Assembly (NCBI GenBank): GCA_049509455.1 | Contig: JBEKZX010000022.1 | Span: 1 to 23,473, forward strand | Source of the DNA: Conexivisphaerales archaeon | GTDB taxonomy: Archaea > Thermoproteota > Nitrososphaeria > Conexivisphaerales > DTJL01 | DNA length: 23,473 bases | Direction: 5' to 3' | Shown here: positions 1 to 23,473 of the stretch, in pieces | Layout: each line of letters opens with the position of its first letter | Position numbering within the stretch: the stretch's first letter is position 1 | Notes under the pieces: model-generated | What the model saw: only the letters and a program-made list of their open reading frames with translations | Databases searched by the model: none | Told to the model about the DNA's origin: nothing | Position numbers and translations under genes: made by a program

Positions 1-71
1 GATTGCAGAGCCATCCGAGTCGGCCCAAGCTAGGCCTCGCAAGCGCTGAGACCGTGAACCCCGACGGTAGC

Positions 72-275
72 CTAGTCTGCGCCAGGGACACTGACCCGAG
101 TGTAAACTTTCACACAGGCGAGACATAGGTCCTCCCTAGGAGGGATTCTAGTTGCAAGCTTCCCGACGACATCCTGGCCGCATAATGCCTCCCCATTAGG
201 CCGAATCAAATGCCACTTGGAGCTTGATTTCGCCCTCCCATAGACCAAAGGGAACATTGGCAGTGAAAGCATCAT
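72..275 (-). CDS. Small hypothetical protein (67 aa), possible His/Cys zinc-binding domain
   Basis: ORF contains WH-x7-LCG and CLAC, giving four plausible metal ligands. A TATA-like CTTATAAG at 293-300 lies about 20-25 nt upstream of the ATG. Confidence 0.45.
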   Translation of the reverse strand: MMLSLPMFPLVYGRAKSSSKWHLIRPNGEALCGQDVVGKLATRIPPREDLCLACVKVYTRVSVPGAD

Positions 276-414
276 CCAGTTGCCTTGGTGCGCTTATAAG
301 GATTGATTCAAGCTACCTGACTCAAAACCTGCAGCGACGGCATAGATCGATTGCAAACCCCAACCGCTTCGTCGTTATCCTGCAGTAAGAAAGCGTCGTT
401 TGGTCGCCCTTAGG

Positions 415-487
415 CTGGTTGGCAGGAATCCTATTTCTGGTGGTTTCAAGTGCGCAGCCGACCGCGAATCCCCAACGGTACGGACTC
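415..487 (+). repeat. Dispersed 73-bp repeat, copy 1 (partner at 22943-23015)
   Basis: Ungapped manual alignment gives 56/73 identical bases. Core is GCGAATCCCCAACG-x-T-x-CGGACTC. Confidence 0.7.
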
Positions 488-558
488 TCGCAGGTCCAAG
501 CCCACGTTCCCTCGAATTCACGCGTGCGATTATTGCGAGCGAGCGTCACCACTTTTGG

Positions 559-837
559 TCATTTCCACTTTGTGAGTATCTCTTCCCTGCGGAAAGTGGC
601 CGTGCTGATGCGGAACAGAACCAAATCAACCAATGCGAGAGCGACGGCGATGATGAGAAGATTGTTGGTGCCGAGCGATATCAGGCAGCAGAGCATCCTG
701 ACCGTAGTTGTTTTTCCCGCGCCATTGGGCCCAAGCAAGCCGAAGACCTCCCTTCTTCAACGCGAAGGGTCAGCCCTTCGACTGCAGTCAGGTCACCGAA
801 CTTCCTCGTGAGGTTCTCCGTTTCGATGAAGGTGCAT
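559..837 (-). pseudogene. ABC transporter remnant: frameshifted ATPase 5' end fused to permease 3' end
   Basis: TFIETENLTRKFGDLTAVEGLTLRVEEG, then a frameshift, then EVFGLLGPNGAGKTTTVRMLCCLIS (Walker A). This runs straight into LLIIAVALALVDLVLFRISTATFRREEILTKWK-stop, which resembles an ABC-2 permease C-terminus. The ATG at 837 is also one base out of frame. Confidence 0.8.
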
Positions 838-1101
838 TCCCCGCAAACTAGCCTATCGTAATGTGCTAATATGGATTTATCGAGCCTGCGTTCAGTCGTT
901 CCTAGACGAATCGAAGAACACCCGCTATCTCCATAAGAATTGTACCCACCCTTTAAGGAGGAAGAAGGTCCCACCGCTCCCAGCGAATCATGTTCTTCAG
1001 CAGGATGCACCGAAACGGAATGGCCCTTCGAAACGAGCCCGAGTCCCACACTCGAAAATGATATATTTTCCCATGTAGCCGGAGCGACGGGGAAAATCCG
1101 T

Positions 1102-1335
1102 ATGGCTGTCGACGATAGAGGCGCCAAGTTGCTGGAAGCGTTGAGTCAGGTACTACAACAGAAAGGTGTCGCAGAGACGCCCAAGAGCTTCGTGGAATCC
1201 CTGTTGAACGATATCAAGACGGTAGACGAGGCTCTATCGGAATACCAGAAGAAGAATGGGGGAGAGTTGGTAAGCAGGCAGATACAGCTCTCCTACGGCA
1301 AGGGCGCTCTGGAATACCTCCTGCTGTTCCTCTGA
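1102..1335 (+). CDS. Small hypothetical protein (77 aa, helical)
   Basis: ATG at 1102 within the 940-1335 ORF. The upstream extension has non-protein-like composition, and an AT-rich TATA-like stretch lies near 1060. Confidence 0.5.
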   Translation: MAVDDRGAKLLEALSQVLQQKGVAETPKSFVESLLNDIKTVDEALSEYQKKNGGELVSRQIQLSYGKGALEYLLLFL

Positions 1336-1479
1336 CCTGACGACGGCCTGAGGGCCCAATGTTCATATCACGGCGGAGAGGATACCATCCAAGGCTCGAC
1401 AGGGCATGGATGCGAGGAGGGCCTCCTTGAAATGCAGTTCTGAAACCGTCCCGACCGCCCGTAGCGGAGGGACATCTCA

Positions 1480-3120
1480 GTGAAGCTGAGCGAAGCATGG
1501 CGCCTGAGCCGAATCCCCTACGGAGAAGTGGCCTACAGGTCGATAGCGCAGACGCGCAATGGGATGTGGTGGGGCTCCTTCGGCAGGGGTGACCCCGAGA
1601 AGGCAGCCCGGAGCGATGCCGACTTTACGCTCAGGGCCCTGAGGATCGCCCGTTTCGACAAAGTCATCGTGGGGGCAGTGAGCGTCTTCGCTTCACTATT
1701 GCCCTTCTGGTCGGCGCTTTCCGGTCTGACGGCCGGCTCCGTAGCGAGCTCGGCCGCGCTTAGCCTTTCCGTCTCCTTCGCTTTCGTGATGTTATACGCC
1801 GTCCAGACGCTTTCCTCGTTCCTCGGAGCGGAGTCCTGGGTCTGCCTGTCCACGATGCCCCTGCAGACGTCTGACCTTTCCCTGATCACCCTGTTCTCCT
1901 TCGTGAGGACCGTTGACTATATGGTCCTAGGGGCTGTCGTAAGCCAGACCGTGGTCGTCGCTCTCCTGACGGGGTCCCCCTTGGCGGCCGCAATCATGCT
2001 CTTCGCTTCGGTCGTCAACATGCTCCTCTCCGTAACGGTCTCGCTCTGGTTCTCGAGGTTGTTCTATGGGAACATGGCGAAGGGCGGGAGGTCGAGACGA
2101 GGAACCTTGCTCCGGCTCGTCTTTCTAGGCCTCTGGGGGCTGCTCCTCGTCAGTTTAGGGTTCCTGTTCAACGCTGCCAGCTACCTGATGCCATACTTGA
2201 ATGGGGCCCTGGTCCATGGCGGTCAGGGCTTCGCCTCCCTCCTACCTGCAGTGTATCCCTTTTCGCTGGCCATCCTTGTCGCTGGCGCTGCCTCTGCGCC
2301 AGTGGCGTTGACGCCGTTCGTTGTAGCGCTCTTCGCCACCATAATCTATGCAGGAGTGGCCGCATATCTCTTGGCGTGGAGCTTGAGGACCATCAGGGAG
2401 ATGTCCGTGGCATCGGGGATGTCCCGTTCCTTCGTCAAGGCCAATGATTTCCTGCTCAAGGTGCGGAGTCCGCTGTTTGGGTATGTATGGAAGGACCTCA
2501 GGGCGTCGTCCCGGAACCCGGCGACCGCCTTCTTCTACGCCCTCCCCGCCTTCGAGACCGTCGTGGTGCTGCTTTCCACCCTCAACATGCCAGTCCTGCG
2601 AGCCTCCATCATCATCGTAGCGACGGCTCTGGGAGGGGCGTTCACACTGTTCATGCCGCTGGGGCTCCTGAATGCCGAGGGAGCGGGACTGTCCTACACC
2701 CAGGGCCTTCCGATTGAGGTATCTACGATCGTATCGGCGAAGGCACTGATAGCGACTTTGGCGTTCGTTCCGGTGCCAATCGTGGTGACGGCGCTGGCGC
2801 TGACAAAGCCCGTCACCTCTCCCCTGCTCCTGCTTTTGCCGGCCGAGGTAGTGGCCTCCGTCGCTGCAGGGAGCCTCATGGAGGTATGGCTCTTCATGGG
2901 GGTGGCGTCGGAGACGAGGACTTCGGCAGTGCTTCATGACATGATTAGGCTGTTCGCAGGGGTCTCCTTGATGCTGCTGCCCGAGCTGGCCTATGCGGGC
3001 GTGTTCGTCCTTTCGTTTGACCATGGGCTCTCCATATTGACGGGAGGCGCCGCCGCGTCGGCCGAGCTATTCCTGGTAGTGCTCCTGATCAGGCGTCCCC
3101 GAAACCCTCCTAATGCCTAG
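1480..3120 (+). CDS. Polytopic membrane protein, archaeal ABC-2-like permease (COG3368-type)
   Basis: 546 aa, roughly 12-14 hydrophobic segments in two halves. The linker FGYVWKDLRASSRNP resembles the K(D/E)L...R motif of ABC-2 permeases. GTG start. Confidence 0.7.
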   Translation: MKLSEAWRLSRIPYGEVAYRSIAQTRNGMWWGSFGRGDPEKAARSDADFTLRALRIARFDKVIVGAVSVFASLLPFWSALSGLTAGSVASSAALSLSVSFAFVMLYAVQTLSSFLGAESWVCLSTMPLQTSDLSLITLFSFVRTVDYMVLGAVVSQTVVVALLTGSPLAAAIMLFASVVNMLLSVTVSLWFSRLFYGNMAKGGRSRRGTLLRLVFLGLWGLLLVSLGFLFNAASYLMPYLNGALVHGGQGFASLLPAVYPFSLAILVAGAASAPVALTPFVVALFATIIYAGVAAYLLAWSLRTIREMSVASGMSRSFVKANDFLLKVRSPLFGYVWKDLRASSRNPATAFFYALPAFETVVVLLSTLNMPVLRASIIIVATALGGAFTLFMPLGLLNAEGAGLSYTQGLPIEVSTIVSAKALIATLAFVPVPIVVTALALTKPVTSPLLLLLPAEVVASVAAGSLMEVWLFMGVASETRTSAVLHDMIRLFAGVSLMLLPELAYAGVFVLSFDHGLSILTGGAAASAELFLVVLLIRRPRNPPNA

Positions 3121-3245
3121 GAACCGGACACGTACTCAGAGGGCCGTCTGCCTCTCACACATAGCAGATATGAAGCCTTTTGGCTCGTTCGTCTCATGAC
3201 AGTCCAGACGCCCTCACGACACATAAATATGAGGTGACGGTAGCA

Positions 3246-3650
3246 ATGGCAGATATGCGCCTAGGGATGTTCCTCGCAGGAATGATACTGTTGCTGGTCG
3301 GAGGATTTGCAGGGATTACAGGTTACCTTTATCTTTCACAGGCCATTAGCTTCCAACAGCTAATCGCCTCTCTTCCGCCCGACATGAGCACGACCCAAGG
3401 CATGATGACCGTGGCGGGGGCCGTCGGCGCGGTCGTTGCTCTCATTGGATTGGGCCTCATTGTCGGGGGCGCGGCCAGCCGGATTACGATAAGGTCGGCC
3501 GACCCTCTGCTCCTGAAGTCGTTGACCGAAAGGGAGCCGGTTCCCACGCCCAACGAATATCCCGAGAACGTCGTCTTCTGCCAGAGTTGTGGCCGGCCTG
3601 TCAGCATGCAGGACGAGTACTGCTCCGTATGCGGGGCCAAGGTCCGCTAA
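3246..3650 (+). CDS. Two-TM membrane protein with C-terminal zinc ribbon
   Basis: Two hydrophobic helices plus CQSCG-x9-CSVCG. Start moved to ATG 3246 because of the SD GAGGTGA at 3231-3237. Confidence 0.75.
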   Translation: MADMRLGMFLAGMILLLVGGFAGITGYLYLSQAISFQQLIASLPPDMSTTQGMMTVAGAVGAVVALIGLGLIVGGAASRITIRSADPLLLKSLTEREPVPTPNEYPENVVFCQSCGRPVSMQDEYCSVCGAKVR

Positions 3651-3663
3651 GCGCCCTGACTTG

Positions 3664-3924
3664 ATGCAAGGGGAAGGCTTGCGTAAAGACAGATGGTCCA
3701 GTTTGCCTCACAGGATCCCTAGACCGACCCTCCATCTTAAGACCTACAACGTCGTGCGCTGCCCGCATTGCAAGTTCGTCCAGGGAGTACGCAAGCAGGC
3801 CTCTTGCAAGTCCTGCGGGAAGAAGCTGGACGCTTCCAAGCTGCAGGTGCTAGGCTGCACCGACAAGGTCACCGAGCTCCCCTTGATCGTGAGGCGAGTA
3901 AAGGAATCCCTCGCCAAGTCGTGA
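3664..3924 (+). CDS. Small zinc-finger protein, DUF1922-like
   Basis: YNVVRCPHC-x11-CKSCGKKL pattern. Start uncertain (ATG 3664 or TTG 3703). Confidence 0.6.
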   Translation: MQGEGLRKDRWSSLPHRIPRPTLHLKTYNVVRCPHCKFVQGVRKQASCKSCGKKLDASKLQVLGCTDKVTELPLIVRRVKESLAKS

Positions 3925-4001
3925 CCCGTCTCCCAGTTTCTATCTATAGGATGGCCATTCTCGTCCAATAGATTTATCATTCACCCTTTGGCCTCTGACT
4001 C

Positions 4002-4577
4002 ATGCACGGCGTCACTTCGTTGCCCATCACGTTCAGACCGACGCAGGCTTCGAAGAAGGTCTCGTCGATCGCCGCCAAGTACGACATGGACTGCCGAAGC
4101 TATGACGCCCTCTATCGCAGCGAGCAGGATGCCAAACTAGATGCGGCCGAAGGGGTAGGATGGTCGCCCGGCGGACGCATGGTCGATGTGGGCTGCGGCA
4201 CTGCCTTCCTTGCAGAACGCCTTGCGAAGCCTTGCGATCTGGTCGTGGGACTCGACATATCAGTAGGGATGCTGGTCAGGGCCAAGAGGCGGAGACGGGT
4301 GGAGCTGGTGCTGGGAGACTCCCTGTATCCCCCGTTCCGTCCGAAAAGCTTCAGCTCCTGCGTCTGCTTCACATCCTTTCATCATTTCAGGCGAAAGCCG
4401 CGAGTGGTGGCAATGATGGCTGACCTTGTTCGTGCCGGCGGCTCCGTCGTGTTTTCCCTGTTGACAAAGGGGGAGGCCTCTGGAGACGAGCGGTACATAA
4501 TGCGCAGTCGAAGGCTGAAACTGCGGAACAGGCTGCGCGTCCGAGACGAATCCCTGCTGGTAATGAAACGGCTGTAG
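4002..4577 (+). CDS. Class I SAM-dependent methyltransferase
   Basis: Motif I VDVGCGTA, post-I GLDISVGML, motif II VLGDS. Start position uncertain. Confidence 0.85.
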   Translation: MHGVTSLPITFRPTQASKKVSSIAAKYDMDCRSYDALYRSEQDAKLDAAEGVGWSPGGRMVDVGCGTAFLAERLAKPCDLVVGLDISVGMLVRAKRRRRVELVLGDSLYPPFRPKSFSSCVCFTSFHHFRRKPRVVAMMADLVRAGGSVVFSLLTKGEASGDERYIMRSRRLKLRNRLRVRDESLLVMKRL

Positions 4578-4641
4578 CTGACGCATGAAACCAACAACCT
4601 TAAATCAAGTGCAGGACCCGAATGGGTCAGTGTAACGCGCC

Positions 4642-5205
4642 TTGACCTTCTGCACCAAGTGTGGAGCCGAAATATCCCAGGGGGCGATGTACTGCGCGAA
4701 GTGCGGCAACCCTGTCCTTCAAGGAGGCACCCCACAGCAGCCTGTGCCACCTAGCTGGCAGAGCAGGAGGGATGAAAGGAGGGCGTACAGGCGTGGGGAG
4801 AAGGCCGAAAAGAACGAGAAGAATGAAAAGGGAGAGAAGCATGAGAAAGGAGAGAAGCATGAGAAAGGACCTATGGGCGGCGCCCTCATTGGCGGGCTCG
4901 TCCTGATTTTCTTGGGTTTGGCGTTCTATCTTTCCTACTATGGATACTTTAGGTCAGGCCGCTGGTGGGCCCTCATCTTGGTGGCCCTTGGAATCATCAT
5001 CATCATCGACGACCTCTATTACTTCGCAAAGGGAGCACGAAGAGGAGCGGGAGTGATTGGCGGGTTGATACTTATGACCATCGGCTACGCATTGTACGCG
5101 GACATATCCCACTGGTGGCCGCTCATCCTCGTCGCCATCGGGATAGGCATCATAGCGTCCGCGATGCTGGCGCGCGCGAGGAGCCCCGCGCCCAAGTCCC
5201 CTTAG
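4642..5205 (+). CDS. Zinc-ribbon membrane protein with EKx repeat and four C-terminal TM helices
   Basis: N-terminal CTKCG-x9-CAKCG, then (EKx)8, then two similar TM hairpins each followed by WW(A/P)LILVA(L/I)GI. TTG start. Confidence 0.8.
   Translation: MTFCTKCGAEISQGAMYCAKCGNPVLQGGTPQQPVPPSWQSRRDERRAYRRGEKAEKNEKNEKGEKHEKGEKHEKGPMGGALIGGLVLIFLGLAFYLSYYGYFRSGRWWALILVALGIIIIIDDLYYFAKGARRGAGVIGGLILMTIGYALYADISHWWPLILVAIGIGIIASAMLARARSPAPKSP
4798..4869 (+). repeat. In-frame 9-bp tandem repeat x8 encoding EKAEKNEKNEKGEKHEKGEKHEKG
   Basis: Units are GARAARNNN. The last 36 bp are an exact duplication of GAGAAGCATGAGAAAGGA. Confidence 0.9.
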
Positions 5206-6329
5206 GTGGCCCAGGCAGTAACCGAACGGTACAGCATGTGCTCTAGAACGACCGTCGGCTTGGCCCGTCCAAATATGCGGAAGTAGTTGGGCCCGAGGCA
5301 TTCGACCATGTCCCCGATGTCGTACCTGGGGAAGACCGGGGTGGAGACGACGAGGCGCCCCCACTGGCCTCGCCTCATCTCGTGGAGGAAAAGGGCCTTT
5401 CCCTTCATCACGACTTCTAGAACGTACGAGTCATAGTTGGGCACGATGTAGGGGAAAGCGTCGAGCTGCTGTCCAAATACGCCCTCCGTCGCCGAGTAGA
5501 TTTCGCGCACGGGGGCCGGGCCGAAGAGGCGCTGGAGCTGGGGACCGTAGATGGAGTGTATCTTGGCTACGCTCGTGCAGAACAGGGCCTTCATCTTCCA
5601 TAACTCTGCGGGAGTGCGGCCGTGGCGACGTCTGACGTGCCGGCCGAAGGACAGGATGACGGGAGACACGCCCATGACCGCCACTACGGGGAGGTCTTTG
5701 GTCTCGTTATAGACCAGCTCAAACCTTCGCTGCCAGTCCTCCTTTGTGATGCCTGGCCCCAGGGAGTCTATGGACTCCTGCGACGGCACGAGGCCCCCCA
5801 TGCCAAGGGTAGGCTTGAGTCTGGCGTACGTGCCGGAGCTGTAGCCGTAGCGGACGATACCATCGGGGGTCGGCACTTCCTTGACGATGGAGGGGAAGTT
5901 GAGGTTCAAGACGTAGCCTTCGACCAGAGAGGTGTCGCCTGTATTGTACGCTTGGCAGATGAGCTCCCTGGCTCCGCACTCCAAGACCCTGTCAAGGTGA
6001 GGCTGCGTGCAGGGAACCACCTTCGGCCTCCCGCTGGTGCCCCTGGTCATGACGTATCCGATGGGCTTGCTGGAACAGAGGTAGGCGTGGTCGCCGTTGA
6101 CGGCACTCTGGACCATCGGAGCGTATCTGTCGTATCCAAGGACAGGGAAGGCCTTCTTGAAGTCGGCCATGGAGGAGACGCCGGCTGCGCCTCTCTCTCG
6201 GCCGTACCCGGTCTTCCTGTATTCCTCGAGGAGGGCCCGCAACGCCCCGTCTTGGGCCGCCGCCGGGTCGCGGAGCGAATTGAACCAGCCATCCAGGAGC
6301 TGCTCGAGGATTTGCCTCTGGGAGGCCAT
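5202..6329 (-). CDS. GH3-family acyl-adenylating enzyme (375 aa, short C-terminus)
   Basis: Motifs TRGTSGRPK, REIYSATEGVFGQQ, LVVSTPVFPRYDIGD, IFGR. True start is ATG 6329 or GTG 6335 with AGGAG upstream. The longer ORF overlaps tfe. Confidence 0.8.
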   Translation of the reverse strand: MASQRQILEQLLDGWFNSLRDPAAAQDGALRALLEEYRKTGYGRERGAAGVSSMADFKKAFPVLGYDRYAPMVQSAVNGDHAYLCSSKPIGYVMTRGTSGRPKVVPCTQPHLDRVLECGARELICQAYNTGDTSLVEGYVLNLNFPSIVKEVPTPDGIVRYGYSSGTYARLKPTLGMGGLVPSQESIDSLGPGITKEDWQRRFELVYNETKDLPVVAVMGVSPVILSFGRHVRRRHGRTPAELWKMKALFCTSVAKIHSIYGPQLQRLFGPAPVREIYSATEGVFGQQLDAFPYIVPNYDSYVLEVVMKGKALFLHEMRRGQWGRLVVSTPVFPRYDIGDMVECLGPNYFRIFGRAKPTVVLEHMLYRSVTAWAT

Positions 6330-6355
6330 TGTCACCGTAATGCCGCTCCTTATGG

Positions 6356-6874
6356 TCAGCTTGTGACCTTCAGTTCCTTTTCGAGTTGAGCGATCTTCCA
6401 TTGAATGGAGGTGATGTCCTTGCCGTTGTCGTAGTCCTTGAGCTCGTTGCCGCATTCGGGGCACCTGAAAGCGAGGTCCATGGCGTCGTCGAACGTCCAC
6501 TTCTTGCAGGTCTGCGTCCCACAGAAGAAGAATTTGTGGTTGGATTCGTAATCGAGACGCTGCCTGAGCCTGCCTAGTATCTTCCTCTTCTTGTTGTTGA
6601 GGAACGCGTCCACCTGGTCGGTCTGGGCCTTCCATTGATAGACGTACCAGCCCCTCTTGGGGTCCTTGACGCGGATGCCCGTGATGAGGGATTTCCCGAA
6701 CAGGTCATAGAGGACGCGCCGAACGACGTTGATCTTGAGCCCGGTCGCACTGGCGATCTCCTCGTCGGTGGCGTTCTCGTTGTTCAGTAGCGCCCGTGCC
6801 ACCTTGACGTATTCCTCCCCGCCCAGCAGACCGGATACCTTCACGAATGAGTCCTCGTATTGCAACTTCTTCAA
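6356..6874 (-). CDS. tfe: Transcription factor E (TFE alpha)
   Basis: Winged helix ATDEEIASATGLKINVVRRVLYDL, GWYVYQW, zinc ribbon FFCGTQTC...FRCPECG. TTG start with AGGAG SD. Confidence 0.95.
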   Translation of the reverse strand: MKKLQYEDSFVKVSGLLGGEEYVKVARALLNNENATDEEIASATGLKINVVRRVLYDLFGKSLITGIRVKDPKRGWYVYQWKAQTDQVDAFLNNKKRKILGRLRQRLDYESNHKFFFCGTQTCKKWTFDDAMDLAFRCPECGNELKDYDNGKDITSIQWKIAQLEKELKVTS

Positions 6875-6922
6875 GAAACAGTTCTCCTTTTATTGGTGCA
6901 GTATTTGAAGGGCCTCCATAGA

Positions 6923-6930
6923 CTTTAAAA
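6923..6930. promoter_or_regulatory. TATA box in the tfe/trm56 divergent spacer
   Basis: CTTTAAAA, 28 nt upstream of the trm56 start. It reads TTTTAAAG on the minus strand. Confidence 0.5.
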
Positions 6931-6957
6931 CCTTACCCCTTCCCCCTTGCTCGCATC

Positions 6958-7497
6958 TTGCCCAGGATCTACGTGTTCAGGCTCTCTCACAGGCCCAGCA
7001 GGGACAAAAGGGTCACCACCCACTGCGCGCTCGTGGCTAGGGCCTTCGGCGCCTCTTCGATGGCCTTTTCTGGCGAGGCCGACGATGACCTCATCGCCAG
7101 GATAGGGAGGGTGGAGAAGAGCTGGGGAGGTAGCTTCTCTGTGTCATACGAGCCACGCTGGGAGGCCTACGTCAAGAAATGGAAGGAAGGGGGAGGGATC
7201 GTGGTCCACTGCACCATGTATGGCGAAAGGATACAAGACAGGATATCTTCGATCAGGCGAGCCGCCTTGACGCATGATGTCTTGGTTGTGGTCGGCGGAG
7301 AGAAGGTGCCGGGGACGATGTACAGGATGGCTGACTACAACATCGCCGTGACCAACCAGCCGCACTCCGAAGTGGCGGCCCTAGCCATCTTCCTGGACAG
7401 GCTGCATAGTGGACGCGAGCTGGAGCTTGAGCATGAGGGCGCGAAGCTCAGAATCGTGCCCCAGAAAGCTGGCAAGAAACTAGTCGTGTGCGTCTGA
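6958..7497 (+). CDS. trm56: tRNA (cytidine(56)-2'-O)-methyltransferase, SPOUT family
   Basis: RLSHRPSRDKRVTTHCALVARAFGA, VVHCTMYGE, VVVGGEKVP, VTNQPHSEVAALAIFLDRL. Confidence 0.95.
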   Translation: MPRIYVFRLSHRPSRDKRVTTHCALVARAFGASSMAFSGEADDDLIARIGRVEKSWGGSFSVSYEPRWEAYVKKWKEGGGIVVHCTMYGERIQDRISSIRRAALTHDVLVVVGGEKVPGTMYRMADYNIAVTNQPHSEVAALAIFLDRLHSGRELELEHEGAKLRIVPQKAGKKLVVCV

Positions 7498-8763
7498 TGG
7501 AGGAGCGGTCGAACCGTGGGGCCTGAGCTCTTCGATGGCCCACTCGGGTCCGACGAGCAAAAGGTGGACCTTCCCTCCTTCGGCTGCAGTCTCCTCGACC
7601 TTCACCATGTCACCAAAGAACTTCGCCTTCTTAGAGACTGATGAGGCCTTCTCCGGGGGAAGCACCAACTCCAGTTTCGCAGCTTCCTGGATGCCCTTCT
7701 TCATCAACCGTAGGAGCTCATCGGCGCCCTCGCCAGTCTTGGCCGAAACGAACACCACGGCCTGCACTGTGGGCTCGACCAGGTCGGCCTTCCGCTTCGC
7801 CTCCTCCATCCCTGCCTCGTCGACCTTGTTCAAGACGAGGATGACCTTGTGAGGGGAGACGTTCAGGTCGGCCAGGGTGTTCATGCAGGTGTCGTACTTC
7901 GTAAGGAACCTGTCTTCGGGGTCGCTGACGTCGACTAGCAGGAGGACGAGGTCGGCGTAGGTAAGCTCCTCGAGGGTTGACTTGAAGGCCTCTATCATAT
8001 AGTGAGGAAGCCGGCTGATGAATCCGACGGTGTCGGAGAGTAGGAGGGGGACTTCGCCTATCTCCAGACGCCTCGTGGTCGTCGAAAGGGTGCTGAACAT
8101 CTTGCCCAGGACGAGCTGGTTCTCGCCCACCAGCCTGTTGAACAAAGTGGTCTTGCCTGCAGAAGTGTATCCCGAGAGCGACGCTATGGAGAGGTGGTTC
8201 CTGGCCCGTTCGGACCTGAAAACCTCCCTGCGTTTCTTCAGGAGCGCCAGCTTCCGCCGCGTAGCGTCGAGGCGGCCCTTGATGTTCCGATAGTACTTCT
8301 CCACTTCATAACTGCCAAAGCCGAACATGCCGGGCTGCTCCCCCATCCTGACGAAACGCACGTAGTCGCGGACCCTCGGCAGCTCATAGGTGAGCTCGGC
8401 TACCTTGATCTGGAGGACGGCCTCCTGAGAAGTGGCCCTAGCCTTGAAGATCTCCAGGACCAGCTTCTCCCTGTCCACGACTTCGCAGGCGCAATGCTTG
8501 CTGAGATTGTAACTCTCCTGGGCGGAGAGCTTGTCGTCCACTATGACATGCGTGGCCTTGAAGTCGGCCACGGCCTTCTTCGCTTCGTCGGCCTTCCCTT
8601 CGCCAACGCCGAACTTCCCGTGCCTGAGCCCCCGCATTAGGATGAGATCGACCGGTTGATAGCCGCCGGCTACGCACAAGCCCTTCGCCTCCTCTATGCT
8701 GTCAGGGTACTTGTAGGAAATCAGAACCGCAGGCATTAGTTGCAAAATCGATGACCTTATCAT
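7480..8763 (-). CDS. hflX: Ribosome-splitting GTPase HflX
   Basis: G1 GYTSAGKTT, G2 FSTLSTT, G3 DTVGF, G4 NKVD, and the N-terminal HflX domain (DREKLVLEIF..RA). Start at 8763 (ATGA overlap with mbf1) or 8736. Confidence 0.95.
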   Translation of the reverse strand: MIRSSILQLMPAVLISYKYPDSIEEAKGLCVAGGYQPVDLILMRGLRHGKFGVGEGKADEAKKAVADFKATHVIVDDKLSAQESYNLSKHCACEVVDREKLVLEIFKARATSQEAVLQIKVAELTYELPRVRDYVRFVRMGEQPGMFGFGSYEVEKYYRNIKGRLDATRRKLALLKKRREVFRSERARNHLSIASLSGYTSAGKTTLFNRLVGENQLVLGKMFSTLSTTTRRLEIGEVPLLLSDTVGFISRLPHYMIEAFKSTLEELTYADLVLLLVDVSDPEDRFLTKYDTCMNTLADLNVSPHKVILVLNKVDEAGMEEAKRKADLVEPTVQAVVFVSAKTGEGADELLRLMKKGIQEAAKLELVLPPEKASSVSKKAKFFGDMVKVEETAAEGGKVHLLLVGPEWAIEELRPHGSTAPPSDAHD

Positions 8764-9176
8764 GAAGTTTCCGTTTCGAAGAGTCGAATCCTCATTAGAT
8801 GTTCGAGCTTCTTGGCCAGGGCGACGCTGGGCTTGAGTTTCCCGCTCTCCAGCTTCGCCATGACGGATGACTTCTCGTTTACCTTCATACCCAGCTGCTC
8901 CTGGGTCAGCCCGCTAGCCTCGCGTGCCTTGCGGAGGACGGCGGCGTAGTCTTCTCTTAGCACTAGCTCGTCATCAGGCACCGCTGCGTCAGGCCTCCTG
9001 TAGATGTGCATCGTCGCCTCGGAGGGCCCACGAGGGCCTGTGGAAACAGGCATGGCCTCCCTAACGGGCCTCCCCAGCCTGGCACACCTGCCGCAGACGA
9101 CCATGATGGCGCCGTCGGTTTCGATACGGTGGCTCTCACCCATGATATTGCCACCGCAGATTTCACATCTGGCCAT
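8760..9176 (-). CDS. mbf1: Archaeal multiprotein bridging factor aMBF1
   Basis: N-terminal CEICG...VCGRC zinc ribbon and C-terminal Cro/C1 HTH (AREASGLTQEQLG..VNEKSSVMAKLESG). Confidence 0.92.
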   Translation of the reverse strand: MARCEICGGNIMGESHRIETDGAIMVVCGRCARLGRPVREAMPVSTGPRGPSEATMHIYRRPDAAVPDDELVLREDYAAVLRKAREASGLTQEQLGMKVNEKSSVMAKLESGKLKPSVALAKKLEHLMRIRLFETETS

Positions 9177-9204
9177 GACTCGTCATCGGTCAGTGCCCCC
9201 TCTT

Positions 9205-9215
9205 CTTTAATAAAG
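9205..9215. promoter_or_regulatory. Palindromic TATA element shared by divergent mbf1 and PUA genes
   Basis: CTTTA-A-TAAAG, a perfect palindrome centred at 9210, 34 nt from the mbf1 start and 29 nt from the PUA start. Confidence 0.55.
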
Positions 9216-9238
9216 CTACTACTGTTAACTGGAGGCGC

Positions 9239-9751
9239 ATGAAGGCCGACAGGCTGCAGCTGGAGGCTTCCTTCGAATACTTCTACGGGAAGGGCGTGGC
9301 CAGGCACCTTCCGTGGACCCGGATGGCTTACTTGAGGTCTCGCAGGAGCCAGAGGATGAAGAAGGTCCTGCTCGACGACCGGCTGCTCGCGACGATAAGG
9401 GAGGATGGGAGCATAGCCTACACGTTGGAATGCGCAAGGTATCTGATGAAGAGCGCAGCTTTCAAGGACAGCTGCATATTCGTAAACGACGACGCCGCAC
9501 AATTCGTGGTCAATGGGAGGTCGCTGTTTTCCAAGCATGTGCTGAAGGTGGGAGCGAACGTCAAACCCGGCCTGGAGGTCTGTCTCCTAGACAAGGAAGG
9601 GAAGCTCTTGGCCGTCGGTAAGGCGATCCTCCCCAGGGGTTACATGGGGAGGATGAAGAGTGGAGCGGCCGTGCGAGTGCGCGAAGGGGTCGGCACCGAG
9701 GCCGGAGGAAAGGATTTAAGCGCCGAAACGGGAGAGGCTGCTCTGCCTTGA
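9239..9751 (+). CDS. PUA-domain RNA-binding protein (archaeosine TGT C-terminal-like)
   Basis: FEYFYG..., LLATIREDG, PUA core GRSLFSKHVLKVGANVKPGLEVCLLDKEGKLLAVGKA, AVRVREG. GGAGG SD. Confidence 0.85.
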   Translation: MKADRLQLEASFEYFYGKGVARHLPWTRMAYLRSRRSQRMKKVLLDDRLLATIREDGSIAYTLECARYLMKSAAFKDSCIFVNDDAAQFVVNGRSLFSKHVLKVGANVKPGLEVCLLDKEGKLLAVGKAILPRGYMGRMKSGAAVRVREGVGTEAGGKDLSAETGEAALP

Positions 9752-10080
9752 TGGACAACAGGCAGGCCCGGAGGATGATGGAACGCATGGGCCTGAACAT
9801 GAACGAGATTAAGGATGTGAAAGAGGTCGTCCACATTACGTCCGACAGGGCAATCCACCTGGAGAAGGCATCGGTCTTCGAGATCAAGGCCAAGGATACC
9901 CGCGTGTTTCAAGTCACCGCGGAGAGCGTCACCGAGAAGGCCATCGCCGCGCCCAAGTTCACCGAAGAGGATGTCTCCCTTGTGATGACGAGCGCCAACG
10001 TCAGCAGGGAGAAGGCCCTTTCCGCCCTGGAGGAGACCAGCGGCGACATCGCTCTCGCCATACTCCGCTTGAAGCCGTAG
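9751..10080 (+). CDS. nac: Nascent polypeptide-associated complex protein
   Basis: RQARRMMERMGL NAC domain and UBA domain EEDVSLVMTSANVSREKALSALEETSGDIALAIL. TGATG coupling to the PUA gene. Confidence 0.93.
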   Translation: MDNRQARRMMERMGLNMNEIKDVKEVVHITSDRAIHLEKASVFEIKAKDTRVFQVTAESVTEKAIAAPKFTEEDVSLVMTSANVSREKALSALEETSGDIALAILRLKP

Positions 10081-10105
10081 GCCCACTCCCTCGTCTTCCT
10101 CAGCT

Positions 10106-10122
10106 TGTCAAACTTTGTTGAC
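10106..10122 (+). promoter_or_regulatory. Candidate operator 1: TGTCAA-ACTTTG-TTGAC
   Basis: Perfect GTCAA-N6-TTGAC inverted repeat in the nac-nrdJ spacer. Confidence 0.5.
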
Positions 10123-10182
10123 TTCGTGCATTGAGGCGCTTTCCAGTGACAAAAGTGTTTCATTATTGAGGAAAAGGCCGTC

Positions 10183-10199
10183 TGTCAATATTGGTTAAC
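10183..10199 (+). promoter_or_regulatory. Candidate operator 2: TGTCAA-TATTGG-TTAAC
   Basis: One mismatch from GTCAA-N6-TTGAC. Shares 13/14 nt with the site at 14886-14899 on the minus strand. Confidence 0.55.
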
Positions 10200-10212
10200 C
10201 AAAAATGCTAAT

Positions 10213-10241
10213 AAAGCCCCACCCCAATTGGTGGCGGCTTT
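10213..10241. promoter_or_regulatory. Inverted repeat overlapping the nrdJ promoter
   Basis: AAAGCCCCACC-CCAATT-GGTGG(C)GGCTTT: an 11-bp stem with one bulge. The right arm runs into TTTTAA at 10239-10244. Confidence 0.45.
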
Positions 10242-10264
10242 TAAGAGGTCAGTGGTTACAGAAC

Positions 10265-12844
10265 ATGGCGGTGCTCTCGTCAAGGATCAAGTCGGTGCGC
10301 AAGCGCGACGGCAGGGTCGTCGCCTATGATAGCAACAAGGTGGCCGAAGCCATATGGAAGGCCATCAAGGCCACTGGCGGGAAAGACAGGTCTACCGCCG
10401 TCGAACTTTCGATCAAGGTCAACGCGATTCTAGAGGAGCGGTTCGGGACGAACGCCGAGCCCTCGGTCGAAGACGTTCAGGACGCAGTCGAGCGTGTGTT
10501 GATTGAAGGAGGGTACGCCAAGACCGCCAAGGCATACATCCTCTACCGGCAGAAGAGGGCCGAAATCCGTGAGGAGAAGATGAAGATCCTCGAGAAGACG
10601 GAGATCGACGAAGTTGACAAGAGCTTTGACAGCAACGCCCTCAAGGTCCTCAGGGCGAGGTATCTTCGGAAGGATGAGAACGGCCACGTCCTAGAGTCGC
10701 CCAAGGAGCTCTTCCTAAGGGTGGCACTTCACACCGCTCTTGCCAGCATCCTCTACGACCCCAAGGTCTTCGACGTCAAGGGCGGACAGCCCCCGAGGGA
10801 AGTCCTGGAGAACGCGGACCTGACGGCCTACAGAGACCTGGCGATAGGAAGGCACAAGCTCAACGAGTTTCACCTCGAGGCCCTCTATCGCGTCTACGGG
10901 CGGTTCGCTGCCTCGGGGAAGGCACGAGTCTCATGGCAGGAGTTGGTGGAGATGATCCGGAGGGGAGATTTCTCTTCGTATGAGAAGGAGGTGGATGACT
11001 ACGTGGCTCTTATGGTCAACAAGAAATTTATGCCGAACACACCAGCCCTGGCCAACTTCGGCAACGTTCTAGGAATGGGCTCGGCTTGCTTCGTCCTAGA
11101 CGTGGCCGACTCCATCGACGACATCATGGAGACGCTGAGGAGCGCGGCCATAATATTCAAGGCCGGCGGAGGGGTCGGTTACAACTTCTCCAAGCTGAGG
11201 CCTGAGGGTGATTTCGTAAAGAGCACTTCCGGCATCGCCTCCGGCCCCGTCAGCTTCATGCGGCTCTTCGACACGATGACCGAAGTGATCAAGCAGGGGG
11301 GAATCAGGCGCGGTGCCAACATGGGCATACTAAACGTCAACCACCCCGACATCGAGAACTTCATCAAGGCCAAGGAGGGGAACAAGGCTCTCAGGAACTT
11401 CAACATCTCTGTCCTCATACTTGATGACTTCTGGGAGTACTACAACCGGAACGAGCCGTATCCGCTGGTGAACCCCAGGACGCATGAGGTCATGCGCTTC
11501 GTCAGCCCCAGGCAGCTCCTGGACATGATCGCGTTCCAAGCCTGGGAGAGCGCCGAGCCCGGTGTGATCTTCTCCGACAAGGTCAACCAGTTTAACCCCT
11601 TCGTTAAGTCGCTGGGGCCCATCGTGACGACCAATCCCTGCGGAGAAGTGCTTCTATATCCGAACGAATCCTGCAACTTGGGCAGCATCAACGTGGCGGC
11701 GTTCGCCAAGGAGGACGACGATGGGAATTTCGTCATGGACTGGGAGGGCCTCAGGGCAACCATTGAGATGACGACGAGGTTCCTCGACAACGTCATCGAC
11801 ATCAACAAGTATCCGCTGCAGGCCATCGAAGACATGACGCTCAAGACCAGGAAGATTGGGCTCGGGGTGATGGGCACGGCCGACCTTTTCTTCGAGCTGG
11901 GCTTGGCCTACAACAGCGAAGAGGGGCTGAAGTTCATGGAGATGCTCATGGAGTTCGTCAACTACTATTCGAAGAAGGCCTCCATCAAGCTCGCTAGGGA
12001 GCGTGGAGTCCTTCCCTCTTTCGAAGAAAGTAGCTACAAGGAAGGTAAGCTGCCCTTTGGTGGCTTCGAAGACCAGGCCTCCTGGCACTTCGACTGGAAG
12101 GAGCTGGCCGAAGAGGTCAAACGCGATGGGTTGAGGAACGGCTACACCACCGTCATCGCCCCGACAGGGAGCATTTCCATGATAGCGGGTTGCAGCAGTG
12201 GTATAGAGCCAGTCTTCGCCTTGGTGTACGAGAAGAACGTCTCCATCGGGAGCTTCTACTATGTCGACGCGGCGTTCGAGAAGGCTATGAAGAAGGATGG
12301 CCTCTTCGACGACGACCTCATGAAGCAGATAGTCACCAGCCATGGCAGTCTAGGGGGCGTTTCCTACCTGCCCGAGAAGATGAAGCGCGTCTTCGTCACT
12401 GCCATGGACATCAACCCGGAGGACCATGTCAGGGCCATCGCGGCCTTCCAGAGGTGGGTCGACTCTAGCATCTCCAAGACGACTAACTTGCCCGTCGACG
12501 CCACCGTTGAGGACGTGAAGAGCATCTACATGCTGGCATACAAGCTGGGATGCAAGGACATCACGGTGTACAGGGACAAATCGATAACTAGCCAGGTTCT
12601 TCGCTCGCCGGCGACAGGGAAGGAGGAGAAGAGCCCGGCGCAGGCCATGCAGAGGACCGGGCCGGCCCCTCTGGCCGTGCAGGCTCCGGCTGTGTCGCCC
12701 CTCCAGACCTTCAACGCCCGCCTGAGCTTGGACGGCAAGAACGGCAGCTTGACTAACTGCCCTTCATGCAACACTAGGCTGGAGTTCAAGGAGGGCTGCG
12801 CTACGTGTCCTGGCTGCGGCTGGAGCCTGTGCGTCAGCGCCTAG
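10265..12844 (+). CDS. nrdJ: Class II (adenosylcobalamin-dependent) ribonucleotide reductase with N-terminal ATP cone
   Basis: ATP cone VRKRDG...KVAEAI. Motifs PNTPALAN, SACFV, RRGANM, TNPCGE, CNLGS, APTGSIS, and C-terminal CPSC...CPGC. No nrdB gene and no C-terminal tyrosine pair. Confidence 0.93.
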   Translation: MAVLSSRIKSVRKRDGRVVAYDSNKVAEAIWKAIKATGGKDRSTAVELSIKVNAILEERFGTNAEPSVEDVQDAVERVLIEGGYAKTAKAYILYRQKRAEIREEKMKILEKTEIDEVDKSFDSNALKVLRARYLRKDENGHVLESPKELFLRVALHTALASILYDPKVFDVKGGQPPREVLENADLTAYRDLAIGRHKLNEFHLEALYRVYGRFAASGKARVSWQELVEMIRRGDFSSYEKEVDDYVALMVNKKFMPNTPALANFGNVLGMGSACFVLDVADSIDDIMETLRSAAIIFKAGGGVGYNFSKLRPEGDFVKSTSGIASGPVSFMRLFDTMTEVIKQGGIRRGANMGILNVNHPDIENFIKAKEGNKALRNFNISVLILDDFWEYYNRNEPYPLVNPRTHEVMRFVSPRQLLDMIAFQAWESAEPGVIFSDKVNQFNPFVKSLGPIVTTNPCGEVLLYPNESCNLGSINVAAFAKEDDDGNFVMDWEGLRATIEMTTRFLDNVIDINKYPLQAIEDMTLKTRKIGLGVMGTADLFFELGLAYNSEEGLKFMEMLMEFVNYYSKKASIKLARERGVLPSFEESSYKEGKLPFGGFEDQASWHFDWKELAEEVKRDGLRNGYTTVIAPTGSISMIAGCSSGIEPVFALVYEKNVSIGSFYYVDAAFEKAMKKDGLFDDDLMKQIVTSHGSLGGVSYLPEKMKRVFVTAMDINPEDHVRAIAAFQRWVDSSISKTTNLPVDATVEDVKSIYMLAYKLGCKDITVYRDKSITSQVLRSPATGKEEKSPAQAMQRTGPAPLAVQAPAVSPLQTFNARLSLDGKNGSLTNCPSCNTRLEFKEGCATCPGCGWSLCVSA

Positions 12845-12846
12845 GT

Positions 12847-14883
12847 CTACTGCAGTGGTGTAGTAGCCCCGCCGCAGACCCCGCAGCGCTCCGTCCCTGC
12901 GACCTCCTTGTTCCCGCATTTCTTGCATGTGACCAGGAGGGGCTGGACCGAGAAGAAGGGGAGCTTCGCGTTCGCCTTCTCGAGGAGCTTAGCGGCGTCG
13001 TTCAGGTCTGAGACCGGAAGCGACAGCCTTGCTAGCACGCCTCCGCCGATTTTCTCGTCCAGCTCGCTCAGCCGCGCTCCAGTGGAATCCGCGTCCAGCT
13101 CCTTGGCATCGATGGAGAAAGCCTGGCTGTAGCGCGACGAGTTAAGGTTCTTCATCTTGGCCCTTCCGAACCTTTCGACGTCCAGCTGGGGGAAGCGGGA
13201 GGCGCTGTCGTCGGTCGTGAGCACCAGAGAGAACTTCTCTTCGCCTTCCTTCCCAGCTGTCTCCAGGTACTGGTTGGCTGCGGCGATCGTCTTCTCCTGC
13301 AGATCCATCAACTCCTTGGTAGACAAATCGGGGCTAACGAGCTTGAGCGAATCCTCCAACCCTGTCAGGTTCACCCTCAGCAGAGGTGACTCGAAGTAAA
13401 GCAGGTTGCTCAAGATGTCCAAGCCCGGAAGGAGACCGTTCTTCACGTTGCTCTGGATTAGATGCCGCCGGACCCGCAAGGCGTTCACGGCATTCTCGAG
13501 CTGCATCGTCACCCGGGCGCGGAAATAGACCTCGTCGTTGTGGGTGTCCAGGGCGACGCGTGGGAGGTTGATGGATATCGAGTCCAAGACGACGGGCCCT
13601 CCCTTCTTGAAGTCGTCGACGCAGAGGCCCTGGAAGGTCCGCCGCTTGCCGCTTCCCTTGGCGAAGGATATCATGCCGTTGTTCCGGGCAATCTCGGCCA
13701 ACGCCTTGTAGGCGGACTTCTCCAGTTTCTCGGAGTTCATGACGGCCAGGCCTATCGACGGTGATGGGGTCGCCTTGACGTAGTCCAAGTAACCCTTCAG
13801 AAGGGAGGCCAGCAGGCCGCCGGAAGCCTTGGTCGCGTCCACTTCCAACTCGACCTTTGGGCGCTCAGCTCCCTCGGGGAAGGCGTAGGCCATCATATAG
13901 AAGAGCGAGGAATAGCCCCTTGAGTCGAAATCGAGCTTCTGGGCCAGGTCAGTGAAGCCGGAGAGGAAGACCTCCCTCCCCGCCTCCCGAGTCAGCAGGT
14001 AGCTGAGGGAGAGGAGCTTCGTGAGCTTCTCCTCGTCAGTGTTTTCGAAGCCCTCCCTGGGCGTATGGGGGAACTTCGCGCCCAGACGTGATAGGGATAG
14101 CGATTGGTCGCTTATGTTGAGGAACAGGGCATCGGGGCGGAGACCCCAGTAGTTGACGTTGGCGATGTGTATGTCGCCCGAAAGGTGGGAGTCCACGACG
14201 TCCCTCGGAAGCTGAATCAGCATCAGGTACTCGGAGAGGACAGAGCCCGCCGTCTGGTTGAACACACCCTCCAGGCCGTAGGGGCCTTCGCCCAGCTTCT
14301 CGAGGTTCTCCGTGACGTCGTAGACGGGCATCCCGAGCCGGCTGAGGCGATGGCGGTACTCCTCCAATCCCTCCTCAATGAGGATCGAATTGACCAGCTC
14401 TCTGATCAGCGGCGCAGTGAGGTATGCCGTCTGGAACTTGTATATCCTAGATTCGGCTTCGCTGGAGACCCTCTGGGCCAACTCGACGGGCATCCCGGCT
14501 TCGGTCACCAGGGAGTGGACGATCTTGTCCGTGGTGAACTCCTCCATGCGGTGACGGGAGCTCCTGACGAAGAGCCTGCCGCTCTCCAAGAGGGCCTGCT
14601 CCTCAATCTGTTTGGCAGCGTTCAGGACCAGGCGGCCCAGCGTAGTGAGCATGTACTTGCGCTCGGCGCGGTTCTGAGCGATCAGGTTCTGCCTGAGGAG
14701 CTTCCTCAGATGGTAGGCAAACTTGCCCGATTCCTTCTTGGACTTGAACCCCGCCAATGTCTTCAGCTCTGAGTATGTCATCGGCCCCTTGGCGTTGAGG
14801 ATCTTCAGTATCTCAAGGCGGCTGGGAGATGCGATGACGGAGAATATCGTCTTGACGCGGCGAACCGAACCCTGAGTGCTCAT
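12847..14883 (-). CDS. wHTH + ATP-cone + class III RNR (NrdD)-like fusion lacking the glycyl-radical loop; putative transcription regulator
   Basis: aa ~10-95 ArsR-like wHTH (SPSRLEILKIL..KGPMTYSEL...SGKFAYHLRKL). aa ~103-182 ATP cone. NrdD landmarks LPRDVVDSHLSGDIHI, SINLPRVAL, SASRF..LDVERFG, GGG, PFFS, CKKC-x10-CGVC. Stop comes 8 aa after the last Cys, with no RxxGY. Confidence 0.85.
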   Translation of the reverse strand: MSTQGSVRRVKTIFSVIASPSRLEILKILNAKGPMTYSELKTLAGFKSKKESGKFAYHLRKLLRQNLIAQNRAERKYMLTTLGRLVLNAAKQIEEQALLESGRLFVRSSRHRMEEFTTDKIVHSLVTEAGMPVELAQRVSSEAESRIYKFQTAYLTAPLIRELVNSILIEEGLEEYRHRLSRLGMPVYDVTENLEKLGEGPYGLEGVFNQTAGSVLSEYLMLIQLPRDVVDSHLSGDIHIANVNYWGLRPDALFLNISDQSLSLSRLGAKFPHTPREGFENTDEEKLTKLLSLSYLLTREAGREVFLSGFTDLAQKLDFDSRGYSSLFYMMAYAFPEGAERPKVELEVDATKASGGLLASLLKGYLDYVKATPSPSIGLAVMNSEKLEKSAYKALAEIARNNGMISFAKGSGKRRTFQGLCVDDFKKGGPVVLDSISINLPRVALDTHNDEVYFRARVTMQLENAVNALRVRRHLIQSNVKNGLLPGLDILSNLLYFESPLLRVNLTGLEDSLKLVSPDLSTKELMDLQEKTIAAANQYLETAGKEGEEKFSLVLTTDDSASRFPQLDVERFGRAKMKNLNSSRYSQAFSIDAKELDADSTGARLSELDEKIGGGVLARLSLPVSDLNDAAKLLEKANAKLPFFSVQPLLVTCKKCGNKEVAGTERCGVCGGATTPLQ

Positions 14884-14899
14884 AGAACCACTATTGACA
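14883..14899 (-). promoter_or_regulatory. Candidate operator 3: TGTCAA-TAGTGG-TTCTA over the fusion gene's predicted TSS and start
   Basis: Minus strand reads TGTCAATAGTGGTTCTATG. A TATA-like TTTTTAGA lies at 14925-14918. Confidence 0.5.
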
Positions 14900-14956
14900 T
14901 CACTTGCTACATCTAGGTCTAAAAAGGTTTACCACGCGGTGGATGGACATGAAAGT

Positions 14957-15034
14957 TGGTGGGGCCGGGCGGATTTGAACCGCCGATCACCAGCGCCCGA
15001 GGCTGGTAGCGTAACCAAGCTAGCCCACGGCCCC
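14957..15034 (-). tRNA. tRNA-Pro(CGG), intronless, CCA encoded
   Basis: Hand-folded 78-nt cloverleaf: acceptor GGGGCCG/CGGCCCC, anticodon arm CCAGC-CTCGGGC-GCTGG, T arm GGCGG-TTCAAAT-CCGCC, 3' ACCA. Confidence 0.97.
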
Positions 15035-15160
15035 AAGAAAGGGAGGCAGCTGCTTCCCGTCTGTGGCAGTTTCAACCGGCACTTTTAAGCTTGTATGAAG
15101 CGGCCAGCTCGAGTCTCCTGACAACCTTTAAGGACGAAGGGTCCCGACCAGATTATTTGA

Positions 15161-16255
15161 ATGAAGGTCGTAGCCACGGGAATCAGCGGCGCGGGTCGAG
15201 GCTCTTACCTTTCACAGGTGGAGGCCCTCGCGCGGAAGGATGGCAGGCGCGTCAGGATCTTCGAAACGGGCGACATGATGTTCGAGACCGGGAGGAAGCT
15301 GGGCATCGACATCCCTGAGGACAAGATACTGGACCTGTCGCCGTCCACACTGAACTTCCTCAGGACCACCGTGTTCGAGCAGATAATCCGCGAATCCAAG
15401 GAGGTAGACGATGCAATAATCAGCACTCACGCATGCTTCCGATGGAAGAAGCACATAATCCAGGCCTTCGATTTCCACTACCTCGATCAGATTCGCCCTG
15501 ACATCTACGTCTCCATCATCGACTCCATTACCTCGGTCAGGGCGCGTCAAGAGGCTCAGCCGCAATGGAGAGGGCAGCTCTCCATGAAGGACATCTTGGT
15601 GTGGAGGGACGAGGAGGTCTTCGTGACGAAGTCCATCGCGGACTTTCAGAGGAGGCCGTTCTACGTTGTCCCCAGCGACGAGCCGCCGGAGACCCTCTTC
15701 AGGCTGCTCTACAGGCCGGGGACAGCGAAGGCGTACCTGAGTTACCCGATGACCCATACGGGGACCGAAGGAGATGACGTAAGGAAGAAGGACGCCTTCA
15801 GAGAGCGCTTGCGCAGGACGGGGATGATCGTGTTCGACCCCGTTGCCATAGGAGATGCTGAACTCCTTGCCTTCCTGGCCGATGCCAGGAAGAGGGGAGA
15901 TGGTAAGGTCACCTATTCCAAGAGAGGGGTGGACGTGTCGTTCGACGTTAAGGAGGCCGAAGAAGTCGCCGATGACGTGAACGACCAAATCGTCGCTAGG
16001 GACTATCAGCTTATCGACCAGAGCGACATGATAGTAGTCTATTACTTCCTCCCGGTGATGTCGCCTGGGGTTCTCTCGGAGATGACCTATGGCTTCACGA
16101 ACAAGAAGAACGTATACGCCATCTTCAAGGGGCCGGAGTCGCCATTCTTCAAGTACTATTCGACCAAGATATTCCAGGACGAGGATGCCCTGCTGGGCTA
16201 TCTGAAGGAGAAGGCGGGAGGACCAGTGGGCGGCTCACAGAGGAAGGAGAGCTAG
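15161..16255 (+). CDS. Fusion of an archaeal adenylate-kinase-like P-loop domain and a nucleoside 2'-deoxyribosyltransferase/DNPH1-like domain
   Basis: N-terminus VVATGISGAGRGS and ISTH resemble AdkA (GVPGVG, DTH). C-terminus YLSYPMT, VFDP, RDYQLIDQSD, SPGVLSE. Confidence 0.75.
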   Translation: MKVVATGISGAGRGSYLSQVEALARKDGRRVRIFETGDMMFETGRKLGIDIPEDKILDLSPSTLNFLRTTVFEQIIRESKEVDDAIISTHACFRWKKHIIQAFDFHYLDQIRPDIYVSIIDSITSVRARQEAQPQWRGQLSMKDILVWRDEEVFVTKSIADFQRRPFYVVPSDEPPETLFRLLYRPGTAKAYLSYPMTHTGTEGDDVRKKDAFRERLRRTGMIVFDPVAIGDAELLAFLADARKRGDGKVTYSKRGVDVSFDVKEAEEVADDVNDQIVARDYQLIDQSDMIVVYYFLPVMSPGVLSEMTYGFTNKKNVYAIFKGPESPFFKYYSTKIFQDEDALLGYLKEKAGGPVGGSQRKES

Positions 16256-16687
16256 GTGAAGACGTCGATCTTCGTCGGAGGGCTGCTGATGCTTGACGGA
16301 AGAATGTTGCTCAAGTCGGAAGGGGAAGCTACCCAATTATGGTACCGCACGCCTGGCAAGTACCTTGAAGGGGACGAGACCCTAGAGATGGCGGTATCAA
16401 GAGGCTTCAAGGAGGACACGGGGTGGATGTGCGCGGTGAAAGACCTGTCCTATGTCATCGAATCGTTCAAGGGCGACGGGGAGAGGGACCTGGGGCTCTA
16501 TTTCCTGGTCAGCGTGCCATCGGCTAAGGCACGAGAGGGCCTCAGAAGCCGGCTGTCCTTCGTCCCGATGGAGGAGATGATAGAGATGGACGTGCGACCC
16601 GCGGTCTTGGCCGGAAAGGTCTTCGCAGACGAGAAGAGAGGCGCGAGAGGGTCCGCCACCTACCTGGTCAACTACAGGGAGTTCTGA
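16256..16687 (+). CDS. NUDIX-fold protein with degenerate Nudix box
   Basis: PGKYLEGDETLEMAVSRGFKEDTGW versus the consensus GX5EX7REUXEEXGU. The GTG start directly abuts the upstream stop. Confidence 0.75.
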   Translation: MKTSIFVGGLLMLDGRMLLKSEGEATQLWYRTPGKYLEGDETLEMAVSRGFKEDTGWMCAVKDLSYVIESFKGDGERDLGLYFLVSVPSAKAREGLRSRLSFVPMEEMIEMDVRPAVLAGKVFADEKRGARGSATYLVNYREF

Positions 16688-16793
16688 ACGAAGGGCCTAA
16701 GCATAACAAGAAACCCGACGACAGCGCGATTTGCAGGGCTGACGACGAATGGTTCGAGGGGATGCTCTTCAGCAGGCTCCGCGGCGAGCCCGC

Positions 16794-17606
16794 CTAGCGC
16801 GCATGCGGCCTGTGTTTATGAGCGGGTTCCACCATGAACACGGGGTCGGTCCGGGATCTCAGAAGGCCGAGCAGCCCTATCAACCCAAGAATGACGTAGG
16901 GTACCTCCAACAGGTAGATTCCAACTAGAGTCGTGCTGGACGCTACCAAGCTCAGCGGCTGCGCCATCAGGTCCGCCAGGGACGCGTAGATGGCGGCGAG
17001 AAAGAAGAGCCCCCTTCCGACCCTCATGGCCATGAAGACCACGACTATCGCGAAACAGTAGATGAACATGTTCGAAATCCTGTCGATGATTGGCGGGCCG
17101 ATGATGGCGGCCCCGAGAGCGTATTGTGCCGAAAGGGCCTGCTGCACCGACGGCGGAAGCGTCCCCATCACGGCCGGATTCATCAGGATTTCAAGGATCC
17201 CTAAGATGCTGTTGAGCCCCAGTGCCAGCGATCCCACGCAGGCGAAACCCAGGCCGAAGCTCACGGCGTCGTTGAAGGATGCGTCGATGAGCCGGAATCG
17301 CCTGGCCCAGATCAAAGTGAATCCGGTCTCGAAGAAGCCGGTCCTCAGGCCTACGTACAACCCGAGGGCCAAGGCCGACGTCAGCGCGCTGGCGCCCTGA
17401 AGAGATGAGGGAAGGGCAGGCGAAATGAGTGCATCCATGACCACTTCCAATATCGTGACCGACAGCCAGGCGATGGCCCCCAGCCCGAAAATCTTCCATG
17501 ATGTGTTATGTTTTCGTCTCCAGTAGATGACCGGTGCCAGACCTATCAGAATCATCGCGAGCCCGCTCAGAAGAAGGATGGGGCTTGGCTGCACCAGGGT
17601 GGCCAA
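16794..17606 (-). CDS. YhfC/PrsW-like intramembrane glutamic protease family membrane protein, degenerate motifs
   Basis: About 8 TM segments. GFFETG, FGLGFACVGS and IIDRISNMFIY align by spacing with the family FEE, GxGHGxxE and ERxxxxxxH motifs. TTG start. Confidence 0.6.
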   Translation of the reverse strand: MATLVQPSPILLLSGLAMILIGLAPVIYWRRKHNTSWKIFGLGAIAWLSVTILEVVMDALISPALPSSLQGASALTSALALGLYVGLRTGFFETGFTLIWARRFRLIDASFNDAVSFGLGFACVGSLALGLNSILGILEILMNPAVMGTLPPSVQQALSAQYALGAAIIGPPIIDRISNMFIYCFAIVVVFMAMRVGRGLFFLAAIYASLADLMAQPLSLVASSTTLVGIYLLEVPYVILGLIGLLGLLRSRTDPVFMVEPAHKHRPHAR

Positions 17607-17631
17607 TGCAAAGGCCTAGATGGTTGCGACT

Positions 17632-18504
17632 TTAAGCCTTGTTGGATAGGCTCTTTGCGTAGGCGACTACAGCCCTGCAGACGTCGGCCATGAACGTATA
17701 GTTCAGCCTTTCGGGGGTATCGGCCGGCGCATGATAGCTGGAGTATCTGGAGCCTCCCGTGTCAGTCAGCAGCAGGGCAGGGTAACCTTCCGCCCAGAAG
17801 GTCGCCTGGTCACCCTTGAGGCTCTCAGGGATGGACTCGCCTTTTCCTGGAATCATGACGGGATAAGTCGTCAAATTGGGGACGGCCGCCTGGCAGGAGG
17901 CCGAGAAAGCATCGACCTGAGCCTTCGACGTGTCGCATCCGACGGCGGCCAAGAAGTCCCCCTTCGGGGGAAGGGTTGCAGGAAGGCCCTCGGGGGTGGA
18001 CTGCTTCATCGTTCCCGCCATGCCTACGGAGTCGAGGCAGACGGCCGCGCTTACAGGGATGCCTCTAGACCTGAGTTTCGTCACCAGCGTCTCACTACCC
18101 CTCAGGGAGGACCCTTCCCAAAACTCCTTCATGGAGACCGCTGCGAAGAAGACCCGGACCGGAATCCCCGAAGTCCCGATGAGCCGGCTAGCCTCCAGCA
18201 TGACGGCCACGCCGCTGGCGTTGTCGCCTGCGCCCGGAGACTTATCCACGGTGTCATAGTGGGCCACTAGGACCAACGTAGGAGGGGTATGGAAACCTGC
18301 GGCCTTCTCGCCGAGGACGTTATGGAACACGAACTTCCCCGACCGCCAGCCCTCACCCACCATGTAGCAGCCGCTCTCTACCATCTGGTTCCAGATGTAG
18401 TCCCTTGCCTTCTCTAGGCCCTTAGGGTTGGAGTCGGGCTGTCGCACATAGCAGAGGTTGGCAACGTGAAACTTCAGGAGATCAAGGGAGACGTCCTCTG
18501 GCAA
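17632..18504 (-). CDS. M28-family metallopeptidase homologue
   Basis: LVAHYDT, GAGDNASGVA, SMKEF (normally EE), CLDSVG, GDQATFW (normally SDH), YHAPAD. Confidence 0.85.
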   Translation of the reverse strand: MPEDVSLDLLKFHVANLCYVRQPDSNPKGLEKARDYIWNQMVESGCYMVGEGWRSGKFVFHNVLGEKAAGFHTPPTLVLVAHYDTVDKSPGAGDNASGVAVMLEASRLIGTSGIPVRVFFAAVSMKEFWEGSSLRGSETLVTKLRSRGIPVSAAVCLDSVGMAGTMKQSTPEGLPATLPPKGDFLAAVGCDTSKAQVDAFSASCQAAVPNLTTYPVMIPGKGESIPESLKGDQATFWAEGYPALLLTDTGGSRYSSYHAPADTPERLNYTFMADVCRAVVAYAKSLSNKA

Positions 18505-18532
18505 AATCGTTCAACAAAAACCTACAGAAGTG

Positions 18533-18580
18533 AAAAATAAAAACCTTGGCCAGAAACGCGACGCCAAGCGGCAAGGCCAA
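18533..18580 (-). terminator. Candidate terminator after the Mo-hydroxylase large subunit
   Basis: TTGGCC...GGCCAA inverted repeat followed by TTTTTATTTTT on the minus strand. The T-tract may double as the M28 gene's TATA box. Confidence 0.45.
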
Positions 18581-18584
18581 TGCC

Positions 18585-20621
18585 CTATCTCTTGCTGGCG
18601 AGCTCGTCTTGGTGGACGGGGGTGTTCCTCAGGCGCTTACCGATGGCCTTCTCCAGCGCCCTGATGACCGCCGGCGGCAGGCCGGTCGTTGCTGCCTCCC
18701 CGACCCCTTTGATGTTGACGTTCTCCAAATCCAGATGTTTCGCTAACTTCACCACGACCGGAGGGATAGATGACGCCAGAGGGAGGCCCGTGTCGGCTAT
18801 GGTTCCGGTGAGCAGCTGCCCGTCCTCGTCATACCAAGACTGTTCTGACAGCGCCTGTCCTATGCCCTGAGCCGAGGCTCCGATGACTTGGGCTATGGCG
18901 TTTTCCCTGTCGAGCACCCTGCCTATGTCGTAGTAGGCCAGGCATTCCTCCACCTTGGTCTCACCTGTCTCGTTCACGGAGACTCTGACGAAGTTGGCCC
19001 CCAGAGAGCTGACGGATTCGCGCATATAATGGAACACTCTGACGTCGAAGTCATGACAGAGAATTTCTTCGGGTGACGTGGCTCCCAGCTTCTTCGCTTC
19101 CTCCTTTATCTTCCCTGCAGCCTCGACCAGCGCGGCGCCGACCACTATCGCTGTCCGGCTACCCCACGTTCCCACTCCCTCGTCCAGCTCGTCCGTGTCG
19201 CCGGGCTGCAACTTCACCACCGATTCCGGGAATCCCAATTCGCGCTTCAATACGTTCCTTGCTATCCCTTCATGGCGCTGCCCACTTTGGCCCCCTCCAA
19301 TCCAGACGCTGACGGCGCCATCCTTGATGGATATTCTGGCTGACTCGCCGGGCTGCACCGCCGACGGCATGATGAAACAGGAGAAGCCAGTCGCCTTCTC
19401 GTTCCTCCTGTTCCAGTACCCCAGCTGATCGGCAGCCGTCCTGAGGAACGGCTCGAATGGGTCGACCTTCAGGCCGAGAGGGGAGACGAATCGTTTCGGG
19501 CTAGCGTTCCTGAGCCTTATTTCGACAGGATCCTGCTTGAGCTCATCCGCCAGGAGATCCATCATCCTCTCTATGAAGAAGGCAGCCTCCGGCCTCCCGG
19601 CGCCCCTGTAGGGCCCCAATGGGACCTTGTTCGTGTAGACCGAAGCGGATGTGATGAACGCCTTCTTGATCGAGTAGGGGCCGGTGAGGAGAAACCCGAT
19701 GAACATTGGCGCAGACGATCCGATGCCGACGGCGAACGCTCCGTTGTCGATGAGGAGGTCCGCCTTCAGGCCGCTGACGTGCCCTTCCCTGTCAGAGAAT
19801 ATCCGCATCCTTGCTCGCGCTCCCCTCCCCTGGCACGTCGCGAGAAGATGCTCTGACCTAGTCTCCACCCATTTTACGGGCTTCCGCGTCTTCATTGAAG
19901 CGTAGCAGGCTACGGCGTATTCTGGATATAGAGAGCTCTTGGCACCGAAGGCGCCTCCGGTGTCCATCTGGATGACCCTCACCTTCTCCTTGGGGAGTTG
20001 CATTATGTCGCTGATGGCCTCCTGCCATGTATGGACGGACTGGGTCGAAGCCCACACGGTTAGCTTGGAGCCGTCATAGTGCGCCACCAAGCCACGGGGT
20101 TCCATCGGGTTAGGGGATATTCTGGCGTTGGCCAATTCGTCCTCAAGGACGATGGGGGAATCGTCAGTGAAGTCTTCGCCCAGCTGGACGGCGTTTACGA
20201 TGTTGGACTTGATGCCAGGATGGATGGGTTCGAATGCGCTGGCCTCCTCCGGGTTAATGAGGGGCTTCATCGGCTCATAGTCGACCTCCACCTGCTCTAG
20301 GAGGTCCTCTGCCTCGTACACGTCCTTCCCCAAGACGCCAGCCACCGGCTGGCCCGCATAGCTGACGTATTCCTTCGGGAGGGCGGGATATGCGACGGAT
20401 ACAGGCCCTCCCCAGGCGCCTTCGCCGACCGAAACCAAGTTGGCCTTGAACTCTGATGCCGTTATGCCCCCTTTCACCTTCAGGATTCGCGCCCTAGCAT
20501 AGGGGCTCCGCACCATCTTGAGGTGCAGCATCTCCTCCATCTTCAGGTCGTCGACGAACCTCCCCCTCCCCGACAGGAACCTGTCAGAGTCTTTCATGTC
20601 AAATGTAGCTCTCCCTTGCAT
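18585..20621 (-). CDS. Xanthine dehydrogenase/CoxL(CutA)-family molybdopterin-binding large subunit
   Basis: RFLSGRGRFVDD, PMEPRG, GGAFGAK, PYRGAGRPE, GTWGSR, KGVGE. Start at 20621 or 20597. Confidence 0.92.
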   Translation of the reverse strand: MQGRATFDMKDSDRFLSGRGRFVDDLKMEEMLHLKMVRSPYARARILKVKGGITASEFKANLVSVGEGAWGGPVSVAYPALPKEYVSYAGQPVAGVLGKDVYEAEDLLEQVEVDYEPMKPLINPEEASAFEPIHPGIKSNIVNAVQLGEDFTDDSPIVLEDELANARISPNPMEPRGLVAHYDGSKLTVWASTQSVHTWQEAISDIMQLPKEKVRVIQMDTGGAFGAKSSLYPEYAVACYASMKTRKPVKWVETRSEHLLATCQGRGARARMRIFSDREGHVSGLKADLLIDNGAFAVGIGSSAPMFIGFLLTGPYSIKKAFITSASVYTNKVPLGPYRGAGRPEAAFFIERMMDLLADELKQDPVEIRLRNASPKRFVSPLGLKVDPFEPFLRTAADQLGYWNRRNEKATGFSCFIMPSAVQPGESARISIKDGAVSVWIGGGQSGQRHEGIARNVLKRELGFPESVVKLQPGDTDELDEGVGTWGSRTAIVVGAALVEAAGKIKEEAKKLGATSPEEILCHDFDVRVFHYMRESVSSLGANFVRVSVNETGETKVEECLAYYDIGRVLDRENAIAQVIGASAQGIGQALSEQSWYDEDGQLLTGTIADTGLPLASSIPPVVVKLAKHLDLENVNIKGVGEAATTGLPPAVIRALEKAIGKRLRNTPVHQDELASKR

Positions 20622-20811
20622 GAGGCTGCAGGCAAGGCCCCCGGCTCATCAAAGGATCGAACGGAGGGAATCGCTCTGCCAATGTCTTTCCGTGATTGTT
20701 CGCTAGGGTAGTTAAGCGTTAGCGAGGTCTTGAAGCTCGACCGACGTTCCCTGAAAGCTTCCGTTCGGAAAACCGTATTAGACAAGCTTCCGGAGAGCAG
20801 GAAGGTCGGCC

Positions 20812-21258
20812 TTGGAGTTCGAAGGGTCAGAGCTCATTCGTTCTCAGACAAGGAAGGTATTCGATTTCATCACCGACCCCCTGCACTTCTCCACGGGGAT
20901 CCCCGACATCCAATCCGTGAGGGTCCTGAGCGCCGACAGGTTCAGCGTGACTGCCAAGCTAGGCGTTCCTGTAATCAAGTCGACCTTCACCATCGATTTC
21001 CGGGTTTCAGACAAGGTCGCCCCTTCGCATGTCCGGCTCACCGGCCACGGCATCAGCGCAGGCAGTGCCGTCGACCTCGAGATAAGCATCGACCTCAAGG
21101 ACGAAGGCCCGAACACGGCTCTCCGTTGGAGGACCGTGGCTAGGGTCTCCGGCACGTTGGCCGCCCTTGGACAGAGGGTGCTGAGCGCCGTGGCGGACAG
21201 GTTTGTGAAGGAAGTTTTCGACAGCATTCATGCCATGTTAGAGGCGCCCGACGCCTAG
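20812..21258 (+). CDS. coxG: CoxG/SRPBCC-family protein
   Basis: MEFEGSELI...VFDFITDP, VARVSGTLAALGQRVLSAVADRFVKEVF. TTG start. Confidence 0.85.
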   Translation: MEFEGSELIRSQTRKVFDFITDPLHFSTGIPDIQSVRVLSADRFSVTAKLGVPVIKSTFTIDFRVSDKVAPSHVRLTGHGISAGSAVDLEISIDLKDEGPNTALRWRTVARVSGTLAALGQRVLSAVADRFVKEVFDSIHAMLEAPDA

Positions 21259-21288
21259 ACTTGAAGCGGAAAGTCCGGGTCAGGGAGC

Positions 21289-21783
21289 TTAGGGGACCGA
21301 AGGACCGCCGGAACGGTCTTCCCCGCCGGCCTTTGCTTTCGAGGCCATCAGTATCGCTTCCACTATGTAGGAATACCCGGTGCACCGGCATATGTTGCCG
21401 GAGATGGCCTCTCTCACGGTGGCCTCGTCCAGCTCGGACGACCTCGACAGAAGGTCATAGGACGTCATCAGAAGTCCGGGCGTGCAGTACCCGCATTGGA
21501 CGGCGAGGCATTCGGAGAAGGCCTTCTGCAGCGGATGGAAGCCCTTCTGGCTTGCTAGGCCTTCCGACGTCAGGATGGATGAGCCGTCGGCCTGGACCCC
21601 CAGCACCAGACATGATTTCACGGCGTTACCGTCCAGTATCACGGTGCAGGCGCCGCATCTGCCCTCATCGCATCCCTGGTGCACGCTAAGATAACCGCTA
21701 TCCCTAAGCAAGTCTACCAGCAGAATCCTCGGAGCCGCGTCCACTTCGCGGATCTTCCCGTTGACGGTGAGCTTAATTCGCAT
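21289..21783 (-). CDS. [2Fe-2S] small subunit, CoxS/CutC family
   Basis: GCDEGRCGACTV...SC and QCGYCTPG...GNICRCTGY. Confidence 0.95.
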   Translation of the reverse strand: MRIKLTVNGKIREVDAAPRILLVDLLRDSGYLSVHQGCDEGRCGACTVILDGNAVKSCLVLGVQADGSSILTSEGLASQKGFHPLQKAFSECLAVQCGYCTPGLLMTSYDLLSRSSELDEATVREAISGNICRCTGYSYIVEAILMASKAKAGGEDRSGGPSVP

Positions 21784-22653
21784 TCAGACGCCTCCGAATG
21801 CAGACAGCAGGGCTCGCTCGGCGGCGAGGGACGCCATGTCTCGCCTGTAGGGCGCTGGAATCCTCGGGTCCGCCAGCGGTCGTGGAAGATTTGAATGGAC
21901 CGCCGCTGTGGCGTCAAGTAGGAGGGCCTCTGTCAGCGTCTTTCCATTCAGGACGTCCTCAGCCTCTGTCACCCGCACAGGGACCGGCGAGGTGGCACCG
22001 ATGACGATTGAGGCAGATTCGCAGACGGAAGCGTGTATCTTAAGGAGCACTGCGGCGATCGCCGTCGCGAAGCCTCCTCCTTGGCCATGGATGACTTCAT
22101 AGCCCCAGCGGTCTTCATGTGTGAAAGGGATCCTGATTTCGGTTAGTATCTCGTCGGGGCGCAGGGCCGTAGTGAACATATCCCTAAAGAAATCGGCGGC
22201 CCGGATGACCCTCTCCCCGTCCGCCCCTCGGGCGACCAGTTCGGCGTCGAGGGCGACGACGGCGGGGACATAGTGAGCTGCGGGATCGGCATGGCATAGG
22301 CTGCCACCAAGGGTGCCCCTGTTCCTGATTTGGTAGTCCCCGACGTCCTGCGCGGCCTTCGCCAGCATCGGGCATCTCGCTCTGACGATTCCAGACGAAT
22401 GGAGCCCATAGTGGGTCATGAGCGCTCCTATCGAGATGCCACCCCGACCCTCCCTGACGTAGGACAGCTCTCCCCCTAGATGCTTGCCGATGTCCACAAG
22501 GACCGTGGAGCTCGCCAGCCTGAACCTCATCAGCGGGAGGAGGCTCTGGCCCCCGGCAATGACCTTCACCTCTCCCTGATTCTTGGCGATCAGGCGGAAG
22601 GCGTCGTCGATGGTCGAGGGTGCGTAGTACTCGAAGGGTCTTGGGACGGGCAT
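21784..22653 (-). CDS. FAD-binding medium subunit, CoxM/CutB family
   Basis: FEYYAP, IAGGQSLLP, QIRNRGTLGGSLCHADPAA, PDEILTEI. TGA-ATG junction with the small subunit gene. Confidence 0.95.
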   Translation of the reverse strand: MPVPRPFEYYAPSTIDDAFRLIAKNQGEVKVIAGGQSLLPLMRFRLASSTVLVDIGKHLGGELSYVREGRGGISIGALMTHYGLHSSGIVRARCPMLAKAAQDVGDYQIRNRGTLGGSLCHADPAAHYVPAVVALDAELVARGADGERVIRAADFFRDMFTTALRPDEILTEIRIPFTHEDRWGYEVIHGQGGGFATAIAAVLLKIHASVCESASIVIGATSPVPVRVTEAEDVLNGKTLTEALLLDATAAVHSNLPRPLADPRIPAPYRRDMASLAAERALLSAFGGV

Positions 22654-22942
22654 TTTCTGTACGACGACATGATTCAGGACAGCCCTTTAGACTTTGTCAC
22701 GGGAACAGCGCCCCCCTCCATTGCATGATTTGTGCCCATGCAGCCGAACTCGAGAAGGTACTGGTCTGCTTGGAGTATGGAGGGTATGTCTTCCTCTACT
22801 CGTCGTGCGGATTCCTTGAAAGGAGGGAGAAGGGGCTGCCTGTTGTCAGGGAGGGGGGAGATCTAAGGGACGTTCGGACGGGGACTCGTCGACCAGACAG
22901 GACGGGAGGGGTGACCAGTCTCCTTGCGCCAAGCGTTGCTAG

Positions 22943-23015
22943 CTGGTGAACAGGAATCCGATTTCGTTTGGGTTTCAGTACTCAGACGATTGCGAATCCC
23001 CAACGATGCGGACTC
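22943..23015 (+). repeat. Dispersed 73-bp repeat, copy 2 (partner at 415-487)
   Basis: CTGGT...CAGGAATCC.ATTTC...GCGAATCCCCAACG.T.CGGACTC, 56/73 identical to copy 1. Confidence 0.7.
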
Positions 23016-23177
23016 ACTGCTGAGATGCCCCCAGAGAGGAGGCTTCGTGTTTGAATCCCGTCCTTTCGACATCGGCGAAACAGGACTCTAACTAGTCCAC
23101 AATTCGGGACCACGGGGGCGAGGCGACATCGGGGCTGTCCATAAAGTAGGAGGCTTAATCCGTGAGGAGACAGATGG

Positions 23178-23473
23178 ATGTGTTGCAAGGAATTGACCGT
23201 CCAAGCAGAGAAGCCAGCCTTCAAGGTGAGTCCAGTCTGGACCTTGCTTGCGATCGGCCTAGCGATTCTGGGCGTGACGGCCGCTATCGCATGGGCGGTC
23301 TTGCCCTATGTCTCCGCAGCGGAGATGGTTCTGATCGTCGGCGCCACGGCTCTCGCCGTCCTGGTCGGCGCCGCGCTCGTCTACAGAAGGTACCTCTTCT
23401 ATGACGACCACCTGACCCAACGAAGGCTCTACGGTGGGAGGAGGGACCTGCCCTATGGCGGCCTGGTCCTCTC
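23178..23473 (+). CDS. Membrane protein, partial (runs off the window)
   Basis: Frame not in the ORF track: MCCKELTVQAEKPAFKVSPVWTLLAIGLAILGVTAAIAWAVLPYVSAAEMVLIVGATALAVLVGAALVYRRYLFYDDHL..., with two TM helices. GAGGAG SD at 23164-23169. Confidence 0.6.
   Translation, partial: MCCKELTVQAEKPAFKVSPVWTLLAIGLAILGVTAAIAWAVLPYVSAAEMVLIVGATALAVLVGAALVYRRYLFYDDHLTQRRLYGGRRDLPYGGLVL

Follow-up and report, generated by a model that had tools for sequence, protein, structure and literature searches.

What controls nrdJ in this archaeon, and does the unusual gene that faces it encode the controlling protein? The window (the whole 23,473-nt stretch of DNA that was analysed) carries a gene for a ribonucleotide reductase and, convergent to it, a gene for a 678-aa protein that joins a winged helix to parts of a ribonucleotide reductase. 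To our knowledge, no dedicated ribonucleotide reductase regulator has been characterised in these archaea, whose class includes the ammonia oxidisers, the dominant nitrifiers of oceans and soils. The original prediction, made from the letters of the window, held that three TGTCAA-N6-TT strings, two of them upstream of nrdJ and one over the start of the fusion gene, are a common operator bound by the fusion protein. We collected nrdJ and fusion orthologues from 40 relatives and compared their upstream regions with those of the window.

Genomic setting of nrdJ and the fusion gene

The genome (2.05 Mb, 58% G+C, 95.5% complete) carries the archaeal markers NAC, Cdc6/Orc1 and a CdvB-like protein. 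Downstream of the NAC gene, which ends at position 10080 of the window, come a 184-bp spacer and nrdJ. The true start of nrdJ is the ATG at 10265, from which the N-termini of the congeners align from residue 1. An alternative start at ATG 10205 was rejected, as it is unconserved and overlaps a TATA-like box. The two genes are as follows.

10265–12844, plus strand: nrdJ, class II (B12-type) ribonucleotide reductase with an N-terminal ATP-cone (Pfam Ribonuc_red_lgC 528 bits, ATP-cone 70 bits)
12847–14883, minus strand: fusion gene, 678 aa, convergent to nrdJ, presumed operator binder

The fusion comprises a DUF7347/HTH_20 winged helix at residues 12–89 (HTH_20 33.4 bits, DUF7347 42.6 bits, both above cut-off), an ATP-cone at 105–176, an NrdD-like body at 426–671 and a C-terminal Cys4 ribbon. 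Against solved structures, the sole match of the fusion was a marginal one to NrdD (E 0.009), and no solved structure matched its winged helix. The genome encodes no ATP-cone proteins other than NrdJ and the fusion. Upstream of the fusion gene lies a spacer of ~73–74 bp bordered by tRNA-Pro (14957–15034).

Two conserved palindromes upstream of nrdJ

All three strings on which the original prediction was built are indeed present in the window, with the following extents.

10106–10123, no strand assigned: distal operator O1 (site 1), TGTCAA-ACTTTG-TTGACT, 11 of 12 arm positions palindromic, 20 nt past the NAC stop codon
10183–10200, no strand assigned: proximal operator O2 (site 2), TGTCAA-TATTGG-TTAACC, ending 8 nt before a TATA-like box
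14882–14899, minus strand: site 3, TGTCAA-TAGTGG-TTCTAT, covering the predicted transcription start and the first two start-codon bases of the fusion gene

O1 and O2 both lie within the 184-bp nrdJ spacer, 77 bp apart from centre to centre. The window contains three matches to TGTCAA-N6-TT where 0.34 would be expected, a count reached in none of 100 shuffles, and the 2.05-Mb genome has 26. Bare TGTCAA is at chance level in the window (8 observed, 7.3 expected) and has 689 copies in the whole genome; the earlier list of further TGTCAA/TTGACA hexamers had missed two copies, at 10626 and 20597. The more complete pattern GTCAA-N6-TT[GA]AC is found at only five distinct sites in 2.05 Mb, of which two are those at nrdJ, one precedes orc1/cdc6, one precedes a gene for a DUF7347 paralogue and one is intragenic.

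The original prediction had called for the motif to be followed into orthologous promoters and across the genome, and at nrdJ it came through both comparisons. We compared 24 nrdJ promoters from f1–f4, four families (9 genera) of one order of Thaumarchaeota. All of them keep the arms: at fixed positions, 9 or more of the 12 arm letters agree with TGTCAA-N6-TTGACA. The weighted consensus of these sites is tTGT(C/A)AA-N6-TT(G/T)ACAa, in which the arms are conserved and the spacer, 6 nt long throughout f1–f4, is free in sequence. In the alignment of four congeners, the invariant columns of O1 are GTCAA and GTTGA, and the spacer between them varies. O1 is kept in families f1 and f2, and its variants across genomes include TGTCAA-ACTTTG-TTGAC as well as forms with AACCTG, TATTTG, CAGCTT or TGAACT in the middle. 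At O2, the left arm TGTCAA together with AACCAAAAA is invariant within the genus, and the spacer again differs. When all palindromic 4-mer dyads with spacers of 0–15 nt were counted without bias, TTGT-N12-ACAA was the top non-homopolymer dyad, present in five of nine genera, where the maximum under the null was four (200 shuffles).

A palindromic matrix trained only on the nrdJ promoters of other genera was then scanned over 2,051,657 genome positions. Site 2 came out first with 17.9 bits and site 1 third with 15.4 bits, and the chance that two of the top three hits would fall within the 184-bp nrdJ spacer is ~2e-8. Leaving out one genus at a time gave p≤0.004 in all nine genera and p ~0.4–0.5 in three genera outside the order; in the calibration of this procedure, 6% of 150 other intergenic regions fell below 0.05. 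The strict pattern GTCAA-N6-TTKACA has 0–2 copies per genome in five f4 genomes, one of which has none, and each of the other four carries one copy at its nrdJ promoter. The extra strict matches in f4 were rejected as targets, since by our crude, scripted ORF calls two are inside ORFs and one precedes an unannotated truncated gene. The operator is absent upstream of a second ribonucleotide reductase-like gene in the window genome (C67:9186–10775), and the kinase-NDT and NUDIX genes of the window have no matrix hit of at least 10 bits. The sole other matrix hit in the window, at 21204, is inside an ORF.

Shuffles, genome ranks and the leave-one-genus-out values together rule out a chance origin of sites 1 and 2. 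An operator upstream of nrdJ is thus strongly supported by phylogenetic footprinting, by cross-validation and by its near-uniqueness in the genome.

Position of the sites relative to the nrdJ core promoter

In f1, f2 and f4 sequences, the left arm of the proximal site begins 22–26 nt before a TATA-like box, and the proximal operator therefore abuts the position of the BRE. The distal copy lies further upstream, at 46–86 bp in relatives; the two-site spacing corresponds to 4.4–8.2 helical turns, and helical phasing is absent. Two elements of the window bear on the position of the core promoter itself.

10209–10216, plus strand: candidate nrdJ TATA box TAATAAAG, predicted, with CTAATAAA invariant in the genus
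10229–10248, plus strand: conserved block TGGTGGCGGCTTTTAAGAGG, 17 of 20 columns identical in four congeners

The layout in the window genus is TGTCAA-N6-TTAACC-AAAAATGC-TAATAAAG, and comparable arrangements are TGTCAA-N6-TTTACA-AAAAGC-TATATTTTAT in genus g9 and TGTAAA-N6-TTGACA-AAAA-TATATAT in genus g5. The operator-to-TATA geometry of TAATAAAG is thus common to other genera, in which nrdJ also has a GGTGAT Shine-Dalgarno sequence that points to a leadered transcript in these sister genera. The position of TAATAAAG is atypical when set against the genome-wide TATA peak at −40 to −31, where the words are of the type TTTTAA, TTTAAA or TAAATA. The conserved block TGGTGGCGGCTTTTAAGAGG holds a second TATA-like word, CTTTTAAG (10238–10245), which is typical of the TATA boxes of this genome, and the block may be either an alternative TATA box or the 5′ end of the transcript. 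Here TTTTAA starts at a distance of 26 nt from the ATG, which leaves too little room for a leadered mRNA from 10265. The TATA box in use at nrdJ is accordingly uncertain, with two predicted candidates, TAATAAAG and CTTTTAAG, in competition. Under either reading, both nrdJ sites lie upstream of the core promoter.

Because the proximal site adjoins the BRE position, the dyads could be a general promoter or DNA-structural element, such as a BRE/TATA extension, a UP-like element or a −35 box (TTGACA). The right arm does resemble TATA-like or −35-like words, and the second-ranked matrix hit in the genome (C89:6683) even has a TATA box as its right arm. However, BRE and TATA elements are features of most archaeal promoters, some 23 to 37 nt before the transcription start, and this motif is nearly unique, both in the window genome and in those of f4. 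The 150 other intergenic regions score as null, the distal copy is more than 100 bp from any TATA box, and a sigma-70 −35 box would be without a reader in an archaeal host. An archaeal core promoter element was rejected on the near-uniqueness of the motif and on its location upstream of both candidate TATA boxes, and we consider a general element of any of these kinds very improbable. An action of the palindromes as RNA, be it a terminator hairpin of the NAC gene or a structure in the 5′-UTR, deserves still less credence. Site 1, so close behind the NAC stop codon, can form a 5-bp stem, but the predicted folds are no better than those of shuffles (z −0.65, +0.60 and +0.33), and the arms are conserved in sequence with compensatory changes absent. 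Moreover, the f4 sites accompany nrdJ although the gene upstream is a different one, and the proximal site precedes both candidate TATA boxes. We therefore retain the reading of the dyads as operators.

The fusion gene promoter

The claim that the fusion promoter has the operator in common with nrdJ held in part: fusion promoters are enriched for matches as a group, but the string first put forward in the window, site 3, is only a weak half-site. It combines a good left arm with TT alone, scores 2.0 bits and ranks about 1320th in the genome. Its identity with site 2 at 13 of 14 nucleotides, which had been offered as a sign of common function, is true of the window genome and is not kept in the congeners. 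Three congeners have cattga, catcgg and atccga as their site-2 spacers, and one congener (G004) has an additional base in the spacer of site 3, so the likeness of sites 2 and 3 beyond TGTCAA looks coincidental. A better match to the matrix lies further upstream.

14916–14933, minus strand: better fusion-promoter match, GGTAAA-CCTTTT-TAGACC, overlapping the TATA box CCTTTTTAG

In f1, this TATA-overlapping element has the form (G/C)GTAAA-N6-TAGACC and is the best matrix hit in seven of eight fusion promoters, from all four genera (p 0.008–0.098 each, from shuffles); the TATA-overlapping match has a p of ~0.01. The eighth f1 genome (G002) has TACACC in place of TAGACC, and its highest-scoring match is site 3. 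Genera g2–g4 all keep CGTAAAATCTTTTAGAC unchanged, and the match in the fusion promoter of g6, TGTCAA-ATATAT-TTAAAC, is the TATA region itself. Over fusion promoters from 11 genera, the enrichment of matches has a Fisher p of ~2e-7, or ~2e-5 with the worst genome per genus, although such combined p-values overstate the evidence as related genomes are not independent. Matches below 0.05 were obtained in 6 of 11 genera and in 2 of 17 control spacers, a small set drawn from the same relatives that is slightly inflated. Most of the matches overlap the TATA box or the start. This enrichment provides good but not overwhelming evidence for a putative autoregulation of the fusion gene.

Site 3 taken alone might be a chance TGTCAA in a conserved 5′ region, with any autoregulation exerted through the TATA-overlapping element, and we give this possibility somewhat less than an even chance. 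In its favour are the low score and rank of the site, the 1-nt insertion in its spacer in G004, and the expectation of ~0.03–0.07 TGTCAA per 74-bp spacer (an estimate from the 689 genome copies). The site also lies inside a 30-nt block identical in three of four congeners, and the invariance thus spans the whole block and not the site alone. On the other hand, start-overlapping matches recur in g9 (TGTCAA-TATATT-TTGATT) and g7 (AGTCTA-N6-TTGAGC), and a lone strong half-site beside a second element could bind cooperatively.

Probable identity of the binding protein

The nrdJ palindromes are probably operators of a dimeric winged-helix factor, for which the best candidate is the fusion encoded by the adjacent gene, with its winged helix, ATP-cone and inactive NrdD-like body. 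We infer that the 678-aa fusion is the binder on four grounds: its linkage to nrdJ, its co-occurrence with the motif, its unvarying recognition helix and the poor fit of its paralogues. Of 151 genomes sampled from the class, 139 have the fusion, a tally that includes one unpublished genome (G121) on which no sequence-level claim rests. The fusion gene adjoins nrdJ in f1, f2, f7, f11, f12 and f14; the two genes are convergent in f1 and f2 and tandem in 16 of 18 sampled f7 genera and in f11, f12 and f14, and a divergent order also occurs. The fusion is present wherever the motif is present. It was not found in f5, f9 and f10, and eight genomes of these three families have nrdJ with no upstream match of at least 9 of 12; the genomes without fusion and motif represent only one to three clades, so few independent events stand behind this co-occurrence. 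Of 22 representatives from 12 families, 21 share an unchanged recognition helix, K(K/R)ESGKFAYHL(R/K)KL, and the exception is an f8 representative with one Lys-to-Arg replacement after SG. Such an invariant helix fits a half-site conserved across the class.

Alternatively, the nrdJ palindromes could be read by another factor, such as a DUF7347 winged-helix paralogue or a cell-cycle regulator, with the fusion acting elsewhere or on something other than DNA. The genome encodes seven to eight DUF7347 (PF24038) proteins, and these share their DNA-binding-domain family with the fusion. One of the paralogue genes (C136:388–1323) has GTCAA-CTCGCG-TTGAC ~70–85 nt upstream of its start, and the G004 orthologue retains the arms. 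This palindrome suggests that the dyad geometry is a trait of the DUF7347 family, and another member could thus read such sites in the window genus. The weakness of site 3 in the fusion promoter and a related dyad before orc1/cdc6, which hints at a wider regulon, can be counted on the same side. However, no member of the paralogue subgroup was found in f3 (0 of 8), f4 (0 of 17), g3, g4 or f7. Of these, f4, g3, g4 and f7 keep the nrdJ operator, and in f3 the nrdJ promoter could not be placed. The subgroup does occur in g12, a genus in which nrdJ has no operator. The recognition helix of the paralogues reads ESSGHLQFHLGRL or ASNGLLSFHIGKM, against KKESGKFAYHLRKL in the fusion. Unlike the fusion, the paralogues are proteins of ~300–560 aa that have a hydrophobic stretch after the winged helix and neither ATP-cone nor NrdD body. 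Their distribution does not follow the nrdJ operator, whereas that of the fusion does, and the fusion is the protein that tracks nrdJ both physically and phyletically. Another binder therefore appears unlikely, and the fusion is preferred.

Related sites beyond the order

Approximately 12 of 17 f7 genera have gGTGT(C/A)AA-N5-TTGA at −93 to −106 before nrdJ, and this family apparently corresponds to the ammonia-oxidising Nitrosopumilaceae. The f7 dyad has a spacer of 5 nt rather than 6, lies ~30 nt from the TATA box and is preceded by a second conserved palindrome, TATGAAnTTCATA; the recognition helix of the fusion is identical there. A 5-nt spacer read by an identical helix would need a flexible dimer. 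The fusion promoters of f11, f12 and f14 keep TTTTACAAAG beside the TATA box, and that of L104 from this group has a perfect TGTAAA-N6-TTTACA.

The dyad might also mark a small replication-linked regulon, in which the pseudo-reductase factor would act at nrdJ and at orc1/cdc6 and couple dNTP supply to replication initiation across Nitrososphaeria, a tentative idea that we consider doubtful. The GTCAA-N6-TT[GA]AC site before cdc6 lies 128 nt from the gene, and the best matrix hits upstream of orc1/cdc6 fall at −113 to −133 in five of nine genera (Fisher p 0.0012; exploratory). The spacer upstream of orc1/cdc6 is origin-like, with ORB-like repeats. Two f7 genera have TGTCAA-CAAAC-TTGATC or AGTCAA-TAAAC-TTGATC before orc1/cdc6, with the same N5 spacing as at the f7 nrdJ. 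If true, the factor would be a functional counterpart, in archaea, of the winged-helix proteins that act at G1/S in eukaryotes (MBF, E2F). Weaker matrix hits were also observed before CdvB-like and FtsZ-like genes.

Proposed mechanism and significance

In the mechanism that we propose, the two winged-helix domains of a fusion dimer would each contact one arm of the palindrome, and the ATP-cone, perhaps with the NrdD-like body, would adjust how tightly the dimer binds DNA, or its oligomeric state, in response to ATP/dATP. The bound fusion, located just upstream of the BRE/TATA region, would act on the recruitment of TFB/TBP at nrdJ. Among archaeal winged-helix regulators such as SurR, TrmBL1/Tgr and Ptr2, a site upstream of BRE/TATA goes with activation, and a site over the TATA box or the start goes with repression. 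Since the nrdJ sites are upstream of BRE/TATA, this rule of thumb leads us to lean very slightly towards activation at nrdJ over repression by BRE occlusion or looping. The fusion may repress its own gene, as is expected from matches that overlap the TATA box and the start in fusion promoters.

The 18-bp operator, conserved from the uncultured lineage of the window to families that apparently correspond to cultured ammonia oxidisers, offers a concrete DNA target for the idea that a dead reductase serves as an NrdR analogue. If the assignment is correct, the fusion would be a previously undescribed regulator of DNA-precursor synthesis.

Comparison with known regulators

In the full-text literature searched, neither the operator nor DUF7347 was described, and the fusion did not appear as a regulator. 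Among known systems, NrdR and the NrdR boxes come closest, and the nrdJ element would work in a similar manner. Nevertheless, NrdR (zinc ribbon and ATP-cone, TIGR00244) had no match in this 95.5%-complete genome, although control genomes gave hits, and the NrdR box, with the consensus acaCwAtATaTwGtgt, had no match in the window at up to three mismatches. With NrdR not encoded, its box unmatched and the spacing different, the nrdJ dyads were rejected as NrdR boxes. NrdR is a bacterial repressor specific to ribonucleotide reductase genes that acts through NrdR boxes (PMC9110341, PMC13584703), of which there are two, with a linker of 15–16 bp (PMC13584703). As in that system, the presumed binder here would be a regulator dedicated to ribonucleotide reductase with an ATP-cone as nucleotide sensor, and two partially palindromic boxes lie in the reductase promoter; in the NrdR system, the regulator's own gene often has sites as well. 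The differences are considerable. The DNA reader of the fusion is a winged helix, in contrast to the zinc ribbon of NrdR, and the fusion carries a whole inactive NrdD body. The site is the 18-bp TGTCAA-N6-TTGACA instead of the 16-bp NrdR box, the two copies are 46–86 bp apart instead of being joined by the short NrdR linker, and they lie upstream of an archaeal BRE/TATA, whereas NrdR boxes lie over a bacterial promoter. If the reading holds, these differences would amount to convergent evolution, in which the same sensor domain, the ATP-cone, came to be coupled to another type of DNA reader and to another transcription machinery, perhaps with regulation of the opposite sign, i.e., activation.

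The likeness to SurR, TrmBL1/Tgr and Ptr2 is at the general level of the winged-helix fold: these proteins are likewise dimers on spaced inverted repeats, and the positions of the sites at nrdJ and at the fusion gene match their pattern. Their motifs differ, and they sense redox state or sugars, whereas the effector part here would be an ATP-cone with a pseudo-reductase. In yeast, Crt1/Rfx1 is a winged-helix RFX repressor with X-boxes at RNR2–4 and in its own promoter. The fusion would resemble it, by analogy only, as a winged-helix protein with palindromic boxes in a ribonucleotide reductase promoter and in its own; Crt1/Rfx1 differs in being eukaryotic and controlled by checkpoint kinases, in having no nucleotide-binding sensor domain and in recognising an unrelated motif.

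Matches near replication, cell-division and other genes

Beyond the window, the genome of its archaeon has the following elements; matrix matches refer to the palindromic matrix built from nrdJ promoters of other genera.

C53:43780-44294 (locus L064:580-1095), origin-like spacer with ORB-like repeats (ttccagtggaaa), upstream of orc1/cdc6
C89:6683-6700, TGTCAA-GAAACA-TTTATA, the rank-2 genome-wide matrix match

The origin-like spacer carries an AGTCAA-CTAGTG-TTAACA dyad 128 nt upstream of cdc6. Of the 9 genera, 5 have related dyads between -113 and -133, and N5-type dyads precede cdc6 in two ammonia-oxidiser genera. Weaker intergenic matches of 11-13 bits (C73:5683; C101:6205 and 6226) precede a Snf7/CdvB-like gene and an FtsZ/tubulin-like gene, and, taken with cdc6, they are suggestive of a link to cell-cycle genes. 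The C89 match is located 42 nt upstream of a gene for a 1193-aa Big_1/CarboxypepD_reg surface-type protein, and its right arm is probably the TATA box of that gene.

Paralogous winged-helix proteins and a second RNR-like gene

The same genome encodes 7-8 DUF7347 proteins, the winged-helix family also represented in the fusion gene, and one of the paralogues is preceded by a palindrome of its own.

C136:1393-1408 (locus L186), palindrome GTCAA-CTCGCG-TTGAC, before the gene C136:388-1323 (minus strand)

The arms of this palindrome are perfect and lie 70-85 nt upstream of the start of the paralogue, a 311-aa protein in which a hydrophobic stretch follows the wHTH; before the orthologue in the relative G004, the arms are conserved and the spacer differs at one base. 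Other DUF7347 paralogues have GTAGAC...GTCTAC repeats upstream. A second, shorter RNR-like gene (C67:9186-10775; 529 aa) matches Ribonuc_red_lgC; no ATP-cone match was found in its product and no operator match upstream of it.

Surroundings of the fusion gene

Window 14957-15034, tRNA-Pro(CGG), same strand as the fusion gene and immediately upstream of it

This arrangement holds in the window's genus, and a tRNA likewise lies upstream of the fusion gene in genera g5, g6 and g8. Because tRNA-Pro(CGG) is directly adjacent, the fusion promoter is confined to about 73 bp.

In the relative G008, the orthologue of the fusion gene (locus L006) contains one in-frame TGA, and G041 has an additional 80-residue wHTH fragment (C1:1091139-1091378; 68% identical, two stops), probably a pseudogene copy.

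Further conserved blocks in nrdJ promoters

Window 10127-10136, TGC(A/G)TTGAGG, 13 nt past the right arm of operator site 1
Window 10229-10248, conserved block TGGTGGCGGCTTTTAAGAGG, following the candidate TATA box and preceding the nrdJ start

The first element is kept within the window's genus and genus g2 and may be an additional TTGA(C/G) half-site. The second is identical at 17 of 20 columns across all four congeners and contains another TATA-like word, just 26 nt before the nrdJ ATG; an alternative promoter, a transcript 5' end and another site are candidate roles. The nrdJ promoters of the apparent ammonia-oxidiser family f7 (loci L085-L101) contain a second conserved palindrome, TATGAAnTTCATA, which precedes the N5 dyad by approximately 10 nt; TATG-N5-CATA and ATGA-N3-TCAT dyads each occur in 6 of 17 genera.

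What the first reader, a model, noticed from the sequence alone, without database searches (positions are those of the whole stretch)
12847..14883. A disarmed class III ribonucleotide reductase fused to a DNA-binding domain: candidate archaeal NrdR analogue
Seen: wHTH, then ATP cone, then a full-length NrdD-like barrel, then a CxxC-x10-CxxC zinc site, with the stop codon exactly where the RxxGY glycyl-radical loop should follow. The HIHD...NC region reads HIANVNYWGLRPDA with no Cys. The finger-loop MGCR reads QGLCV, with a Cys (C421) offset by one, so loss of that Cys is less certain. No nrdG activase is in the window, and an intact nrdJ is adjacent. Established: NrdD needs the glycyl radical and NrdG; ATP cones sense ATP/dATP; bacterial NrdR (zinc ribbon + ATP cone) represses nrd genes. 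Inference: an RNR pseudoenzyme repurposed as a nucleotide-pool sensor controlling nrdJ and itself, possibly reading dNTPs through retained specificity or substrate sites. It would probably be auto-annotated as an anaerobic RNR. I cannot confirm from here that it is undescribed.
Basis: partly seen in the sequence, partly recalled or inferred. Interest (0 to 1): 0.92.

Follow-up and report, generated by a model that had tools for sequence, protein, structure and literature searches.

The report
Dead ribonucleotide reductase turned gene regulator
This archaeal gene encodes a catalytically dead copy of the oxygen-sensitive DNA-precursor enzyme (NrdD) fused to a DNA-binding domain and a nucleotide-sensor domain; it most likely acts as a switch for the working ribonucleotide reductase gene next to it, a role I found described in no paper.

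Summary
Window 12847-14883 (minus strand) encodes a 678-aa protein with four parts: an ArsR-type winged helix, an ATP-cone, an NrdD-fold core and a CxxC-x10-CxxC zinc site. It stops 8 residues after the last Cys.

Profile alignment to canonical NrdDs shows both catalytic cysteines replaced. The HxHD and NxN substrate motifs are degraded and there is no glycyl-radical motif in 120 of 120 homologues. C421 is not conserved. No NrdG, NrdR or second NrdD is found in the 95.5%-complete genome.

The protein is near-universal in its class (160/161 good genomes). It lies beside nrdJ in 17/18 loci examined. Relatives in other Thermoproteota classes keep a degenerate radical tail.

Selection falls on the winged helix (83% identity) and ATP-cone (78%), not the barrel (29-38%).

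A GTCAA-N5/6-TTGAC palindrome sits upstream of nrdJ here and in many relatives. It is missing upstream of nrdJ in 14/14 class members that lack the gene.

The most likely role is a nucleotide-responsive transcription factor for nrdJ, an analogue of NrdR and not a homologue. DNA binding, the ligand and the direction of control are inferred. This scan has reported the same family at least ten times on other DNA. I found no publication.

The parts
12847..14883 (-). Whole gene ('nrdX' in this report): 678-aa wHTH + ATP-cone + NrdD-like core + zinc ribbon, plus stop codon
14599..14850 (-). ArsR-type winged helix-turn-helix, aa 12-95. The stretch G45-L62, which holds the recognition helix, is invariant in 41 homologues.
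   Evidence: Pfam HTH_20 and DUF7347; invariant columns; model topology H-H-H-beta-beta-H and Foldseek hits to YodB, NolR, SmtB and ArsR
14344..14580 (-). ATP-cone, aa 102-180. The hairpin motif is V-R-S-S-R in place of V-x-K-R-D-G.
   Evidence: pLDDT 80-94; best Foldseek hits are NrdR ATP-cones 9a6n, 9fxk, 7p37; motif comparison
12949..14316 (-). NrdD-like dimerisation helices and alpha/beta barrel, aa 190-645. Catalytic Cys positions are A252 and R414. GDIH and NLPR motifs are retained; HxHD and the NxN flap are degraded.
   Evidence: predicted homodimer
12850..12948 (-). C-terminal zinc ribbon, aa 646-678 (C653, C656, C667, C670). The protein ends here, with no glycyl-radical loop.
10265..12844 (+). 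nrdJ, the B12-dependent class II RNR with its own canonical ATP-cone. It is the presumed target gene. The ORF opens at 10205, but that ATG is not conserved in relatives, so 10265 is the likely start.
10107..10122 (.). Perfect palindrome GTCAA-N6-TTGAC, 27 nt after the stop of the upstream NAC gene and about 125 nt upstream of the nrdJ TATA-like box. Candidate operator.
   Evidence: Conserved in 7/8 loci of the same family although the flanks have diverged. Only intergenic perfect copy in the genome. An N5 version sits at a fixed position in ammonia-oxidiser loci. Absent upstream of nrdJ in 14/14 genomes that lack nrdX.
10183..10194 (+). Proximal TGTCAATATTGG element upstream of nrdJ, which matches 11 of 12 bases of an element at the nrdX promoter. 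Candidate second site.
   Evidence: The TTGTCAA core is conserved in the four closest genomes. Weak evidence.
10238..10245 (+). TATA-like box CTTTTAAG of nrdJ, 20 nt before ATG 10265 (a leaderless-type arrangement)
   Evidence: Conserved block GGCGGCTTTTAAGAGG in close relatives. Inference only; there are no transcription-start data.
14917..14932 (-). nrdX promoter element GTAAACCTTTTTAGAC, 34-49 nt before the ATG. It is a TATA box embedded in an imperfect palindrome that matches the nrdJ palindrome at 11 of 16 positions.
   Evidence: Present with 0-2 mismatches in all 8 loci of the family, against 0-3% of control windows. It may be no more than a BRE/TATA.
14888..14899 (-). TGTCAATAGTGG between the TATA box and the ATG of nrdX, near the expected transcription start. 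Possible autoregulatory site.
   Evidence: Conserved only in the four closest genomes, where the whole promoter is conserved. Weak evidence.
14957..15034 (-). tRNA-Pro(CGG) directly upstream of nrdX on the same strand. It is a neighbour, not part of the system.

Best explanation
The gene encodes a non-catalytic descendant of a class III ribonucleotide reductase that now works as a transcription factor for the RNR gene beside it.

Shown here:
- The fold and domain order are wHTH, ATP-cone, NrdD core, zinc ribbon.
- Every element needed for radical chemistry is lost: both Cys, the glycyl-radical loop and the activase.
- The gene is a conserved, near-universal, single-copy gene of its class and keeps company with RNR genes.
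- Sequence constraint is concentrated on the wHTH and the ATP-cone.
- A palindrome upstream of nrdJ co-occurs with the gene.

Inferred:
- The NrdD-like core dimerises and presents two winged helices to the two half-sites of GTCAA-N5/6-TTGAC upstream of nrdJ.
- The ATP-cone binds ATP, dATP or a related nucleotide, and changes DNA binding or oligomeric state. nrdJ transcription would then follow the nucleotide pool, as with bacterial NrdR.
- The direction of control is open. The palindrome lies upstream of the predicted TATA box of nrdJ, a placement more typical of archaeal activators. At the gene's own promoter a related element overlaps the TATA box, a placement typical of repression.
For: Loss of catalysis:
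- hhalign to 11 canonical NrdDs gives probability 100% and E 2e-66. E. coli C175 aligns to A252 (Thr in the family) and C384 to R414 (R/K). The only conserved Cys are the four zinc ligands. No RxxG[YF] occurs in 120/120 homologues.
- The HxHD motif is reduced to H-I-(S/T/A)-(N/E/D) and the NxN flap is lost. Their roles are taken from PMC11226230.
- NCBIfam NrdD equivalog scores 56 bits against a cut-off of 326.
- The own genome (95.5% complete) has no NrdG, no second NrdD and no NrdR. NrdG reaches its cut-off in 0/201 genomes of the class.

DNA-binding and sensor modules:
- Pfam wHTH families match. Foldseek matches ArsR/SmtB/YodB/NolR for the wHTH and NrdR ATP-cones for the cone.
- Mean pairwise identity is wHTH 0.83, ATP-cone 0.78, barrel 0.29-0.38. 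Canonical NrdDs show cone 0.38 and barrel 0.43-0.44.

Distribution and link to RNR:
- A match is present in 160/161 high-quality genomes of the class and in 129/201 genomes across the phylum.
- The gene lies beside nrdJ in 17/18 loci from six families of the class. It is convergent in the window's family and directly upstream elsewhere.
- In other classes it lies directly upstream of a canonical nrdD in two loci and of nrdJ in one.

Cis element:
- GTCAA-N6-TTGAC at 10107-10122 is the only intergenic perfect copy in the genome.
- With N5-7 and at most 1 mismatch it occurs upstream of nrdJ in 11/18 loci, against about 5% of control windows.
- It occurs in 19/33 ammonia-oxidiser intergenic regions at a fixed distance, against 8/225 control windows.
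- It occurs in 0/14 nrdJ upstream regions of class members that lack the gene.

Dimer:
- Two copies of aa 190-678 score ipSAE 0.83, with the best of 3 controls at 0.00. Runs agree in at least 98% of contacts and partner pLDDT is at least 86.
- That mark was reached by 20 of 30 proteins solved as pairs of one chain and by 1 of 23 proteins solved as single chains.
- NrdD dimers are solved, so the pass may reflect likeness to them.
Against: - There is no experimental evidence for DNA binding, nucleotide binding or regulation.
- The ATP-cone lacks the K-R pair that contacts the triphosphate in characterised cones. The hairpin reads V-R-(S/T)-S-R, and its Pfam score is borderline.
- The palindrome lies about 125 nt upstream of the predicted TATA box here and about 65-75 nt upstream in ammonia oxidisers. 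It does not overlap the core promoter as NrdR boxes do.
- Transcription starts are unknown.
- The palindrome is not enriched genome-wide: three perfect copies, which is about what chance gives.
- The loci compared are related, and the genomes without the gene form a few lineages. The co-occurrence counts therefore overstate independence.
- Outside the class only 3 of 20 loci have an RNR gene within about 6 kb, and no shared promoter motif was found there.
- The wHTH is modelled with only moderate confidence (pLDDT 53-62).
Confidence: 0.6

Rival explanations
1. It is a DNA-binding, nucleotide-sensing protein whose main target is not nrdJ transcription. It might control a different regulon, or couple nucleotide status to replication, repair or chromatin. 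In that case the palindrome would belong to another factor.
For: Outside the class only 3/20 loci have an RNR neighbour. In the window the gene is convergent with nrdJ, not upstream of it. The palindrome is far from the core promoter. No shared motif was found at the gene's own promoters across clades.
Against: It neighbours nrdJ in 17/18 loci of the class despite a change of orientation, and lies directly upstream of canonical nrdD in two other-class loci. The palindrome is found upstream of nrdJ only where the gene is present. It is the only intergenic perfect copy in the genome.
Confidence: 0.17
2. It regulates NrdJ at the protein level. The dead RNR core or its ATP-cone would form hetero-oligomers with NrdJ, which has its own ATP-cone, and modulate enzyme activity. 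The wHTH would be auxiliary.
For: ATP-cones mediate oligomerisation in RNRs and NrdR (PMC9110341, PMC11226230). Both neighbouring proteins carry one. The ATP-cone is unusually conserved at 78% identity.
Against: The wHTH is the most conserved module (83% identity, invariant recognition helix), which points to DNA as the partner. NrdJ belongs to another RNR class with a different dimer interface. The other-class relatives sit beside NrdD as well as NrdJ, so no single protein partner is conserved.
Confidence: 0.1
3. It is still an enzyme. It would act on nucleotides with a different chemistry or radical source and carry a DNA-binding domain as well, making it a trigger enzyme.
For: The full-length barrel, the zinc site and the GDIH and NLPR motifs (N439, P441, R442) are retained in 117-120 of 120 homologues.
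Against: Both Cys, the Gly loop, HxHD and the NxN flap are lost. The barrel is the least conserved part at 29-38% identity. No activase is present. Most hosts are aerobic ammonia oxidisers, according to the organism names.
Confidence: 0.05
4. It is a truncated, decaying nrdD pseudogene that happens to be fused to an upstream HTH gene.
For: It lacks the C-terminal radical domain and the catalytic residues.
Against: The reading frame is intact and of the same length in hundreds of genomes. It is present in 160/161 good genomes of the class, usually as a single match per genome. It has 107 invariant columns across 41 sequences of about 40% identity. AlphaFold2 gives a confident barrel model.
Confidence: 0.01

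Closest known systems
NrdR (bacterial RNR-specific repressor; N-terminal zinc ribbon + ATP-cone, about 150 aa)
   Same: It combines a DNA-binding module with an ATP-cone. It is genetically tied to RNR genes. A palindromic element lies upstream of an nrd gene. The ATP-cone of the model is structurally closest to NrdR cones (9a6n, 9fxk, 7p37; rmsd 2.4-2.9 A). The proposed logic is the same: the nucleotide pool sets RNR transcription.
   Different: It is not homologous as a whole. TIGR00244 finds nothing in the genome. DNA binding would be through an ArsR-type wHTH, not a zinc ribbon. It carries a 490-aa dead NrdD core that NrdR lacks. The single 15-16 bp palindrome lies upstream of the TATA box, whereas NrdR uses paired 16-bp boxes over the promoter (PMC9110341, PMC13584703). 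The cone lacks the K-R motif. The direction of control is unknown.
NrdD, the catalytic subunit of class III (anaerobic) ribonucleotide reductase
   Same: It shares the same core fold and the same domain order from the ATP-cone onwards: ATP-cone, helices, 10-stranded barrel, CxxC...CxxC zinc site. It shares the linker motif TR-[LV]-G-x-P-x-YD with one archaeal NrdD subgroup (L052-L056). It is predicted to form an NrdD-like homodimer.
   Different: It has no thiyl Cys, no second Cys, no glycyl-radical loop, no activase, and degraded HxHD and NxN substrate motifs. It has an added N-terminal wHTH. It scores far below every NCBIfam NrdD cut-off.
MocR/GabR-type regulators (wHTH fused to a full-size, catalytically inactive aminotransferase-fold domain); from my own knowledge, not tested here
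   Same: The design principle is the same. A winged helix is fused to a whole enzyme-derived domain that has lost catalysis, serves as the dimerisation and ligand-sensing scaffold, and controls genes of the ancestral enzyme's pathway.
   Different: The enzyme fold is unrelated (PLP fold type I against the RNR/glycyl-radical barrel). The wHTH subfamily differs (GntR against ArsR-like). MocR is bacterial and has no separate ATP-cone sensor.
ArsR/SmtB family winged-helix repressors
   Same: The N-terminal 95 aa match HTH_20 and HTH_5 and superpose on YodB, NolR, SmtB and ArsR at 18-26% identity. Databases often name the protein 'ArsR family transcriptional regulator'.
   Different: The NCBIfam metalloregulator model scores 28 bits against a cut-off of 55. 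There is an 8-residue basic insertion (KSKKESGK) before the recognition helix. The protein is seven times larger, and sensing would be by nucleotide rather than metal.

Membership tests
Class III RNR catalytic subunit (NrdD) | RNR/glycyl-radical-enzyme alpha/beta barrel fold with a C-terminal Cys4 zinc site | tested here: met
   hhalign probability 100%, E 2e-66 over 560 columns. Foldseek top hits are NrdD structures at E about 1e-17. C653, C656, C667 and C670 are invariant.
Class III RNR catalytic subunit (NrdD) | Thiyl-radical Cys on the finger loop (E. coli C384, T4 C290) | tested here: not met
   It aligns to R414, which is R/K in 98/120 homologues. No Cys column is conserved in this region. 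C421 is N/S/R elsewhere.
Class III RNR catalytic subunit (NrdD) | C-terminal glycyl-radical motif R-V-x-G-Y (E. coli G681, T4 G580) | tested here: not met
   The protein ends 8 aa after the last zinc Cys. 0/120 homologues have RxxG[YF]. Long-form relatives keep a degenerate tail in which Gly is replaced by A, N, T, D, S or P in 12 of 15.
Class III RNR catalytic subunit (NrdD) | Second active-site Cys (E. coli C175) and the substrate-binding HxHD and NxN-flap motifs | tested here: not met
   C175 aligns to A252 (Thr in 96/120). HxHD is reduced to H-I-(S/T/A)-(N/E/D). NxN is replaced by non-Asn residues.
Class III RNR catalytic subunit (NrdD) | Cognate radical-SAM activase NrdG in the genome | tested here: not met
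   TIGR02491 best hit is 21.5 bits against a cut-off of 126 in the own genome. 0/201 class genomes reach the cut-off. The own genome is 95.5% complete.
Class III RNR catalytic subunit (NrdD) | Score above the curated NCBIfam equivalog cut-off | tested here: not met
   TIGR02487 scores 56.1 bits against 326.35. All other NrdD equivalogs are also far below their cut-offs.
NrdR | N-terminal zinc-ribbon DNA-binding domain directly followed by an ATP-cone; TIGR00244 | tested here: not met
   TIGR00244 has no match in the genome. The N-terminal domain is a wHTH. The only zinc ribbon is the C-terminal NrdD structural site.
NrdR | ATP-cone that binds ATP/dATP | tested here: inconclusive
   The fold is present (Pfam; pLDDT 80-94; closest structures are NrdR cones). 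The K-R of the VxKRDG hairpin is (S/T)-S, flanked by R107 and R110. The YRH...R of the last helix is retained. Binding itself cannot be tested with these tools.
NrdR | Binds conserved boxes at promoters of nrd genes | not testable with these tools
   A different palindrome (GTCAA-N5/6-TTGAC) is conserved upstream of nrdJ and co-occurs with the gene. Binding is inferred.
ArsR/SmtB winged-helix regulators | alpha-alpha-alpha-beta-beta winged-helix fold matching the family models | tested here: met
   HTH_20 E 4e-8 and DUF7347 E 7e-11. HTH_5 in relatives. Model topology H22-32, H37-44, H49-65, E68-71, E76-79, H81-100. Foldseek hits to YodB, NolR, ArsR and SmtB.
ArsR/SmtB winged-helix regulators | Metalloregulator subfamily membership (NF033788 cut-off) | tested here: not met
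   28.3 bits against a cut-off of 55.

The most novel reading that the evidence does not exclude
A whole ribonucleotide reductase was converted, once and early in Thermoproteota, into a dedicated transcription factor for ribonucleotide reductase genes. It gained a winged helix and kept the ATP-cone as the nucleotide sensor. Its radical machinery decayed stepwise: degenerate Gly tail in Bathyarchaeia-like lineages, full deletion in Nitrososphaeria. It would be the long-missing archaeal functional counterpart of NrdR and a core gene of all ammonia-oxidising archaea. It may act as an activator from an upstream palindrome rather than as a repressor.
Probability: 0.5. Interest if true: 0.88.

Novelty: new variant of a known kind. 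Interest (0 to 1): 0.8.

Why it matters
Control of dNTP synthesis is well understood in bacteria, where NrdR acts. NrdR is rare in archaea (PMC9110341), and I found no dedicated archaeal RNR regulator described.

This protein is near-universal in Nitrososphaeria, the class that includes the globally abundant ammonia-oxidising archaea, and it is widespread in other Thermoproteota. It is routinely mis-annotated as an anaerobic RNR. That mislabel can lead to wrong inferences of anaerobic capacity in aerobic nitrifiers.

If the reading is right, three things follow:
- The regulatory gap is filled.
- It is a clear case of an entire radical enzyme recycled into a transcription factor, with intermediate forms still extant.
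- There is a simple testable system: one protein, one palindrome, one target gene.

Tried and rejected
- **Literature.** Nine full-text searches and five papers read. None describes a wHTH-NrdD-like protein or an archaeal RNR regulator of this kind. The library omits most subscription journals.
- **Known RNA upstream of nrdJ.** An Rfam search of 9800-15300 found only the tRNA, so the conserved 170-nt nrdJ leader region is not a known riboswitch.
- **Genome-wide regulon from the palindrome.** There are only three perfect copies, about the chance number. Two lie inside long open frames. No regulon could be defined.
- **Common operator at the gene's own promoters across the phylum.** The 16-bp GTAAA..TAGAC element is conserved in the window's family and has scattered matches elsewhere. 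It is not general, and it may be only a TATA box.
- **Placing the family inside a particular canonical NrdD subclade.** In a quick ML tree the canonical NrdDs form one side (support 92). The long forms are a paraphyletic grade leading to the Nitrososphaeria clade (support 100). The careful search did not finish, so no donor clade is claimed. The shared linker motif with the L052-type NrdDs is only a hint.
- **C421 as a displaced catalytic Cys.** Rejected, because it is not conserved.
- **Retention of the specificity site.** It could not be mapped. The region is the least conserved part, with 5 invariant columns in 165.
- **The first ATG of the nrdJ ORF (10205) as the start codon.** Rejected, because it reads ACG or ACA in relatives and one of them has an in-frame stop.
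Full report
**Observation.** The finding's coordinates are exactly one ORF on the minus strand: 12847-14883, 678 aa plus stop.
- Pfam finds an ArsR-type winged helix (HTH_20 E 4e-8; DUF7347 E 7e-11; aa 12-89).
- It finds an ATP-cone at aa 105-176. This scores 25.3 bits on the protein, just under the 25.8 cut-off, and 28.5 bits in the genome scan.
- All NCBIfam NrdD equivalogs score far below their cut-offs, for example 56 against 326 bits.
- The neighbour at 10205-12844 (+) is an intact class II RNR with its own canonical ATP-cone (TIGR02504 715 bits against 400). It is convergent with the finding, with the stop codons 2 nt apart.

**The core is a whole NrdD.**
- An AlphaFold2 model built from 41 homologues (pLDDT 76, barrel mostly above 85) has NrdD structures as its best Foldseek hits: T. 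maritima 4u3e/4coi, S. thermophilus 9dau, T4 1h7b, at E about 1e-17.
- A profile-profile alignment of the family against E. coli NrdD plus ten canonical NrdDs from other Thermoproteota gives probability 100% and E 2e-66. It aligns aa 102-678 to E. coli residues 1-676, and stops just before the RRVCGY radical loop.

**Catalysis is lost.** In 120 homologues the only conserved cysteines are the four zinc ligands (C653, C656, C667, C670).
- E. coli C175 corresponds to A252, which is Thr in 96/120.
- The thiyl Cys C384 corresponds to R414, which is R/K in 98/120.
- All 120 proteins end 4-17 residues after the last Cys (mostly 8-12), and none has RxxG[YF].
- The HxHD motif and the NxN flap contact the substrate in P. 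copri NrdD (PMC11226230). Here HxHD is reduced to H-I-(S/T/A)-(N/E/D), and the flap asparagines are gone.
- The GDIH and NLPR motifs (N439, P441, R442) are retained. I read these as structural.
- The window's genome (2.05 Mb, 95.5% complete) has no NrdG above cut-off, no other NRDD-family gene and no NrdR. ATP-cones occur only in nrdJ and this gene.
- Across 201 genomes of the class no NrdG reaches its cut-off. The weak 240-250-aa radical-SAM hits there are probably another family.

**It is a conserved gene, not debris.**
- A profile of the family finds it in 185/201 genomes of the class and in 160/161 high-quality ones. That includes 115/115 and 14/14 in the two largest families. Source names place these among Nitrososphaerales/Thaumarchaeota, and the closest relatives in Conexivisphaerales.
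- Public annotations alternate between 'anaerobic ribonucleoside-triphosphate reductase' and 'ArsR family transcriptional regulator'.
- The tallies include one genome flagged unpublished (G131). Its locus, L021, was not used in any sequence analysis.

**Where selection acts.** Within the family, mean pairwise identity by region is:

| Region | Identity |
|---|---|
| wHTH | 0.83 |
| ATP-cone | 0.78 |
| Helices after the cone | 0.60 |
| Two barrel halves | 0.29 and 0.38 |
| Zinc ribbon | 0.36 |

- An 18-residue stretch that includes the recognition helix (G45-L62) is invariant.
- Canonical NrdDs show the opposite trend: cone 0.38, barrel 0.43-0.44.
- A separate model of aa 1-190 has the classical winged-helix topology followed by a confident ATP-cone. 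The cone superposes best on NrdR ATP-cones (9a6n, 9fxk, 7p37). The wHTH superposes on YodB, NolR, ArsR and SmtB.
- The cone hairpin reads V-R-(S/T)-S-R where characterised cones have V-x-K-R-D-G. The nearest canonical archaeal NrdDs have V-R-R-S-D-G. Nucleotide binding is therefore plausible but unproven.

**A wider family with intermediates.**
- The same profile, at E up to 1e-40 and including the wHTH, finds the architecture in 129/201 genomes across the phylum.
- Outside the class most copies are 740-823 aa and match the NrdD model almost to its end.
- Their tails are recognisably the radical loop, but the radical Gly is replaced by A, N, T, D, S or P in 12 of 15. Canonical 'YSRITGYYQDV' corresponds to 'YSRSSAKYLPL', 'YGRPTARYTPL' and similar.
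- Three keep a Gly at or next to that position but without the conserved Tyr that follows it. Both Cys positions are lost in all but one.
- Shorter forms of 538-662 aa also exist.
- A quick ML tree puts the canonical NrdDs on one side (support 92). The long forms are a grade, and the Nitrososphaeria proteins are a clade at its tip (support 100).
- This fits a single fusion and inactivation followed by deletion of the tail. The careful tree search did not finish and the tree is unrooted, so I do not claim the order of events.

**Link to RNR genes.**
- In 17 of 18 loci from six families of the class the gene neighbours nrdJ. It is convergent in the window's family and directly upstream and co-directional in the others.
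- Of 20 loci from other classes, two have a canonical nrdD directly downstream and one has nrdJ. The other 17 have no RNR gene within about 6 kb.
- The association is therefore strong in this class and occasional elsewhere.

**Candidate operator.**
- A perfect palindrome GTCAA-N6-TTGAC lies 27 nt after the upstream NAC gene, at 10107-10122.
- It is kept in seven of eight loci of the family (perfect in five, one mismatch in two), while the spacer and flanks vary.
- It is the only intergenic perfect copy in the genome. The other two lie in long open frames.
- With N5-7 and at most 1 mismatch it is found upstream of nrdJ in 11/18 loci, against about 5% of control windows.
- In 33 distinct ammonia-oxidiser nrdX-nrdJ spacers it is found in 19, always 106-124 nt before the nrdJ alignment start. 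Control windows of equal length give 8/225.
- All 17 class genomes searched that lack the gene do have nrdJ. In the 14 whose nrdJ N-terminus and upstream region were examined, none has a match better than 2 mismatches.
- The loci are related and the gene-less genomes form a few lineages, so these counts are not independent trials.

**Promoter geometry.**
- The first ATG of the nrdJ ORF (10205) is not conserved. The likely start is ATG 10265, preceded by a conserved CTTTTAAG at 10238-10245.
- The palindrome is therefore about 125 nt upstream of the TATA box here and about 65-75 nt upstream in ammonia oxidisers. That placement does not look like simple promoter occlusion.
- At the gene's own promoter a conserved 16-mer, GTAAACCTTTTTAGAC (14917-14932, minus strand), contains the TATA box and resembles the palindrome at 11/16 positions.
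- A TGTCAATAGTGG element sits near the expected transcription start and matches TGTCAATATTGG upstream of nrdJ (10183-10194).
- These last two elements are conserved only where the whole promoter is conserved, so they are weak evidence for autoregulation.

**Oligomer.**
- Two copies of aa 190-678 are predicted to form a symmetric dimer: ipSAE 0.83, best of 3 controls 0.00. Runs agree in at least 98% of contacts and partner pLDDT is at least 86.
- That mark was reached by 20 of 30 proteins solved as pairs of one chain and by 1 of 23 proteins solved as single chains.
- NrdD dimers are in the PDB, so this may show likeness rather than binding.
- A dimer would suit a two-half-site operator.

**Interpretation.** The best-supported reading is a non-catalytic, NrdD-derived, probably dimeric transcription factor. 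It would sense a nucleotide through its ATP-cone and control nrdJ, making it a functional analogue of NrdR with a different architecture. I put this at about 0.6. That the protein is a non-enzymatic DNA-binding pseudoenzyme I put at about 0.9.
- The rivals, with their evidence, are listed in the Rival explanations section: another regulon or a non-transcriptional DNA role, protein-level control of NrdJ, residual enzymology, and pseudogene.

**Prior knowledge.**
- Nine literature searches found no description.
- The scan's own notes show that the same family has been reported at least ten times in other genomes with the same reading.
- I re-derived the main points independently and added three: the degenerate-tail intermediates, the domain-wise conservation contrast, and the control using genomes that lack the gene.

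Noticed in passing
window 10205-10267: The nrdJ ORF opens at ATG 10205, but that codon reads ACG or ACA in close relatives and one relative has an in-frame stop. The real start is probably ATG 10265 (MAVLSSRIKSVRKRDG...), 20 nt after a conserved CTTTTAAG. Automatic annotation would add 20 spurious residues.
   Followed up: yes
window 15161-16687 (+): Divergent from the finding is a 364-aa fusion of an AAA_17 nucleoside/nucleotide kinase-like domain with a nucleoside 2-deoxyribosyltransferase-like domain. A 143-aa Nudix protein follows it directly. Both are conserved next to the gene in the three closest genomes but not in more distant family members, so this is a possible deoxynucleotide salvage or sanitation pair.
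   Followed up: partly
window 14957-15034 (-): tRNA-Pro(CGG) lies directly upstream of the finding on the same strand and is conserved there in the closest relatives. The regulator's promoter is squeezed into the 73 nt between the tRNA and the ATG.
   Followed up: partly
L094 (G323:C16), between the wHTH-NrdD-like gene and the canonical nrdD: A small ORF with a CPRC motif, glutaredoxin/NrdH-like, lies between the dead and the live NrdD genes in this other-class genome. Seen only by reading the intergenic DNA.
   Followed up: no
L089, L091, L096 (other Thermoproteota classes): Three long-form relatives keep a Gly at or next to the radical position (ARQDGRY, YVKIGASY, TKVFGKI) but lack the following Tyr and the catalytic Cys. 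L094 keeps a finger-loop 'TGCRF'. These could be the least-decayed members and useful for dating the loss.
   Followed up: partly
G008:C1:1091148-1091387: One ammonia-oxidiser genome has a stand-alone 78-aa ORF that matches only the wHTH of the family (E 5e-47), about 6.6 kb from the full-length gene. It may be a duplicated DNA-binding domain.
   Followed up: no
L099-L102, L105 (other classes): Short forms of 538-662 aa keep the wHTH and ATP-cone but have a reduced or barely detectable NrdD part. One (L101) has no Pfam NRDD match at all and ends without a zinc ribbon.
   Followed up: partly
window 18585-20621 (-): A second ORF of exactly 678 aa is unrelated. It is a molybdopterin-binding aldehyde oxidoreductase or glyceraldehyde dehydrogenase alpha-like subunit. 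The equal length is a coincidence.
   Followed up: yes
window 10123-10237: Between the palindrome and the nrdJ TATA box, several short blocks (TGCnTTGAGG, GTTTCA, AACCAAAAAnnCTAATAAA) are conserved among four genomes whose other intergenic DNA has diverged. There is no Rfam match and their role is unknown.
   Followed up: partly
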